Shown here one piece after another: positions 1-64,000 of a stretch of DNA of 64,000 nucleotides (its first letter is position 1; each line of letters opens with the position of its first letter). Under the pieces are notes generated by a model. The model searched no databases. It was not told where the DNA came from and was given only the letters and a program-made list of their open reading frames with translations. The stretch spans positions 3,136,001 through 3,200,000 of the forward strand of contig OY969695.1 of assembly GCA_963701965.1 (NCBI GenBank). The letters run 5' to 3'. Source of the stretch: an uncultured Gemmatimonadales bacterium (lineage in GTDB: Bacteria; Gemmatimonadota; Gemmatimonadetes; Gemmatimonadales; Gemmatimonadaceae). The translations under genes were made by a program, and so were the position numbers.

Positions 1-334
1 TGTCGACCAGGTCTTGCCAGATCGCCATGGCGTTGCGGCCCTGCGCCACCCCGGCCACGATCTGCTCGCGGTACGGCTCGCACGCACTCGCCCGCCGCGA
101 CGCGGTCGGCGCCGTCGAGTCGGTGGACACCACCGGTGTGGTGGCCGGATTTGCCGGCGGCCACGCGCGCGGCCGGCCGCCGCGCCCCCGCACCGGAATG
201 CCCGCCGCCTTGAGATACGCGCTCGCCGTCTCCCGGCGCACGCCGGTCGCCTATTCGATCCGCCGGAGCGACCACCCCAGTCGCCCCAACGCCACGATCT
301 GCTGTTGGATGTCGGCCTTCAAGACGTTGCTCAT
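1..334 (-). pseudogene. istA: IS21-family transposase N-terminus with in-frame TAG at codon 28
   Basis: Manual translation from ATG 334: MSNVLKADIQQQIVALGRLGWSLRRIE*ATGVRRETASAYLKAAG...SACEPYREQI...GRNAMAIWQDLVD (HTH N-terminus of IstA). The stop is at 253-251. Not in the ORF track. Confidence 0.8.
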
Positions 335-446
335 GCCGGCGGAGGGACAATGCCCGCCGCCTCGGCGTCAACGCCTCGGACGTCCCCCCGGCTGGTGGCC
401 GGTTTTCAGCCGTCGATCAGTGGCCGGTTTTGACTGTCCACCGAGG
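1..446 (-). mobile_element. IS21-family insertion sequence, left end (runs off window start)
   Basis: Tandem subterminal repeats GTGGCCGGTTTT at 395-406 and 420-431, typical of IS21 ends, followed on the minus strand by an istA-like N-terminus. The boundary at ~446 coincides with the point where the neighbouring permease loses its membrane-protein character. Confidence 0.8.
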
Positions 447-986
447 CCAGCGGATCGCCACCCACGTTTCCACCGCAAGCATCAGCGACACCGCCGGAAC
501 GAATGAGAAGCTTCGCACGAGAATCGGCGCCCACGGGATCACGGGGTTGAGCCCGAAATCTGGCCTGAACACCAGAATGATTGCGCCTTCGAGGCCCGTG
601 CCGATTGCGAGCACGAGCGAGCTAACGCCGAGCAGTCCCGCACCAACCAGCAGCTTGGCGACATAGATCGTCCAGCGAGGAGCGGGAAGTGCGAACAGGT
701 GCTTCCAGGTGTTCTCGCGATGCTCCAGCCCAGCGAGGAGCGCCGCTTCCAGCGACACGAAGAGCGGGAGTCCGACGAGGCACCAGAGAAACAGCACGAG
801 ATCGAGCATCAAACTATCCCAGCCATTGGGCTGATCCGGATCAAACCGGCTTCCGCGGGCACGGGACATGTTCATGGCGGTCGTCATCGCGATTACCGCG
901 ACGGGGACAAGCGTTGACGCCCAGAGAGCGAGCGTTCTTCGGAGCTTGAGCACCTCCATTGCGGTGGCACGCACGAGATTCCTCAT
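417..986 (-). pseudogene. ABC-2 type (lantibiotic/bacitracin-resistance-like) permease, C-terminally truncated by IS21
   Basis: MRNLVRATAMEVLKLRRT, EHRENTWKHLFALP, IYVAKL motifs. ATG overlaps the ATPase stop (ATGA 983-986). The last residues RWTVKTGH are read from IS sequence. Confidence 0.75.
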
Positions 987-1930
987 ACCGTCGGTCCGGG
1001 TGAACGAGGGGAACCGAGATGAGTCCCACTCGTCAGATCGAGGAAGAGTTCCTCCAATGATGGCCGCACCGTTCGGAGCTGATACAAGCTTAGTCCCGCA
1101 TTGATGAGTGCCGCGGCCACCCGGGCGACATCGGGTCGAAGCGCAAGATCGAGACTCAAGCCTGTTGACTCTTCGCGTGCGACCGTGCAACCGATTTTGC
1201 GGAGGACGGCGGCAGCGACCAGCGGGCGATCCACTTCAATCACCAGACGCTCCGGCCAGCGTCTGCGGAGAGCGTCCAGGGTCCCTTCGAACAACAGGCT
1301 TCCGCGTCCGATGATTCCAACATCAGACGCCAGCTGCTCGACCTCGGCGAGCAGATGACTCGACAAAAAGACGGTGATGCCGTGCTCGATCGCGAATCCG
1401 CGGATCAAGTCTCGGAACTCGTGAATGCCCGCCGGGTCGAGCCCGTTCGTTGGCTCGTCGAGAATCAACAACTCAGGTTGACCAAGCAGCGCAAGGGCGA
1501 TCCCAAGCCGTTGGCGCATGCCCTGCGAGAAGGTCTTGACGAGGCGGTGCGCGTCGCGCTCCAAGTGGACGATGCGCAACGCGCGCCCGATACTGGATCG
1601 ATCCAGCGCGAGCAGCCCCTGCGCCACCCGCAGGTTTTCGTAGCCCGTCAGGTGCGGATAGAGCGACGGTGCCTCGACCATCGCGCCGGTTCGACGAAGA
1701 AATGCCCGACGACTAGTTCGATCGAGGGGCCGGCCGAACGCGCGGATCTCACCGCGGTCTGGATGGGCAAGCCCGAGGAGCAAGCGGATGGTTGTGGTCT
1801 TTCCAGCGGCGTTTGGTCCGAGAAACGCGTACACGCTGCCGCGCGGCACGCGCAGGCTGAGGTCCTCGACGGCGCGCACGTCTCCGAAATATCGCGTCAA
1901 GGCGTGCGTTTCAATCGCGGTATCGGACAT
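983..1930 (-). CDS. ABC transporter ATP-binding protein, LanF/BcrA-like
   Basis: Walker A GPNAAGKTT, E-loop MVEAP, signature FSQGMRQRLGIA, Walker B LILDEPTNGLDP, SSH switch. Confidence 0.9.
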   Translation of the reverse strand: MSDTAIETHALTRYFGDVRAVEDLSLRVPRGSVYAFLGPNAAGKTTTIRLLLGLAHPDRGEIRAFGRPLDRTSRRAFLRRTGAMVEAPSLYPHLTGYENLRVAQGLLALDRSSIGRALRIVHLERDAHRLVKTFSQGMRQRLGIALALLGQPELLILDEPTNGLDPAGIHEFRDLIRGFAIEHGITVFLSSHLLAEVEQLASDVGIIGRGSLLFEGTLDALRRRWPERLVIEVDRPLVAAAVLRKIGCTVAREESTGLSLDLALRPDVARVAAALINAGLSLYQLRTVRPSLEELFLDLTSGTHLGSPRSPGPTV

Positions 1931-1932
1931 GA

Positions 1933-1949
1933 ACTTTACAACATAAAGT
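1933..1949. promoter_or_regulatory. Inverted repeat ACTTTA-N5-TAAAGT, candidate operator of the ABC operon
   Basis: AT-rich dyad starting 3 bp upstream of the ATPase ATG. Confidence 0.45.
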
Positions 1950-1965
1950 CGAATGCCGCTTGCGG

Positions 1966-2225
1966 CTAGAGGCTAGATCGCCACTGGGTCATGCGTCGGG
2001 AGCATTCGTCCTTGGAGGAGACTGGCGGTTCTCGCTCTCCTCCGAGGTGACGCATGGATCTGACCGATGCGCAGTGGAGACGTTTGGAGCCCTTGTTGCC
2101 CAAACCCCGGGTGCGGAAGGATGGCCGCGGGCGGCCGTGGCGCGATCCGCGCGACGTCCTCACCGGGATTCTGTGGATCATGCGCACGGGGGCGCCGTGG
2201 CACGACCTGCCGCCCCGGCACCCGC
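1966..2225 (+). mobile_element. IS5-family remnant (transposase N-terminus, ~55 codons)
   Basis: [16 protein letters not shown]...[28 protein letters not shown] from 2054 is the DUF4096-type IS5 N-terminus. Similarity ends at ~2220. CTAG at 1966 is a plausible target site. Confidence 0.8.
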
Positions 2226-2332
2226 TGGCACGCCGGCCGCAGCGAGCGCAGCGAGACCGAATAGACCCGAACGTGGCACTCCTCAACGGAGACAGAACCC
2301 ACTGTAAAGTGCTCTCTCTGGTGGCGCCCGCC

Positions 2333-4832
2333 CTAGTCGACTCGTAACGCCTCGGCAGGCGCGACGCGCGATGCCTGGCGCGCCGGCATCCAACTCGCCG
2401 CGATCACCGCCGCGACCAGCAAGACGGTGATCCCGATGTAGGTGGCCGGGTCAGACGGTGCAACGTCGTAGAGCAGCGAGCGCAGGACACGCGTCGCCGC
2501 GAGTGCCCCCACGATGCCCACGATGCCGCCGGCGGCCGCGATGACGACGCCCCGGCCGACCACGAGTTGCACGACCGAGGCGGGGGTCGCGCCCAACGCG
2601 ACGCGCACGCCAATCTCGCGCGTGCGCTGGACGACGGTGAACGCGAGTACACCGTACACGCCGAGCATCGCGAGCACGAGCGCAACGGTGGCGAACGAGG
2701 TGAGCAGCGAGGTTCCGAACCGGGCGAGGGCCATCGAGTCGCCGACGCGTCGAGCGAGTGGACGGACATCGTAGACCGGTGCGTTCGGTGCGACGCCATG
2801 GACCGCCCGCCGCAGGGACGCGACCAGCGCGAGTGGGTCGCCAGCCGTGCGAACCAGCATCGTCACCCGCACGTCCGGCATCTGCAGGTATGAGACGTAG
2901 ATGTCGATGCCGGGCACCGAGTCGGGCGAAGTGTATCGGACGTCCCCGACGACACCAACGACGCGCGCGGTATCGTCGGCAAAGCCGGCGATGCCAAGGC
3001 TCAAGGGCTTCCCGATCGGGTCTTCGCCTGGCCACAGGCGTCTCGCTGCAGTCTCACCCACGAGCACGACTCTCGGCGCGTTGGCGCGGTCCGCATCGGT
3101 GAACGCGCGGCCGCGGACGACCGGTACGCGCATCACCGAGGGCCAATGCGCGCTGATCACATGATCGCTCAGGGTCCGAAACTCGTTATCAGAGAGCGGC
3201 GGCCGATCCAGCAGGTAGATGGGCGTCCTGCCACAACCGCCACTCAGCGGCAGGCAGTCCTGCAGCGTAACGCCCGTGACTCCGGGAAGGCTCGCGACGG
3301 CCGCGAGCACCCGGTCGTAGTAGCCGGGGAGCAGATTCTCGTTCTTGCCGTCATGTGCGCCCGGGAACACGGCGTCATCGAGCGCATCCGGCCGGCCTAA
3401 TCCCACGGTCAGCACGTTGTTGGCGTCGAAGCCAAGCGGCACGGCGAGGAGGGTACTCAGACTCCGGACGAGGAGCCCCGCGCCAACGAGCAGCACGACG
3501 GCGAGCGCCACCTGCGCCGACGCAAGCAGCGCCCGTCCGCGTGCATCGCGTCGCTCCCGAACCCCTGTGCGCGGCGTCGCGCGCGTGGCATGGAGCGCGG
3601 GGAGCAGGCCAAAGAGAAGACACGTGCCCAAGGTGACCGCGGCGGCGAACGTCAGCGCCACTCCGTCGAGCTGAATTTGATCGAAGGATACGAGCCCGAG
3701 CGCGCCAAGCGTCCGCGGTCTTGCGGTGCGTGTTGGGTCGAGTGCAACGAGGAGCCGTTCGCCCCACCAGGCAAGCGCCGCTCCGGCCGTACCACCGATC
3801 GCGGCGAGGAGCGCACTCTCGGCGAACAGCTGACCGACGAGGCGCCGGCGCGGCGCGCCCAGCGCGACACGGATCGCAATCTCTCGTTGGCGCTCGGCGG
3901 CACGCACGAGCAATAGGTTCGCGACGTTGGCACAGGCGATGAGCAGCACGATGCCCACCGCGCCGAAGAGGGCGAGCAACGCGCGCCGCACCACCGGGTC
4001 CACGCGTCTCGTGTCCAACGCGCGCGCGACCGCGCCCCCGTGAGCACCCTTCGGCCCCTCCATCGGGAAGGATTCGTCGACGCGCTGGCCCAGTTGCCGC
4101 ACCTGCTCTTTGGCGAGCTCGGGCGACACACCGGGCTTGAGTCGTGCGACGAGCGTGTACAGGTTCGCCCAGGCTTCGCTTGCCGTCTCGGGCCTCGCCC
4201 CCATGATCGTCGCCCAGAGTTGGGCGTGTCCGGTCAGTCCGTGAAAGCTCGCCGGCATGACGCCGACGATCGTGTACGGGTCTCCACCGAGGTTGATCGT
4301 GTGGCCGAGGACACCGGAATCCGCATCGAAGCGCTGGCGCCAGAGCGCGTCACCGAGCAGCACGACCTTCGGTCCGTTCGGGACGCGCGTCTCATCCGCC
4401 GTGAAGTTGCGACCGAGCGCCGGACGGATCCCCAGCGTCGGCAGATAGCGGTCGTCCGTCACCTCGACCTTGATCCGTTGGGCGGCGTCGCCGCCCAGTA
4501 TCGTCGCCTGCCAGTCTGCATAGAGCGTGATGTCCGAGAAGACGCTCTGCGCATCGCGTAACAGGGCGAACTTCGGCGGCGACCAGACCATGTTATCCAT
4601 CGCCGGCATCTCGATGCATCGGCGGTCTGGTCATGCTCACGACCATGAGCCGGTCGGGATCGCGGAACGGGAGTCGGCGAAGCAACATCGTGTTGACGGC
4701 GCCGAAGATGGCGACGTTCGCGCCAATGCCAATGGCGAGGGTCAACACGGCAACGGCGGTGAACCCCAGGCGCTTCCGAAGGGCTCGTGCAGCGATGCGG
4801 ATGTCCTGCACGACGGCGTCGACGGTCGACAT
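2333..4832 (-). CDS. ADOP-family duplicated MacB/FtsX ABC permease (frameshift at ~4610)
   Basis: N-terminal [35 protein letters not shown] (4593-4832) continues in another frame with [38 protein letters not shown] and [15 protein letters not shown]. Confidence 0.85.
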
Positions 4833-5093
4833 CGAAGCTCCTAACTGGCGCAGCTACGTTGGGCGAACAAGATGTGAGACTCGGGTGCGATCCCGATTGC
4901 TCACGATAGTGGTATCGCCCCTCGAAATCCAGCAATCCATGATCGCGAAACCCCGGTGGCTCGGGGAGTCTCGTCCGGCGGAATAGCAACAGAGTCGGCT
5001 CGATCTGTCACGGCACTTGATTCTGCGACGCCTTCGGTCAGTTGAAAATGCGACAGGTCATGAGGGTCGAGCCCGCTAGGTCGGTGGAATAAG

Positions 5094-5140
5094 GTAATCA
5101 TGATTACGGTATTGACAATTACCGTATTCTTTACACAATT
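5094..5140 (+). promoter_or_regulatory. Sigma70-like promoter overlaid by nested palindromes
   Basis: GTAATCATGATTAC palindrome at 5094-5107. TACGGTA-N8-TACCGTA at 5105-5126 encloses TTGACA (5112-5117). CACAAT at 5134-5139. Confidence 0.65.
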
Positions 5141-5167
5141 TAGGGGGCTCCTAGATCAGGAATCGCC

Positions 5168-6595
5168 ATGCTTTTCGTTGGTCGCTCTCGTGAAATTCGT
5201 GTCCTCCGGGCCGAGGTCTCTGCCGACCGGCCATCGCTCGTGATCGTCTACGGGCGCCGCCGCGTCGGCAAGTCGGCGCTGTTGCGGCACGCGGTCCGCG
5301 GTCGGTCCGTGGTCTACTACCAGGCGACGAAAGTCGCCGATGCGGATGGCCAGGCGCTGTTCCGGGCCGAATTGGAGCGGACGCTCGGCGTTGACCCGAT
5401 CCTGACCGGACTCACCGGATGGGAAGCGCTTATCGGCTACGTCCAGCGACTTGCGGCCTCAACCCATCCTGGCCTCACGGTGGTGTTGGACGAGTTCCCA
5501 TACCTGTGCGAAGCGAACAAGGCGTTGCCGTCGATCGTGCAAAAAGTGTGGGATAGCGTCCGGTCGGCCGGTACTCCGCTCGCGCTCATCCTCTGTGGAT
5601 CGCAGGTCGCGTTCATGGAGGACCTGCTCGCGGAGCGCAACCCGCTCCATGGTCGGCATTCGGCGAAGCTGGATGTTGGGCCGCTGTCCTTTCGGGACAT
5701 CGCCGCATTCGCGCCGGACTGGCGCGCGGACGATGTGCTCCGTGGGTACGGCGTGTTCGGCGGCCTTCCGTATTACTGGTCGCTCGTGGACGGGAATGCT
5801 GACCTCGAGACCAACATCAAGCGCCTTGTGCTGGCCGACGGCGCGCCATTGCGTGACGAGCCCGTTCACTTGCTGCAAGCGGAATTCTCCAGCGTCGCCC
5901 GCTACGCCAGCGTCCTGTTCGCGGTCGCCGACGGATGCACGACGCGCAGCGAGATCGCCGGTCGCGTGCTGGCCCGAGGCGAGGAGGGGGCGATCCTAAC
6001 CCCATACATCGACAAGCTCGAGGCGCTGCGCCTCCTCAGGCGCGTGCATTCGTTGGACGTCCCCGACCCCGGTCGGAGTCGGCATACTCGCTTCTACATC
6101 GGCGATTCATTCCTCGCGTTCTACTATCAGTTCGTCCTGCCGAACTTGTCCGCGCTCGACGCCGGCCACGGGGCGGCCGTGTATCGGACGCACGTCGGCC
6201 CCAAGCTCGACGAATACATGGGTGGACGATTCGAAGAGATCTGTCGTCAGTACGTTTCCCTGTACGGCCAGGAGCGGTTGCCTGACGTGGCTGGCAAAGT
6301 CGGCAAGATCTGGGGCGCGGATTTCGACATCAATGTGGCCGGCGAGTTCCTCTCCGACGGTGGCTTCGCAGGCGAGTGCAAGTGGTCGAAGCACGCGACC
6401 GGCATCGGGGTCTATCAGACTCTCAGTGCCGCGGTTAAGCAAACGCGATACTACGACGGCGCCGATCCTCACCTTGTATTCTTTAGCCGTTCGGGATTTG
6501 CGCAGGATCTCGTTCGCGCCAAGTCGAACATGATGACACTCCTAACGCCGTCCGATCTCCTCTCCCGCTCACCAAAAGCCGCGAGCGGCCGATAA
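5168..6595 (+). CDS. Archaeal-type ATPase (ATPase_2) with HTH region and C-terminal DUF234 PD-(D/E)xK nuclease-like domain
   Basis: FVGRSREI, Walker A YGRRRVGKS, Walker B VVLDEFPYL, LILCGS, GGLPYY, FEEICRQY, C-terminal GECKWS. Confidence 0.85.
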   Translation: MLFVGRSREIRVLRAEVSADRPSLVIVYGRRRVGKSALLRHAVRGRSVVYYQATKVADADGQALFRAELERTLGVDPILTGLTGWEALIGYVQRLAASTHPGLTVVLDEFPYLCEANKALPSIVQKVWDSVRSAGTPLALILCGSQVAFMEDLLAERNPLHGRHSAKLDVGPLSFRDIAAFAPDWRADDVLRGYGVFGGLPYYWSLVDGNADLETNIKRLVLADGAPLRDEPVHLLQAEFSSVARYASVLFAVADGCTTRSEIAGRVLARGEEGAILTPYIDKLEALRLLRRVHSLDVPDPGRSRHTRFYIGDSFLAFYYQFVLPNLSALDAGHGAAVYRTHVGPKLDEYMGGRFEEICRQYVSLYGQERLPDVAGKVGKIWGADFDINVAGEFLSDGGFAGECKWSKHATGIGVYQTLSAAVKQTRYYDGADPHLVFFSRSGFAQDLVRAKSNMMTLLTPSDLLSRSPKAASGR

Positions 6596-6852
6596 CGGGA
6601 CATCTCCGCGTGCTCCCTCTGGAAGCGCGTCCGCCAGCGCGTCCGAGCCGCTCGGATCCAGCACTCGGGCGCTAACCCCGAACAGTCGCAATGCCAAAGC
6701 CATGCTCGAAACACTGCGCGCATTGGGAAAACATTGAGGCGGCAGTCGCTTCGGGATGAAGGGAGAGCCGTTGGCTGCGTCAAACGTGCCGTTCACTGCG
6801 TGCGATCGACTGTTGCCACCGTTGGACTCTAACGGTGACTACCGTTGGGCGC

Positions 6853-7608
6853 ATGGCACACTCCTTCATTCTCAGGCCGTGTCAGCTGAGACGACTATCG
6901 CTACTCTCTATCCTGTTTTCATTCACTCCGTCGACGGTCAGCGCGCAAACCGTTCTTCAACCCGGGGATAAACGGATCCATCCCGAATGGCTGAAGCCCA
7001 CGCATGATTTTTACCGAACGGTCGTATCGGATTCCACTGGTCATGTCCGGTACGATTTCATGATGGATGATTTTACGATAATCGACTCAGCGGCTGGGAA
7101 GATCATTTTTGCCCGGTCACGTCAGGTCCCCCCCGGAAGATTCTCTACTGACACTTCAGTCACCGACCTGGCCCTGCGACCGCTGCGAATGCATGAAATT
7201 CATTACACGGAGAACGTCGATTTCGAGATGCTGTTTGGCGATACACTGGCCACTGTCCGGACTACCCGTAAAGGCGTGCCTTCCAGTAAGACCTACGCAA
7301 TGAAAAAGGGTTACTTCGAAGACAACATGATCGAAAACATTTTCGGGTACCTGGAGTTGCAAAAAGGCGTGGTCTACACACTCGATAATTTCAACAAGGA
7401 TACGCCCACGCCCTCGGACCCCTATACGCTCGAATATGTCTTTGATGACACCTGGTTCGTGGCCGCCGATCAGCAGATACCCTGTATGATGATCCGATTC
7501 ACACATGGTGCGACGACTGGCTATGTGTGGGTTGACAAGCGTACGCGGCAGGTGCTCAAGGAAGCAGGCCAGTCCAAAGGGGCCTCCTATGTTTTTAGAA
7601 AACTTTGA
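6853..7608 (+). CDS. Exported hypothetical protein, lower GC than flanks
   Basis: Signal peptide ending VSA-Q, beta-rich body, and many A/T-ending codons unlike neighbours. Confidence 0.7.
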   Translation: MAHSFILRPCQLRRLSLLSILFSFTPSTVSAQTVLQPGDKRIHPEWLKPTHDFYRTVVSDSTGHVRYDFMMDDFTIIDSAAGKIIFARSRQVPPGRFSTDTSVTDLALRPLRMHEIHYTENVDFEMLFGDTLATVRTTRKGVPSSKTYAMKKGYFEDNMIENIFGYLELQKGVVYTLDNFNKDTPTPSDPYTLEYVFDDTWFVAADQQIPCMMIRFTHGATTGYVWVDKRTRQVLKEAGQSKGASYVFRKL

Positions 7609-7746
7609 AATACCTCACCAACACGACGTTCCCTGCAACTGTCGCTATCTGGCCCCATCGCCGGAGCCCATTGCGACTGCGGTCGACGGTCTCAGCGAGC
7701 CTCAGACCGACCTTGACATCAACGTGACGTGGCGTAGCGTTTCTGT

Positions 7747-8256
7747 ATGGTTGACCTGCTCGTGGTACGTACGCTCGCGGACTATCCGCCGGGTTTGATC
7801 GGTACGATCGCCGCGCTCTTTGGCCGCACAATCGCGGCGAGCCATGGCGTCGACTGGACGCTCGACGCCATGATTGCCGAGGAGCAAATCGAATTCTTTC
7901 GGCGGTTCGACCCGGCGCGCGACCGGGTGTGGGTCGCGATGGACGGTGGTGCGCCGAAAGGCGGGCTGACGATCGAGGGGCCCCGGTCTGATTCCGACCA
8001 GGGCGCGGCGCGGCTCCGGTTCTTCATCCTCGATCAGTCAGTGCGCGGGCGCGGGCTGGGTCGGCGCATGGTTGCCGAAGCCATGCGCTTCTGTCGCGAC
8101 CAGCGGTGCAAGAAAGTCTATCTCACGACGTTGCCGGGTCTGGACGCGGCCTTTCGCCTGTATGCCGAGCACGGGTTCGTGCTCGCTGCCCAACGCGACC
8201 AGGCATTTCACGGAAGCCGATCTATGGAGCAAGTCCTCGAATGTAGCTTGCCATAG
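7747..8256 (+). CDS. GNAT N-acetyltransferase
   Basis: ARLRFFILDQSVRGRGLGRRMV acetyl-CoA motif and AAFRLYAEHGF. Confidence 0.85.
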   Translation: MVDLLVVRTLADYPPGLIGTIAALFGRTIAASHGVDWTLDAMIAEEQIEFFRRFDPARDRVWVAMDGGAPKGGLTIEGPRSDSDQGAARLRFFILDQSVRGRGLGRRMVAEAMRFCRDQRCKKVYLTTLPGLDAAFRLYAEHGFVLAAQRDQAFHGSRSMEQVLECSLP

Positions 8257-8282
8257 CGCGTCGAGACGGCGCGCCGGTTCGG

Positions 8283-8819
8283 TTAGCGCGCCGGCTGGCT
8301 CGACGGGGGTACCATGCCGAGCATACGCATGTAGGTGACGATGTTCCCGTAATGCTCGTTGTCATGCGCCGTACTGTAGAGCAGCGCCCAGAGCGCGGAC
8401 CGCTCGCCAGCGAACGTCTTGACTGTCCTTTTCATCGCGTCGGCGTCGGTCATCGCGTACGCCTTCTGGCAGTGCGCGGTGGAGGCCTTGAGCGCCGCCA
8501 CCAATGCGGCCTTCCCGGTCGTGGTGTTCTCGATGAGGCCCGAGGCGTTCGCCTTCTCGCCGAGCGCCTGGGCGCAGAACATATCCTGGGAGCCGGCGAT
8601 GTGCGCGATGAGCTGGCCGAAGGTGCGCACCGTCGGCGCAGGGCGGTACGAGTAGCTCGAGTCTGGCACCTGCTCGGCGGCCGCGGTCACGTAGCCGATG
8701 ACGATCGTCCAGATCTCGCGATCCGCCGCGAGTGCCGACGGCGCGGTGGGGGCAACGGGATGCGAAGGCGCGGCGCCCAGGGTGGCGGCAAGGAATAGCA
8801 GGGGAATCGAACGCATCAT
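8283..8819 (-). CDS. Exported DinB-family protein
   Basis: Signal peptide MMRSIPLLFLAATLGA, YRPAPTVRTFGQLIAHIA, HDNEHYGNIVTYMR. Confidence 0.85.
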   Translation of the reverse strand: MMRSIPLLFLAATLGAAPSHPVAPTAPSALAADREIWTIVIGYVTAAAEQVPDSSYSYRPAPTVRTFGQLIAHIAGSQDMFCAQALGEKANASGLIENTTTGKAALVAALKASTAHCQKAYAMTDADAMKRTVKTFAGERSALWALLYSTAHDNEHYGNIVTYMRMLGMVPPSSQPAR

Positions 8820-9209
8820 GACGAAACGCCTCCGAACGGTGGGTCCCAGCGGCAGTGGCTGGACAACCGGGTTGTGACGACGAAGATCGAAAAAGTATGT
8901 AGCAAGACGGGAGGCGACGCCACGAGCTGGCCACGCACGCTCCCCTTCGCACCGCTGCCGGCGGCTCAGCGCACCAACCGCCGTCGCGCCGTTTCGGGTC
9001 TGGCACCTCGGGCATTGACGCCTCGTTCGCGTCTCACCGGCGGATAGGCTGAATGACCTATACCCGACAGTAGGGACTTGTTGGCGCGGCCAGGCGCACC
9101 ACGTATGGTAGGTATCCACACCGGGCATCGACGTCACCGCGACACCATTGGGCTTATTCTGACCGGAGTGCTGCAGCCGATATCCCGATCCGGATCCAAT
9201 GACTCGCCC

Positions 9210-9690
9210 ATGAAACACCTCGCGACGGGTCTCATGCTCATCGTCGGCTCGGCTACCCCCGCCTTCGGCCAGTGGACTATCGACGCCGCCGTCGGCGTCG
9301 TCGCACCGACGTCCGGCAGTGGCTTCAGGTCAGGCCTCGATCTCATGGGCGCGGTCGAACAGCGCCTGGACCCCGGGCTTCCGCTCGCGCTGCGCCTCGA
9401 AGTCGGCTGGAATCGCACCATCACGCGCACCGATCTCGACGGAATTGTCGACCCGCCGTTGGCGGGCACTCGACTCCGTCCGGACGTACTCGCCGGCTTC
9501 GGCCTGTATCAAGTTAGGGAACTCCGCTCTAACCATACCAATTTTGGCCTCAATTTTGGTGGCGGACTCCGATACCCCATCGGCCCCGTCCAACCGTTCT
9601 TCGAGGTCCGCTATCACAGGCGACTACGCGCCCGTGGCGGCTATCAGGTTCATTCCGTTCCAGTTCGGCGCGCGCCTTCCATTTCTGTGA
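9210..9690 (+). CDS. Small outer-membrane beta-barrel protein (frameshift at ~9620)
   Basis: Signal peptide MKHLATGLMLIVGSATPAFG and amphipathic strands NFGLNFGGGLRYP, FFEVRYH. The barrel C-terminus RFIPFQFGARLPFL lies in another frame ending at 9690. Confidence 0.65.
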
Positions 9691-9740
9691 TCCGGCCGGG
9701 AGGCGGGGAGTGCTTGACGGCGCGTGCGCCGTTCTGTAGC

Positions 9741-9760
9741 CTAATGCCCATGGGCATTAG
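9741..9760. promoter_or_regulatory. Perfect 20-bp palindrome CTAATGCCCATGGGCATTAG over the decarboxylase start
   Basis: Directly visible; contains both candidate ATGs (9744, 9750). Confidence 0.6.
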
Positions 9761-11156
9761 AGCAGAGACCATCCGCGCGCGCGTACCCGCCGCGGAGAAT
9801 CCGTACCACGCGCTGCTCGAGGCGGCGGCGGCCAGGGCGCAACGGTACCTGGCGGACATCGGTGAGCGTTTCGTGGGCGTCGAAGCGCCGGCCCTGCAGC
9901 AGATGCGGATCCTTGGTGGTCCGCTGCCCGGCCACGGCGAAGATCCGCATGCGGTCCTTCAGTTGCTGGACGAATCGGGCTCGCCGGCGACCGTGGCGGT
10001 CATGGGCGGCCGGTTCTTCGGCGGCGTCATTGGCGGATCTCTCCCGGTGACCGTGGCCGCGCACTGGCTGGCCGACGCCTGGGACCAGAACGCGTGCCTG
10101 TTCGAGATGTCGCCCGTGTCGGCCTATCTCGAGGAGGTCGTGCTTGCTTGGATGCTGGAGCTCTTCGGTCTCCCGGCAGACTGCGGCGGGGCGTTGGTGA
10201 CGGGAACGCAGATGGCGGACGTCACCGCGCTGGCCGCGGCCCGGCATCGGGTCTTGCGCCGGCACGGGTGGGACGTGGAGCGCGATGGCTTGTTCGGGGC
10301 ACCGGGCGTCACCGTGATCGTCGGGGAAGAAGTGCATGCCACGATGCTCAAGGCGCTGTCGCTGCTGGGATTTGGGAAAGGTCGGGTGCTGACCGTGCCG
10401 GCTGATGCGCAGGGCCGCATGGACCCGACGGCTATTCCTCGTGTGTCAGGCCCGGTCATTCTCTGCGCTCAGCTGGGTAACGTGAACTCGGGCGGGTGTG
10501 ATCCGTTGGTGGAGATCTGTCGGGTGGCCCGAACCATGGACGCGTGGGTTCATGTGGACGGAGCCTTTGGGATGTGGGCCGCCGTCGCGCCCCAGCGGAA
10601 GCAACTGGTCGCGGGCTTGGAGTTGGCGGACTCGTGGGCAACGGATGGGCACAAGTGGGTGAACACGCCGCAGGATTGCGGGATGGTGTTCGTTCGCGAT
10701 CGGGAGGCGCTCCGGGAGGCGATGGCGATCTCCGGCGCGTACTACGGGACGACCGCGCGCCGTGACCCGATGCGCTGGTGCCCCGACTCATCGCGCCGCG
10801 CGCGGGCCGTCGAAGTGTGGGCGGCGCTTCGCACCCTCGGTCGCGATGGGCTCGCGGCCCAGATCGAGCGTACGTGTCAGCATGCCGAGCGATTTGCCAC
10901 CGGCTTGCGGGAGGCAGGGTACGAGATCTTGAATGATGTCGTCCTCAATCAAGTATTGGTGGCGTTCGCCTCGGATGCCGCCACCGAACGGGTCATTGAG
11001 GGCGTGCAAGCGGATGGGACCTGTTGGTGCGGTGGCACGGTGTGGAAGGGACGGAAGGCGATGCGGATCAGCGTCTCCTCGTGGGCGACGACGGACGATG
11101 ACGTGAGGCGCAGTCTGGACGCCATGTGCCGCATCGCGGCCCGCGTCGGGAGGTAG
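9750..11156 (+). CDS. Group II PLP-dependent (aromatic amino acid/Glu/Asp family) decarboxylase
   Basis: RFFGGVIGG, WDQNA, WVHVDGAFG, DSWATDGHKW (PLP lysine), RISVSSWATT. Confidence 0.9.
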   Translation: MGIRAETIRARVPAAENPYHALLEAAAARAQRYLADIGERFVGVEAPALQQMRILGGPLPGHGEDPHAVLQLLDESGSPATVAVMGGRFFGGVIGGSLPVTVAAHWLADAWDQNACLFEMSPVSAYLEEVVLAWMLELFGLPADCGGALVTGTQMADVTALAAARHRVLRRHGWDVERDGLFGAPGVTVIVGEEVHATMLKALSLLGFGKGRVLTVPADAQGRMDPTAIPRVSGPVILCAQLGNVNSGGCDPLVEICRVARTMDAWVHVDGAFGMWAAVAPQRKQLVAGLELADSWATDGHKWVNTPQDCGMVFVRDREALREAMAISGAYYGTTARRDPMRWCPDSSRRARAVEVWAALRTLGRDGLAAQIERTCQHAERFATGLREAGYEILNDVVLNQVLVAFASDAATERVIEGVQADGTCWCGGTVWKGRKAMRISVSSWATTDDDVRRSLDAMCRIAARVGR

Positions 11157-11767
11157 CCGCGACGCGAGCCGCACTCTCCAGGGATGTCGAGCGCGCCGGC
11201 TCGCAGTTTTTCGGCGGCCGGGTGTGCCTCGATTTTGCCAACACGGTCGATTGGCGCACCTCTCTCGAGCCGGTGGAGTTGATTCCGGATTATCCCTCCT
11301 TCGTCGCCTGGTCGGTCCGCAGGCACATTCTCTCGGCGCGGGCTGCTGGCCGACTGCTGGTGCGGTCGAGTAGGGGCGCCGAGGCGGCCGCGGCAATGGA
11401 TGACGCGCGGGCGCTGCGCGAGCAGATCTGGCGGATCGCGGAACGGCTGCTCGATGGCCGCGCGTTCAGTGTGACAGGGCTCAACCGCATGCTCAAAGAC
11501 CTGCCTCCGCAGCCACAGCTCGTCCTGGGTCGCGGCACCGTACGGTACGAGTTGCCTGGGGAAGAGCTGCGAGAGCCGCTCAGGCCGGTGCTGTGGTCGT
11601 TGACCAGTGTATTGACATCGGTGGATGCCAAGCGGCTCGGGCTCTGTGGGGCCAATGGGTGCGGGTGGTTTTTCGTGGACGAGAGCCCGAACCAGTCGAG
11701 GCGGTGGTGCTCGAGCGAGACTTGCGGCAATCGGGAGCGGGTACGACGCGCGTATGCCAGGAAATGA
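11126..11767 (+). CDS. ABATE/CGNR zinc-finger regulator (true start probably slightly downstream)
   Basis: CLDFANT at the N-terminus and CGANGCGWFFVDESPNQSRRWCSSETCGNRERV at the C-terminus. Confidence 0.9.
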   Translation: MPHRGPRREVAATRAALSRDVERAGSQFFGGRVCLDFANTVDWRTSLEPVELIPDYPSFVAWSVRRHILSARAAGRLLVRSSRGAEAAAAMDDARALREQIWRIAERLLDGRAFSVTGLNRMLKDLPPQPQLVLGRGTVRYELPGEELREPLRPVLWSLTSVLTSVDAKRLGLCGANGCGWFFVDESPNQSRRWCSSETCGNRERVRRAYARK

Positions 11768-11791
11768 AGACCGCGCGCTGTCCCTCTGTTC

Positions 11792-12412
11792 TCAGCGAAA
11801 CGGTTGCCCCCCGTGTCGATCGTCGAGCACGAAATGACTCCGCGCGGGCATTTCGACCTTGGGCAGCGTCGTTGCGTCCATGACCGCCGTCCGCGGGATG
11901 ATCTGACTCTCGGCCAGGATGTAAGCGACGAGCGCGTACGTCTCGTTGGGCGTCAGCGATCCTGGCGCGGAAAGCGGCATGCTGCGGTGCACGTAATCGT
12001 ACAGCGTCGTCGCGTACGGCCAATAGTTGCCGACGGTCTTCGGAATCCTGACATCGAGACCGAATCGGAAGTCGGCTTCCGCCGGCGCGCCTAGGAGCCG
12101 CGGATACGTGCCAACTCCCTCCCCATTCCTGCCATGGCAGACCGCGCACTTGGCCGCATACACCGTCGCACCCTCGGTGTACGTGCCCTGACCGGCCGGC
12201 AATCCGGCGCCGGCGGGATTCGCGTCGATATCGATGGGTGTGATGTCGGCCGCCGTCGCCGCGCGTCCGAGCGCGAAGCGTGAGGGCAAGCCTGGCGCTC
12301 GCGCCGCCGGTGGCAACCCCGCCGACCGATCGGTCGGCTCGGCACCGCGGCAGCCCATCAGCACGAGCAGCGCGAGCGTGATACGCACGGTGTCAATTCT
12401 CGAAGAAGACAT
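11792..12412 (-). CDS. soxD: SoxD-like c-type cytochrome lipoprotein
   Basis: Lipobox-like LMGC, CAVCH haem motif, KTVGNYWPYATTLYDYVHRSMP. Overlaps the soxC stop. Confidence 0.8.
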   Translation of the reverse strand: MSSSRIDTVRITLALLVLMGCRGAEPTDRSAGLPPAARAPGLPSRFALGRAATAADITPIDIDANPAGAGLPAGQGTYTEGATVYAAKCAVCHGRNGEGVGTYPRLLGAPAEADFRFGLDVRIPKTVGNYWPYATTLYDYVHRSMPLSAPGSLTPNETYALVAYILAESQIIPRTAVMDATTLPKVEMPARSHFVLDDRHGGQPFR

Positions 12413-13661
12413 GTCCGTCCGCCTCGACCCGCCACGTGTGAATCGCGTTGAAGTGATAGTCTGTGCCAGCGCCTCGCACGCGGCGGAACGTCGACAACGT
12501 GGGCTGCACGTACCCCGTCTCATCGATCGCGCGACTCATGAGTCGTGCGGGGCGGCCATCCCACTCCCACATGTGACGAAAGCGTGTGTGCGCCATTGGC
12601 AGGACGGCCCCGACGAGCTCCGCTTCCGTCCAGGTACGAGCGCCGTCCGTGCTCACGTCGACGCGCGTGATTTTCCCGCGCCCGGACCAGGCGATTCCGC
12701 TGACGGGCCACCATCGACGACTGCCGAGCTGCATGGGGTAGGTGGGTGACGTGATGATCGACTTCGCATCCATCACGAAGCTGAACTGGCGCGCGGTGCC
12801 ATCCGGGAGCGGGTCCGTGTACTTCGACGTCTCATCGCGCGACATGTTCGGCTGATCGATCGCCTTCAGGCGCCGAATCCACTTGATATTCATGTTTCCC
12901 TCGTAGCCGGGCAACAGGAGGCGTGCCGGGTATCCGTTCGCGATGCGCACGGGCTCGCCGTTCTGCGCGTAGGCGATCATGGCGTCGTCCAGCATCTTCG
13001 CCATGGGGATGCTGCGCGAGAGGCGCGAGGCATCACCCCCTTCGGCCAGCATCCAGGGCGCGCCCCTGACGCCGACCTCTTGTAGCAGCATCGCGACGGG
13101 AACGCCGGTCCACTCCGAGTTACTCGTGAGTCCGTCCACGTCCTGCGGCGTCATCGTGGGTTTGGGCGTGCGGTACGCCGAGCGTCCGTTCCCCGAGCAT
13201 TCGACGAAACACGTGCGGGTCACGGACGGGAACCGCTTCAAGTCGTCGAGTGAGAGCACGAGCGGCCGCTCGACCATGCCATGAATGGTCAGGGTGTAGC
13301 GGCGCGGGTCGATGACCGCGATGCCATTATGGTGGCGCTGAAAATGGAGATCGGATGGGGTGATCGTGCCCATCAGATCCTGGAGCGGCGCGTTCGACGA
13401 GCCGGTCGTCACGCCAACCGGTGCGAGAGTGGGGTTTTCGAACGGCGATCGGAGACCTTGCGGACTGGAAGGGAGTCCGGGGATCGTCGACGCGTCCGCC
13501 GGTGCCGTCGGAGCGGGAGGTGACGCGACAGTGGAACTCGAGACCTGTTGCGCCAGCGTCTCTGCCGTGTCGCCGAGCAGAGCTCCTCCCATCAAGCCAG
13601 CAGCAACGCCTAGTGCCCGCCGGCGATCTATTGGGCCGCCGCCATTGCCGAACGCTGTCAT
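12393..13661 (-). CDS. soxC: Sulfite/sulfane dehydrogenase molybdopterin subunit, Tat-exported
   Basis: IDRRRALG Tat signal, ITPSDLHFQRHHNG, FVECSGN (Mo-ligand Cys), GYPARLLLPGYEGNMNIKW, SRAIDETGYVQP. GAGG RBS. Confidence 0.9.
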   Translation of the reverse strand: MTAFGNGGGPIDRRRALGVAAGLMGGALLGDTAETLAQQVSSSTVASPPAPTAPADASTIPGLPSSPQGLRSPFENPTLAPVGVTTGSSNAPLQDLMGTITPSDLHFQRHHNGIAVIDPRRYTLTIHGMVERPLVLSLDDLKRFPSVTRTCFVECSGNGRSAYRTPKPTMTPQDVDGLTSNSEWTGVPVAMLLQEVGVRGAPWMLAEGGDASRLSRSIPMAKMLDDAMIAYAQNGEPVRIANGYPARLLLPGYEGNMNIKWIRRLKAIDQPNMSRDETSKYTDPLPDGTARQFSFVMDAKSIITSPTYPMQLGSRRWWPVSGIAWSGRGKITRVDVSTDGARTWTEAELVGAVLPMAHTRFRHMWEWDGRPARLMSRAIDETGYVQPTLSTFRRVRGAGTDYHFNAIHTWRVEADGHVFFEN

Positions 13662-13812
13662 ATCGTCCTCCGTTCGCACTGAGCTCCCTCGAGTGACTCG
13701 CCCATCGAGCCGCCTGTGCATTATGGTGCACAAATAGGACAATATGGGAGACCTCGTGCTTCGGCTATCCTCTGCCTTCAAACCCTGCGGCCCCCCGCAC
13801 GGTCCAAAGGAT

Positions 13813-16264
13813 ATGGAAGCCGCCATCCAGGAACTCCGATACGCCGCGCGCCGACTGGTGCGCACCCCCGCGTTCACACTGATCGCGCTCGCCACCGTGT
13901 CGCTCGCGATCGGCGCCAGCACCGCGGCGTTCAGCCTTGTGAACGGCGTGCTCCTCGAGCCCCTTGGCTTCGAGCGACCGAACCGACTCTTGTACCTGCA
14001 TGGGACGGATTCCCGCCAAGCGGCGCAGATGCTCTCGCCGCAGGATCTGATGGACTTCCGGAACCAAACGCACAGCTTCACAGCGGTCGTCGCGATCCAA
14101 AGTCCGCTGAGTCTCAACCTGCTTCGCACCCAAGGTCCCGCGCTCCGCGTCAACGCGGCTCGGGTGGGCGCCGACTTTTTTTCTACGCTGGGTACCCGCG
14201 CACAGGTCGGGCGAACGTTTGCGCCGGGCGAAGACGCGAGAACGGCGCCCAAGGTCGTCGTTCTGTCCGACGGCGCATGGAAACGCTATTTCTCGGCGAA
14301 TCCCAACATCGCGGGGACGCAGATTACGCTCGACGGCGACCCCTACGTCGTGGTTGGCGTGGCGCCTCCCCGGTTCACCTTCCCCGACAACGTCGAGCTC
14401 TGGTACCCCGCGGTCTGGGAACCCTGGGAGATCGGCGATATCGGCCGCGGCAATCATTCCGAAGCGGCGATCGCGCGGTTACGCAATGGCGTCACGCTCG
14501 CTAGCGCCCAGCGCGATCTGAGCACGGTCGCGAGTCGCATCGCCCAGGCGTTTCCGAAGGACGACGCGGGGATCGGCGTGGCGGCGGTTCCGCTGCGGCA
14601 ACAGATCGTGGGTGAGGTCGAGGCGCCGCTCTGGGCGATGCTGGGCGCAGTCATGTTCGTGCTCTTGATCGCCTGCGCCAACGTCGCGAACCTGTTGCTC
14701 GTTCGGGCGGCGTCACGGGTGTCCGAAGTGGCGGTGCGAACCGCCCTCGGCGCGGGGCGCCGGCAGATCGTCGCGCCATCACTGGCCGAGAGCGCGCTCA
14801 TCGTCTTGGGAGGAGCGGTGATCGGTACAGTGATCGCCGTGCTCGTGGTGCATGTGCTGGCGGGAGGCGGGATGGTTTCCCTGCCGCGCATGCAGGATGT
14901 CAGCGTCGATGGGCGCGTGCTCGCATTCTCGGCGGCGCTTGCCGTCGCCACCGCTCTTGCCGTCGGCCTCGTGCCGGCGCTCCAAGTTTCCCGCTGGGAC
15001 CTGTCGCCCTTGCTCCGCTCGGGGAGATTCGGAGGGGCCTCGGGAAGCACCCGCACTCGATCCGTTCTCGTCATGACGGAGCTCGCGCTGGGCACGGTGT
15101 TGCTCGTGGGAGCCGGCCTCCTGATCCGCAGCTTCCAGCGGCTTACTCACGTCGATCCGGGCTTCAGGGCAGATCATTCTCGTGGTGTTCGACGTCGCAC
15201 TGGCGACAAAAAAATACACATCCGACGCGCCGAAGATCGACTTCGCCGATCGTGTGCAAGCAGGGCTCGCGGCGTTGCCAGGTGTGCAGAGCGTGGCTGT
15301 GGCGGCCAACCGCCCGTTCGACCAGGAACAGTTTGGCCCTTCCACGTTGTTCATGGTCGATGGCGCACCGCCACCCATGCCGGGCGCGGAGCCAAAGTCC
15401 CGCCTCCATCCCGTCTCCCCCGCGTTCTTTCGCACCATAGGGATGACGCTGCTGCGCGGGCGCAGCTTTACGGAGGACGAGAACCGGTGGGACGCGGCCC
15501 CGGTGATCGTCATCAACCAAGCCCTGGCCGACCGATACTTCCCGGGGGAGGACCCGATCGGGAAGCACCTGACGTTCGCCTTTTGGCACGGTGGCTCCAC
15601 CGTGCCAGGAGACAGTGCGGTGCATCCGTACGGTGAGATCGTCGGTATCGTGCGCAATGCCTCTTACGGCTCGCTCAAGAGCAAACCCGAGCCCGCGACA
15701 TTCCTGCCGTACCGCCGGTTCCCGCTGGAAGCGACCTTTCTCCTTCGCACGGCGCTCCGACCCGCGGCACTGGAGCCAGAGATCCGGCGCGTCGTCGCAT
15801 TGGTCGATCCGTACGTGCCGACGTATGAACTGGGGAGCATGAACGCGGCGGTGGCCGAATCGGTGTCGCAGTCACGCTTCTACACGCTCTTGCTGACCGC
15901 GTTTGCCGCTATCGCGCTGCTGCTGGCCACGCTGGGCGTGTACGGGGTGGTGTCGTATGCGGTGAGTCAGCAGATGCGGGACTTCGGGATTCGCATCGCG
16001 CTCGGCGCGGCCTCGCGTGATGTCGTGAACCTCGTGCTCGGACGTGGGGCCTTGCTGATCCTGCCCGGCATCGCCTCGGGCCTTGTGGGCGCCCTGTTCC
16101 TCACGCGCGCGATCCACGGTCTGTTGTTCGGCATCGAGCCACTGGATCCGCCAACTCTCGTGCTGGTGTGCCTCGTGTTCGCCACCGTCGGGGCGATCGC
16201 GTGTTGGCTCCCCGCCCGTCGAGCGGCGCGGGTGGACCCGATTATCGCGATGCGCTCGGAGTGA
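13813..16264 (+). CDS. ADOP-family duplicated ABC permease (single extra T at ~15177)
   Basis: [42 protein letters not shown] junction, PARRAARVDPIIAMRSE. Confidence 0.88.
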
Positions 16265-17366
16265 GCGGTCGCGCGAGCGTTTCGATGATCGCGATCGATG
16301 CCGGCGCCAGTGGCGTGATCTCCGGGTCGTTCGGGTGCGCTCGCGCGATGCGAATGTACTCCATCACGAAATCCGCCGGCGGTGCGCCCACGAGCGCCCG
16401 CAGCCGGTCTCGCCCGGCGTATCGATCGATGACTTTCGACATCCGGTACCCCACATAGTACCCCGTCTGGTCCCACGACCCCGCGAATCCCAGCTTGAGC
16501 AGTGTGCCAAGCGGCGCATCAGGGTCGTGTGCCGAACGAAACAGGATCGTGTCGAAGAGCGCGAAGATGTCACCCGCGCGACCCAGCTCGCGTTGAAGCT
16601 CCGCCTGATCTCGCGCCATGCGCGGTCCGGTCGATTGATACATCGATGGGTCGCCGACATAGCTCGCCATCCCTTCGATGACCAGGTTGAGCAGAATCGC
16701 ACGCGCGCGATGCCGTTCACGCGCATCGACGGCAAGCGTCGGCTGGTCGGTCATTTGGGCGCCGATGTCGGGCTGCGCCAGCTCCTGCACGACGTGAAAG
16801 AGCTCATGGCTGGCGCTGTTGGTCATGCTCTCGACCTCTTCCCGATGGAAACCCAGGTCCAGGTAGAAGTCGGCGTGATTGCCCTCGGGAACCCAGCCAT
16901 TCTGGTGCGTCGCGCCAACCAGAACGTGGAGCGTCGTCTGCACGTTCATGCCGTCCGGAGTAAAGGACCGCAGCCGATCGCCTAGACGCTGGGCGATGAC
17001 CGCACTGTCGGTCGTCAAGCGCGCCAGCATGCGCCGTGTCGATGACGGATCGGCGCGCAATCGCGCCAGATCGAAGGGAGCGCCATCCCCGCCACGGGAC
17101 AAGCGCAACACGGCCGTCTTGAACGCCGCCGGCGTGACCGTCGAGTCGTACTTGGCCATCTTGGCGATCATCGCGCGCACCGCGTCGTTCCGGAGCGCCG
17201 CATCGGCGGCGGCGGCGGCTTGGACCGTGTCGGCCAGAGCGGCGGCCAGCACGGCGTTCGCGCCACTCACGTCGAGGATCACGCTGAAGGTGGCGGGCCG
17301 AGGCGCCGACGGCGCCTGGCTACACACGAGAGTGGCGCCCAGCACCAGCAGGGATGTCAGGCTCAT
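16242..17366 (-). CDS. Exported putative Zn-dependent protease (HExxH, DUF5700/DUF2268-like)
   Basis: Signal peptide MSLTSLLVLGATLVCSQA, SHELFH, IEGMASY, GYYVGYRM. Confidence 0.75.
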   Translation of the reverse strand: MSLTSLLVLGATLVCSQAPSAPRPATFSVILDVSGANAVLAAALADTVQAAAAADAALRNDAVRAMIAKMAKYDSTVTPAAFKTAVLRLSRGGDGAPFDLARLRADPSSTRRMLARLTTDSAVIAQRLGDRLRSFTPDGMNVQTTLHVLVGATHQNGWVPEGNHADFYLDLGFHREEVESMTNSASHELFHVVQELAQPDIGAQMTDQPTLAVDARERHRARAILLNLVIEGMASYVGDPSMYQSTGPRMARDQAELQRELGRAGDIFALFDTILFRSAHDPDAPLGTLLKLGFAGSWDQTGYYVGYRMSKVIDRYAGRDRLRALVGAPPADFVMEYIRIARAHPNDPEITPLAPASIAIIETLARPLTPSASR

Positions 17367-17377
17367 GAAAACGCAGG

Positions 17378-17813
17378 CTAATGTGGCATAGACCGTCGCG
17401 TCAGTACCCGGCCAAAATGCCCGCTCGTGTTCTCGTGTCGCGCGGACTGCCGGAACTGGCCGGGACTGGTGCCCACCTGACGTCCGAACACGCGGCAAAA
17501 GTGACTTTGGTCGAAAAAGCCGGCTTCCTGGGCGATCGCATCGAGCGATGACGTCGATTGCTGGAGCTGGACCATCGCCCATTCCACGCGCAGGCGTCGC
17601 TGGAACTCGCCGACGCTGCACGCCATCCTGGCGCGGAACACCCGCCACGTGCGCCGGGTGGACGCCCGCACTCGCGGCGAGATCGGACACGGTGAGTGGC
17701 TGGCGACACTCGTCGCGCAGACGGGTTACGATGGCGAAGCTCAGAGCCCAGGCTCCGTAATCCCTCGAACGCGGCACCGCCTCAGGTGCTCCCCGGCCCG
17801 TGGTGAAATCCAT
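17378..17813 (-). pseudogene. AraC-family HTH regulator fragment, frameshifted at ~17642
   Basis: LTVSDLAASAGVHPAHVA|RVFR...IAQEAGFFDQSHFCRVFGRQVGTSPGQFR split over two frames. No N-terminal sensor domain. Confidence 0.7.
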
Positions 17814-17932
17814 CAAGAAGCCGGACGGGCCCGCTGGCGGACGGTCTGAACGCCGCAACGCAGTACGTCGCGGTCCAATCTGTGCGCGTCCCCACATACA
17901 CGTGCGCGACGCATGCCTCAACAGAGGAGCAG

Positions 17933-18439
17933 ATGATGATCACCGTGAAATCGCTCGGCCTCACCGACGCGAACCTCGTGATTCAGGCGGGGATCGCCCG
18001 TGCCAACAAGATCGGCTCGCCGAGCACGATCGCCGTGGTCGATGTTGGGGGCACCGTCGTGGCGCAGGCCCGGATGGACGGCGCGTCGCTCTCGAGCGTC
18101 GCGCTGGCGTACGACAAAGCGTATACCAGCCTCTCGTGTCGGCTGCCGACGAGCACGATTACCAAGATCGCCCGGATCGACGCGGTCTCTCCCAAGTTTT
18201 ACTCAATGTGCTCGGGTGGTTCGGGCTTCAAGCGGGTGGGGTTGGGGATGAGAAAAAGCGCTGGTGGTGCTACTACTGGCGTGAGCTACCTCGTGACGTT
18301 GACCGACGTCACGGTAACCAGCATCACGCACAACTCGAACGGGACGGACGTGATTGTATTGAGCTTTGGCGAAATGACATCCAACGTGCCGGCCTCGGTT
18401 GCACTCTCAATGGCTAGCGCGACCGCTATGATCCGATGA
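17933..18439 (+). CDS. Chimeric protein: N-half of GlcG/HbpS haem-binding domain fused to C-half of an Hcp-like tube domain
   Basis: AGAGGAG RBS. IAVVDVGGTVVAQARMDGA...KAYTS (GlcG) is followed by TITK..DAVSPKFYSMC..G..RKSAG..YLVTLTDVTVTSI..LSF (Hcp). Confidence 0.7.
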   Translation: MMITVKSLGLTDANLVIQAGIARANKIGSPSTIAVVDVGGTVVAQARMDGASLSSVALAYDKAYTSLSCRLPTSTITKIARIDAVSPKFYSMCSGGSGFKRVGLGMRKSAGGATTGVSYLVTLTDVTVTSITHNSNGTDVIVLSFGEMTSNVPASVALSMASATAMIR

Positions 18440-19337
18440 ACGGTCGTACGGCGGCTATCAAAGCCGCCGGTTGCTCCTCGATGATCCAGTGTCCAGCATC
18501 GGGAATGACGGCGCTCTGGACACTCGTGAACGCTTCGCTCGCCACCACCGGCATCACCGTGCCATAGGAATGGTCGCCGCCGATCGCCAACACCGGCATC
18601 GGGAGCTTCCCCTTGGCGGCCAGCGCAGCCCGGTTGTCCTCCGCATCGTGCGGGAACGCCTTGAAGTTCTCGAAAGCATCATGCATGGCATTCGGCCGCG
18701 CGTAGATCGCCGCATAGTGCTGGCGGATGCCCTCGTTGATGCCGGAAGGGTTCGCCGACAGCTCGTTATAGAACCGATCGAGATAGATGCGCTCCCGGCC
18801 GGCGACCAGGCGCTCCTCGTCCTTTCCATAGAAGTAGAAGTGCCACGCCTTGACCGCGTGCGCGTACTCGTCCCACTTCCCGACGCCGGGAAGCGGCGCG
18901 TCGATGAGCACGAGTCGTGACATGCGCGGCGTGTGCCAGAGCGCGAACGCAAACGCGACCATGTTGCCAATATCATGCGCCACGAATTCGGCGCGATCGA
19001 CCTTGAGGGAGTCGAGCACACCGGCGATGTCCTGCGCCTGGTTCTTCTTGTCATACCCGCTCGCCGGATGGGACGAGAGGCCGAACCCGCGGAGATCGGG
19101 GACGATCACCATATGATCGCGCGCCAGATCGACGGCGAGGGGCTCCCACATGTCCCCGGTGTCACCAAACCCGTGCAACAGCACGACGGCCGGACCTTTC
19201 CCGCCATACCGGACATGAAGGACGGCGCCATTCGTGGCGATATCGCGAACACGAAACGACGTCGGAAACGGCGTGACTTGCGCGCGCGCCGCCGAGGCGG
19301 CGATCGCGACGACCGGGAGCCAACGGAGAAGAGACAT
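18426..19337 (-). CDS. Exported alpha/beta hydrolase (epoxide hydrolase/dehalogenase-like)
   Basis: LLHGF, PDLRGFG, AHDIG (Asp nucleophile), AGHWIIEEQP; signal peptide. Confidence 0.9.
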   Translation of the reverse strand: MSLLRWLPVVAIAASAARAQVTPFPTSFRVRDIATNGAVLHVRYGGKGPAVVLLHGFGDTGDMWEPLAVDLARDHMVIVPDLRGFGLSSHPASGYDKKNQAQDIAGVLDSLKVDRAEFVAHDIGNMVAFAFALWHTPRMSRLVLIDAPLPGVGKWDEYAHAVKAWHFYFYGKDEERLVAGRERIYLDRFYNELSANPSGINEGIRQHYAAIYARPNAMHDAFENFKAFPHDAEDNRAALAAKGKLPMPVLAIGGDHSYGTVMPVVASEAFTSVQSAVIPDAGHWIIEEQPAALIAAVRPFIGS

Positions 19338-19354
19338 GCCGGTAACATAGCGAA

Positions 19355-19700
19355 CTATCGGCTCAGAGAATCAAGCACGGCCAGGAGACGTTTCCACGGC
19401 GTGGCGGCGACGTGCATGCCCATGAACGTCTCGGGTTCGATCTGTTCGCGCTGGACGGCGGCCACGGCTTCCATCGCGGTCGCGGGGAATGAGAGGCCGG
19501 TGGGATAGAGCTGGATGGCCTCGGCGGTGTAGACGAGGCGCCGGCCGGGGAGGTAGACCATGAGCATCCGATCCAGCTGATCGGTGTGCAGGGGCATGAG
19601 GTCAATGCGGTTGTCGCCCGTGCCGATCGACACGTGAGCCTTCACGGAATGGATGATCGGCGCGCGCGGTGCGCGAGCCAGGCTATCGCGCACCATTGTG
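19355..19700 (-). pseudogene. C-terminal fragment of an MBL-fold hydrolase-like protein
   Basis: APHT..D.L, MLMVYLPGRRLVYTAE and terminal GMH resemble MBL-fold C-termini. No credible start. Confidence 0.5.
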
Positions 19701-19749
19701 TGCGGTGCGCGCAGGCGGTCTTGCAACACGCGGACGTTGCGATCTAGGA

Positions 19750-20214
19750 TATGATGCGCGGTTCGCCGAGTCGTTGGCGAAGGCCAAGGCCGCCGTGCGC
19801 GGTCGAGCGAGTGGCGCGGGTACCGACTGGCCGACCCGATTGCTGGCCAATGCGGAGCACCGCCCGCCTGCCACGCCCAAGGTGGCCCGACTTCTGGTCA
19901 AGAGTGGCGGCCGTGTGCTCTTTGTCCGGGTCGACGACATCGATTGGATCGAGGCGGCCGACTATTACGTCAAGCTTCACGTGGGCAGCACGACCCACAT
20001 GTTGCGCGAATCCATGTCCGCGCTCGAATCCACCCTCGACCCGGCCATCTTCTTCCGCATCCATCGCTCGGCGATCGTCAACCTCGATCGGATCCAGGAG
20101 TTGCGGGACTACTCGCGGCGCGAGGATATCCTCGTGCTCCGCGATGGGACCCGATTGCGCCTGACCCGCGGCCGGCGTGCCAAGCTGACCGAACGCTTGG
20201 GGTACAGGCGGTAG
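19750..20214 (+). pseudogene. LytTR response regulator lacking the receiver domain
   Basis: IDWIEAADYYVKLH, LRESMSALE, FFRIHRSAIVNL. The upstream part retains only the receiver tail (YDARF..LAKA). Confidence 0.75.
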
Positions 20215-20272
20215 ACCAGCGCAGTTGAGGGTTGATTCGTATACTTTGGCCCTACCCTAGCGGAGGCCTCTC

Positions 20273-20632
20273 GTGGCGACAGCCGGATCCGAGTATACCG
20301 TCGATTTCCTCCCGTCCGTTGGCCCCAGCCTCACGGGCGTGTCGTTGGTGAGCGTCGCGATGCCTCCGTCGCCGTCGATACGATCCATGTCCATTACGAG
20401 GAAGGTCGACGCTGCCTCTCCAAAACTTTTCCAAATGTGCGTGGCCGGTGTGCACATCAAGCAGGCCACCATTACTTGCCGGAAGGCCGGCAAAGGGCAG
20501 CAAGAGTACATGATCGTGAAGCTGAACGACGTCGTGGTGACCAACGTTTCGCACAGCTCGACCGGAACGGATACGATCACGTTGAGCTTTTCCCAGATGA
20601 CGTCGAACGCCCCGCTGTCCGCGGCACTCTAG
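20273..20632 (+). CDS. Orphan, N-terminally atypical Hcp (T6SS tube)-like protein
   Basis: GGAGG RBS before GTG. ITRKVDAASPKLFQMCVAGVHIKQATITCRKAGKGQQEYMIVKLNDVVVT...ITLSF is a clear Hcp1 core. Confidence 0.8.
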   Translation: MATAGSEYTVDFLPSVGPSLTGVSLVSVAMPPSPSIRSMSITRKVDAASPKLFQMCVAGVHIKQATITCRKAGKGQQEYMIVKLNDVVVTNVSHSSTGTDTITLSFSQMTSNAPLSAAL

Positions 20633-20663
20633 ACGGCCAGCGCGAGCATCGCGGTCCTTGTCA

Positions 20664-21056
20664 ATGACGCTCGAGTGCATCAATTCCGCCGATCTGCCGA
20701 CCCCCACCACGTATACGCAGGTCGTCGTCGCGACGGGAAGCAAACTGGTATTCGTATCGGGTCAGGAGCCCGAAGACATACACGGCAAGCTCGTTGGCCC
20801 CGGAGATCTCGCGGCTCAGGCTCGCCAGGTATTTGGCAACCTCGGCCGTGCACTGGCTGCTGCCGGTGCCCGGCCTGATCAGGTCTGCACGATCACCATC
20901 TATGTCGTCAACTACGACCCTAGACCGATGCTTGGCGATTATCGAAGCAGCCCGGGTCGCGCTGTTCGGAGATCACAAGGCTGCCGACGTGGTGGTCGGC
21001 GTCGCAACGCTGTCCTCGGCTACCTGATCGAGGTCGACGCGATCGCCGTTGTTTGA
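20664..21056 (+). CDS. RidA/YjgF family protein (two compensating frameshifts at ~20920 and ~21017)
   Basis: YTQVV, VFVSGQ, QARQVFGNL, LIEVDAIAV. The middle AIIEAARVALFGDHKAADVVVGV is in another frame. Confidence 0.8.
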   Translation: MTLECINSADLPTPTTYTQVVVATGSKLVFVSGQEPEDIHGKLVGPGDLAAQARQVFGNLGRALAAAGARPDQVCTITIYVVNYDPRPMLGDYRSSPGRAVRRSQGCRRGGRRRNAVLGYLIEVDAIAVV

Positions 21057-21060
21057 CCGT

Positions 21061-21363
21061 CTACTTCGGTAGCTTGGCGCCGACGATGTCCAGCCGCTCG
21101 ATCACCGGTGGTGTGGCAAGGAGATTGGGCGCTTGCGCCATCAGTGCTTTGGCGATCGGCCCGGTGAGGTGCTTGTCCCGGCCGCTCTCGTTCTCGAACG
21201 CGTCGAAGATCGCGAACGTGCTGGGCGAGAACTTGAGCGCGAACCACAGCGGGGTGGTGGTCTCCTGATTCGCGAGTTGCAGCCCTTGCTGCAGGAACGC
21301 GGCGAGTTCTGCTTCCTTTCCGGGTTTCGCCTCGAGGCGGACAAAGAGGCCGAGCGTGAGCAT
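21061..21363 (-). CDS. Antibiotic biosynthesis monooxygenase (ABM) family protein
   Basis: LEAKPGKE, FAIFDAF...GRDKHLTGPIAKALM. Confidence 0.85.
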   Translation of the reverse strand: MLTLGLFVRLEAKPGKEAELAAFLQQGLQLANQETTTPLWFALKFSPSTFAIFDAFENESGRDKHLTGPIAKALMAQAPNLLATPPVIERLDIVGAKLPK

Positions 21364-21425
21364 AGCGAGTCTCCAGCATCGTGAGGGTATATGGAGCTTA
21401 GCGCTGGCACCGCCGTCCGCCCAGA

Positions 21426-21459
21426 GGCAAGAACGTCACGTTGCGCATCGATCTTGTCA
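21426..21459 (-). promoter_or_regulatory. Candidate GlxA/AraC binding site upstream of ABM gene
   Basis: Minus strand reads TGACAA-N15-TGACGTTCTTGCC, the same layout as 22417-22450. Confidence 0.65.
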
Positions 21460-22417
21460 AACCGTCCGGCGAATCTCTCTGATGCCAGCGTTGAGCTGGC
21501 GGCGCAAAAGGGCGCGCAGCGTGGCGCCATCGGCGTACCCGACGCGCGTGGCGATCTGATCCACGCTCAGCGGCGTCGTCTTGAGCAGGTGGACCGCGCG
21601 CTCGACGCGCAGACTTTGGAAGTATGAGAGCGGCGTCTTGCCGAGCACGCGCTCGAGTCGCCGGGCGAGCGTCCGCTTGCTGGCGCCCACGGCCTGCGCG
21701 GCATCGCTCAGCGAGAAGCCGCGAGTGAGCCGGCCCCGCGCCCAGTCCTCGAAGCGCTGCACGACGGGGTCCTCGTGGACGAGGTGATCCGCCAGCGCGT
21801 ACGCCGACTGCGATGCCCGGGGGTCGACGATCAGGTACCGGGCGGTGAGCGCCGCCAACTGCGGGCTCACGCGCCGGACGAGCCACAGCGCCAGATCCAT
21901 GTGGCTCAACGCCGCCCCGGCCGTGACGCAGCGGCCCGATCGCACGATCATCTGCGATTCGTCGAGGATCACGTGTGGATACCGCTGGCGGAAGAGCGGC
22001 GACAACCACCACGTCGTGGTCGCGCGTTGATGGTCGAGCACCCCTGACTCCGCCATCACGAACGTGCCGATGCACGCCGCCGCGAGCGTCGGTCCGCTCT
22101 TCGCCCACTGCTTGAGCGCCGCCGCGGCGTCCTGCGTGTCCGGCCGCGCCAGCGCGCGCTCCAGCGGGCCGGGCATTCTTGAAGCCAATCGCGGGGACGA
22201 CCACACAGTCCGGTGCTCTCGCCGCGATCGGGTGTACGGGCACACGCCAGCCCTGCGCGGTGCGCACGGCCCGCCGCACGCCCACGACGCGCACCGCGAA
22301 TCGCGGCACCGACATTTCCGTCATCTCGATCAACTCATTGGCCGTCTGCAGTGCATCGAGCACCGCCGACAGTCCCAGGTCAAACACTCCGTCCAGAGCG
22401 AGCACGTCGACGCGCAT
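21457..22417 (-). CDS. GlxA-family regulator (DJ-1/PfpI + AraC HTH), extra T at ~22176
   Basis: AAACIGTFVMAESG, ATTTWW, RASQSAY, SKRTLARR, VGYADGATLR. The junction repairs to GFKMPG. Confidence 0.88.
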
Positions 22418-22450
22418 GGCAAATCTCGACTCAAGATTGACGTTCTTGCC
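22417..22450 (+). promoter_or_regulatory. Candidate GlxA/AraC binding site upstream of cysteine-synthase-like gene
   Basis: TGGCAA-N15-TGACGTTCTTGCC; the 13-bp core is identical to the ABM site. Confidence 0.65.
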
Positions 22451-22512
22451 ACTGGGGATACCCACCACCGCCGCCCAAGTTGCCTGAATCACCCGAAACG
22501 GTCAAGGAACCG

Positions 22513-23463
22513 ATGACAACCAACGACATCCAACCGGACATCCTGCAGTGCATCGGCAACACCAGCCTGGTGCCGCTGCGGCACATTCGCCCTGCGAACG
22601 GCGCGCGCGTGCTGCTCAAGCTGGAGTCGGAGAACCCGACCGGGAGCATGAAGGATCGCGTGGCGGTCGCCATGATCCAGGCCGCTGAGCGCGATGGCCG
22701 CCTCCCGCCGGGCGGCGCCGTCGTCGAATACACCGGTGGCACGACGGGGGTGTCGCTCTCGCTCGTCTGCGCGGTCAAGCGGTATCCACTCTTCATCGTG
22801 AGCTCCGATGCCTTCGCCCGCGAGAAGCTCGATCAGATGGCGTTGATGGGCGCGTCGGTCGACGTCATTCCCAGCGACCGCGGGCTCATCACGGAGCAGC
22901 TCATCAAAGCCATGATCGAGGGCGCGCGCGCGATCGTGGAGCGCACGGGTGGCTTCTGGACCGATCAACTGAATAACACGGACGGGATCTCGGGGTACCA
23001 CACCCTGGCGGACGAGATCTGGACGCAGACCAAAGGACGAGTCGACGCCTTTGTCCAGAGTGTCGGCACCGCCGCCTCGATCCGAGGCGTGGCCGAAGGC
23101 TTACGCCGGCATCGTGCCGACGTGCAGATTGTCGCCGTCGAGCCTGCGGAATCCCCGGTGCTCGCGGGCGGCAAGACCGGCGCGCACCGTATCGAGGGTA
23201 TCGGCGCCGGCTTCGTCGTGCCTCTGTGGCGCCCTGACATCGCCAACACGATGGATCGCGTGCCGACCGAAGACGCCAATGCGATGGCGTTTCGACTGGC
23301 GCGCGAGGAGGGTATTTTCGCCGGCACGTCCACCGGCGCCAACGTCGTCGCCGCGCTCCGCGCCGCGGAGCGACTCGGATCTGGTTCCACGGTCGTCACG
23401 CTCATGGTCGACACCGGCATGAAGTATCTCGAGACCTACGGAGGTCTCTTGCGATCAGCGTGA
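22513..23463 (+). CDS. Cysteine synthase family PLP enzyme
   Basis: KLESENPTGSMKDRVA, GTAAS, HRIEGIG, AREEGIFAGTSTGAN, DTGMKYL. It has TGGTTG in place of the canonical TSGNTG loop. Confidence 0.88.
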   Translation: MTTNDIQPDILQCIGNTSLVPLRHIRPANGARVLLKLESENPTGSMKDRVAVAMIQAAERDGRLPPGGAVVEYTGGTTGVSLSLVCAVKRYPLFIVSSDAFAREKLDQMALMGASVDVIPSDRGLITEQLIKAMIEGARAIVERTGGFWTDQLNNTDGISGYHTLADEIWTQTKGRVDAFVQSVGTAASIRGVAEGLRRHRADVQIVAVEPAESPVLAGGKTGAHRIEGIGAGFVVPLWRPDIANTMDRVPTEDANAMAFRLAREEGIFAGTSTGANVVAALRAAERLGSGSTVVTLMVDTGMKYLETYGGLLRSA

Positions 23464-23620
23464 CCGGTACGCGTGTCACAAGGGCTATGTCCACTCGACC
23501 GATCGCTTGATCTGGTGGTATCCTGCAGATCCGGATGATGGTCCAGAAGAACACGCCCTAAAGATTAGCTAACATGTTGTTACGGCTCGGCTTACGAATC
23601 ATAATAGCGGGCGAACATGC

Positions 23621-23665
23621 TTGACTCCCGTCGTGCATGATGGTATATACCATTTGGTATCTATC
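23621..23665 (+). promoter_or_regulatory. vapBC promoter with operator palindrome
   Basis: TTGACT (23621) is 17 bp from TATATA. Palindrome ATGGTATATACCAT at 23640-23653, plus a second degenerate copy TGGTATCTATCA. Confidence 0.65.
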
Positions 23666-23688
23666 AGTACAACTGACATCGAGTCGAC

Positions 23689-24006
23689 ATGCCACGGTCA
23701 TCCCGAAAGGCACCACCCGCGCGCCGCCGCCGGCCGCCAACAACGGCCGACGCCGCGTCGGTCGTCGCTGAGGCCAGGCTCTTCATGAATGGCCGCAGCC
23801 AGGCGGTCCGGCTGCCGGCGGCATACCGGTTCACCGGGACGTCCGTGTACGTGAAGCGGTGGCGTGGGGCCGTGATTCTGCTGCCCAAGCGGAACCCGTG
23901 GGCAGCGCTGATCGACAGCCTTGGGGGATTTTCCGAGGACTTCTTGGCGGACCGCGCACAGCCGGCACCGCAAGAGCGGCCGGAGCTGGACGCGCTGTTC
24001 GACTAA
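23689..24006 (+). CDS. vapB: AbrB/SpoVT-type antitoxin
   Basis: ARLFMNGRSQAVRLPAAYRF, FSEDFL. Confidence 0.9.
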   Translation: MPRSSRKAPPARRRRPPTTADAASVVAEARLFMNGRSQAVRLPAAYRFTGTSVYVKRWRGAVILLPKRNPWAALIDSLGGFSEDFLADRAQPAPQERPELDALFD

Positions 24007-24018
24007 GGGCGCGCGGTC

Positions 24019-24432
24019 ATGCATATCCTCGACACAAGCACCTGCATCATGCTCATTCGCCGGCGAACCGAGGCGGCGGAGCGCGTGCTGCGACGGCTCA
24101 CGCGGCACGCGGTCACGGACGTTGCTGTCTCGGCACTCACCGTCGCGGAGTTGGAGCACGGGGTGGCGAAGAGCGCAGCGCCGGCGCAGAATCGGGCTCG
24201 ACTCGACCAGTTCCTTCTCCCGATCCAGATTCTACCGTTCGACAATGCGGCGGCCCTTGAGTATGGGGCCATCCGAGCCGATCTCGAACGGTGCGGGGTG
24301 GGGATCGGGCCGATCGACACGCTGTTGGCGGCGCAGGCCCGAAGCCTCGAGGCGGTGATGGTGACGGAGAACGCGGCCGAGTTTGAGCGGGTGCCGCGAC
24401 TCGTGGTCGAGGACTGGACGCGGATCCCCTAG
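24019..24432 (+). CDS. vapC: PIN-domain toxin
   Basis: ILDTSTC, AELEHG, IGPIDTLLAAQA, VTEN..EFERV. Confidence 0.92.
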   Translation: MHILDTSTCIMLIRRRTEAAERVLRRLTRHAVTDVAVSALTVAELEHGVAKSAAPAQNRARLDQFLLPIQILPFDNAAALEYGAIRADLERCGVGIGPIDTLLAAQARSLEAVMVTENAAEFERVPRLVVEDWTRIP

Positions 24433-24452
24433 CGAGGCCTTCCAGGAGTGGG

Positions 24453-25031
24453 TCACCACGAACGCGGCGGAGTTTCGGTCGTAGCGGCGGTTCGGCGTGC
24501 CCGCCACTCTTCGGCGGTGATCTCCCAAATCTCGGCCGGCAGCCGACCGGACACGTAGTCGCGCTCCCCGGTGCCGACGAGCCGCATCCCCTGCTTTTCC
24601 GAAATGCGGCGCGACGCGACGTTCGCCACGGCCTTGGGCACACGAAGGACCGGAAACCCGAGGACGTCGAACCAGTAGTCGGTCGCGACCTCGCACGCCT
24701 CGGTCATGAGGCCCTGCCGCTGCCAGGGGAGCCCAAGCCAAAAACTGCGATTGTCATTGGTGCCGCGCATCAGCGCAATGCTACCAATGAGGGCCTCCGG
24801 CCGCTCCTTGAGCCGCAACGTCCAATGCCATTTTTCGCCGCGCTCCATCGCCGGCAACACCGTGTCCCGATAGAACTGGACCGCGCCGTCGCTCGGATAG
24901 GGCCACGGGACCACCCTGGTGAGATAGCGGACGATCTCCCACTGCGGAAAAAGCACCTGCGTCTGCTCGGCGTCCGCGAGTTGCAGCGGGCGAAGAATCA
25001 GCCGGGCCGTCTCCAGGGTGGGCAGGGTCAC
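24453..25031 (-). CDS. RimJ/RimL-type GNAT acetyltransferase
   Basis: LETARLILRPL, WQRQGLMTEA, NVASRRISEKQGM. Confidence 0.88.
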   Translation of the reverse strand: MTLPTLETARLILRPLQLADAEQTQVLFPQWEIVRYLTRVVPWPYPSDGAVQFYRDTVLPAMERGEKWHWTLRLKERPEALIGSIALMRGTNDNRSFWLGLPWQRQGLMTEACEVATDYWFDVLGFPVLRVPKAVANVASRRISEKQGMRLVGTGERDYVSGRLPAEIWEITAEEWRARRTAATTETPPRSW

Positions 25032-25332
25032 GGGTGGCTGAGATCATGACGCGTCGCGCCGCCGACCGGCGCGTGGCGCCCGGCCGTCGCCAGCGATACC
25101 ATCAGCTGAATACTCGGGGTCACGCGCGCGGCTCGCAGATTCGTCAAAATATACCACGCGCTCGGCGCGTAGCCGATCTGGCAGTACAACGTGCACCAGC
25201 GATCCATCACGGCCACGATCGCGTTGCTCGCCGGCGTCCACGGCGTACGACACACGTGATACGGGGTGGTGCCGGGAAACGGCGCCGCCCCCGCACTGGC
25301 ATCGCCCGACTAAACCGGAGTGCGGCTGGACG

Positions 25333-25695
25333 TCACCCGCCAATCGTTTCCTGGCTGGCCACCACCCGGCTGCCCGCTTCCGGCTGGTCGTAGAACTCCC
25401 AGCGCAGCATGTATGGCGGCCGATCGATCAACCATAGTCGGCTCGCCAGCCTGCGCGTCGTCGCGTCCCGATCGTCCACAACCCACACGTCGCGGTACTG
25501 CTTGCCGAACACCTCGATGTCCTCGCGGCGCTTCGTCTCATACAGATGCGTTTCCCCGGAGCCTTGTCCATCGGACCACAAGCGCGCGCGATAGACCACT
25601 CCCAGCCGTCGCGGCAGGAATTCCACCATGATGTCGGCGGTCGGCCTATGGAACGCCTGCGGGTCGTGCGGCGTGTCGGGTGACGATGTTTCCAC
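25333..25695 (-). pseudogene. C-terminal fragment of a hypothetical protein, starting at the repeat boundary
   Basis: Protein-like composition, no RBS, and a 5' end that abuts the 139-bp repeat. Confidence 0.4.
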
Positions 25696-25832
25696 ACCAC
25701 CAAAATAAGGGCTCGCACTATTGCTCCACGCTCACGGGGACGATCATGTGGTACACCACGTACTGACGTTCCGTGGCCCGAATAGGAGCGTGCCCGGGCG
25801 CCGTCAGCATCAGCGAGCGTACGACGATCAAC
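25694..25832. repeat. 139-bp direct repeat, copy 1
   Basis: Aligns ungapped to 28532-28670 with 8 mismatches by manual count. Confidence 0.92.
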
Positions 25833-25860
25833 CCTCAAGGGGGCTTCAGTTTCCCGCCGC

Positions 25861-27345
25861 TCAAGCCAACCGTCGGCGGGTCGAGAGCACCGCCGCGAGC
25901 TGTCTCACCGCCAAGCGAATACGACTGACTTCGTATGAGCTGTATCCCAGTACAAGCCCGCCGCGTCGCAAGGGTCTGGTGCAGAACGTGGACAGCGGGA
26001 TCGCATCCATGCCGCGAAGCGCCGCCGCTCTCGCAACGCTTTGGTCGCTGACGCCAGGATTGAGCCAAGCGACCAGATACAAACCTGTCCCGCCCGGTGA
26101 CGTTTCCAGCATCCCTTCGGCTTGCGCGTCAATCGCGTCTACGAGTGCTTCTTGGCGCTCGTGATACGTGCGCTGTGTCGCTCTGACGAATCGCTCCAGG
26201 TGGCCCTCACGAATGAACTCGGCCAGGATGGCCTGCTCCACACCGGGCGGCTGTCGGCTCATCGCAAACCGGGCCCGTTGGAAGTTCTCGACGAGTGCCG
26301 GCGGAAGAATGAGGTATCCGATGCGCAATGAGGGAACGACACTCTTACTGAAGTTTCCGACGTATATCACTCGGTCGTCCTGATCGATGCTCCGCAGGCT
26401 TGCGACCGGGTTCCCTCCGTACCGATACTCGCACAAGTAGTCATCCTCGAGAATCCACGCATTCTTTGTCCTGGCCAGCTCCAACAGCTGGAAGCGGCGC
26501 GCCAGACTCATCATGGACCCGAGAGGACACTGAAATGATGGCGTGACAAAGACGAGCTTCGGTGAAGGTTCCAGGTTCCTTCCGGCGGAGACGACCAGCC
26601 CCTCGGCGTCGACCGGGACGGGGATCACGGTGAGTCGCGCACTGAGGAACGCCGCTCGCGCGCGAGGATATCCCGGTTCTTCCATCCACACCGACTCACC
26701 AGGATCGAGCAGCGTGTGAGCGCACAGATACAACGCTTGCTGGGCGCCGCAGACGACCAGCACCTGGTCGGGGTCGCAACGGATCGACCGGAGTCTGAGC
26801 ACGTAATCGCAAATGGCCTGTCGGAGCGGGCGATACCCCAGCGAGTCGCTGTGTTCAGGATCTCGGTTCGCCCGGCGCCAATGCTTGGCCGCGAGCCGGG
26901 ACCAGAGGTCGAGAGGAAACAGGCTCACGTCGGGCTGTCCCGGCCGAAGCGGCCGGGCAGCCGTTCGGAGGAAAGACAGGTCGGCAGCTGGAGGAAGACG
27001 CGACCGCTGTGAGACGATGGCCTTGGCGTGCGACGAACGGACGCGGGTTCCCTGGGCCTGCATTGCCAAATCACCGGGCACGTAGGCGGACACGCGGGTG
27101 CCTGAGCCCATCTTGCCTTCCAGATACCCTTCCGCGGTCAGCTGATCAAAAGCACTCAACACGGTCGTGCGAGAAACGCGAAGATCCCTGGCCAGGAGGC
27201 GAGTCGACGGCAGGCGAGCTCCGGGTCGCAGACGCCCCCCCAAAATGGCCTGCTTCACGACGACATAGAGCTGCCGGTGGAGCGACTCGTGACCAGAGAA
27301 GTTGATGTCGAGTTCGAGCATTGTCGCGCCGGGTTTCTTTGCCAT
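25861..27345 (-). CDS. MocR/GabR-family regulator (GntR HTH + aminotransferase domain)
   Basis: LPSTRLLARDLRVSRTTV, WMEEPGY, ILEDDY, GNFSKS..PSLRIGY. Confidence 0.92.
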   Translation of the reverse strand: MAKKPGATMLELDINFSGHESLHRQLYVVVKQAILGGRLRPGARLPSTRLLARDLRVSRTTVLSAFDQLTAEGYLEGKMGSGTRVSAYVPGDLAMQAQGTRVRSSHAKAIVSQRSRLPPAADLSFLRTAARPLRPGQPDVSLFPLDLWSRLAAKHWRRANRDPEHSDSLGYRPLRQAICDYVLRLRSIRCDPDQVLVVCGAQQALYLCAHTLLDPGESVWMEEPGYPRARAAFLSARLTVIPVPVDAEGLVVSAGRNLEPSPKLVFVTPSFQCPLGSMMSLARRFQLLELARTKNAWILEDDYLCEYRYGGNPVASLRSIDQDDRVIYVGNFSKSVVPSLRIGYLILPPALVENFQRARFAMSRQPPGVEQAILAEFIREGHLERFVRATQRTYHERQEALVDAIDAQAEGMLETSPGGTGLYLVAWLNPGVSDQSVARAAALRGMDAIPLSTFCTRPLRRGGLVLGYSSYEVSRIRLAVRQLAAVLSTRRRLA

Positions 27346-27358
27346 GGCTCATCTCCAA

Positions 27359-27404
27359 GTGGTATCTATGATGACCAAAATAATGGCTCTGGTGATGATA
27401 CCAC
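27359..27404. promoter_or_regulatory. MocR-type operator
   Basis: GTGGTATC (27359) and GATACCAC (27397) form an inverted pair with TGGCTCT between them, in the divergent intergenic region. Confidence 0.6.
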
Positions 27405-27455
27405 CCTGGTTTATCATAGTGGATGAGTATTCTCGATGCACGCATGCCCGGGGCG

Positions 27456-27860
27456 ATGCGAACCAACACGGCGATCTTGTTGCTGAGGATCGCGTCGGGT
27501 TGGGCGTTCTTGTATCACGGTAGTGCCATTCTTCTCGGCGCATTCTCAGGACCGGGGCCGAAGGGCTTTGCGGCCTCCCACCACTGGCCGGTGGCTGTCG
27601 CCTACCTCGTTGGGTTGGCGCAAGTCACAGGGGCCGTAGCGATCCTGACCGGATTGCTGTTTCGGCTGGGCGCAGCATTCGTTTTCATTGTCATGGTTGG
27701 AGCGATTGTGCTCGTCCATCTCCCGCACGGTTTTGACGTCTCCAACAACGGCATTGAATACCCTCTCACGCAGTTGATGGTCGCGACCGCGTTCGTGCTG
27801 GCCGGGCCGGGCGCGTATTCGCTCGCGGGTTGGCTTCCGCCCTGGCTACAGAAATGCTGA
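27456..27860 (+). CDS. DoxX family membrane protein
   Basis: LLLRIASG..FLYHG, VHLPHGF, GIEYPL, GPGAYSL. Confidence 0.88.
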   Translation: MRTNTAILLLRIASGWAFLYHGSAILLGAFSGPGPKGFAASHHWPVAVAYLVGLAQVTGAVAILTGLLFRLGAAFVFIVMVGAIVLVHLPHGFDVSNNGIEYPLTQLMVATAFVLAGPGAYSLAGWLPPWLQKC

Positions 27861-27876
27861 AACGCAAGGCGAGGGT

Positions 27877-28500
27877 GTGACGATTCACTGGGGCACGTTC
27901 TTCGCCGCGACCATGACCCTACTGCTCATACCAGGTCCATCCGTGATGTATGTCGTTACACGAGGTATCGAGCATGGATATCGGGGAGTACTCCTCTCGT
28001 CGCTGGGTCTCGCTTTCGGCGATCTGCTGCAGGTGCTGTGTACGGTCGCGGGACTGGCCGCGCTGCTCGCCTCTTCCGTCTGGCTCCTTGGCATTGTCAA
28101 GTACGCGGGAGCTGCCTATCTGTTTCTACTTGGCATACATCGATTCCGTGTGACGCACGGGGCTCTGGTGACACACGGCGTGATGACGACCGATCCAGTT
28201 CGGCAGACCAGCCGCTCGTTGCTCCTGCAGGGTTTCTTCGCATTGAATCCGAAGACCGCACTATTCTTCCTGGCGCTCTTCCCTCAATTTGTCGTCAGGA
28301 ACGCAGGACCGGTGTGGCTCCAGATTCTGGTCCTGGGTTGCGTGTTCATTGCTCTTGGATTCGTCACGAATTCCATGTACGGGTGCGTGGGTGGAAAGCT
28401 CAGATTCTTCGCCGAACACAGTCCGAGGTTCCCGGTGGCGACTCGCTACGTCAGTAGTGGGGTGTTGGTTTGCATGGGCATAGCCGCCGCCTTGGCTTAA
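27877..28500 (+). CDS. LysE/RhtB family exporter
   Basis: IPGPSVMYV, KYAGAAYL, LNPKTALFFLALFPQF. Confidence 0.9.
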   Translation: MTIHWGTFFAATMTLLLIPGPSVMYVVTRGIEHGYRGVLLSSLGLAFGDLLQVLCTVAGLAALLASSVWLLGIVKYAGAAYLFLLGIHRFRVTHGALVTHGVMTTDPVRQTSRSLLLQGFFALNPKTALFFLALFPQFVVRNAGPVWLQILVLGCVFIALGFVTNSMYGCVGGKLRFFAEHSPRFPVATRYVSSGVLVCMGIAAALA

Positions 28501-28531
28501 CTCGGCTCTTCGCGCCTTCAGCTCGCTGGCG

Positions 28532-28670
28532 ACACCACCCAACTAAGGGCTCGCACTATTGCTCCGCGCTTACGGGGACGATCATGTTGTACACCACGTA
28601 CTGACGTTCCGTGGCCCGAATAGGAGCGTGCCCGGGCGCCGTGAGCATCAGCGAGCGTTCGACGGTCAAC
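28532..28670. repeat. 139-bp direct repeat, copy 2 (3' end of the 28556-29308 gene)
   Basis: Aligns to 25694-25832. Confidence 0.92.
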
Positions 28671-29308
28671 TCGTCGGCGATCACCGCGCCGTCGCGAATA
28701 ATCGTGTAGCCGGTCCACCGGGCCGCGCCCGGCGCGGCATCGAATGTCGTAGACACGCTGTCCTTGGTCAGCGTGACATGGCCGTTGTCATGTGCGAACG
28801 GCCCCTGACCCGTCCCGTCGCGCCGGAGCATCACCATCCCCGCGGCGGTGTCGACATGAATGACGTGCACCGTCTGCGATCCCGGCGGGCCCATCCCCCA
28901 GGGCTTCGGCAGCGCGACCGTCCACGTCGTGCCGTCGCACACGTCGTGAGGCGCGTCGCCCCACACGTAGGGGTTGTAGAGCACGCCGCTGGCGTCCGTG
29001 TACAACGCGCACTGTCCGTCCACGCACCGCGTGCGGCGGCCATCGCGCATGACAACCGAGGCGTGCAGGTCGCCTTGGCCATAGGAGTGGATTCGGGCAT
29101 TGAACGCGAGGCTGTCGGGTCTCGCGCTCGTCACGACGAACGACAACGTCCCCGCATCATGCGTCGCGATTTCGGCATATCCATCGGCTTTCACCGCGGT
29201 CGTGAACACCAGACCATTGGAGAGCGTATCGCCGACATGGAGACGGGGAACCAGGGCCGCATTGCCGGAGTGACACATCACCGCGACCAGCATCGTCATC
29301 AGGTTCAT
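28556..29308 (-). CDS. Exported hypothetical beta-rich protein
   Basis: Hydrophobic N-terminus, normal codon bias, Cys pair CVDGQC. Confidence 0.7.
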   Translation of the reverse strand: MNLMTMLVAVMCHSGNAALVPRLHVGDTLSNGLVFTTAVKADGYAEIATHDAGTLSFVVTSARPDSLAFNARIHSYGQGDLHASVVMRDGRRTRCVDGQCALYTDASGVLYNPYVWGDAPHDVCDGTTWTVALPKPWGMGPPGSQTVHVIHVDTAAGMVMLRRDGTGQGPFAHDNGHVTLTKDSVSTTFDAAPGAARWTGYTIIRDGAVIADELTVERSLMLTAPGHAPIRATERQYVVYNMIVPVSAEQ

Positions 29309-29401
29309 GTCACCCAAGGTACCGCGTCCTTCGTGAGGCATGCGAGCATCATGCGGCAGGACGTGCGTGCGGTGCGACGGACCGTGGTGGGCGCCCGTGC
29401 G

Positions 29402-30685
29402 CTACGGCGCCTTACTCGCATGCGATGCCACGATTTCCCATCGCCCATCCCGGCGCACGTAGACGCGAGTGAACCGGTACGTGCCACTCAGGCTCGTGCC
29501 CCGAAAGCTCGCGTCGCTCCACACGTCGATGCCACTGGCCACGGCGACGTCGCCGTAGAGGTGGGAGCGACAGCTCGGAATCCTCGCGCTGCCAAGCGTC
29601 AGACCACCATTGGCATAGAATGCCAACTCCTTGGCCCGGTAGCCGATGCCGCCGACGTAGTTCGTGTGCTGATACTCGTCGGCGTAGAGCGCGTCCAACC
29701 GTTGCCGGTCGTGCGCGACCTCGGCCCGCGCGAGATCCCCTTCCAGCTCACATACATCGACCAGCAGCGACTGGTGCTCGGCGCCCGCCGGCCACTGCCC
29801 CGACAGGAACGTATCGACAGCCGCGAAGACGGTCTGCGGTGCGTCGAGCCACGCCATATGGGCGGCGCCGCGCACCGTGAGCAGGCGGCCGTTCGGCAGA
29901 TGCGAGGCCCAGCCGACTCCCCCCCCGTACGGCGCGTTGCGATCCTGCGTGCCGTGGATCGTGAGCACCGGCACCGTCAACGTCGCGACCTGCTCCCAGG
30001 TCGGTGGCTGGCTCCCGAACAACGATGTGAAAAGCCATCGCTGGTGCGCATCGAGATGCACCGGCCATTCGTTCGGCATGTCGCAGAGATCCGGCACCTG
30101 GTCGGCCAGCCGCGGATCGCCGACCAGGCGGCCCCGCAGCACGCGATAGTCTTGCTCGCAAAACCCCCGTGCGTCGCGCTCGCGCGTGCCATCGGCGCGT
30201 CCTTGCTGCAGCGTGGCGTAGGCCGCCGAGTCCGTGACCGGCATCGAGTCGTGCGCCACGAGCGAGTCCGTGTACACGGTGCCGACATCTCGGCCGACGG
30301 GACCGACCAGCACGACGCGGTCGACGTGCTCGGGATGGGCGACGGCGTACCGCATGACCATGTTCCCGAGGTATGACCAGCCGAGGGGGATGAATCGATC
30401 GACCTTGAAATGCGCCCGGACGGTCTCGAGATCGGCGACGTCCCGGTCGATCGACACCCGTGTCGAGTCGTCGATCGGCGACGATCGGCCCCGGCCGCGC
30501 ATATCGTAAAACACGATCGTCCTGCCGTGCGCGAGCCGCGCGAAGTCCCGCTCCAGGAACAATCCCGCGGGCACGATGACGACCGGGCTTCCCGAGCCCT
30601 CGGTGTGATAATAGAGTCGCGCGCCGTCCGGCGTCGATATGTACCCGGTGCTCGCCAAGAGGGCGAGGAGTAGTGTGTTCACCAT
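29402..30685 (-). CDS. Exported alpha/beta hydrolase with C-terminal DUF4440/NTF2-like domain
   Basis: YDMRGRGRS, GWSYLG, IHGTQD, AAH. C-terminal YGDVAV...YRFTRVYVRRDGRWEIVASH. Confidence 0.88.
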   Translation of the reverse strand: MVNTLLLALLASTGYISTPDGARLYYHTEGSGSPVVIVPAGLFLERDFARLAHGRTIVFYDMRGRGRSSPIDDSTRVSIDRDVADLETVRAHFKVDRFIPLGWSYLGNMVMRYAVAHPEHVDRVVLVGPVGRDVGTVYTDSLVAHDSMPVTDSAAYATLQQGRADGTRERDARGFCEQDYRVLRGRLVGDPRLADQVPDLCDMPNEWPVHLDAHQRWLFTSLFGSQPPTWEQVATLTVPVLTIHGTQDRNAPYGGGVGWASHLPNGRLLTVRGAAHMAWLDAPQTVFAAVDTFLSGQWPAGAEHQSLLVDVCELEGDLARAEVAHDRQRLDALYADEYQHTNYVGGIGYRAKELAFYANGGLTLGSARIPSCRSHLYGDVAVASGIDVWSDASFRGTSLSGTYRFTRVYVRRDGRWEIVASHASKAP

Positions 30686-30708
30686 ACCGACGATACATAT
30701 TGGAGGAC

Positions 30709-31785
30709 ATGGAGTACATCCAGGGTACGAGCGGCGAGCGGTCGATCCGCGCGGCGAGCGGTGTGTTGGCGCTGACCGCGCTCTGGTGCATTCCCGCGCT
30801 GGCCGGCACGATCAACAACGTGCTGTTCATGCGCGCCACCGGGATCCGGGGCACCGTGTGGGATGCGGCATCGGTCGAATTCCCCGGTTGGCTCATCTGG
30901 GTGCCCGCCACGCTGCTCATCCTGTGGCTTGGCGCGCGCTTTCCCATCGTGCCGGTGCGCCTCGCGAACGTCACTGTGCATCTCGGCACGGTGGCGGCGC
31001 TCTCGGTGCTGCGCGCGGTCGTCGTCGCGATCTCGTACCGTCTGGACACGGCACAGGTGCCCTTCCTAGCGACCGACCGCGATGTGGGGTTCGAGCTCAT
31101 CAAGTTTCTGCCGCTCACGCTCTTGATCTATGCCGCCGTGCTCGGCGTCAGCTACGCGCGGCAGTACCGGCAGCGGGCGGCCGCGCTCACGGAGCAGTTG
31201 AGCGCCGCACAGCTCACCGTGCTGCGCGCGCAGTTCCAGCCGCACGTCATGTTCAACAGCCTCAATGCCGCGGTCGCGCTCGTGCGCTCGCGCGATTGTG
31301 AGGCCGCCGAGCGCGTGTTGCTGCTCCTGAGCGATGTCTTACGGACGGTGGTGCGCGCCGATCCAGTCCAGGAGGTCACGCTCGCGCAGGAGCTGGCGTT
31401 CGTCGAGCAATGTCTGGAGATCGAGCGCATCCGATTCGGTCCCCGGCTCCGCGTGTCCGTCTCGGCCCCCGCGGATGTCCGCGACGCGCTCGTGCCGAAT
31501 TTGATTCTGCAGCCACTGGTGGAGAACGCGATTCAACACGGCGTCGCGGCGGCCGACCATCGATCACATGTGGAGATCGCCGCGCACGGCGAGGACAGCC
31601 GCCTCGTGATCGTGGTGCGGAACGATGGCTCGCTACTCGAATTGGGGCGGGAAGGCGTGGGGTTCCGCAGTACGCGGGCGCGTTTGGCGCAGCTCTACGG
31701 CGACCGGGCGTCGTTCGCGATGTCAACCGGCCGGGCCGGCGTCGAGGCCCGGCTCGATCTGCCGCTGCGGCTCAAGACGGTCTGA
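30709..31785 (+). CDS. LytS/AlgZ-type membrane histidine kinase
   Basis: Four TM helices, LRAQFQPHVMFNSLN, ILQPLVENAIQHG, NDG, GVG. Start uncertain (GGAGG before ATG 30709). Confidence 0.9.
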   Translation: MEYIQGTSGERSIRAASGVLALTALWCIPALAGTINNVLFMRATGIRGTVWDAASVEFPGWLIWVPATLLILWLGARFPIVPVRLANVTVHLGTVAALSVLRAVVVAISYRLDTAQVPFLATDRDVGFELIKFLPLTLLIYAAVLGVSYARQYRQRAAALTEQLSAAQLTVLRAQFQPHVMFNSLNAAVALVRSRDCEAAERVLLLLSDVLRTVVRADPVQEVTLAQELAFVEQCLEIERIRFGPRLRVSVSAPADVRDALVPNLILQPLVENAIQHGVAAADHRSHVEIAAHGEDSRLVIVVRNDGSLLELGREGVGFRSTRARLAQLYGDRASFAMSTGRAGVEARLDLPLRLKTV

Positions 31786-32468
31786 AGAGCCGCTCGAGCG
31801 CGGCCCACCGCCGGCGGCTGACCATGAGCCGCGTCCCGTCGGCCAGCAGCACCGCGAGGCGCCCCGTCGCACCGCGACGCAGCTCGGCGATCCGCTGCAC
31901 GTTCACGATCGCCGCCCGATGCACCCGCACGAACCGCGACGGATCGAGTCGCCGTGCGAGCGACGCCAGCGCTTCGCGCACGACGTATTCTTCGCCGCGC
32001 GCGTGCACCGTCGAGCAATAGTCGTTGGCCCCGATCCAATCGATCTCGTCGACAGGAATCACCAGCGACCGCGTACCGACCCGCACGGCGAGGCGCATGG
32101 CGCCCCGGGCCGGCAGCGCCGATCGGACCCGTCGCAATGTCTCCGCCAGCCGCGCGGCCGATATCGGCTTCGTGAGATAATCGAACACCGCGGCATCGTA
32201 CGCGTCGAGCGCGTACTCCTCGTACGCGGTGGCCATGACGACGAGCGGCGGCGGTTCGACCTTGGCCGCCCGCACGATGTCGAAGCCGGTGATGCCCGGC
32301 ATTCTTGATGTCGAGAAACACGACGTCGGGCGCCATCGCCTCGATGCGCGCGACCGCGTCGCGCCCGGTCAGCGCCTCGCCCACCACATCGACGTCGGGG
32401 TGCCGGTCCAGCAGCGCCCGCAGCGCCACATGGGCCAGCGGTTCGTCGTCGATGAGCAAGACTCTCAT
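31772..32468 (-). CDS. LytTR response regulator (extra T at ~32302)
   Basis: MRVLLIDDEPLA...VFLDIK|MPG, TAYEEYAL, DYLTKP, FVRVHRAAIVN. Confidence 0.88.
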
Positions 32469-33871
32469 GGGTGGCGGACGCGGCCCATCCGGCGGACCGC
32501 GGCGCGGATCTCGGTGTGGTCGAACGCCGTGAACCCAAAGATCAACCCCGGCCTCACGCGACGGATCGCGAGCGCCGAATGGGCCCGCGCGTCGACCTCC
32601 ACGCCGGCGAGGGCCGTGACCCACGCGGCGTCGTCCGCGGATTCCGGGAGGAAGCCGGAGATGTTCATGCCACCATCGGCGTGCGGGAAGTCCAACGGGA
32701 GACCGGTCTCGCGCACGGCCGTGAGAAACGTGTCGAGACGCGCGCCGTACTCCCGGCGACAGCGTCGGATGTGCGAGTAGTAGGCGCCCGTCTCCAGGAA
32801 TTCGGCCGTCGTCGCCTGGTCCATCAGGCTCCCGTGATCGTCCATCGTCGCCCGCAGCTCGCCGAAGGGGCCGAGCAAGCTCCAGGGCAGGACCACATAC
32901 CCCAAGCGAAGAGAGGGGAATAGCGTCTTGCTCATGGTCCCGACGTAGATCACACGACCGCCGGGGTCGAGGCTATGGAGGCTCGGCAACGGAGGGAAGC
33001 GATACCGGAACTCGGCGTCGTAGTCGTCTTCAATGATCCACGTGGCCGACTGCGCGGCCCAGCGAATGAGCTCCGTGCGACGCGCGACCGGCAAACAGGC
33101 TCCGGTGGGATATTGGCGCGACGGTGTGGTGTAGATGAGCGCGGCCTTCTTTCCGACGTTGGTCGGTGGCAACAGGCCCTGCGCATCGACCGCGACGGGT
33201 TGGATGGCGGCGCCGGCGCTGGTGAGCGCGCGCCGGGCGCCGCGATAGCCCGGATCCTCCATCAACGCGGTCGCGCCAGGCCGCAGGAGGATGTGCGCCA
33301 GCATGTAGAGGGCATGCTGTGAGCCGCTGGTGATAGCGATTTGCTGCCAATCGCAGCTCACGCCGCGCCGGTCGCGCAGATAGGAAGCGATGGCGCGCCG
33401 CAATACCGGAAGGCCGAGGGGCAGCTCGGACTGATACTGGAGGAGGGCGCCCCGATGCGTCTTGAGGGCGCGCCCGCGGACGCGATTCCAGAGCGCGAGG
33501 GGAAAGAGCCGCACATCGGGCCGGGACTCGCGGAACGGGCGCGCGGGCGCGACGCGTTCCAGCTGCGACTCGCGGGCCGCGCGGTCGCCCGCCGTCTGGG
33601 GCGCCGGCATCGACCCGAACGACTCGCAGACGAAGAGGCCGGAGCGTGGTCGGCTCTCCAGATATCCCTCGTCGACCAAGCGTTCGTAGGCGAGCGTGAC
33701 CGTATTCCGCGAGACGCGGAGATCGGCCGCGAGTTGCCGACTGGGGGGCACCGACTCGCCGGCGCCCAGATGACCGTCCTGGATCAACCCGCGAAGCTTC
33801 GCGGCCAGCTGCGACTGGAGCGGCGCGTGTCTCGAAGGCGAGAGGGCGATCGACGCGAGGGATTTCGGCAT
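32465..33871 (-). CDS. MocR/GabR-family regulator
   Basis: PPSRQLAADLRVSRNTV, MEDPGY, IIEDDYD, GTMSKTLFPSLRLGY. Confidence 0.92.
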   Translation of the reverse strand: MPKSLASIALSPSRHAPLQSQLAAKLRGLIQDGHLGAGESVPPSRQLAADLRVSRNTVTLAYERLVDEGYLESRPRSGLFVCESFGSMPAPQTAGDRAARESQLERVAPARPFRESRPDVRLFPLALWNRVRGRALKTHRGALLQYQSELPLGLPVLRRAIASYLRDRRGVSCDWQQIAITSGSQHALYMLAHILLRPGATALMEDPGYRGARRALTSAGAAIQPVAVDAQGLLPPTNVGKKAALIYTTPSRQYPTGACLPVARRTELIRWAAQSATWIIEDDYDAEFRYRFPPLPSLHSLDPGGRVIYVGTMSKTLFPSLRLGYVVLPWSLLGPFGELRATMDDHGSLMDQATTAEFLETGAYYSHIRRCRREYGARLDTFLTAVRETGLPLDFPHADGGMNISGFLPESADDAAWVTALAGVEVDARAHSALAIRRVRPGLIFGFTAFDHTEIRAAVRRMGRVRHP

Positions 33872-33876
33872 GGGCG

Positions 33877-33921
33877 CTGGATCTATAGTGTCGCTCGAAT
33901 CTGGCTCTTGTCTAGGGCCAG
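33877..33921. promoter_or_regulatory. MocR-type operator
   Basis: CTGGATCT and CTGGCTCT direct repeats followed by inverted GGGCCAG, in the divergent intergenic region. Confidence 0.55.
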
Positions 33922-33942
33922 CGACCGACCATTTTGGCACCT

Positions 33943-34509
33943 ATGCATACTCTTCTCAAGGCGGCGCTGCTGGTCCTACCAGTCGCGCTCGGCGCGCAGA
34001 GCCCGGCGCCTGCCCCTCAACGCGACGGCTCCCACGATTTCGACTTTCTGATCGGGAACTGGAAGGTACACGTGCGCAGGCTGCCCGATCGCCTCAACGG
34101 CTCGACCAAATGGGACGTGTACGACGGGATCTCGAACCACAAGAAGGTGCTCGATACCAGCGCGAATTTCGAAGAGTTCAATGTCTATTCGGACGAGATC
34201 AAGCAGGGCATCAAGGGACAAACGCTGCGGATGTACAATCCGACGACGCACCAGTGGTCGATCTACTTGCTCGATCTCGACAAGGGCGAGCTCGACACCC
34301 CACCGGTGATTGGCCAGTTCACCCGCAACCGCGGCGAGTTCTACAATCAGGACTCGTTCAAGGGCCGAGCCATCTTCGTCCGCTATGTCTGGCTGAACAT
34401 CTCGCCGGCGTCGTCCCGCATGGAACAGTCATGGTCGGCCGACGGCGGCAAGACGTGGGAGGTGAACTGGATCTGTGAGCTCACGCGCGCTGAGACATCG
34501 GGGCGTTAG
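33943..34509 (+). CDS. Exported DUF1579-like protein
   Basis: Signal peptide, HDFDFLIGNW, EQSWSADGGKTWEVNW. Confidence 0.8.
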   Translation: MHTLLKAALLVLPVALGAQSPAPAPQRDGSHDFDFLIGNWKVHVRRLPDRLNGSTKWDVYDGISNHKKVLDTSANFEEFNVYSDEIKQGIKGQTLRMYNPTTHQWSIYLLDLDKGELDTPPVIGQFTRNRGEFYNQDSFKGRAIFVRYVWLNISPASSRMEQSWSADGGKTWEVNWICELTRAETSGR

Positions 34510-34954
34510 GGTAAGGGTCCAACAGCGCAACGGAGCCCGTTTCCAGGAGGGACTTGAGGTTGGAGAGGACCTTCGGCCACCCGCCGGACACCGCCTCGAT
34601 GAACTTCGAGGGGTCGCGTTCGATGGTGTGAGTAATGGAGAGCTTGACCGCCGGTCCCGTGGGCTCGAGCTCCATCGTGCAGAGGGAGTCGCCATCGGCC
34701 GCGAGCTCCGGCCTCCATTGATTCCGCCAGCGGATCACGAGACGCCGGGGCGGCTCGGCCTCCACGATTTCGCCGGCGTCCGCGATGCGCCCATCGGGGT
34801 ACCGCAAGGTCCACGAGGACCCTGCCGTCCACTGGCTTTCGCAGTGGCTCCCGAACCAATACTGCTTCATGAACTCCTCGTCGGTCAGCGCGGACCACAA
34901 CCGCTCCGGCGTGGTGCGGATATAGGTCACGTAGACAAAAGTCGATCTAGCCAT
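34481..34954 (-). CDS. SRPBCC/AHA1-like protein
   Basis: YVTYIRTTPERLWSALT, GWPKVLSNLKSLLETG. Confidence 0.9.
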   Translation of the reverse strand: MARSTFVYVTYIRTTPERLWSALTDEEFMKQYWFGSHCESQWTAGSSWTLRYPDGRIADAGEIVEAEPPRRLVIRWRNQWRPELAADGDSLCTMELEPTGPAVKLSITHTIERDPSKFIEAVSGGWPKVLSNLKSLLETGSVALLDPYPNAPMSQRA

Positions 34955-35282
34955 TGGCCTTCTCCAGTCGTCGTTTCAGATCGGCAATCGCCTTGAGGCG
35001 CGGCTTTTCGAACTTGGCAATCCAGCGCTCGTAGATCTCCTGGAGCGGTACGGGATTGAGGAAGTGCAGCTTTTCGCGGCCGCGCCGCACGGTGGCGACC
35101 AGGTTCGCTGCCTCCAGCACATCCAGATGCTGCGTCACGCCCTGCCGCGTCATGTCCAGGTGTTCACACAGCGCGTTGAGGGTGCGGCCGTCGTGTGCAT
35201 GCAGGAGGTCCAGCAGCGTGCGTCGGTTGGGATCGGCCAGGGCCTTGAACAGCAGATTCGTGTCATGAAGGGGCTCGGCCAT
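34947..35282 (-). CDS. ArsR/SmtB family regulator
   Basis: FKALADPNRRTLLDLL, MTRQGVTQHLDVLE, GREKLHFLNPVP. Confidence 0.92.
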   Translation of the reverse strand: MAEPLHDTNLLFKALADPNRRTLLDLLHAHDGRTLNALCEHLDMTRQGVTQHLDVLEAANLVATVRRGREKLHFLNPVPLQEIYERWIAKFEKPRLKAIADLKRRLEKANG

Positions 35283-35289
35283 GGACGCT

Positions 35290-35335
35290 ATAGGCAAGTA
35301 ATCACTGGCCTAATAATAGGCAAGTAGCGCCTTGC
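35290..35335. promoter_or_regulatory. Tandem ArsR operators
   Basis: ATAGGCAAGTA occurs twice (35290, 35316), each the left arm of an imperfect dyad (TAGGCAAGT-N4-ACTGGCCTA; GCAAG-N6-CTTGC). Confidence 0.7.
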
Positions 35336-35503
35336 ATGTCAATGGCCGCGCGGCTCGTTGGGTCTCAGCCGCGAGACCAGTGGCGACCGTGACATGCGTG
35401 CCTCCTGATCAGTCGATGGCCAGAGTCGGGGAGCAGCGGCCCATCGTTGCTCCGACAAGGTCCACTCTTCCCATCCTTCCCCGACGACCGGTCGCGCGAA
35501 CTC

Positions 35504-36694
35504 ATGCGCCAGCAATTCCAGCCACCGGTCTCGATCGGCACCGGTCGATACGTGCGCGCCTTCGACGGTCTCCGCGGCGTCGCGATCCTACTGGTCCTCC
35601 TCCGCCACATCGGCGAAGACGCGCCGGCGAGACGGGTCGGCGGGTTGGTCTCGGCAGCCCTCGCTTCGGGATGGCTTGGTGTGGATCTGTTCTTCGTGCT
35701 GTCGGGCTTTCTCATCACCGGGATCCTGCTCGATGCGCGCGGCGACGAAGCTGAGCCCACCCAAGGCTTTTTCACGCACTTCTACGCCCGTCGCGCCCTG
35801 CGGATTTTCCCCGCGTACTATGTATTCCTCGCGCTGGTGATGTTCGTCGGGCGGCCCCCAATGCCACACGGGACGTGGTGGTACTGGACGTATGTCGCCA
35901 ACGTCTTGATCGCGCGGCATGGTTGGCCTCCCGGTGTGTGGGATACCGGCCATCTGTGGTCGCTCGCGGTCGAAGAGCAGTTCTATCTGGTGTGGCCGGC
36001 GATCATTGCGTGGACGCCGCGTCGGCGCCTGCCGGCGGTCTGTCTCTGCGTCATCCTCTCGGCGATCACGCTCCGAGCGGTGCTCGTCCACCAGGGCGCG
36101 GCACTCTCAGCCTACGTCCTGGCGCCGGCCCGAGCGGACACGCTCGTGTTGGGCGCGACGCTGGCGATCGCGCTCCGCGGTGGCGCCCGCGTGCGCGACG
36201 GGGTCAGGCGCGCCGCGCCCATCATCGGCTCGGTGGCGCTCGCCGTGCTCGGTGTGCTGTTCGTGACGCACCAGTTGGACCACCGCTTGTCCGCCGGCGG
36301 GCTCGTGTTGGGCAGTGCGGCCGCCTCGGTCGCCACGGCTGCGTGCATCGCGCGGATCAGCGCCGGGAGCCGCATCCGCCGCCTGTTCGAATGGCCACCA
36401 CTGGTGTCGTTCGGCATGTACAGCTACGTCATCTACCTCGTACAGCTGCCCGTCCGCGGCGCGCTGGGCCTCTGGCTCGGCGATCGCTTGGCCACGTGGA
36501 CGCCCGTGTCGGCTCTAGCGGTGGAAGGGATCCTCTTGGCGGGCCTGTCGTGGTGCATCGCGTGGGTTACCTGGCGCATCCTCGAGCAACCAATGTTGTC
36601 GCTCAAACGGTATGTGCCCATGCCGCATCATACGGATCCGAGGCTCGCCCCGGGCCTCGCGCTCCGCCAGCAAACGCAAGACAGCGCCGCGTGA
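35504..36694 (+). CDS. OafA/Acyl_transf_3 family acyltransferase
   Basis: FDGLRGVAIL, GVDLFFVLSGFLIT, RRALRIFP, HLWSLAVEEQFYL, SYVIYL. Confidence 0.92.
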   Translation: MRQQFQPPVSIGTGRYVRAFDGLRGVAILLVLLRHIGEDAPARRVGGLVSAALASGWLGVDLFFVLSGFLITGILLDARGDEAEPTQGFFTHFYARRALRIFPAYYVFLALVMFVGRPPMPHGTWWYWTYVANVLIARHGWPPGVWDTGHLWSLAVEEQFYLVWPAIIAWTPRRRLPAVCLCVILSAITLRAVLVHQGAALSAYVLAPARADTLVLGATLAIALRGGARVRDGVRRAAPIIGSVALAVLGVLFVTHQLDHRLSAGGLVLGSAAASVATAACIARISAGSRIRRLFEWPPLVSFGMYSYVIYLVQLPVRGALGLWLGDRLATWTPVSALAVEGILLAGLSWCIAWVTWRILEQPMLSLKRYVPMPHHTDPRLAPGLALRQQTQDSAA

Positions 36695-36826
36695 GCTGGA
36701 CAGCGGCGCTGTGCGACGCTATGGTGATCGCGGGATCACCATGACGGGATCGGCGACTCCGAGACTTTCCATGCTCGACTATGCTGGGAATGGCACCCAG
36801 TCACCATCAGGCATGAGGGCGACCGA

Positions 36827-37258
36827 GTGAAGACACCACTGCGTTTCGTCATCTACATCGCGGCCACGCCGGAGCGGGTGTGGGAAGGATTCGTGTCACC
36901 GGTATCCAATCGCATCCTGTTCGGGGCCGAGCTGCAGGCGGACTTCAAGGTTGGCGGCTCCATAGCGTGGGTCGGACCGGGGCCCGATGGGAAGCCGGTC
37001 CAGTATGTCCATGGCGAGGTCCTACGCTGCGAGCCGCCGCGGGTTCTGCAATACACGTTCATCGTCGGCCCGTCGGACCAGACGTCGCGCGCGACGGTGG
37101 GGCTGGTCGCTGAGACCGAGGCGACGCAGGTGACCGTGACGCACGACCAGTGGGCCGACAATGATCCCGCATACGGGCCGACCGCCAATGGGTGGCCGCG
37201 CATTCTGTCGCGGCTCAAGACGCTCATCGAGACTGGGAAGACATTCAAGCCGCATTAA
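36827..37258 (+). CDS. SRPBCC/AHA1-like protein
   Basis: IYIAATPERVW, GWPRILSRLKTLIETG. Confidence 0.88.
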   Translation: MKTPLRFVIYIAATPERVWEGFVSPVSNRILFGAELQADFKVGGSIAWVGPGPDGKPVQYVHGEVLRCEPPRVLQYTFIVGPSDQTSRATVGLVAETEATQVTVTHDQWADNDPAYGPTANGWPRILSRLKTLIETGKTFKPH

Positions 37259-37270
37259 GAGGAGTAGACC

Positions 37271-38209
37271 GTGGCCGAGCACCACTTGGAACGAGGCAAG
37301 GTGCACTACAAGTGGGACCGGGCGAATCCACCGGTCCTCGAGATCGACCCCGGCGACATCGTCCACTGCGAAACGCAGGAAGTGTCCGATGGGCAGATCC
37401 GACCCGGATCACCCGCCTCGGTGTTCTCGTCACTGGACTTCAACCGACTCTATCCGCTGGCAGGACCCATCTTTGTGCGGGGCGCCGAGCCCGGCGACGT
37501 GCTCCAGGTGGATATCCTGTCGCTGGCGACGCTCGATTGGGGGTGGGCGGGGATCATTCCTGGTCTCGGTCTCCTGGCCGAGGACTTCACGGAACCGTAC
37601 ATCCGGCACTTCGACCTGACGAACGGCGTCGATACCCCACTGCGGGCCGACATACGGATTCCCATTGCGCCATTCTGCGGCACGATGGGAGTCGCGACCG
37701 ACGAGCCCGGGTCGCACGACGTACTGCCGCCCACCAAAGGCGCCGGCAACATTGATACGCGACACCTGACGGCGGGCAGTACGCTATACCTTCCCGTGTT
37801 CGTGCGCGGGGCCCTGTTCTCGGCCGGAGACTGCCACGCCGCGCAAGGCGACGGCGAAGTGTGCGTCACCGGGATCGAAAGCCCCATGCGGTTCGATCTC
37901 CGGTTCTCCGTCCTCAAGGGCGTATCGTTACGCCCATGGCGCTATCACTTTCGCACCCCGCCCGGATCGCTCCAACCCAAATCCGACCGCGCCGGCTACT
38001 ACGCCACGACGGCCCTTGGCCCCGATCTCATGACCAACGCCAAGAACGCCGTCCGGGATCTCATCGAGTGGCTGGGCCGCGAGCGCGGACTGGATCCGCG
38101 CGACGCCTATGTCCTGTGCAGCCTCGCCGCCGATCTCAAAATCTCTCAAATCGTAGACCAACCCAACTGGGGCGTCTCGGCGTACTTCCCGCTCAGCGTG
38201 CTCTCGTAG
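37271..38209 (+). CDS. Acetamidase/formamidase (FmdA/AmdA) family
   Basis: GPIFVRGAEPGDVL, GNIDTRHL, GDCHAAQGDGEVC; AGAGGAG RBS. Confidence 0.92.
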   Translation: MAEHHLERGKVHYKWDRANPPVLEIDPGDIVHCETQEVSDGQIRPGSPASVFSSLDFNRLYPLAGPIFVRGAEPGDVLQVDILSLATLDWGWAGIIPGLGLLAEDFTEPYIRHFDLTNGVDTPLRADIRIPIAPFCGTMGVATDEPGSHDVLPPTKGAGNIDTRHLTAGSTLYLPVFVRGALFSAGDCHAAQGDGEVCVTGIESPMRFDLRFSVLKGVSLRPWRYHFRTPPGSLQPKSDRAGYYATTALGPDLMTNAKNAVRDLIEWLGRERGLDPRDAYVLCSLAADLKISQIVDQPNWGVSAYFPLSVLS

Positions 38210-38215
38210 CGAGAC

Positions 38216-38365
38216 ATGAACGCCTCCTGGACCACACTCGCCGGCGCGAGGTTCCACGGCTCCACGTCGGCGGCCTCGAGCATCAACAATCGAGGCCAAA
38301 TCGTGGTCACGAGCGGCGATCCTTTCCTCGCGACCGCCACGCCGGCCAACACCATGCGCCATTAG
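38216..38365 (+). pseudogene. Short remnant with one extracellular HAF-type repeat
   Basis: Manual translation MNASWTTL...SAASSINNRGQIVVTS. Confidence 0.35.
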
Positions 38366-41300
38366 TCCGATACGGTGGAGTGCGCGAGGTCGACGGTGGC
38401 GGTGTCGTCGCGAGCAACGTTCCGCGTCGGCAACGCGAGGGTGAACGCCGCCCCCGCGCCCTGCACACTGCGCACGCGCAGCCCGCCGCCCATGCCCCGC
38501 GCCAAATCGCGGCTGATGGCGAGCCCCAGGCCCGTCCCGTGGCCGGAGCGCGTGAAGCTCTGATTGAGCTGCACGAACGGGTCGAAGATGCTCTCTTGCT
38601 TCTCGCGCGGGACCCCGATCCCGGTGTCGCGGACGCGGAGAAAGATCGTATCGGCGGGGGCGTTCTCCGGATGCTCATCGCGTCCCACGATCTCAATGAC
38701 GACGCGCCCGCCCGGCTCGGTGAACTTGACCGCGTTGGAGAGCAAGTTGATGAGAATCTGTACGAGCTTGTCGCGGTCGACGAGCGCCGTAGTGGCCGGT
38801 GGAATGGTCATACCGACCGTCAAGCTCTTGGCCGCGAGCTGCGGCTCCACGATCCGCACCACGTCGGACACGACCGGCGACAGCGGGACGTCCTCCAGAC
38901 GGTACTCGACGCGTCCCGCCTCCAGCTTCGCGTAGTTCAGGATGTCGTTGATGAGGGCCAGCAGATACTGCTCGCTGCGCTCGATCCGGTTCAACGCGTC
39001 GCGTTGGGCGTCGGTGAGCGCCCCGTGCACGCCCATATGCAGGAGCTGCGCGTGGCCCGCGATCGCGTTGAGCGGCGTCCGGAGCTCGTGGCTCATGACC
39101 GCCAGAAACTCCGACTTGGCCCGATTCGCCTCGTCCGCGCGCCGACGGGCCGCCTCGGCCTCCGCGCGCGCCGCCTCGATCGCCTCGCGCGCCCGCACCC
39201 GCGCCGAGATCTCCCGGAAATAGCAGACGACCCCGGCGCTGCCGTCGGGTAGCGGCAGCCGGTGGATCTGCCATTCGTAATACTCCCTGCGGCCGCGGTC
39301 CTCGCGGTCCTCGCTCCACTCCGGCGCGCTGTACGGCGCCCCAGTCGCCAGCGTGTGGTGGAACCGCGCCACCACTTCGTCGGCGAATTCCTTCGGCCAC
39401 AGGATGTGGATCACTTCGTCGAAGTCGCGGCCGATGAGATCGGGAATGTCGCCGAACACCTCGCGCGCCGTGGGATTCACCTCGATGATCCGGAACGCCC
39501 CGTCGACGAGATAGACGCCCATCGGGGCATCGTCGACGATGGCGCGCAGCTGCGCCTGCATGTGCCGGAGTGACGCCTCGGTGCCCCGCCGTTCCAGATA
39601 ATCCGCCGTCTGCCGCGCCAGAAGATCCATGAGGCGGAGCTCGCGGTCCGTCAGCCGCTGGTGCGTGGCGAAATGCGTGGAGATGAAGCCAAGGGGGGCG
39701 CCATTGTTGCCCACGAGTGGCGTCTGGCGGACGAGGGGCGTCTCGGCTCCACGCTGCACGGCGATGGTAAGTACACCGGTGACAGGGTCGACCAGCTGCA
39801 CATTCCCGTGGTCGGCCCCCGTGATCGCCATCGCGGCATCCAGGATGTGCAGCAGACACTCGTCCAACGACGACTCGGCGCGCGCGCACCGGACACCGAC
39901 TTCGTGCAGCCGTGTCATCGCGTCCAGATCCGCGGCGATACGCCGCTCGAACGACTGCCGGCTCCGGGCCATGGTCAACGTCGACGCGATGCGCGCCAAG
40001 AGCTCGCGGGCGCTGAACGGCTTGATGACGTAGTCATCGGCGCCGACATCGAGCCCATCGACCCGGGCTTCCTGGCCCGCCCGCGCCGAGAGCAGGATGA
40101 CCGGCATGTCCGCCAGCGCCGGGTCGGCGCGCACCGCGCGGACCAGCGCAAAGCCGTCCAGCATCGGCATCATGACGTCGCTCAAGAGCAGATCCGGACG
40201 CCGTGCCCGGAGCGCCGCGAGCGCGGCGGCGCCGTCGCCGACCGTCTGCACGTCGTAGCCTGGTGACAGGAGACGCGACACGTAGTGCCGCATGTCCGCG
40301 TTGTCGTCCGCGAACAGGATCATCGCCCGGTCGGCATCTTCGGTGCGCGACGGCGCGATCGGCAACAGATCCCGCTCGATATCCGCGAGCGAGTCGGCCC
40401 GGGCAGCGTCGGGCAGCCACCGCAAAGCTTCTTCGTGGTACGGTTGGGCGCCGAGCGCGGTCGAAACCAGTGTGCGTGTGGCCTGTAGCCGCTCGGATGG
40501 CAGGTGCGCGACGCCCAGCGGAACGCTGACCGTAAATCTGCTGCCTTCCCCCAGTGTGCTTTCGGCGCGCACCATGCCCCCGTGCAGCTTGACCAGCTCT
40601 TGCACGAGGGCGAGCCCGATCCCGGTGCCCTCGTGCGTGCGGCCACGCGCGCCCTCCACCCGGTGGAACCGATCAAAGAGCCTCGGCAACTCGGCGTCGG
40701 GAATGCCGGTTCCGGTGTCCTGCACGGTGAGGACCGCGTGCTCGCTTTCCTGTCGCACCCGCACCGCGATCTCGCCCTCGAATGTGAACTTGAACGCGTT
40801 GGAGACGAGGTTGAGCACGATCTTCTCCCACATATCGCGATCGACCCACACCGGATGGGGGAGGGGCGGGCAATCGACCGTGAGTCGCAGTCCCGCCTTG
40901 TCCGTCGCCGCGCGAAAGCCGCTGGCCAGGTCGGCGGTCAGCATCGCAAAGTCGACTGGCTCGTACGATGCCTCGACGCGCCCAGCCTCGATCCGCGAGA
41001 AGTCGAGAAGAGTGTTGACGAGACGGAGCAGGCGCAGGCCATTCCGGTGCACGAGCGCGAGATCGTCGCGACGGCCTGGCAACGCGTCCGCCGGCGCCGA
41101 GATCACATCTTCCAGTGGCCCGAGCATGAGCGCGAGGGGCGTGCGAAACTCGTGGCTCACGTTCGAGAAGAACGTCGTCTTGGCGCGATCGAGCTCCGCC
41201 AACGCCTCGGCGCGCTTCCGCTCCTCCTCATACGCGCGCGCATTGGCAATGGCGGTGGCGAGTTGGGCCGTCAGGAGCTCGAAGAAACTGTGGTACTGCT

Positions 41301-42210
41301 CGTCGAGCGCGAGCCGGGGACTCACCCCGGCGACGAGCACGCCGGCGGGACGGTTGGCGACAGTCGAGGGAATGACGGCGACGACCGCGGTCTCGGACGC
41401 ACCTCTGACCACCTGCACCTCGTGCGACCGGATCGCATCGAGCAGTGGCCACGGGCCGGCGCCGCTCGCGTCGGTGAGGTCGACCGTGACGGAACTCGAA
41501 GGAAGTCCAGGCTCGACGCCGGCCGCGCCGGCAAGGTGCGCGCGTTGCCCGTCGGCATCGATCAGATAGAGGAGCGCGAACGGCACGTCGCGCCCGTGCT
41601 TCGCCAGGATCTCGGCCGACGTCGCGCAGGCGGCGTTCGCGGTGCGTGCTTCGGCGAGCGCGCGCGCCCCCAGATCGCGGAGCACGCGCACCCGACGCGC
41701 GGCGATCACCTTCTCCGTGATCTCGTGCACGGTCGCCAGCACGCCGCCGATCCCGCGGGGGGCGGTGTCGTCCGGCACGGGACTGTAGGCGACCGTGAAA
41801 TGCGTTTCCTCGACGAACCCATGCCGGTTGATCTCGAGCTCCAGATCTTCCATCCACGTGGCGGGGCCGCCGTGGAACGGGGTGTCGATGAGGGGCCCGA
41901 TGATGTGCCAGATCTCCGACCAGCACTCGCGCGTCGGCTGACCCAGCGAACGCGGATGCTTGGTCCCGAGGATCGGCCGGTACGCATCGTTGTACAGCTG
42001 GATGTAGTCGGGGCCCCACCACAGTAGGAGCGGGAAGCGATTGGCCAAGAGAAAGCTGACCATCGTCCGCAAGGTCAGCGACCATTCGTCGACAGGGCCC
42101 AATGGCGTCGCGCTCCAATCGATCGAGCGCATCAATGCCCCCATCTCGCCGCCATTCGCGAGGAAGCGCGGTGCCGTGTCCGCCGGCATCGTGGCGCCCG
42201 CGTCGCTCAT
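38362..42210 (-). CDS. Hybrid sensor kinase PAS-GAF-HisKA-HATPase-REC-GAF-PAS-HisKA-HATPase
   Basis: DWSATPLGP, two H-boxes (SHEFRTPL, SHELRTPL), two N-boxes (NAFKFT, NAVKFT), receiver DDNADMR/SDVMMP/KPF. Confidence 0.92.
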   Translation of the reverse strand: MSDAGATMPADTAPRFLANGGEMGALMRSIDWSATPLGPVDEWSLTLRTMVSFLLANRFPLLLWWGPDYIQLYNDAYRPILGTKHPRSLGQPTRECWSEIWHIIGPLIDTPFHGGPATWMEDLELEINRHGFVEETHFTVAYSPVPDDTAPRGIGGVLATVHEITEKVIAARRVRVLRDLGARALAEARTANAACATSAEILAKHGRDVPFALLYLIDADGQRAHLAGAAGVEPGLPSSSVTVDLTDASGAGPWPLLDAIRSHEVQVVRGASETAVVAVIPSTVANRPAGVLVAGVSPRLALDEQYHSFFELLTAQLATAIANARAYEEERKRAEALAELDRAKTTFFSNVSHEFRTPLALMLGPLEDVISAPADALPGRRDDLALVHRNGLRLLRLVNTLLDFSRIEAGRVEASYEPVDFAMLTADLASGFRAATDKAGLRLTVDCPPLPHPVWVDRDMWEKIVLNLVSNAFKFTFEGEIAVRVRQESEHAVLTVQDTGTGIPDAELPRLFDRFHRVEGARGRTHEGTGIGLALVQELVKLHGGMVRAESTLGEGSRFTVSVPLGVAHLPSERLQATRTLVSTALGAQPYHEEALRWLPDAARADSLADIERDLLPIAPSRTEDADRAMILFADDNADMRHYVSRLLSPGYDVQTVGDGAAALAALRARRPDLLLSDVMMPMLDGFALVRAVRADPALADMPVILLSARAGQEARVDGLDVGADDYVIKPFSARELLARIASTLTMARSRQSFERRIAADLDAMTRLHEVGVRCARAESSLDECLLHILDAAMAITGADHGNVQLVDPVTGVLTIAVQRGAETPLVRQTPLVGNNGAPLGFISTHFATHQRLTDRELRLMDLLARQTADYLERRGTEASLRHMQAQLRAIVDDAPMGVYLVDGAFRIIEVNPTAREVFGDIPDLIGRDFDEVIHILWPKEFADEVVARFHHTLATGAPYSAPEWSEDREDRGRREYYEWQIHRLPLPDGSAGVVCYFREISARVRAREAIEAARAEAEAARRRADEANRAKSEFLAVMSHELRTPLNAIAGHAQLLHMGVHGALTDAQRDALNRIERSEQYLLALINDILNYAKLEAGRVEYRLEDVPLSPVVSDVVRIVEPQLAAKSLTVGMTIPPATTALVDRDKLVQILINLLSNAVKFTEPGGRVVIEIVGRDEHPENAPADTIFLRVRDTGIGVPREKQESIFDPFVQLNQSFTRSGHGTGLGLAISRDLARGMGGGLRVRSVQGAGAAFTLALPTRNVARDDTATVDLAHSTVSD

Positions 42211-42537
42211 GTCCTCGTTCGGTCTCCTATGAGTCATGGTGGTCGAAGGTCCAAGGTAACCGCGGGTGCAAGATACGCATACGCAGAATCGACGCCGGAG
42301 CGCGAAGCCGTAACGCACGTTGTATGCTCAGCTGTTTGCGGCCGGCAAGGGTGATGTTAAGCCCCGCCTACCGAGCCTAACGTGGTCCGGCGCCTGACTT
42401 TGCGGTTTTGGGGAGATCAAGACATGCTTGAGCGCAGCATGGTGGCTGCTCGACTGCCCGCTGCGAGCGGCTCGTTCTCGTTGTTCGCATCCGCCGGCAA
42501 GCCGTCAGGAACCCACGTCGGTGACGCGATGTAATCG

Positions 42538-44962
42538 CTACGGCACTCGTACGGCGACGATCGTGTCCACAGCGACGATCGTAGTCTGTACGCCTTTGAT
42601 TGGCACGGTCCCCTGCAGCGTGATGTAGCCGCTCAATATCGTGCCTTTCTTGATAAGATTGACGGTGAAGCCCCCGTTCGTCAGTCCACCACCCTGCGTC
42701 ACCGATTGTATCGCCTTACCCGTAATCGTTCCCGACGTCGCGGTCCCGGTATTCGAGTACGCGAAGACGTCGATCGGAGCGACGGCACCCGAGATCGCCA
42801 GGGGAATGGGTGCGACCTGGGCAAATTGCTGCGCGCTATCAGGCGGTGAGGCGAAGGCGAAGCCGGCCTCCGGATAGTTGCTGTTGGGGAATGGCGGTCC
42901 GTTCAAAGCGACCAGCGTGGGGACCGTATTCGGTTGAATGTCGAACGCCAGCTTGGCCGACGCGGTGTCTGAGATCGCGCCATCGATGAGCGTATGGAGC
43001 CACGTGAACGACTGAATCCGCCACAGCTCCACGTTGGCGCCGTTCAGCGTGGTGTCGACCCGGGCAATGACCTGCTTGTTGCGATTGTCTATGGCTTTAA
43101 TCGTGAGCGTGCGCGGTCCGCCCGCCGTATACGTGTGCTGGACGACAGGATTGTTCTGCACCGTGACCGTGGGCGTGCTGTCGCCGAAACTCCACTCGTA
43201 CGCGACGTTCGCCGGGAGCAAGTTCGGTTGGAAGGAGAGCTGCAGCGTGTCGGAGCTGTTCACGAGGATGCCGCCCGCTGGCGCCGTGACGGTGCCGTGC
43301 AGATTCGCGATCGTGAACTGGTGCCAGTCGAGCCAGCGCCCGGCAGCACCACCAGTCGTCGGTACCATGCCTGCGGCGCCAGCCGCGTCGAGTGGTATGC
43401 CCAACGATCTTTGCGCGCCTGGGGCGACGCTGGCACTCGACACCAAGAGACCCTGCGCTCCCAGAAATCCAACCGAGTCCGTAACCAATCCGCCCGACAG
43501 TGTGTAGATGTTGAAACTCGACTCCACATTCCCCGACGGGCTGGGGGACAGCGTCGACGTGAATCCGTATTGGCACGTCGCGCACTGCGCCCAGAAGCGC
43601 AGGGTGTCGACGACATACATCGTGTCGAATAGCGGGCCAGACCACGTGTAGAACCCCGACGTTGGGAAGAGGCTGGCGCCGGCAGTCCCCGCCGTCGCGT
43701 CGGTGTACGACGACGCGAGGGGCGCGAGGGGGATAGCCAAGCCGAGAGGAGTGGCGAGCGGCGTGGTGAAGGAGACGCCGGCCTTGTACAGGGGATTCAC
43801 GTACGGCGTCATACCACTGCCTACCAACTGCAGAAACCGGCTGCTGTCACCGGGGCTGATCGGGTCGCCCACGTAGATCTGCTTGCCGGTCGCCCGGTAC
43901 GCGATCAGAAAGTAGAAGCCATTGATCGCGGAGCTCTGGAGATCGACGAGCACCGGGAGTGGCGCGCCGCCGTTCAAGGTGCCGAGCGCGAAGCTGGCGC
44001 GAATCTGATTGAACTGCAGCGAGTCCCTGTCGGCCACGCCTTGCGTGACGCTCTTGTAGGCTGAGCTGAGGTAGCTATTCACCTGGTTGCTCACCTGCCC
44101 GTCGATCAAACTCGTCCAGTGGAAACCGATCGTGTCGCTGAGGGGCGCGTTGCGGACGGCCGCGAACCGGCCATGCAGCGGAGTCGTCGAGGGTTTGGCG
44201 TTGAAATACCACAACTCCGTCGCGGCCACGCCGAGCAGTGTGCTCGCCGGCGCCGCCTCCGTGGGGAAGGCCGGCATCTCCCAATCATTGGTGCCCGGCC
44301 GATAGTGGGTATCCCAATCCTGGTTCAGCACCGCCGTCGGGATCGCGTAGACACCAAAGCTGACGCTCAAGCTGTCCGACGAACCGCCGCTCGCCATCGC
44401 GTGGACGCGACCGCGGACTTGGTCCGCCGACACCGAAGCGGCGCTGGCTTGGCTCAGATGCCCCGTGATCGCCGTCACGCTGCTACCGTCGTAGGCGATC
44501 GTCGTCATCGGCTCGATGGCCTTCGTCACCGAGTCATACAAGACGACGACGGGGAACGTACCGGTGGCCACGGTCACCGGGACCTTGAACGTGATCGCGC
44601 CCTTGGCATAGCCGCCGGCGCTGGTCACGACGTGCACGACGGGCGAGATCGGCACGATGCCGTTCGCCGTCGGGAGGTTCTTGTTCGTCGACGAGCCAAT
44701 GGTGACGGTGAGCGCGCCAGAGAACGCGCCCGACGGCACGGTCATGGTCAGCCCGTTGAGCGGGTCACCGGATTTATTGACGGTGATCGTCCCGCCCGAG
44801 GCCGGGACCGAGCCCTGGGACAGGGTATCGAAAGTCGACGCAGTCGGCGGCGGTGGCTTCGTGCCCGTGGGTGTCGAGTTCGAGCTACCGCAGGCGGCGA
44901 TCGCGAGAACGACGATGCCGAGAACGAGCTGGCGCAGATAAAGCTCCGAAGAGGCGGGTCAT
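42538..44962 (-). CDS. Large surface lipoprotein with PKD domain (start probably frameshifted)
   Basis: The 735-aa frame extends upstream to LVLGIVVLAIAACGSS (lipobox). The nearest ATG (44962) is out of frame. PKD motif YEWSFGD...HTY. Confidence 0.75.
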
Positions 44963-45025
44963 CGAGAGAGCGGATTCTCTCGAACCAATGGCTCACGGCA
45001 ATGGTAGGATCAGTTATGGACGGTG

Positions 45026-45157
45026 TCAATGCAGAGGCCGGTAAACGGCCGGCTCCGCCAGGAACACGGCGCCAAAGACAATGAAGGCCTGCGTAATGTC
45101 CACTGTTCCGGCGATCAGGCCGCCCACACTGATCGCCATCATCGCGCGTCGTGTCAT
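45026..45157 (-). pseudogene. N-terminal fragment of a small membrane protein
   Basis: Manual translation MTRRAMMAISVGGLIAGTVDITQAFIVFG..., stopping after 43 residues. Confidence 0.4.
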
Positions 45158-45217
45158 GGCCTACCGTAAGCCCGGGAGGCCTGAAAAGTCCTGAAGTCGG
45201 TCTGAAAGCGGCCTGAA

Positions 45218-46066
45218 TCAATACGGCTTGATCCCGCCGCAGTGCATCGGGACTTCCCAGGGTGGCGATTCCCGAATGACGTTGTAATCGAAGCAATCGG
45301 AATTCGTCGGATCCTGGTACGGGGCGAGACTCGGCATGGCCGGCCCGGCACCGCCGGCCGCGGGTTGCGGTGGCCGGGCCGTGTACGGGGCGAGCATTTG
45401 CTTGAACATGTCCGGTGTTACGCGGTAACTCCCGGCGATCTTCTCGACGATCGGGCGCGCTTGGGCCGCCTGACTCGCGGGGGCTTGTAACAGGAACACG
45501 ATGTTCTTGTACAGTCCGAGCCAGTCGGGTTGCAGCGAGCAGATGACGCCCTCGAACTTGATGTTGTCCGACCCGGCAACCCAGCCGCCCGTCATACGGG
45601 AGCACATCGGGAGTCTGGTCGGCGTCTCGGAGGCGATCGTGATATTCGGCGCGGGCATTCCCTGTTTGGCCGCGCCGGCGTTGAGAATCTTGGTAAACTT
45701 CTCTTTGAGCGGCGTGCTGAAAGGCAAGGCGAATGCGACATTGCTGGCGGCGTCGCCGGCCCCCTCCGGTCCGTTCTTCGCGACGACGATGACGCCGAGG
45801 TTGACGCGCTCGCCGTTGGGGCCAGTCACGAATACAAATCCGTTCGACCCTTTGGCCAGGGTCCAGCCGTCGGGAACACCTACCGTGGCGGTCTTGTCGT
45901 CCGTCGTCGCGAGCTTATAGCCGCTGGTACTTTGGGGTTGCGTGGATGCGGGCGCTTGTGATGGGGTCTTGGTTTTGGTACGTCCTTGTGCCTCGGCGCG
46001 CGGGATCATCGGGCTGACGACCGATAGCGCGGAGAGGACGCAGATCTGCGCGAGAGTGCTCTGCAA
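45218..46066 (-). CDS. Exported hypothetical protein
   Basis: Signal peptide ending AEA-Q, low-complexity linker, four Cys in the mature part. Confidence 0.75.
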   Translation of the reverse strand: MQSTLAQICVLSALSVVSPMIPRAEAQGRTKTKTPSQAPASTQPQSTSGYKLATTDDKTATVGVPDGWTLAKGSNGFVFVTGPNGERVNLGVIVVAKNGPEGAGDAASNVAFALPFSTPLKEKFTKILNAGAAKQGMPAPNITIASETPTRLPMCSRMTGGWVAGSDNIKFEGVICSLQPDWLGLYKNIVFLLQAPASQAAQARPIVEKIAGSYRVTPDMFKQMLAPYTARPPQPAAGGAGPAMPSLAPYQDPTNSDCFDYNVIRESPPWEVPMHCGGIKPY

Positions 46067-46124
46067 GGGAAGCTCCAGAAAGATGGGTCAACCCCAAGAG
46101 CGGATTTTCCCGGGCCGGGGGCTC

Positions 46125-47700
46125 ATGCGCTCTGGAAACGTTCGAGCATCGTGGCTCGTCCCTCGCCTCTGGTTGCAGCTCTTCGTCTTCCGGTCCGGCC
46201 CCAACCGGGACGAATACCAGCACCGGAACGATCTCCGGCACGGTGGCGAGCTCACTCGGCGGCGGATTGCCGAATGTGCACGTCATCGTCACCCCGACGA
46301 ACGCGTCGGCACTCCCCTCGGTCAAGACCGATTCGACCGGCGCCTACGCCGTGGCCAACGTGCCGGTCGGCAATGGCGGCGTGGCCGTCTCGACCCTGCC
46401 ATCAAACTGCCAGGTCCCGACTGCGAGGTCATACACGGGCGTGGCTGGCAGCGCGGCAACCACCGTCAATGTCACCGTGACATGCGCGCCGCTCACCGGC
46501 AACCTCACCGTCACGATCTCGGCGCCGAACGGGGCCACGCCATCGGTGAGCGTCTCAGGGCCCAAAGGCTTCACCAAAACCCTGGTCCGCGACACGACGT
46601 TCACGGGGATCACTCCCGGTGCCTATGCGATCTCCGCCAAGAAATACACGCATTCGGGCCTCTTGGTGGATAGCGTCTTCGCGGCGACGATCTCGTCCAT
46701 CCACGACACGGTGGTGGCCGGACACACGGCGACCACGACCGTCACCTATGCCGTGCAGGGCGGGAGTGGGTCCCTGTGGGTCGCCAGCTATGCCAACACC
46801 CAGGTACTCGAGTTCGGCGCGTCTCAACTGCAAGCGTCCGGCAGTGTGACGCCCGCGGTGAACCTCAATGTCGCCGGCAATTATGGGGCGCCCACCGCGC
46901 TGGCCTTCGACTCGGCCGGCAATGCCTGGATCATGGCGGCGAACTTTCTGTGGGAGCTGCCGCCGGCATTGCTCACGCAAAACGGGTCGCCCATCTCGCC
47001 GATCGTCATCAACAGCACGGCGTTCAACGGCAACGAGAGCATGGCGTTCGATGCCGCGGGCAACGTGTGGGTCTCGAATTTCATCGTCAACACCGTGGTC
47101 GGATTCCACGCGAACCAGTTGACAGCCAGTGGCAGCGTCACGCCGGCCGCAATCATTACTGGTCCCGCGCTCAACGAGCCCGTGCCGCTCGCGTTTGACA
47201 AGAACGGCACGCTCTGGGTCGGCAACTTGGGCGCCACCAACGTATTGGGATACAGCCCGGCGCAGCAGGTGACGGGATCGCCAACCCCGATCACCATTGC
47301 TGTCTCCGGAGTCCCATCGATCGAAGCCGTGGCCGGTGATCCAAAGAGTGGATTGTGGGTCGGCGGCAGTGGTCACCTCGCCGCGTTCTCCGCGTCACAG
47401 CTCACGACGAGTGGCTCGCCGACCCCGGCCGTCGCGATCGCGCTCAACGCGCCGTACAACACGTCCAGGTTGACCGGCATCACGTTCGACAACCAGGGTA
47501 ACGCGTGGGTGCTCGACGGCACGGAGAACGTCATCCTCGAGCTCACTTCCGCACAACTCACCGCCGGTGGCGCGCAATCACCGGCGGTGGTCATTTCGTC
47601 GTCCGCGATGAACCTTCCCGACGCCCTGGCGTTCAATCCGCATGGGGGAGGGGTGCCACTGTTCGGGGCGAAGGTCGCGCGTCGTCAAGGGCATCCGTGA
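46125..47700 (+). CDS. Lipoprotein with carboxypeptidase-regulatory-like domain and NHL/beta-propeller repeats (start frameshifted)
   Basis: Lipobox LASGC (Cys at 46174) is in frame with the 485-aa ORF. TDSTGAY motif and repeated AFD..GN.W and QL..SG..TPA units. Confidence 0.78.
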
Positions 47701-47742
47701 TCCATTGATGGTGTTAGTCGACGGCACCGATCAGTCTGTCTG

Positions 47743-49341
47743 TTACCCTTTGACCACTGGGTAGGCCGCCGCAAGTCGTAGCGCTTCCACGTCGAGTTCG
47801 TACTCGAGTGCCTGCAAGACGTCATCGCCGATCGCGCCTATATCGCGAAGGGCGATGACTTCGTCTCGTTCGGCGGTCAATGCCTCCTTTCTGAGCCACC
47901 CATACGACTGGGCCTCGTCGGGCGCGCAGTCGCCCGTATCGCTTCCCTCGGCCAGTCGATGCGTGCGCACGCGATAGCTGTCGACCAGTCGGTTGACCAG
48001 AGTGTCCGGGGCGCGGCCGCGCAGCTGCTCGAGGCGTTCCAGCGCGGCGTCCGCGGCACGGAGTCGAGCCGAGGCTTCTTCCCGCCGTTCGTCGTCGCCA
48101 CCGCGCACGTGGAGGCGCCGCAAAACAAAGGGCAGCGTCCCGCCCTGTACGACGAGCGTCACCAGGATCACCGCGAACGTCAAATACAAGATCAGCGCTC
48201 GCGCGGGGAAGGGCCCCCCGGCCTGCGTGGCTTCCGGGAGGGCGAGCGCCGCGGCCAAGCTCAGGACACCGCGCATCCCAGCCCAGCCGATGATCGTCGT
48301 CTCCTTCCACGTGGGATATCGATCCGGTTGGTTCCCATAGATGCGCAGCCAGCGTGGGACGAGCACGCCGAAGGGGATATACGCCAACCGGACCCCGACC
48401 ACGACGAGGCTGATCAACGCGCCGTACCAGAGCAGTGTGATCGGCGTCGCGTGCTGGGTCGGCGAGAGCGACGGCCACACGACCGACAGCGCGAGCCCGG
48501 TCAGGATGAACAACGTGCCGTTGAGCAGGAAGACCAACACGTCCCAGACGGCGCGCGCCTCTACCCGTGAGCGCGGCGTGGCATGCCGGCTCATGAACTG
48601 GCGCAGCGTGAGGCCGGCCGCCGCGGCACTCAGTATTCCGGAGACGCCCAGGACGTCGGCCGACAAGTAGGCCGCATAGGGCGTCAGCAGTGTGAGCGCG
48701 ATAGTGGTGAGCTCGTCGTTCGTAAGGCGCAGGAGACGACCAGCGCACCAGCCGATCGCGATACCCACGACGGTGCCACCCACGATCACCAGCGTGAAAT
48801 CGAGCGGGGCGTGACTTGCCGAGAACGTGCCGACCACCGCGGCGGCGACGGCGACGTGTGACGCGGCCAGGCCCGTGGCATCGTTCACGACGCTTTCGCC
48901 TTCCAGGATCGTTACGATCCGGCGGGACACGCCAAGACGCCGGGCCACGGCGGTCGCCGCGACCGGATCGGTCGGCGACACCACCGCGCCGAGGACGAAC
49001 GCCGCCGGCCAACTCAGCCCGGGGATCATCGCGTGAGCGACGCCAGCGACGCCAAAGATGGTGGCCAGGACCAGTCCCAACGCCAACGCGCCAATCGGGC
49101 GAAGGTTTGCCCGAAAGTCGCGCAGGGATGTCAGGTAGCCCGCGGAGAAAATCAGCGGCGGGAGGAAAACGAAGAACACCACGTCGGGCGCGAGCGTGAT
49201 CTGCGGGAGGCCCGGGACCAAGCTCAGGACAAGTCCACCGAGGACCAGCAGGATCGGATACGGCAGTCCCAAACGCCGGGCGAGCGCGGCGATGCCGACG
49301 ACGAGGGACAGCAGACCGACGACGACGGTAACCGGGTGCAT
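47743..49341 (-). CDS. CPA1 family Na+/H+ antiporter (YjcE/NhaP-like)
   Basis: FLPPLIF, SPTDPVA, LEGESVVNDATG, WAGMRGVLSLAAAL. Confidence 0.92.
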   Translation of the reverse strand: MHPVTVVVGLLSLVVGIAALARRLGLPYPILLVLGGLVLSLVPGLPQITLAPDVVFFVFLPPLIFSAGYLTSLRDFRANLRPIGALALGLVLATIFGVAGVAHAMIPGLSWPAAFVLGAVVSPTDPVAATAVARRLGVSRRIVTILEGESVVNDATGLAASHVAVAAAVVGTFSASHAPLDFTLVIVGGTVVGIAIGWCAGRLLRLTNDELTTIALTLLTPYAAYLSADVLGVSGILSAAAAGLTLRQFMSRHATPRSRVEARAVWDVLVFLLNGTLFILTGLALSVVWPSLSPTQHATPITLLWYGALISLVVVGVRLAYIPFGVLVPRWLRIYGNQPDRYPTWKETTIIGWAGMRGVLSLAAALALPEATQAGGPFPARALILYLTFAVILVTLVVQGGTLPFVLRRLHVRGGDDERREEASARLRAADAALERLEQLRGRAPDTLVNRLVDSYRVRTHRLAEGSDTGDCAPDEAQSYGWLRKEALTAERDEVIALRDIGAIGDDVLQALEYELDVEALRLAAAYPVVKG

Positions 49342-49407
49342 GGGTCAAAGTTACTGCCATTGACCCTGCCGCCGATTACCGTCACCGCACGAGGACGACC
49401 TGTCCGC

Positions 49408-50868
49408 TTATGGGCAGGTCTTGGTGAACGAGCCGCCGCGCGCCGCGGTTTCAGCGAACGGGATCGGCTTGTTCGTGGTGAAAAGGTCCTTCTGCGTCGT
49501 GCCAACCCATGTCTTGTCCTGCTCGGCGGCCACGCCGTACATCCGGATCGCGATCATGCGGTCCCCGCTGGCCTCGAACGCCGTCGAGATCTGCTGCTCG
49601 TGGAGCAGCGCGTCCCGGGTCGCGGTGTACGTGTTCCCGATTCTGGCCGTGGGAAGGCCGCCGACTGTCGTGCGCACATCGTTGATGAGCGTGGCCGCGT
49701 TGGTGAGGTTCCCGAGCCCGATCTGAATCTCCGCGCGAACGAGGACGAGCTCCTCGTTGCGCACGATCGGGATGAACGAGCCAGGCGTCGGGTAGTACGC
49801 GTACACGTACGGCGAGGCGGCCGACGCATACGTCGGCTGCTGTATCGGGTGCGGGTTGACCGCGAACTTCGTCTTCCAGCGTAGATCATTGATCGTGTCC
49901 TGGCTCGACGGAATCGCGTTGAGGACGATGAACGTGCCACCGTTCGCGTTGATCGGATTGACCTGATCGCCCGACGTCGCGCTGAAATTGTGCGATACGG
50001 TGAAGTTGTCGTTGGTGAATCCGCCGGACGGGGTCGGTGCAAGCGCCCCAGGGTTGTACAGCGCCGACGCGGCAATCGCACTGTCGGCCCGTAGGAGCGC
50101 CGCCTGGTCGGGCGACCCGGGCGACGATGCCGTCGGCGGGTTGCCACCAGGGCCCCGCGCGATCGCGTACGCCAGCTCGAGGCCCGCCTTGCCGGCCAAC
50201 GCGCGGTTGAACGCGGAGAAACTCGTGCTGGTGGCGCTGACCGCCTTGAACCCCGACGGCAGGTTGACCGGGAGCGGAGTCGACCCCGCTGTCACAAGCT
50301 GCGCGTTGGCCGAGTCGAGCAGCGCGACGATGTACTTCCACCCGTCGCGGACGCAGAGACCAGGCGGCGGGCCCGCCGGCGTTTGCGGCATGATCGCGAT
50401 ACCGGCCGTGTCATGATCCTCGGCGATCATCATGTAGTTCAGCGCCTCGATTGTCTGGACGACGCCGACGATCGCCGCGTCCTGCGCCGGCGAAAAGGCC
50501 GGGACCACGCTGGGCAATGTCGCAATGATCTGATGCGCCTGCAGGATGTCGGTGTAGAACTCGGCCCAGGCGACATTGAGGCTCCACGCCGGATCGATGG
50601 GCTGCAGGCCCAGCTCGTACAGAATGAACCGGGGCTCGGTATTCGTGTAGTTGGCGCCGTCGCGGGCGAATCCCGTCGCGTCGACGAGATACCCGAGGAG
50701 ATCGTTGCCGCGCATCTCGCCGACGAGACCCGTCATCGCGTTCTGAACACCGGGAGGTGAATTCGGAATCGACGTCGGCGCGGCGTAGAACGGGATGTCG
50801 GTATCCTTGCATGCGGCCGGTGCGATCAGCGTGATCGCGGCGACGGCCAGTGTGAGTGAGCGTCTCAT
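49408..50868 (-). CDS. RagB/SusD-family outer-membrane lipoprotein
   Basis: Lipobox PAAC, IVRNEELVLVRAE, INDVR, FEASGDR..IR, PIP.AE. Lies 2 bp after the SusC stop. Confidence 0.88.
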   Translation of the reverse strand: MRRSLTLAVAAITLIAPAACKDTDIPFYAAPTSIPNSPPGVQNAMTGLVGEMRGNDLLGYLVDATGFARDGANYTNTEPRFILYELGLQPIDPAWSLNVAWAEFYTDILQAHQIIATLPSVVPAFSPAQDAAIVGVVQTIEALNYMMIAEDHDTAGIAIMPQTPAGPPPGLCVRDGWKYIVALLDSANAQLVTAGSTPLPVNLPSGFKAVSATSTSFSAFNRALAGKAGLELAYAIARGPGGNPPTASSPGSPDQAALLRADSAIAASALYNPGALAPTPSGGFTNDNFTVSHNFSATSGDQVNPINANGGTFIVLNAIPSSQDTINDLRWKTKFAVNPHPIQQPTYASAASPYVYAYYPTPGSFIPIVRNEELVLVRAEIQIGLGNLTNAATLINDVRTTVGGLPTARIGNTYTATRDALLHEQQISTAFEASGDRMIAIRMYGVAAEQDKTWVGTTQKDLFTTNKPIPFAETAARGGSFTKTCP

Positions 50869-50870
50869 GG

Positions 50871-53800
50871 TCAGAATCCCAGGTCGAGGCCGAAGAAATA
50901 GCTGCGGGCCGGCGGGTAGCCGGTCACCTCTTGGCCGCGGGTGATTTGTTGATTCCCGTTGGCGCTGATCTCGGGGTCGAGACCGTCGTACTTGTACCAG
51001 TTGAAGACGTTATAGGCGGTGAACGACAGCTTGGCGCTCGTGATCCGCCCACGCGTGAACGCGAACACCCGGTTGGGGAGCGTGTAGCTGGCGGATAGCT
51101 GGCGCACCTTCACGAACGACGCGTCTTCGACGTAGATCGTCGGGTTCTTGTTGGACTGCGCGAACCGCTGCGCGCCCTTCGCCGAATCGCCCAGCAGGGT
51201 CAGACCGGCGCCATCGAAGTACAGGTCGGTGAGGTTGATCGCGCTCCCGCCGCGGCTCCAGTCGACGAGCCCATACAGCCGCACGGGTCCGAAGGTGATC
51301 TCATTGCCGAAGTCCATGCGATACGCTGGCTGGACGTCGCCGACTTGTTGCGGCAAGCCATTCGGCAGGATGGCCGAGGCATTCACGAGCTCGGAGACCG
51401 ACCGGCCGACGGCGAGAAATCCTTCGCCAAACCCGAACGTATTCCCGATCGGTCCGGGCGTGGTCGGCAGGGCATCGACGCGGCTGTAGTTCCGGTAGAA
51501 CGTGTTCGTCGAGACCCACGAGATCCCACCCAATTGTCGCATTTGCACTGGGGTCATGGTCAACGACAGCTCGATGCCCTGGTTCGTGAACTGGCCGCCG
51601 TTGAACCACTCGTTCTGATGTCCCTCGGTCGGCGGCACGCTGGCCTGGAGCAACAAGTCGGACAGGCGCTTCTGGTAGACGGTCGCCGAGAATTGGGCCC
51701 GCGAGTTGAACATCGTGAGATCGAATCCGGTCTCGATCTCGGTCTCGGCTTCCGGCCGGATGCCCGCGTCACCGAGGAGCGAGCTGACCCCGATGCCGTT
51801 CAATTCATTGTCCTGGGTGGGAACGAACGGCGTGTACTTCGCGCCATAAATCGGCAGGTTGCCCGATTGCCCGTAGGCCACGCGGAACTTGAGATCGTTG
51901 ATGGCCTTCGCGAACTCCGGTACGCGGTACGACGCCGAGAAGCGCGGGTAGTAGTAGAACTGGTCGATGACCCCGTCGGCGGTCGACCGCTCGCCGGTGA
52001 TACCACCGGTCAAGGCCAGGCGCGAGTCGAGCAGCAGCAGTTGCTCTTGCCCGTACCAGGACTGGTCGAGCTGCGCCGTCCGGAACAGGAAGTTGGTCTG
52101 TACGGTGCCGACGATCGGCGAGTTGACCCCGGCCAAGAGGTTTTGGCCGACCGTGACGGGCTCGGTCGTCGACCGGCGGTCGCGCGTGTACCCGATCGAC
52201 GTCGTCGCGTCGAGCCAGGAGAGCCCGGTGAAGTGGTGGCTCAGGTTGAACGAGTAGTTATAGTAGGTCGTCGTCGCCGTGTTGGACACCGACGCCCCCG
52301 GCAGCCCGCTGGGCTCGAGCTGCTCGACCTGGAGCGTTGGCGGGGCGTACAGCAGGTCGTTCAAGCTCGTGAGGTCGGCGCCGCCGATGACGGTGAGCTT
52401 GAGGTTCTGGTGCTCCTGCTGGAACACCGTCCAGTCGATCGTGCCGCCGCCGAGGAAGCGGCTGACGTTCTCCGGCGTCGCGATGAGCAGGGCATCGGCG
52501 AACGGGTTGGCGTTGCCAAACGGATTGGTCGGCCAGGCGCTGTTGGAGAGCGCATCCAGCCGCACGAACTGCGGGGTGGTGGAGAACACGTTGTACGGGC
52601 TGATCCCGATATTATCGTTGCCCGTGATGCCACGCCGCGTGAGGTCGTGCACGTAGCTCAGGTTGGCCGAGACCCGGATACTCGACGAGAGATCCTGGGA
52701 CACGTTGGAACGGATCGACTGTTTGTTGTAGCCGGTGTTGTTCTCGATGCCGTTGTCGTACTTGGTCGTCCCCGATAGGAAGTACTGCGTTTGCCCTTGC
52801 GTGCCGGACACGCTCACATCGGCTTCGTACGACGCCTGGTTGTTGCCGAACAACTGGCTCTGGAAGTCTTGCGGGCCGGCGAAGACCGACTTGATGAACG
52901 CGTTCGCGTCTGCCTGGGTCGCGTAGGTTTTCTTCGCCGCCGCATCGTCGTTCCAGTACCAATCCTGGGCGCTTTGCAGGGTCGGGAACGTCCGGAGCGG
53001 CAGCGTCCTGGCATCCTCGAAGTGACCCAGGCGCGTCGTGGCGCTCCATTGCGCCTTGCCCTCTTTGCCGTGTTTCGTCGTAATGATCACGACGCCCGCG
53101 GACGCCTTGGACCCGTAGATCGCGGACGCCGAGGCACCCTTGAGCACCTCGATCGACTCGATGTCGGATGGGTTGATGTCCGCGATGCGGTTGACGCCGC
53201 TGTCCTCGAAGCTCGGAGCGTTCGGGGTGAACACGCCCTCCGAGTTCGCGCCGCGACCAGAGCCGTTGATCGCGTTCATGTCGTTGTTGATCGTCTCGTT
53301 GTTGACGATGATGCCATCGACGACGTACAGCGGCTCGGCGTTGGCGTTGATCGACGTGATGCCGCGGATCTGCACTTGAAGGCCGCCGCCGGGCGCGCCG
53401 CCGTTGTTCGACTGAATGATCGCGCCGGTGACTTTGCCTTGGATCGCGTTCTCGATCGTCGGCGCCGGAACCTCGTTGACCTGGGCCGACGTCACGACGG
53501 CAACGGCATTCGCGGCATTGCGCGACGACACCGTGGTTGCGACGCCGGTGATCACCTGTTGTTCGAGCTTGAGGACGTCCCGCTCCAACACCACCTGGAC
53601 GTCCGTCTGACCGGCATTCAACGGCACGGTCATCTGTCGATAGCCAATGCGCCGCACCGTGACACTCTTGGCATCGGCGGGGAGCCGGAGCGCGAATGCT
53701 CCGCTGTCGTTCGTCAATGCACCGATCGTCGTACCGGTGACCGTCACTTGCGCGGCGGGAATCGCCATCGCGTTGGCCGCGTCGGTCACGTGTCCCGTCA

Positions 53801-53885
53801 GTCGCGTGCCGGGTTGCTGCGCCCCGACCGCGCTCGCAATGAACAGTCCGAGCCATCCCACTGATCGCACACCAATTCGTTTCAT
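50871..53885 (-). CDS. SusC/RagA-family TonB-dependent receptor
   Basis: GGAPGGG..IRG, PLYVVDG, DINPSDIESIEVLKGASASAIYGSKASAGVVIITTK, KFRVAYGQSGN, C-terminal Phe. Confidence 0.95.
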   Translation of the reverse strand: MKRIGVRSVGWLGLFIASAVGAQQPGTRLTGHVTDAANAMAIPAAQVTVTGTTIGALTNDSGAFALRLPADAKSVTVRRIGYRQMTVPLNAGQTDVQVVLERDVLKLEQQVITGVATTVSSRNAANAVAVVTSAQVNEVPAPTIENAIQGKVTGAIIQSNNGGAPGGGLQVQIRGITSINANAEPLYVVDGIIVNNETINNDMNAINGSGRGANSEGVFTPNAPSFEDSGVNRIADINPSDIESIEVLKGASASAIYGSKASAGVVIITTKHGKEGKAQWSATTRLGHFEDARTLPLRTFPTLQSAQDWYWNDDAAAKKTYATQADANAFIKSVFAGPQDFQSQLFGNNQASYEADVSVSGTQGQTQYFLSGTTKYDNGIENNTGYNKQSIRSNVSQDLSSSIRVSANLSYVHDLTRRGITGNDNIGISPYNVFSTTPQFVRLDALSNSAWPTNPFGNANPFADALLIATPENVSRFLGGGTIDWTVFQQEHQNLKLTVIGGADLTSLNDLLYAPPTLQVEQLEPSGLPGASVSNTATTTYYNYSFNLSHHFTGLSWLDATTSIGYTRDRRSTTEPVTVGQNLLAGVNSPIVGTVQTNFLFRTAQLDQSWYGQEQLLLLDSRLALTGGITGERSTADGVIDQFYYYPRFSASYRVPEFAKAINDLKFRVAYGQSGNLPIYGAKYTPFVPTQDNELNGIGVSSLLGDAGIRPEAETEIETGFDLTMFNSRAQFSATVYQKRLSDLLLQASVPPTEGHQNEWFNGGQFTNQGIELSLTMTPVQMRQLGGISWVSTNTFYRNYSRVDALPTTPGPIGNTFGFGEGFLAVGRSVSELVNASAILPNGLPQQVGDVQPAYRMDFGNEITFGPVRLYGLVDWSRGGSAINLTDLYFDGAGLTLLGDSAKGAQRFAQSNKNPTIYVEDASFVKVRQLSASYTLPNRVFAFTRGRITSAKLSFTAYNVFNWYKYDGLDPEISANGNQQITRGQEVTGYPPARSYFFGLDLGF

Positions 53886-53943
53886 GCCTCTTCCCTCGTG
53901 AGATGAGTGTTGCGCGGGAAAAGGTGCCCAGGCCCAACATCGT

Positions 53944-53991
53944 GGTCCAATGAAGTTTTGTCGTGATCTATCACGTCGCGTGATCGATGAA
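53944..53991 (-). promoter_or_regulatory. LysR operator/-35 upstream of susC
   Basis: 40/48 identical to 59807-59854. Contains the T-N11-A dyad ATCACG-N3-CGTGAT and minus-strand TTGGAC. Confidence 0.8.
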
Positions 53992-54112
53992 CATCGCGCC
54001 GTCGGACCGCGTAATCGTTGTGGCGAAAGGCTTTGGTCTGACTCACATTGCACGAGCACTGCGTACGCAGTCGTAGTAACTATTCGGTCAAGGACACCAT
54101 CCGGAGGTCATC

Positions 54113-55429
54113 GTGACTCGGTACGGCTCGCTGTTGTTGGGGTGTGTGTTGCCAATGTGTGCCGCTGGCCAATCACATTCTGATCCGGTCGTGATGATCG
54201 CGATCAATGGTCTTCGACCCGGCGATCTGACGAGCGACGCGACCAAGGATTGGCACGTGCCCGTGTTGCGCGGATTGATACGCAATGGCGCGGCAGCCTC
54301 GGGTGTGCGCGGCGTGTTGCCCACGCTCACGCTGCCCAGCATGATGACGCTTGTTACCGGAACCTCGCCAGGTCATCACGGAGTCGTGAACAACGTCCAG
54401 TGTGGCGAGGAGGCGCGCGCCAATGGCGGATACTACTGGTACGCGCGCAATGTGAAGGTCGAGACCCTCTGGGAAGCGGCGCGCCGCAAAGGGCTCAAGA
54501 CGGCAAACGTTGGATGGACGTCCACCGTCGGCGCGTCGGTCGACCGCAATCTGGCGGAGGTGTGGCCCGCGACGTCCGGATCGCAGTATGCCCTGCAAGA
54601 CTCGTCGTCGACCCCGGGACTCTTAGCCCAGCTCGATCCGCGCGCGGCCAATGCCGCCGGCTCGTACCTCATGGACGATGACCGGCGCACGGTCTACGCC
54701 GAGACGCTCATGGCATCGTATCGACCCGATCTTCTCACGGTGTTCTACGAGAATGTGGACAACATGGAACACAAGACCGGCCTCGATACACCTGAGGATC
54801 GTCACGCGCTCGAGCACATCGACAGCTTGGTCGGCCGGTTGGTCTCAGCGGCGAGACGCCAACACCCCGGCGTGACGATCGTGGTGGTCTCGGATCATGG
54901 GTTCGCGTCGGCGTCCACGGACATCAATCTCATCCCGGCTTTCGCCAATGCCGGCCTGCTGTCGCTGGACCAGGGCGCGGTGAAGAGTTGGACCGCGCGG
55001 CCGTGTGGCGCCGGAGGCTCGGCCTACGTGGTGCTCGCGGACTCCACGAATGCGACGGTCAAATCTCGTGTGGCGGCGCTGCTCGAGCGGCTCCGGACCG
55101 ATCAGGCCAACGGGATCGACCGGGTCTTGGGTCGCGCAGCCATCCAGGATGTCGGAGGCTGGAAGCAAGCCGACTTCATGGTCCTGTTCCGACCCGGCTA
55201 CGTGGCGGCGCGGTCTGCCGCAGCGCCCTTGCGCGCGACGAGCCAGTATCGTGGAATGCACGGATACTGGCCCGCCGATCCTGGCATGTATGCCACCTTC
55301 ATCATCGCCGGGAGCAACGTGCCGCTCAAAGGCGATCTCGGCGTCGTCGATATGCGAAACATCGGACCGACGGTCGCCGCGCTCCTCGGCACCCGGCTTA
55401 CATCGGCGACGGGGAAGTCCTTGTTTTGA
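54113..55429 (+). CDS. Exported nucleotide pyrophosphatase/phosphodiesterase (alkaline phosphatase superfamily)
   Basis: PTLTLPS..TLVTG, DNMEH, VSDHGF, MHGY. First metal ligand position reads INGLR. Confidence 0.88.
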   Translation: MTRYGSLLLGCVLPMCAAGQSHSDPVVMIAINGLRPGDLTSDATKDWHVPVLRGLIRNGAAASGVRGVLPTLTLPSMMTLVTGTSPGHHGVVNNVQCGEEARANGGYYWYARNVKVETLWEAARRKGLKTANVGWTSTVGASVDRNLAEVWPATSGSQYALQDSSSTPGLLAQLDPRAANAAGSYLMDDDRRTVYAETLMASYRPDLLTVFYENVDNMEHKTGLDTPEDRHALEHIDSLVGRLVSAARRQHPGVTIVVVSDHGFASASTDINLIPAFANAGLLSLDQGAVKSWTARPCGAGGSAYVVLADSTNATVKSRVAALLERLRTDQANGIDRVLGRAAIQDVGGWKQADFMVLFRPGYVAARSAAAPLRATSQYRGMHGYWPADPGMYATFIIAGSNVPLKGDLGVVDMRNIGPTVAALLGTRLTSATGKSLF

Positions 55430-56525
55430 TGAGCCCGCGGCTGGCCAGCAACCGCCACAGCCCGAAGGTCATGAGCGGAATGATGTAGATCAGGATGAAA
55501 TCGTAGGCGAAATAGCGATAGCCTTTAGCGATCAGCTCGACCAGGCCGAATTTGGTGGCCACAAAAATCGCGAGTACCAGCATCGCCAGGGCAATCCCCA
55601 CCCTGATCTGCTTGCTGAGACCGGAGTAGAGTGACGCCACGCGTTCGTTCACGGCGTGCACGGTACCGGTGCCGCTCTCTAGCAGTGCGCAGAAGACCAT
55701 GAGCTGGAACGCGTAGTGAAAGACCGGGATGTTGAACCGTTGGAGCATGAAGTCGGTCGGCAGGGGCGACGAGCCAATCTGCGGGTAGAACGCCAGCATC
55801 GAGAGGTAGTACAAAATGCCGGGGAGCATCGACACCGGGCCGCAGAACGCGCCGGCGATGAGCGCGTCTTTGGCGCTCGTGAGATGCCGGGCGACTGGCA
55901 GGATGATGATCGCGCAGAGCAACTGGTAACCAGCGTAGGTGATGCCGTTTGACACCCAACCGGTGGCCGGCACGTGGAGCGCGAAGCTGGCGGCAATGGA
56001 GTGGCCGAATTTCGTGAGGGCCAGCGTGATGAAGATGATATAGACGGTGTAGATGAGAATCGTCACGTAGCCGAAGAGCCGTTCCACCGCCACGTTCCCG
56101 AACGCGACGATCGCCGCAATAATCACAATGAGGAGGCTGGTGCCGATGACCACTGGCCATCCGAAGAGCGCCGCACCGATTTCGCCGGCCGCGGCACCGT
56201 AGACGGACAGCACGATGATGATGAACACCAAGTAGGAGACGTCGAAGATCACCCATCCCGGGCCGAGCAAGTTCCGGAAGAACGTACGATAGTCGAAGCT
56301 CTTCGTGGCCCAGGCAAAGAGAAAGGTGACGGCACAGACGACGCTGAAGAGCGTCGCCGCGAGTCCCATCCCCAGGAGTCCACCCACCGGACCCGATGGA
56401 ATGAAGAACTCCGCGAACTCCCGGCCTGTCGCATAGCCGCCGCCGATGATGACGGCCTTGAAGGCAAGGCTCGGAAGAACCAAGCGTTGGAACGACGTCG
56501 CTTTAGTGCTGTTCGTATTGGACAC
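55398..56525 (-). CDS. YkvI-family membrane transporter-like protein
   Basis: IIGGGYATGRE..EFF, about 10 TM helices, GLVELIAKGY. Confidence 0.85.
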   Translation of the reverse strand: MSNTNSTKATSFQRLVLPSLAFKAVIIGGGYATGREFAEFFIPSGPVGGLLGMGLAATLFSVVCAVTFLFAWATKSFDYRTFFRNLLGPGWVIFDVSYLVFIIIVLSVYGAAAGEIGAALFGWPVVIGTSLLIVIIAAIVAFGNVAVERLFGYVTILIYTVYIIFITLALTKFGHSIAASFALHVPATGWVSNGITYAGYQLLCAIIILPVARHLTSAKDALIAGAFCGPVSMLPGILYYLSMLAFYPQIGSSPLPTDFMLQRFNIPVFHYAFQLMVFCALLESGTGTVHAVNERVASLYSGLSKQIRVGIALAMLVLAIFVATKFGLVELIAKGYRYFAYDFILIYIIPLMTFGLWRLLASRGLIKTRTSPSPM

Positions 56526-57819
56526 GGCATCGCTCCCAGAGAGACTGAACGCTCATGCGAAGGTCGAGCAGTGGCGGCGGCAGCAATCGCGCCGGAGTAC
56601 CGAGCCCCTCAATGTCGGCGATGAGGGGATTGTCGCGACCGGTGGCCAAGTCGGCCGCCAAGAGCCCCGCGATCGTGCCCTTGGTGATGCCGACGCCATT
56701 CTGACACACCGCTAGATACACATGGGGCGCGCTTCGGCCAAAGGCCTGGGCGCGATTGCTCGACATGGCATCGTAGCCCACCCAGGTGTACTGGATCGTG
56801 CCAGACGGCAGCATCGGAAAGCGCGCGGCGAGACGTGCCGCGTGTCGGCGGCGGACGTCGCCCACGTCGACGTGCGCCGGCGCGAAGTTGGACGTGAACT
56901 GCACCGTCTGGCGGAGAAACAATCGGCGATCCTGCGTCAACCGCATCGCGGTGCCGCCGTTGACATGTACCGGCGTCAATCCCCAATCGCGATCCGTGCC
57001 CATCTGCTGGAGCTCACCGTCGGTCAAGGGCCGGGTGAGACTGGCGTAGATGGCATAGTTGAGCAGCTGGTCACGGCAAAAGCCGAACTCCCGCACAAAC
57101 CCATTCGTCGCCAGAATGACGGCGTCCGCCGTCAGCGATCCGTGCGGCGTGGTGAGGCGAATGCCGTTCTGGTGCTCGAACTCGATGACCGGGGAGTTCT
57201 CGTAGAGCACAACATTCGCCGGGAGCGTGTCGGCCAGCCCTCTCACCAGCGCCGCGGGATCCACCAGGACGCATCCCGGCAGATGCAGCGCCGCCGCGAA
57301 ATAGGTCGTCCCAATGCGATCGGCGAGCTCGCTCCGGTTGAGCCACGTACAGGGCTCACCGAGTATCTGGAGCTCGTCGGCGCCGGGCTCGAGGGAGCGC
57401 GCTTTGCCCTTGTCGGTGATCGCCGCGTGATACTTGCCGCGCCGGCTCCAATGGCAAGCGATCCCGTGATGCCGGATGATGCCTTCGAGAGACGAAAGCG
57501 CGGCGCGATTCAGCCGGACGTGCCGCTGCAGCGTGGCCAGGTCCGACGTGCCAATGTTGTAGGGCACGTCCTGGGCGATGCCGGAATTCCGGCCGGATGT
57601 GCCCGCCGCGACCTCCAACGCTTCGACGACCGCGATGCGGTCCTGCGGCCGGTTCTCGGCGAGACGCCGCGCCGCCGCCAACCCCGCAAAACCGGCCCCG
57701 ATCACCACGAACTCCGCGTGATGGGACCCCGCGAGGGCGGGGGTCGCGCGACGCGGCGGCAGAATCATGGTCCAGCCGTTGGGGCTATCGTTGCGCGGCA
57801 GCGTCGTGATGCGCGGCAT
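56503..57819 (-). CDS. FAD-dependent oxidoreductase, DAO/DadA/PuuB-like
   Basis: VIGAGFAG, GTSGRNSG, VILATNG, CQNGVGITKGT. Confidence 0.88.
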   Translation of the reverse strand: MPRITTLPRNDSPNGWTMILPPRRATPALAGSHHAEFVVIGAGFAGLAAARRLAENRPQDRIAVVEALEVAAGTSGRNSGIAQDVPYNIGTSDLATLQRHVRLNRAALSSLEGIIRHHGIACHWSRRGKYHAAITDKGKARSLEPGADELQILGEPCTWLNRSELADRIGTTYFAAALHLPGCVLVDPAALVRGLADTLPANVVLYENSPVIEFEHQNGIRLTTPHGSLTADAVILATNGFVREFGFCRDQLLNYAIYASLTRPLTDGELQQMGTDRDWGLTPVHVNGGTAMRLTQDRRLFLRQTVQFTSNFAPAHVDVGDVRRRHAARLAARFPMLPSGTIQYTWVGYDAMSSNRAQAFGRSAPHVYLAVCQNGVGITKGTIAGLLAADLATGRDNPLIADIEGLGTPARLLPPPLLDLRMSVQSLWERCRVQYEQH

Positions 57820-58808
57820 CAGGGACCCGGTGCGTGTGCCAGGAGACCCGTCACCGCTTCAATGATCGCCTCGGTCGTGGGCACGACTCGCTCTTCCATC
57901 CGTGGGCTCATGGGGATCGGCACTTCCAACGCGCCCAGTCGCTTGATGGGCGCTTGAAGGGAGGAGAAAGCGATATCGGCCAGGCTCGCGGCGATCTCGC
58001 CCCCAATGCCGCCGATGGTATTGGCCTCGTGCACGATGAGCACCCGCCCGGTCTTGCGGACCAATGCCGCGATCGTGTCCATATCGAGTGGCCGCAACGT
58101 CCGAGGATCGACGACTTCGACGGAGATGCCATCGGCCGAGAGCACGCCTGCGGCGACGAGGGCCCGCTGCACCATCGCGCCGATCGCGACGACCGTGACA
58201 TCGTCGCCCTCACGCTTCACCTCGGCGGAGCCCAGCGGAATCGTATAGTCGGTCGTGGGAACGGGTCCCCGCACGCCATACAGCCGCTTCGGCTCGAAGA
58301 AGACGACCGGGTTGTTGTCCCGAATGGACGACTTGAGCAGGCCTTTGACGTCGTAGGGGGTCGATGGCATCACGACTTTGAGCCCGGGCACATGGGCGAA
58401 CATCGCCTCATTGCTCAGCGACATCAGCGGGCCGCCACTCGGCCGGAAACCGGACGACACGCGGAAGACCATTGGGGCGCTGGCGCGACCGTCATAGAGG
58501 TAGGCCATCTTCGCGGCCGACGTGACCACGTGGTCCATGGCCGTGAGCATGACGTCGGCGAGTCCCATCTCCAGCACCGGACGAAATCCCCGGACCGCGG
58601 CGATGACGGAGGCGCCAACGAATCCGGGCTCGGAGATCGGCGTTTCGATCACGCGATCCGGACCGAACGCCTCCATGAGGCCGAACGTGGCGCCGACGAG
58701 CCCACCAAACACGCCCACATCCTCTCCCATCAAATACACAGTCTGGTCTCGGCGCATCTCCTCGGCCAACGCCTCGGTGATGGCTTCGCGATACGAGATC
58801 TCACGCAT
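57819..58808 (-). CDS. 2-oxoacid/acetoin dehydrogenase E1 beta subunit
   Basis: GEDVG..GG, ETPISE, PGLKVVMPSTPYD, EVVDPRTLRPLD. Confidence 0.92.
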   Translation of the reverse strand: MREISYREAITEALAEEMRRDQTVYLMGEDVGVFGGLVGATFGLMEAFGPDRVIETPISEPGFVGASVIAAVRGFRPVLEMGLADVMLTAMDHVVTSAAKMAYLYDGRASAPMVFRVSSGFRPSGGPLMSLSNEAMFAHVPGLKVVMPSTPYDVKGLLKSSIRDNNPVVFFEPKRLYGVRGPVPTTDYTIPLGSAEVKREGDDVTVVAIGAMVQRALVAAGVLSADGISVEVVDPRTLRPLDMDTIAALVRKTGRVLIVHEANTIGGIGGEIAASLADIAFSSLQAPIKRLGALEVPIPMSPRMEERVVPTTEAIIEAVTGLLAHAPGP

Positions 58809-58817
58809 TGCGTCGTC

Positions 58818-59777
58818 CTAGCGGTAAACGTGAGTCAAACCAACCTCCGGGGCGTCCAACGGCGATCCCTCCGCGAACCCGATACAATCCCTGACGGTGG
58901 CGAGCGCCGCATCGTCGATCGCCTGCAACGTGTGCGCATCGGCCAACCCGAGCGTGGTGAGCCGGTTGCCGAGACGGGTGATGGGGCAGCGCGCCTTCCA
59001 GTGCGCCAGTTCTTCATCGGAGCGCGAGGATTCATTCGGCGCCAGCGTCGAGTGCGCGGTCCAGCGATACGTCTGACACTCGATCAGGCTTGGGCCCTGC
59101 CGGCTACGCGCCCGGGCAATGGCGCGGTCCATGACCTCACCGATGGCTTCGACATCGTTCCCGTCGACCAGTTCGCCTGGAATGCCGTACGCCGCCGCCC
59201 GCCGCCACACCGACCCGCCGGCCGTCGTCTTCTCGATCGGTGAGGACTTCGCGTAGAAGTTGTTCTCACAGACGAAGATGACGGGAAGCTTCCAGATCGC
59301 GGCCAGGTTCAGCCCCTCGTGAAAGTCGCCGCGGTTCGCCGCGCCCTCGCCGAATATCGCGACCGTCACTTCGTCGGTTCGGCGAAGTTTCGAGGCGAGC
59401 GCCGAGCCCGCTCCGAATGGAATGATTGCCCCCACGATCGACGTGGTGCTCAGCACGCCCTTTGCCAGGTCACCGACGTGAAAGATCGGCATGCGTCCGC
59501 GGGTGGGACTATCGGCCGTTCCATAGAGTCCCGCCATGATCTGGCGCGGCGTGAAGCCCCGGACGAGCAACGTGCCGACGCCGCGATAATGTGGAAACAC
59601 GAAATCGGAGGGGCGCAGCTTGTAACTTGCGGCCACGCCAACGGCTTCTTGGCCTATTCCCGCATGGAAGTTGTCGAACTTCCCGGACTCGGACAGCGTG
59701 ATCGCGGCCTCCTGGAAGCGCCGCGCCAGCACCATGACCTCGAAGATCTCGAGTAACTGCTCGTCGGTGTACACCAT
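58818..59777 (-). CDS. ThDP-dependent dehydrogenase E1 alpha subunit
   Basis: GQEAV, HYRG, FGEGAANRGDFHEGLN...CENN ThDP motif, TYRWTAHS. Confidence 0.92.
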   Translation of the reverse strand: MVYTDEQLLEIFEVMVLARRFQEAAITLSESGKFDNFHAGIGQEAVGVAASYKLRPSDFVFPHYRGVGTLLVRGFTPRQIMAGLYGTADSPTRGRMPIFHVGDLAKGVLSTTSIVGAIIPFGAGSALASKLRRTDEVTVAIFGEGAANRGDFHEGLNLAAIWKLPVIFVCENNFYAKSSPIEKTTAGGSVWRRAAAYGIPGELVDGNDVEAIGEVMDRAIARARSRQGPSLIECQTYRWTAHSTLAPNESSRSDEELAHWKARCPITRLGNRLTTLGLADAHTLQAIDDAALATVRDCIGFAEGSPLDAPEVGLTHVYR

Positions 59778-59806
59778 GCAACAAATGTGGCCGTGGTCTT
59801 GAGTCG

Positions 59807-59854
59807 GGTCCAATGAAGATTTATCGTGATCTATCAGGAAACCTTATCGATGAA
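59807..59854 (-). promoter_or_regulatory. LysR operator/-35 between lysR and E1 alpha
   Basis: GGTCCAATGAAG.TTT.TCGTGATCTATCA-N9-ATCGATGAA is shared with 53944-53991 and overlaps the lysR ATG. Confidence 0.8.
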
Positions 59855-60746
59855 TTTCACCCACCTCCGAAGCTTCCTCGCCGTGGCGAGGGCGGGCAGC
59901 GTCACCGCGGCCGCCAGCGAGCTGCATCTGACGCAGCCATGCGTCTCGTTCCATATCAAGGCGCTGGAACAGGACCTGGGCCTCAAGCTCTTCGTCCGGG
60001 TGGGACGGCGCATCGAGCCCACCGAGGCCGCGCGGGTGGTGCTGCCGTATGCGGAAGCGATCTTCAATGTCAGCGACCGCCTGCACCGCGAAATTCGGAG
60101 TCGATCATCCCACCGGTCGGGGACTGTCCATCTGGGATCGGGGGTGTTCTTCGCGGAACACTATCTCCCCGAGATTCTTGCCACATTTCGGAAACAATTT
60201 CCGCAGGTCGGCATCCACTGCGAGACGACGCAGACCCGTGCGCTACTGCGCAAGGTCCAGAGCTTCGACTTCGACTTTGCGTTCCTTGGTGACGTGGAAG
60301 ACGACCCGCAGCTCGAGGTGGTGGACCTCGCCTATGATGAGATCGTGGTGATCGTCGCGCCCGACCACCCGTTGAGCGGCCGTGCCACGATTCCCATCGA
60401 GGAGTTGGCGAATTGGCCCCTGATCGGGTACCCGGACGGATCGGAAACCCAGGCGATCGTCGACAATCTCGTGAAGGCCGAGCGGGTCAGACCGGCCACG
60501 GTGCTGGTGTTTGCCAGCTCCGAGGGGCTGAAACGCGCGGTCGAGGCCGGCATTGGGATCGCGCTCATTCCGCGGAAGCCTGCCGCCCGCGAGCTTGCCG
60601 CGGGCTCGCTCAAGAGCCTGCGGATCCGCGGGATGTCATTGCGCCGGCGCTATACCCTGGTCGCGCATCGGGACAATCCCATGTCGGCATCGGCGAACGC
60701 CTTTCGCAACATTGTCCTCAAATGGAAGGCGCGGCAAAAAGGGTAG
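59850..60746 (+). CDS. LysR-family transcriptional regulator
   Basis: MNFTHLRSFLAVARAGSVTAAASELHLTQPCVSFHIKALEQDLG HTH plus substrate-binding domain. Confidence 0.95.
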   Translation: MNFTHLRSFLAVARAGSVTAAASELHLTQPCVSFHIKALEQDLGLKLFVRVGRRIEPTEAARVVLPYAEAIFNVSDRLHREIRSRSSHRSGTVHLGSGVFFAEHYLPEILATFRKQFPQVGIHCETTQTRALLRKVQSFDFDFAFLGDVEDDPQLEVVDLAYDEIVVIVAPDHPLSGRATIPIEELANWPLIGYPDGSETQAIVDNLVKAERVRPATVLVFASSEGLKRAVEAGIGIALIPRKPAARELAAGSLKSLRIRGMSLRRRYTLVAHRDNPMSASANAFRNIVLKWKARQKG

Positions 60747-60802
60747 ATTTCCGCTCGCAGTTGTGCGCATCGTGGGCTCCACCTCATTCAAAGAGTCGCC
60801 GC

Positions 60803-61771
60803 ATGCTGCCTTTTCTGTTGTTGGCTCTCGCGACCAAGACCGAGACGATCCGGATTCCGAGCCCCGTTTCCGGGCTCGAGTTGGCCCTGCATCACGAATA
60901 CCTCGTCGCGTCCCCAGCTCAGCCGCGACTGGTGGTGCTGTTCGCCGAAGGCAGTGCCGTTCCGACGGCCGGGAATGCGGCGTTCAAAATCGATGGCCTG
61001 TCGTGGATGGACGATCTCGCGCGACATGGCTACGACGTGTGGTCGATCGACTATCTGGGGTACGGCGCATCCAGTCGATACACGGCTCCAGGCAGCGACA
61101 GCGCGGCGGGGAATGCGGCGGCCTGCGCGGCGCAGCTCGAGCGCGCGGCTCGATTCATCATCCAGCGGCAGCACGTCCCCAAGCTGTTCGTCATTGGCGA
61201 CTCGTTCGGCACCGAGGTGGCGGGCGTGTTCGCGACGCACTCGGGCGAGCTCATCGATCGGCTGGTGCTGTTCGCTCCGGTCACTCCGCCACCGACCGAC
61301 ACGCGCGGCTTCGCGTCAGCAGATACGACGCCTGTCGCCGCGCACAACTTCGTCACGCCAGAGGACATCTGGACGGCGTACTCGAGCTGGCTACCGAAAG
61401 GTGAATACGCCGGAATCGATCACGATTCGTTCATCCATGTCTGGGGTCCCATGTACCTCGCGACCGACCCCACGAGCGGATCGCGGACGCCGCCGAGCGT
61501 CCAAGTCACGACCGGGCCCGATGCGGACGACCGGGAGATCGCCGCGGGGCGGTTCCCCTACGATCCGGCGCAGATCCGCGTGCCGACGATGATTCTCATG
61601 GGCGAATGGGACAGTATCGCGACGGAGGACGGCGCGCAGCGCTTGTTCAACGGGCTCACGCAGGCGCCGCTCAAACGACGCGTCGTCATCGGCGGCGGGA
61701 CACACATCGTTCAACTCGAGCGGCGGAGCCGGATGCAGGCGTTTGAAGAAGTGCGCGCGTTCCTGAAATGA
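60803..61771 (+). CDS. Exported alpha/beta serine hydrolase
   Basis: DYLGYGAS, GDSFG nucleophile elbow, GEWD, GTH. Confidence 0.85.
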   Translation: MLPFLLLALATKTETIRIPSPVSGLELALHHEYLVASPAQPRLVVLFAEGSAVPTAGNAAFKIDGLSWMDDLARHGYDVWSIDYLGYGASSRYTAPGSDSAAGNAAACAAQLERAARFIIQRQHVPKLFVIGDSFGTEVAGVFATHSGELIDRLVLFAPVTPPPTDTRGFASADTTPVAAHNFVTPEDIWTAYSSWLPKGEYAGIDHDSFIHVWGPMYLATDPTSGSRTPPSVQVTTGPDADDREIAAGRFPYDPAQIRVPTMILMGEWDSIATEDGAQRLFNGLTQAPLKRRVVIGGGTHIVQLERRSRMQAFEEVRAFLK

Positions 61772-62883
61772 CAGAGGCCAATATCCGCAATAGTGGAGGC
61801 GCTGCCGACGACGTGGAGACGCCGGCTGTGCTCATCGACTTGGATATCTTCGAGCGCAATCTGGACCGGATGGCCGCGTACACCAGTGCGCACCGGCTCA
61901 GCCTCCGCCCCCATGTGAAGACGCACAAAGCCCCCGCCGTCGCTCGCCAGCAGCTCGGGCGTGGCGCCGTCGGGCTCACGTGTGCGACGGTGACCGAGCT
62001 GGAGGTGATGGCCGCCGTCACCGACGATCTGTTGTTCGCCTATCCGCCCGTCGGCCCACGACGACTGCTCCGTCTCGAAGCGGTCGCCAAACGCCGACGA
62101 CTCACGGTCACCGTCGAATCCCAGGAGGCGATCGACGCGCTTGCCATGGTCGCGTGCAGCGCCAAGCAGCGCGTCCGCGTCCTCCTCGAGATCAATGTGG
62201 GGATGCACCGAACCGGTGTCGCCGGCGTGCACGAGGCCGTGGCTCTCGCGCGGTACGCGGCCGAACGGTCCGAGCTCGAGTACGCCGGCATCGCGTACTA
62301 TCCGGGCCACATCCGCCAGCATGTCCAATCGCAGGATGCGCAGTTCGAGACGCTGAATAGTCACCTCGAGACCCTTGTTGCCGCCCTCGGCACCGCCGGT
62401 TTGGCCCCGGGGATGGTGAGCGGCGGGTCGACTCCGACGGTGTGGCGGACTCACGAGCTCGCAGGAACTACCGAGATCCGGCCGGGCACGTACGTATACA
62501 ACGACGTCACGACAGCGGCGATCGGCGCGTGCGCCTGGACCGACTGCGCGGCGACGATCGTCACGACGGTGGTGAGCACCGCCGTCGGCCAGGCGGTCGT
62601 CGACGCCGGGACAAAGGCTCTGGGCCGAGAGCCGATCCGCGGCGTGGCGCAGGATGGCTTCGGGGTGGTCATCGATCACCCGGAAGTGACGGTCGCCCGC
62701 ATGTCGGAAGAACACGGCGTGCTCGATCTCGGCAGCACATCGTGGCGACCATCGATCGGCGACCGTGTGCGGATCATTCCGAACCACGTGTGCGTCGCTA
62801 TGCACCTCTACGACTCCGTCCATGCCGTGCGCGATGGGAATGTCACAGCCGTGTGGCCGGTGGCGGCGCGCGGACGGTTATGA
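61768..62883 (+). CDS. DSD1/D-threonine aldolase family PLP enzyme (alanine racemase fold)
   Basis: LRPHVKTHK, HRTG, YPGH, SGGSTP, EIRPGTYVYND, DAGTK, SEEHG, IPNHVC. ATGA-coupled to the hydrolase. Confidence 0.92.
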   Translation: MTEANIRNSGGAADDVETPAVLIDLDIFERNLDRMAAYTSAHRLSLRPHVKTHKAPAVARQQLGRGAVGLTCATVTELEVMAAVTDDLLFAYPPVGPRRLLRLEAVAKRRRLTVTVESQEAIDALAMVACSAKQRVRVLLEINVGMHRTGVAGVHEAVALARYAAERSELEYAGIAYYPGHIRQHVQSQDAQFETLNSHLETLVAALGTAGLAPGMVSGGSTPTVWRTHELAGTTEIRPGTYVYNDVTTAAIGACAWTDCAATIVTTVVSTAVGQAVVDAGTKALGREPIRGVAQDGFGVVIDHPEVTVARMSEEHGVLDLGSTSWRPSIGDRVRIIPNHVCVAMHLYDSVHAVRDGNVTAVWPVAARGRL

Positions 62884-62889
62884 AAGGGG

Positions 62890-63675
62890 TTAGAGACGAA
62901 ATCGCCAGACCGCGCTGCCCGTCATGGGATCGCTCACGCGATGGGAGCGGACGGCGAACACGCGGTCGATGAGTTCTGGCGTGAGGGCGTCGGCGTGCTC
63001 GGCCTCGGCGGCGACGCGGCCCTCGTGCAGTACGAGGAAATGATCGCCGTAGTCGCAGGCGACGTTGATGTCGTGCAGAATCGCGATCACCGTGCAGTTG
63101 TGCTGGAGGAGATCGCGGGCGACGTTCAGGATCTGGATCTGATAGTGCACGTCCAGGCTCGACGTGGGCTCGTCCAGGAACAGGTAGCGATGCTGGGCGG
63201 CATCGTCGTAGTTCCAGATCTGGGCCAACACGCGGGCGAGTTGCGCCTTCTGGCGCTCGCCCGCGGAAAGTGTCGGGTAGGGCTGGTCGCGCTTGGGCGA
63301 GAGGTCGACGAGATCCAGCGCGCGGTCGACGATCGCCAGATCGGCGGGGGTGGGGACGCGACCATAGTAGGGGTAGCGGCCCATGAGCGCGACGTCGCGG
63401 ACCGTCAGGGGAAACGCGAGGTCCACGCTCTGGGAGAGCACGGCCCGGCGGCGGGCGAGCGTCTCGGGCGGGATCGTCGACAGACGGGTCTCGCCGTAGC
63501 GCACGTCGCCCGTCGCCGGCTGGAGCAAGCCCGTGGCCAGCTTGAGCAACGTCGACTTGCCCGCGCCGTTGGGACCCAGGATCACGTTGAAGGCCTGCGG
63601 GCGAAATCGCGCCGACACGCCATCGATGATCCGGACCGCGCCCGCGTCGTAGGCGAGGTTCCGGATCTCGATCAC
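62890..63675 (-). CDS. hmuV: Haem/iron-siderophore ABC transporter ATPase, HmuV-like
   Basis: GPNGAGKST, LARRRAVLSQ, LSAGERQKAQLARVLAQ, LDEPTSSLD. Confidence 0.85.
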   Translation of the reverse strand: MIEIRNLAYDAGAVRIIDGVSARFRPQAFNVILGPNGAGKSTLLKLATGLLQPATGDVRYGETRLSTIPPETLARRRAVLSQSVDLAFPLTVRDVALMGRYPYYGRVPTPADLAIVDRALDLVDLSPKRDQPYPTLSAGERQKAQLARVLAQIWNYDDAAQHRYLFLDEPTSSLDVHYQIQILNVARDLLQHNCTVIAILHDINVACDYGDHFLVLHEGRVAAEAEHADALTPELIDRVFAVRSHRVSDPMTGSAVWRFRL

Positions 63676-64000
63676 GAGAGCGTGCCCAGGCGACTCCGCT
63701 GGTGGAGCAGGATCGACAGGAACACCGGTGCGCCGACCGCCGCCGTGATGATGCCGATCGGGAGCTCCGCCGGTCGCACGATGACGCGGGCCACGATGTC
63801 GACGAGCGTCATGAAGAGCGCGCCCAGGAGTGCCGAGGCGGGCAACAGAAACGTGTAGTCGGCGGACTTGAGGAGCCGCAGGATGTGCGGCACGATGAGG
63901 CCGACGAACGCGATCACCCCGACCATTGCCGTCGCCACCGCGACCATCAGCGTGTTCACGATCAAGAGCCGCCAGACCAACGCCTGCGGGTCGATCCCCA
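63672..64000 (-). CDS. FecCD/HmuU family permease, 3' part (runs off window end)
   Basis: GVIAFVGLIVPH, ELPIGIITAAVGAPVF. Confidence 0.9.
   Translation of the reverse strand, partial: GIDPQALVWRLLIVNTLMVAVATAMVGVIAFVGLIVPHILRLLKSADYTFLLPASALLGALFMTLVDIVARVIVRPAELPIGIITAAVGAPVFLSILLHQRSRLGTLS

Follow-up and report, generated by a model that had tools for sequence, protein, structure and literature searches.

The window analysed here, the whole stretch of 64,000 nucleotides, contains an open reading frame on the plus strand, at 17933-18439, in which the front of a GlcG/HbpS gene runs into the back of an Hcp-like gene. The frame is real in the assembly and encodes 168 amino acids, with neither a frameshift nor a stop in its 168 codons, though several genes nearby are broken; that the two pieces are in frame is unsurprising, as a third of all same-strand joins would keep the frame. 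Pfam finds the HbpS-like domain PF03928 at amino acids 9-81 (profile positions 2-74 of 128, E 5.7e-17; 62.4 bits, above the gathering cut-off of 25) and the T6SS_HCP domain PF05638 at amino acids 74-149 (profile positions 51-126 of 129, E 1.1e-8; 35.9 bits, above the cut-off of 23.5), each match covering about 57-59% of its profile. A sequence search of the PDB matches EfgA, HbpS and PduO to amino acids 7-82 and Hcp chains to amino acids 70-146. The frame is preceded by a Shine-Dalgarno sequence, GAGGAG, at 17924-17929 (+), which came with the GlcG gene, the DNA likeness to an intact GlcG locus (L022) beginning at 17925. Translation probably begins at the second ATG, at 17936, as in the relatives and in the database call of 167 amino acids. 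A promoter and terminator scan gave nothing above chance. The earlier note on this DNA had described an open frame with a ribosome-binding site, a GlcG/HbpS front and an Hcp back, and the Pfam and PDB comparisons bear this out, including its suggested check of the C-terminal half against Hcp. By full-domain tests on its sequence, however, the fusion belongs to neither family.

The front half, at 17936-18173 (+), comprises 79 codons from the 5' end of a GlcG/HbpS (DUF336) gene and lacks the ∼58 codons with which genes of this family end. Residues 2-80 are identical to the full-length GlcG proteins P0003 and P0004 at 77 of 79 positions, and the DNA is 91% identical to the two intact GlcG genes L022 and L023 up to 18173. 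Against L022, dN is 0.018 and dS 0.32, a dN/dS of about 0.06, so nothing in the front half points to remodelling into a new domain; the low dN relative to dS is what an ordinary, conserved and recently cut GlcG gene would show. The nearest relatives form the P0003 cluster, of 134-152 amino acids, one member of which is labelled Gemmatimonadaceae (HSY82382.1). A protein search with the fusion, covering lengths of 92-294 amino acids, gave 362 candidates and 184 matches, of which the best 120 were compared. The lost GlcG part (∼58 residues) is highly conserved across 120 relatives.

What the truncation removes can be read against the known GlcG-family fold, an alpha-beta2-alpha3-beta2-alpha arrangement with a four-stranded sheet (PMC4923194, in its accessible part). 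The fusion breaks after amino acid 80 and falls short of this complete domain of ∼135 amino acids: unlike members of the GlcG/HbpS/DUF336 family (PF03928; EfgA 6BWS, HbpS 3FPV, the PduO C-domain 5CX7), it has Hcp sequence in place of the second pair of strands, the final helix and the pocket serine and aspartate. The EfgA ligand pocket consists of K57, S114 and D121 (accessible part of PMC8153426). The fusion keeps the lysine of the KAYT motif (K62, matching EfgA K57, in a numbering that assumes a 20-residue tag in 6BWS), and the pocket is incomplete because the residues matching S114 and D121 lie in the lost half. The earlier note had named haem binding as a property of these proteins, which is doubtful here. 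His18 is the haem ligand in PduO, according to the portion of PMC4923194 available; Asn14 of the fusion aligns with it, the N-terminal half has no histidine, and P0003, the closest intact relative, has no histidine at all. Judged from these residues, haem binding appears unsupported even for the parent GlcG protein.

The junction lies at 18173-18174, with the C at 18173 fitting both sides, as placed by base-by-base comparison with L022 and L023. Likeness to the intact GlcG genes stops sharply at 18173, after codon 80. At this break 107 of 115 anchored relatives (among the matches listed) read on with QPGG; the fusion reads RIDA. The change from GlcG to Hcp that the earlier note described is thus there, but not at ∼18150 where it had been put, and the TITK word that was taken for an Hcp motif is GlcG sequence, since the DNA likeness to GlcG reaches 18173. 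We saw neither a repeat nor the end of a mobile element at the junction, so a recombination mechanism can only be inferred. A crossover at a shared ITK-like word was considered and rejected: GlcG sequence runs 7 nt beyond that word, whose two copies do not lie in the same register.

The GlcG 3' half is absent from the rest of the 5.1 Mb assembly, and so is a second 5' end of the donor gene of the back half, whose N-terminal profile matches only the copy at 20273 described below. Pieces missing from the genome fit a deletion and not an inversion, which would have left partner halves; none was found anywhere in the genome.

The back half, at 18173-18406 (+), consists of 78 codons, the 3' two-thirds of a short gene related to Hcp, which we call mini-Hcp, with the first ∼42 codons gone (alignment A5). 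The earlier note did not have this donor family, of which a whole-looking copy lies downstream in the window, at 20273-20632 (+). This gene, P0122, encodes 119 amino acids from a GTG start, has GGAGG upstream at 20262-20266, and matches PF05638 at amino acids 33-110 (E 1.4e-20; 74.3 bits against the cut-off of 23.5). Residues 81-158 of the fusion are 42-51% identical to P0122 and to two database proteins, P0140 and P0147 (40/78 with P0140, 35/76 or 46% with P0122, 32/76 with P0147), and 21/66 identical to a canonical Hcp, P0124. Because the back half is nearer to mini-Hcp than to canonical Hcp, the donor would be a mini-Hcp gene minus its first ∼42 codons; the C-terminal two-thirds of the family are present in the fusion, and the N-terminal ∼42 residues are replaced by GlcG. 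Like P0140, the fusion has the HNxNGTD motif, and the TSNxP ending is common to the fusion, P0122 and P0140. The fusion differs from mini-Hcp also in a ten-codon tail beyond the stop position of the paralogue (18407-18439, +), where TCA stands in place of the paralogue's TAG and DNA likeness ends at 18422/20645; an opposite-strand hydrolase gene overlaps, at its 3' end, with the last four tail codons and the TGA. The reverse case, in which the paralogue's TAG is a premature stop, was rejected: P0140 and P0147 end within 2 residues of the same point.

A profile of the two window copies was compared with 1.84 billion representatives and gave 1338 matches, the best 150 of which were compared. Full-length mini-Hcp counterparts among the matches listed number two: P0140 (121 amino acids, start missing) and P0147 (124 amino acids), both singletons at 90% clustering. 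P0122, P0140 and P0147 are mutually 43-50% identical over 115-117 residues (P0122 shares 59/117 with P0140 and 54/117 with P0147), and of the 147 further proteins listed, none has their common N-terminus, the N-terminal profile having been built from these three themselves. Further mini-Hcp genes were sought in several collections: nothing new was found in genome contigs, in viral contigs (where a degenerate pattern gave 47 matches, none related), or in 400 phylum genomes at E<=1e-12, and 54 plasmid records matched, none covering 80%. The family so far comprises four sequences including the fused copy. No family name was found for it, and look-ups returned neither this family nor the GlcG/mini-Hcp fusion.

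Compared with Hcp/TssD of type VI secretion systems (PF05638, TIGR03344; P. aeruginosa Hcp1 1Y12, E. tarda EvpC), the fusion shares the core that begins with the K..D..SP helix, includes the RK strand and extends to the S.SF strand, and hhalign gives a probability of 98.9% over 77 columns. Mini-Hcp has a shorter and different N-terminus than the T6SS protein and ends ∼20 residues short of its C-terminus. At the TIGR03344 (TssD) cut-off of 58.9 the fusion has no match and P0122, at 34.4, stays below, and the full Hcp beta-barrel of ∼160 amino acids with both terminal segments is not present in the fusion (alignment A4). In EvpC, charged termini are required for secretion (PMC2944823, for the Hcp fold and the role of the termini, in its accessible part). 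The ESM Atlas returns Hcp clusters for mini-Hcp. Judging by sequence, mini-Hcp (119-124 amino acids) looks like a real protein with a predicted Hcp fold, in a single known gene context that appears to lie outside any T6SS cluster, and we lean slightly towards a real, functional family.

No T6SS family was found among the window ORFs scanned. The genome has full-length Hcp genes at C1:4420607-4421005 (L001) and C1:4757368-4757766 (L002), more than 1.2 Mb from the window. The first presumably sits between TssC-like and ImpE-like ORFs; the second has no TssC/ImpE-like neighbours in the 3.4 kb read. An Hcp match was present in 69 of 300 family genomes, a set that includes the unpublished G161, one stretch of which is a row of alignment A3. 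Of the 31 Hcp frames inspected, 2 belong to this genome and 29 to relatives, and all 19 that were parsed are full-length Hcp of 154-183 amino acids, a count that covers the parsed frames only, the other 12 lying outside the motif filter.

The fusion stands among damaged genes. Upstream, an AraC gene at 17381-17820 (-), with an HTH_18 domain, is frameshifted and apparently cut at its 5' end (that limit is approximate), its paralogues having long upstream frames. Convergent with the fusion is a whole-looking alpha/beta hydrolase gene at 18426-19337 (-; PF00561, profile 1-244 of 245). Beyond it, 19355-19753 (-) holds the 3' end only of a longer gene, which has no Pfam or NCBIfam name; its paralogues extend upstream, and likeness to them starts at 19753. 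At 19753-20214 (+) follows a LytTR response regulator without a receiver domain (PF04397 only), the paralogues of which have a receiver-like stretch upstream. There is thus a second join at ∼19753, 1.6 kb from the junction, where two 5'-truncated genes stand head to head. Directly behind the mini-Hcp gene lies a frameshifted RidA-family gene at 20664-21056 (+; PF01042, profile 8-78 of 121).

Other features of the window were noted alongside. An IS4/5 transposase fragment (2051-2347) and a MazE-like antitoxin with a PIN-domain partner (23689-24432) are consistent with an accessory region. A direct repeat of 139 nt, 94% identical, at 25694-25832 and 28532-28670 (2838 nt apart) flanks genes for a GntR-aminotransferase regulator, DoxX and LysE and may be an insertion boundary. 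A 48-nt repeat (83%) at 53944-53991 and 59807-59854, close to where a TonB-dependent receptor gene and a LysR gene begin, is a possible shared regulatory site. A single frame at 9078-11156 (+) enters a PLP-dependent decarboxylase and is probably two genes joined by a frameshift; its front, which has no Pfam match, we take to be a signal peptide and an outer-membrane barrel.

Searches for a second fusion of this kind returned none. Among the matches listed (best 120 of 184), the only protein with both Pfam domains is the window's own record; the 119 other relatives align from the start to at most amino acid 98, and past amino acid 80 only loosely. A search with the C-terminal half gave 50 candidates and returned only the fusion's own record. 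In 60 relatives and in 400 phylum genomes nothing matched across the junction, the longest match in the phylum genomes covering amino acids 7-97; all of 17 metagenome loci stop at or before amino acid 98, and the single genome locus returned covers amino acids 32-76 only. GlcG sequence occurs in 0 of the 149 other listed representative matches to the mini-Hcp profile, and 136 plasmid records matched the fusion, none covering 80%. In 200 family genomes (four unpublished), the listed matches, the best of a longer list with 318 weaker ones, are scattered single genes or gene pairs, none covering the fusion. The literature, judged by title and the start of the abstract, gave no fused DUF336-Hcp protein. 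The 90% cluster of the fusion has one member, on one contig. These searches sampled rather than exhausted the databases: the word-index protein searches missed P0140 and P0147, and in the 50% representative library a fusion might go unnoticed within a GlcG cluster, as the rows of that library do not include even the fusion of this window. Full-length homologues across the junction, which the earlier note had proposed to look for, were not found in the searches run.

Taken with the state of the neighbouring genes, these results lead us to regard the fusion as probably the scar of a recent deletion, its product a non-functional and unstable hybrid. The reading has its observed basis in the origin of each half, a base-sharp break, the absence of the lost pieces from the assembly and the truncated genes nearby. 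In the proposed course of events, an accessory region gains and loses modules, and a single illegitimate recombination would have removed the GlcG 3' end, any intervening DNA and the mini-Hcp 5' end. What remained would be in frame by chance, under the inherited GlcG ribosome-binding site, and so may be translated. From the GlcG fold the hybrid would lack the last helix and two strands out of four, from the EfgA-type pocket two residues out of three, and from the Hcp barrel its N-terminal portion. In favour of the scar are a front half almost identical to full-length GlcG, the strong conservation of the GlcG part that was lost, the low confidence of the structure models described below, a second join and a cut AraC gene within 1.6 kb, against at most 1 of 101 core orthologues with an unexplained 3' loss, a frame that continues past the paralogue's stop, and the lack of a second fusion in our searches. 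Against it stand the good ribosome-binding site, the unbroken frame and a junction uncovered by contigs. Of the two readings that the earlier note had offered, the recombination scar is the one that finds support; the chimeric oligomer does not.

Could the junction instead be a product of assembly, with the consensus stitching two places or strains together at 18173 while the cell keeps a whole GlcG gene? The genome is one contig of 5.1 Mb with 4.23% contamination, and a stretch of 4 kb holds several joins. In 3 of 3 sequencing runs the depth at 18170-18336 is 0, with no contig across the junction. Systematic 1-bp insertions add to the suspicion. CATTCT, a word that occurs 27 times per 100 kb, is the context at 5 of 12 inspected frameshift sites (window positions 15177, 22174 and ∼32300, and core genes at C1:2532717 and 2839224), likely a systematic base-calling error that would point to an uncorrected long-read consensus; frameshifts here should therefore not be taken for pseudogenes without reads. 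However, the errors seen are of single bases. We compared 20 stretches of a same-genus genome, with 184 predicted proteins, 101 of which had an orthologue-like match: 4 showed a frame change and 4 partial cover (two short of an N-terminal stretch only, one explained by a 1-bp shift and one unexplained), which leaves an unexplained 3' loss in at most 1 of 101. Moreover, five contig pieces from run X1, on both sides of the junction and spanning 17544 to 20599, are identical to the window, although none bridges the junction; two of them (20162-20312 and 20449-20599) match the mini-Hcp region without difference. X1 shares 0.12 of the window's words, X2 and X3 next to none, and X1 may be the source sample. 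The combination of single-base errors with rare large joins in core genes favours a real, locally scrambled accessory region, though it is not proof, and we consider a misjoin unlikely.

A deletion scar is also to be weighed against a newborn functional chimera, in which the Hcp strands of a T6SS-independent mini-Hcp would complete the sheet of a half GlcG sensor, giving an oligomer that folds and has a ligand site of a new kind. This reading draws on the open frame with its ribosome-binding site, on the retained pocket lysine K62, and on the modelled order of elements: the Hcp piece is predicted to give helix-strand-strand-strand-helix, roughly the order of what GlcG has lost, and its first helix aligns loosely with the replaced GlcG helix (amino acids 81-95). 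The structure model, which the earlier note had named as a check, gives it little help. AlphaFold2 returned a pLDDT of 32 from the single sequence and, from a 16-row block alignment, a pLDDT of 45 and a pTM of 0.35; in secondary structure the model resembles the two parents placed next to each other, and no core common to both is modelled with confidence. Low model confidence is itself weak evidence, because the alignment is shallow. Foldseek with the low-confidence model found no match at E<=0.001 (the top rows are Hcp chains, with EfgA at rank 49), the ESM Atlas had no usable match for the fusion, and a complex prediction with four copies, scoring 0.15 with the mark at 0.42, counts neither way. 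The predicted cut of both folds through their cores, the single occurrence, an N-terminal half without adaptive change, the lost stop and the broken neighbours make a functional chimera very improbable.

Least probable of all, hardly to be expected, is that mini-Hcp genes are modular acceptors swapping N-terminal cargo by repeated recombination, this ORF being one swap: Hcp domains do occur in multi-domain proteins, and the two mini-Hcp copies lie 2.3 kb apart and are more alike at the 3' end (71% DNA identity over 132 nt; dN 0.29 in the 3' part against 0.86 in the 5' part), but the other three members have one common N-terminus, the break falls inside both the Hcp domain and GlcG and not at a domain edge, and the junction has no repeat.

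As a deletion scar, the fusion is ordinary, an example of how one broken locus can put a two-Pfam architecture into the databases. If the hybrid did fold, it would be a natural sub-domain join of two unrelated folds, useful for studying the origin of new folds. The more likely gain is the mini-Hcp family, a compact Hcp variant worth following, and not the fusion. If functional, mini-Hcp would be the smallest Hcp unit and would test ring formation without the terminal segments that EvpC needs, as described in the part of PMC2944823 available.

The same profile search turned up a separate group of proteins with six Hcp domains in one chain, which account for 15 of the 149 listed representatives (including P0139, P0141-P0146, P0148, P0149, P0151-P0154 and P0174). 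A literature search found no paper on tandem Hcp domains with type VI secretion in planctomycetes. Several of these chains also carry Ig-like, PKD or RTX domains, and one cluster member is labelled Gemmataceae; the six-Hcp chains are candidate single-chain Hcp rings.

Follow-up and report, generated by a model that had tools for sequence, protein, structure and literature searches.

A putative LysR-type promoter before a SusC/SusD pair and a small catabolic cassette in a Gemmatimonadaceae genome

SusC/SusD pairs are best described in the polysaccharide utilization loci (PULs) of Bacteroidota, where they are under HTCS, ECF or SusR control. Divergent promoters of LysR-type regulators have a footprint of 50-60 bp with a second, activation site. 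Their hallmark, as given in the available text of PMC8407307, is a T-N11-A site with an imperfect dyad near the start of the divergent regulator. Here we describe a 13.5-kb block of ten genes (Table 1) in a window of 64,000 nucleotides from an uncultured Gemmatimonadales bacterium (assembly GCA_963701965.1, contig OY969695.1, positions 3,136,001 to 3,200,000), in which a SusC/SusD pair and a thiamine-dependent E1 operon share a putative promoter of this kind.

Table 1. Genes and putative promoter features of the block, in window coordinates
Feature	Position	Strand	Remarks
SusD-like lipoprotein, 486 aa	49408..50868	-	Lipobox Cys20; top Foldseek matches are SusD proteins; 74% to G005
SusC/RagA TonB-dependent transporter, 1004 aa	50871..53885	-	TIGR04056, 432 bits (cut-off 368); 83% to G005:C283
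Promoter copy a (putative function)	53921..53991	-	Dyad T-N11-A 53970-53984; second half-site 53950-53964
Copy a, putative -35	53945-53950	-	
Copy a, putative -10	53921-53926	-	CACCTT
Secreted NPP/type I phosphodiesterase	54113..55429	+	PF01663; DGLR motif has Asn in place of its Asp; pathway link unproven
YkvI-like membrane protein, putative importer (core cassette)	55398..56525	-	75% in L004/L005; dN/dS 0.13-0.17
DAO-family FAD oxidase/dehydrogenase (core cassette)	56503..57819	-	PF01266; 80-82% in L004/L005
E1 beta (core cassette)	57819..58808	-	Met129 at His128beta, Val86 at Phe85beta, Glu60 kept; dN/dS 0.12-0.13
E1 alpha, 319 aa (core cassette)	58818..59777	-	ThDP motif and His242 kept; 83-84% in L004/L005; likely leaderless
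Promoter copy b (putative function)	59784..59854	-	Dyad T-N11-A 59833-59847; second half-site 59813-59827; overlaps lysR start
Copy b, putative -35	59808-59813	-	
Copy b, putative -10	59784-59789	-	CACATT
LysR regulator, divergent (core cassette)	59850..60746	+	PF00126, PF03466; 86% in L004/L005
Alpha/beta hydrolase, local neighbour	60803..61771	+	GDSFG; not beside lysR in L004/L005
DSD1/D-threonine-aldolase-fold PLP enzyme, local neighbour	61768..62883	+	Closest congener relatives 55-58%

A five-gene cassette in a mosaic region

The conserved unit consists of lysR and, divergent from it, the genes for E1alpha, E1beta, the FAD oxidase and the YkvI-like protein (ykvI). Two metagenomic contigs, L004 and L005, carry the cassette in the same order, together with the promoter element; they count as one lineage, because their flanking genes are shared. 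The contigs end 1.9 and 1.1 kb past ykvI, so that susCD could lie farther out there. On sequence grounds, the cassette is under purifying selection. It was not found in about 900 relative-genome searches, which used overlapping samples and are not proof of absence. For single genes, the oxidase was detected in 0 of 100 genomes of relatives at 1e-30, LysR in 0 of 100 at 1e-45, and E1alpha, with no more than five candidates scored per genome and a threshold of 1e-85, in 0 of 400 genomes of the phylum. The next representatives of LysR stand at 79%, then 47%; relatives of the oxidase and of E1alpha (62-74%) lay on contigs of equal size in five cases, an indirect observation. The original prediction had treated the block as a conserved PUL-like locus. 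The synteny search that it proposed bore out the linkage of the five cassette genes in L004 and L005 and found the link to susCD in one genome only; in congeners, the matches of the Na+/H+ antiporter, of susCD and of DSD1 fall on separate contigs, as in a mosaic region. Because only the five cassette genes were seen to recur together, a single conserved PUL is not supported.

The tandem arrangement of susC and susD, with a 2-nt gap, is that of a PUL. The SusD protein has no Pfam or NCBIfam match; its model (mean pLDDT 61) gave a best Foldseek E of 4e-6 with a TM of about 0.5, and its Atlas neighbours, at 0.99, come most commonly from Gemmatimonadota. No CAZyme family was found among the ten genes, and hence none of the co-located glycan enzymes that characterize PULs. 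The same had been noticed earlier and taken as evidence for a non-carbohydrate substrate; it is uninformative, because 20 of the 21 other SusC loci in this genome likewise have no glycoside hydrolase among their nearest genes. Four of these 21 loci lie behind ECF sigma and FecR genes. The pair here belongs to a genus-wide family: its closest relatives have different neighbours, and the closest susC genes carry a TTGAC-17-TA promoter of their own, without the element. Most likely, to judge from these sequences, this lineage drew its susCD from the expanded set of such pairs in the host and brought it under the control of the cassette promoter. We found no study of SusCD substrates in Gemmatimonadota in the literature searched.

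The remaining genes appear to be local neighbours. A phosphodiesterase, a serine hydrolase and a DSD1 enzyme had been named at the outset, and the NPP, alpha/beta hydrolase and DSD1 families were indeed matched. The gaps from lysR to the hydrolase and on to DSD1 are 56 and -4 nt. None of the three genes accompanies the cassette in L004 or L005, where ykvI is followed by another secreted protein, a beta-propeller that in L004 has a phosphoesterase match. The periplasmic deblocking role proposed for NPP fits its sequence poorly: in an alignment to 2gsn, the Thr, the Asp/His pairs and the last His match, and the Asp of the DGLR motif, which we take to be a metal ligand, is replaced by Asn. No copy of the element faces this gene, and no NPP was found in five congeners at E<=1e-10. 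Nor is DSD1 supported as a sign of a D-amino acid, because three of its five nearest relatives in congeners have a 2-keto-3-deoxygalactonokinase-like (dgoK-like) gene no more than one gene away, as for amino-sugar-acid lyases. It is doubtful that NPP, the hydrolase and DSD1 belong to the pathway.

The shared promoter element

The 48-bp element originally reported upstream of susC and of the E1 operon, in the same relative orientation, is genuine. Positions 53944-53991 and 59807-59854 form a direct repeat (40/48 identical) with both copies on the plus strand and both target genes on the minus strand, and the lysR ATG at 59850 lies inside the second copy, as described. A two-copy repeat alone is not rare, because the genome's 1934 intergenic regions hold 33 families of 40-70-nt repeats; the argument therefore rests on the internal pattern. 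All copies have the T-N11-A dyad and a CAC(A/C)TT hexamer a fixed distance apart, and the spacer between them has diverged; read from sequence, this is what selection on a LysR-activated promoter would leave. The first two copies, a and b, agree at 40/48 positions of the element, 6/18 of the -35/-10 spacer and 5/6 of the hexamer, and copy b and its L004 orthologue at 43/48, 15/18 and 6/6. Element and spacer differ with Fisher p values of 0.0002 (a-b) and 0.046 (c-b, copy c being described below), for element edges chosen by similarity; for c and L004 the test was not significant (p 0.13). The chance of the hexamer at a fixed position in intergenic DNA is 0.003 for 5/6 matches and 0.00016 for 6/6.

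The T-N11-A site is present in 5/5 copies, with dyad arms matching at 3-5 of 5 positions; in copy a the arms are perfect (5/5) despite six differences from copy b within the dyad. As in described LysR systems, the site and its imperfect dyad lie near the divergent regulator start. A conserved second half-site, 20 bp downstream, abuts the putative -35 and reads C-N11-A (dyad 3/5 or 1/5). None of the promoters passes a sigma-70 consensus scan of the window. Transcription is predicted to begin about 7 nt past each CAC(A/C)TT hexamer, which for copy b falls at or beside the E1alpha ATG. Copy b is kept at 43/48 and 44/48 positions in L004 and L005, against 41-46% synonymous-site change in four of the five cassette genes; if the lysR start is instead GTG 59826, the frame of which is open in all three orthologues, some of copy b may encode LysR. 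A single sub-threshold RNA family match at the element across three loci was taken as chance.

The genome scan that had been suggested as a check returned, besides copy a, one further site with more than 27/48 identity to copy b, so that the motif does not occur at many unrelated loci. This copy c (G000:C1:1185549-1185596; 33/48) lies about 2 Mb away, outside the window, before a secreted DinB-family gene. A weight matrix trained only on the E1 promoter and its two orthologues scored the susC site at 60.3, the third site at 48.6 and the next-best site in the genome at 20.6; a 27-nt pattern from the three own sites occurs in 0 of 400 other family genomes. The sequence after copy a admits two competing readings, a possible decayed lysR and a possible remnant of an ancestral susC promoter motif. 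Its similarity to lysR DNA was equalled by 53 of 5000 random segments and, for the own and two orthologous lysR genes, by 29, 60 and 95 of 2000; at the protein level 12 of 5000 segments did as well, and BLASTP gave no alignment. The motif remnant, which abuts copy a, was equalled by 1 of 1500 random segments and was chosen post hoc; the 84 nt beyond it resemble the lysR 5' end weakly (29 of 2000).

Because the same promoter stands before all three, one LysR likely activates the cassette, susCD and dinB, and the shared LysR-type promoter originally proposed for susC and the E1 operon is supported by element, dyad and hexamer. Binding and activation by LysR are very probable at the E1 operon and, with good though lesser confidence, expected at susCD and dinB. 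The three copies form a small set on which the growth of a regulon through copied promoters can be tested.

The E1 enzyme, the oxidase and the substrate class

A feature missed in the original prediction is that E1beta has Met at the position of His128beta. According to the available text of PMC2663715, this histidine was conserved in all E1s known to its authors; the H128Q mutant of the Geobacillus stearothermophilus enzyme was about wild type in the DCPIP assay (decarboxylation) with less than 5% complex activity, and in H128N and H128A decarboxylation itself was lost. Among the best 120 E1beta homologues, the top 81 have 56 Gln, 23 Met, one Thr and one His in this column, and the other 39 have 38 His and one Gln. 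The 25 rows without His in a 49-row tree form a single clade (support 99/96), across which the alpha subunit retains the His that corresponds to H271alpha; the other E1beta loops examined in this genome keep His in 4/4 cases. Apart from Met129, the enzyme has the marks of an E1: the alpha/beta ThDP fold, a GDG-type motif and equivalents of the activating Glu59beta and of His271alpha. E1alpha most likely starts at ATG 59777, because both orthologues start there, which corrects an earlier gene call. No E2 or E3 gene was found in the block, the window, L004 or L005; two E2-like genes elsewhere in the genome could serve in trans. Because the catalytic His is missing, the E1 is predicted to work without a lipoate partner, and lipoyl-independent catalysis seems probable; the ordinary E1 action first envisaged is not supported for a beta subunit of this kind. 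Given the lost decarboxylation of H128N and H128A (Met was not among the mutants), a 2-oxoacid may not be a substrate of the Met form. In nature this E1 parallels an engineered mutant in which decarboxylation persists and hardly any acyl group reaches lipoate, and it is a candidate for new thiamine chemistry. We did not find a natural His-less E1 in print, a point on which supplements of papers could bear, and recovered no gene context for the Gln-type clade from 25, 33 and 401 genomes, plasmids (best 56%) and viral contigs, in searches without a positive control.

The oxidase has its best NCBIfam matches to AmaA (116 of 600 bits; 116.5 in the NF050086 test, which takes more than 600) and TIGR03329 (111 of 633), both far below cut-off. 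A single-sequence search found no solved structural relative, and the structure model (mean pLDDT 50) was set aside as a substrate clue, its matches placing the enzyme only in the glycine oxidase/DAO fold. Among loci of distant relatives (45-57% identical, non-independent), 46 of 95 include, at most three genes away, a gene for MttB, an OYE-type flavoenzyme or TmpA/TmpB; no E1beta match occurred at 103 such loci, many of them short, which were screened with ten queries other than E1alpha. There is no aldehyde dehydrogenase in the cassette. YkvI has no Pfam or NCBIfam match and is named solely from Atlas neighbours at 0.98. The earlier idea of an amine- or amino-acid-type oxidase feeding a thiamine enzyme is supported, and for an N-substituted amine or amino acid as the substrate class, which the distant neighbourhoods suggest, we see an even chance.

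Proposed pathway, alternatives and known systems

In the pathway that we propose, an N-substituted amine or amino acid would enter through YkvI and be oxidized by the FAD enzyme to an aldehyde or 2-oxoacid, which the His-less E1 would decarboxylate or cleave without handover to a lipoyl E2. The susCD pair would have been recruited locally, by placing a promoter copy before the host's pair, and LysR would switch on cassette, susCD and dinB. As a whole, with the cassette as core and all three promoters activated by LysR, this is the best explanation, and we lean slightly towards it. It keeps the shared promoter and the oxidase with its thiamine enzyme from the original interpretation and drops the conserved PUL, the CAZyme argument, the D-amino acid, deblocking by NPP and the ordinary E1. 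That SusCD carries a precursor of the cassette substrate has a little under an even chance. For most of the SusC loci here, nothing hints at the cargo, and a pair that is tied to a small regulon for catabolism would offer a handle: the LysR effector, once found, would make SusD binding directly testable. A bolder version is speculative and rather doubtful: a rare cassette whose natural His-less E1 does undescribed lipoyl-independent thiamine chemistry, with its promoter copied before two host envelope genes and a generic SusCD made importer of a non-glycan pathway, caught in mid-assembly.

Two alternatives concern the extent of the locus, and we regard each as improbable. The whole block could be one PUL-like pathway for a modified D-amino acid or amine, running from SusCD through deblocking by NPP and hydrolase to import, oxidation and decarboxylation. 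The shared promoter, the adjacency of all genes with the short lysR-hydrolase-DSD1 gaps, the beta-propeller protein after ykvI in L004/L005 and the existence of peptide-importing SusCD (RagAB, 10.1101/755678, as far as its available text goes) agree with this; the absence of NPP, hydrolase and DSD1 from the cassette in L004/L005, the mosaic region, the Asn in NPP, the dgoK-like neighbours of DSD1 relatives and CAZyme-free SusC loci as the genomic norm argue against it. Conversely, the susC and dinB copies could be left-overs of rearrangement, with susCD unregulated or regulated by chance and unrelated to the cassette substrate. The mosaic accessory region, the many short intergenic repeat families, the possible susC motif remnant and the weakly lysR-like 84 nt would suit such an origin, and we know of no functional tie of the DinB-family protein to the pathway. 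It is opposed by the retention of element and -10 hexamer around a spacer at chance identity, in two separate places, and by the perfect dyad of copy a.

The chemistry could also be read otherwise. A conventional E1 of oxidative type, from a 2-oxoacid or acetoin dehydrogenase, that borrows E2 and E3 from the host and uses another residue for His128beta would fit the E2-like genes elsewhere, the retained alpha His and the automatic names (pyruvate/acetoin dehydrogenase); the low complex activity of H128Q in the accessible part of PMC2663715, a whole clade without His and the lack of an E2 in the window, L004 or L005 make it unlikely. Less probable still, by analogy, is an aminoethyl-X substrate (phosphonate, phosphate or sulfonate), from which the oxidase would make X-acetaldehyde and the His-less E1 eliminate X. 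Sulfoacetaldehyde acetyltransferase in taurine breakdown is an analogue of such an elimination. Aminophosphonate families give sub-threshold matches to the oxidase (TIGR03329), LysR (TIGR03339, 173/341) and NPP (PhnA), TmpB stands beside 6 of 95 distant oxidase loci, a phosphoesterase-type gene adjoins ykvI in both lineages, and Met, unlike His or Gln, could not make a polar contact to the 2-oxo group, if we extrapolate from the available text of PMC2663715. However, all family matches are far below cut-off, the block has no phosphonate transporter or phosphate acetyltransferase gene, and beta-propeller phosphoesterase genes are found elsewhere in the genome too.

Like Bacteroidota PULs, the locus has tandem susC-susD, a SusD fold and a shared regulator site; unlike them, it has no glycoside hydrolase, has a putative LysR-type promoter, does not appear to be conserved as a unit and stands in a Gemmatimonadota genome with 21 other SusC loci. 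RagAB of Porphyromonas gingivalis is likewise a SusCD for a non-glycan, in its case oligopeptide, and RagB is among the fold matches, but identity is 10-12% and the pair here lies beside a small-molecule catabolic cassette (10.1101/755678, available text). The ong cluster of Pseudoalteromonas combines a TonB-dependent transporter, a catabolic operon and a fold-type III PLP deaminase (OngC) under one regulator; in the portion of PMC9537276 available, its substrate is an oxidised amino sugar, its regulator a repressor, and neither E1 nor FAD oxidase appears. The cluster shows that an enzyme resembling DSD1 is no proof of a non-carbohydrate substrate. The E1 shares fold family, ThDP motif and the Glu59beta and His271alpha equivalents with the heterotetrameric E1s of pyruvate and branched-chain 2-oxoacid dehydrogenases (PDB 1w85, 3duf, 1um9), and differs in Met for His128beta, Val for Phe85beta, Gly-Leu for Gln81-Phe82 and the lack of E2/E3 in the block. 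AviB1/AviB2 and Pau11/Pau12 are PDH-like alpha/beta pairs proposed for non-acetyl-CoA chemistry (PMC4425429, in part); they are biosynthetic sugar-branching enzymes, whereas the E1 here is encoded next to a putative importer and an amine oxidase. For the oxidase, AmaA (NF050086, L-pipecolate oxidase) and TIGR03329 (putative aminophosphonate oxidoreductase) are the best curated matches over near full length.

Anatomy and distribution of the 48-bp element

The original prediction placed a repeated element upstream of susC (copy a) and of the E1alpha gene (copy b), and its coordinates, 40/48 identity, orientation and overlap with the lysR start are all as stated. The observation is stronger than first reported: the element occurs three times and has promoter anatomy. 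When copy b was run without gaps against the 5.1-Mb genome, copy c, 33/48 identical to it, came up ahead of a DinB-family gene having a signal-peptide-like start, and beyond this no site above 27/48; the element was not found elsewhere in the genome, including the upstream DNA of four DinB paralogues. In a weight matrix for which only the E1 promoter and its two orthologous promoters served as input, the susC site scored 60.3 and the dinB site 48.6, with the next-best site at 20.6. A 27-nt pattern derived from the three own sites had no match in 400 other genomes of the family.

Coordinates of features in the window and elsewhere on the contig (G000:C1, contig of the genome carrying the window)
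Feature	Position	Remark
Copy a	53944-53991	Same strand as copy b; ahead of a minus-strand gene
Copy b	59807-59854	Ahead of a minus-strand gene
lysR ATG	59850	Within copy b
In-frame GTG	59826	Alternative lysR start
Copy c	G000:C1:1185549
Copy c with DinB-family gene	G000:C1:1185549-1186200 (L002:5550-6201)	Opposite flank, split MacB/FtsX permease gene
NPP phosphodiesterase	54113-55429
CPA1 Na+/H+ antiporter genes	47743-49341; G000:C1:3236330-3243300	Each after susC-susD; 50 kb apart
Fragmented SusC genes	G000:C1:656490, 721803, 2043060, 4457939, 4734163	Match model in separate frames or pieces; pseudogenes or assembly frameshifts
SusC matches	G000:C1:1560491-1563379, 1555004-1557931	Reported open frame 2859 aa each; gene calls give separate SusC and SusD genes
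DSD1-family genes	G000:C1:1118044-1120609; L158-L160	Near dgoK-like and aldolase-like genes
Methylmalonate-semialdehyde-type aldehyde dehydrogenase look-alike	G000:C1:3205027-3206529	5 kb past window end; recognised by eye; no element copy

The five copies (three in this genome, one each in the metagenomic contigs L004 and L005) share one layout along the direction of transcription: a T-N11-A dyad of 15 bp, another half-site 20 bp further along, TTGG where the -35 would lie, an 18-nt spacer and the hexamer CACATT or CACCTT. This layout resembles the recognition site plus activation site arrangement given for LysR proteins (PMC8407307), although the second site reads C-N11-A, unlike T-N11-A; we infer that LysR binds the element. 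Between copies a and b, 40/48 element positions, 6/18 spacer positions and 5/6 hexamer positions are identical; for copy b and L004 the figures are 43/48, 15/18 and 6/6. The contrast between element and spacer has p values of 0.0002 (a-b), 0.046 (c-b) and 0.13 (c-L004); because the element edges were chosen by similarity, the hexamer, with chance probabilities of 0.003 for 5/6 and 0.00016 for 6/6, is the cleaner test. The message of E1alpha may be leaderless, as the gene starts 6-7 nt past the hexamer in all three orthologues and a ribosome-binding site is not evident; the susC ATG is preceded by a retained purine-rich site. Two further points count against a LysR-type promoter: a consensus scan of the window found no sigma-70 promoter, and use of the in-frame GTG could render part of copy b coding.

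A five-gene cassette with a histidine-less E1

The contigs L004 and L005 carry lysR, E1alpha, E1beta, FAD oxidase and ykvI in identical order and with the element; they are the two close loci among 105 retrieved with an oxidase alignment. The cassette proteins are 75-87% identical to theirs, with dN/dS of 0.12-0.18. Beyond lysR these contigs encode an efflux adaptor or CGNR regulator, and beyond ykvI a secreted beta-propeller protein; since the two share flanking genes, we count them as one lineage. Neither 100 relatives nor 400 phylum genomes yielded the cassette, and the other 103 oxidase loci (45-57%; named hosts mostly Alphaproteobacteria) had no E1beta, LysR, YkvI or Sus match. Oxidase and E1alpha relatives (62-74%) are found on same-size contigs in five cases (12583, 17655, 23267, 80675 and 340858), which is indirect evidence that this pair travels together.

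In alignment to solved E1 structures, Met129 of E1beta takes the position of His128beta of G. stearothermophilus and Val86 that of Phe85beta, and the equivalents of Glu59beta and His271alpha are retained. Among the 120 best E1beta homologues, two of which are this protein itself and a near-copy, the His128 column holds 56 Gln, 23 Met, 1 Thr and 1 His in the top 81, and 38 His and 1 Gln in the remaining 39. The 25 His-less rows form a single clade (99/96, midpoint root) in a 49-row tree made from every third row of P0268-P0340, P0344, every second row of P0348-P0386 and three own paralogues. According to PMC2663715, its authors knew of no E1 without this histidine; the H128Q mutant has nearly wild-type activity by DCPIP but less than 5% in the complex assay, and neither H128N nor H128A works in either assay. 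We predict that catalysis by this E1 is lipoyl-independent. Because methionine is not among the mutants of that paper, this E1 may act on something other than a 2-oxoacid. PDH-like pairs with non-standard chemistry have been proposed in antibiotic sugar branching (PMC4425429). A literature search at the level of listings found no publication on a natural His-less E1 clade.

Probable recruitment of susCD, and its neighbouring genes

SusC scores above its family cut-off; SusD has no Pfam or NCBIfam match, yet its predicted fold is SusD-like, and its Atlas neighbours are mostly from Gemmatimonadota, the one indication of the host's phylum in this analysis. The SusD family occurs in all five congeners, with up to nine matches per genome. 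The closest susCD pair is in G005 (83% and 74% identity), and further pairs at 71-72% are in G001, G003 and G004; all of them have DUF5916 and PMT-type glycosyltransferase genes in the vicinity. Seven related susC genes have a TTGAC-17-TA promoter without the element, and homology of the susC region to its relatives ends at about the ribosome-binding site. Thus, susCD most likely acquired the LysR promoter in this lineage; as the route, an ancestral-motif remnant and a decayed lysR start are each weakly suggested. The seven promoters (L143-L146, L153 and L154) lack T at the final -10 hexamer position, and most have a GTCGCG(A/T)TGTC-like motif, a candidate operator, directly upstream of -35.

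The original prediction recognised no CAZyme in the block. This absence is uninformative about the pair, since the 103 genes nearest 21 other SusC loci include one glycoside hydrolase (GH15). The same 103 genes include no LysR, and 4 of the 21 loci have ECF sigma and FecR. Multicopper oxidase genes follow SusC/SusD at three loci (L166, L154 and L168). DSD1 is not a decisive substrate clue either: three of its five closest congener relatives are near dgoK-like genes (one directly before a Pfam-confirmed dgoK, two one gene from a similar gene), and an amino-sugar acid is the substrate of the deaminase OngC, a PLP enzyme with this fold type (PMC9537276). An own DSD1 paralogue also adjoins a dgoK-like gene, and the pattern suggests an amino-sugar-acid route in this genus. 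In NPP, Asn replaces the Asp of the DGLR motif and PSMM replaces PNHY; the enzyme may be inactive or retuned, and it had no match in the congeners.

Proposed pathway and its alternatives

The oxidase, a DAO-family flavoprotein, does not begin with anything like a signal peptide; among curated families it matches AmaA and TIGR03329 best, both far below cut-off. Among 95 distant oxidase loci with called neighbours, which are related to each other and distant from this clade, MttB lies within three genes at 28, an OYE-type flavoenzyme at 16, TmpB at 6 and TmpA at 4, with at least one of them near 46; this points to N-methylated or N-substituted amines. These relatives (L006-L108) have a conserved module of their own, with TetR (29/95), an EutQ-like cupin (28/95) and MttB.

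In the proposed pathway, LysR would bind an inducer, repress its own overlapping start and activate three promoters. Judging from family chemistry and the mutant data, YkvI would import the compound and the oxidase would produce an imine, hydrolysing to a 2-oxoacid or aldehyde, which E1 would decarboxylate or cleave without lipoate. The weakest step is in the envelope, where SusCD and the DinB-family protein would deliver a larger precursor or process it.

The original prediction joined all ten genes in one pathway. Its label of a PUL-like locus overstates conservation: the cassette alone recurs, the hydrolase and DSD1 are not beside lysR in L004/L005, and congener matches of susCD, the antiporter, DSD1 and the flanking genes are each on different contigs. 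Even so, a susCD may lie farther out in L004 and L005, whose sequence breaks off 1.9 and 1.1 kb after ykvI. Another rival is an aminoethyl-phosphonate/phosphate/sulfonate route in which E1 does an elimination. The promoter copies might be left-overs; with 33 families of short intergenic repeats among the 1934 intergenic regions of the genome, such repeats are not rare, and the case for the element therefore rests on its anatomy. This could also be an ordinary E1 served by a host E2: the genome has two E2-like genes elsewhere, both beside His-bearing E1 genes. The block has no E2 or E3. No precedent for a His-less E1 cassette with a recruited SusCD was found among literature listings and abstract openings. 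Every part belongs to a known family.
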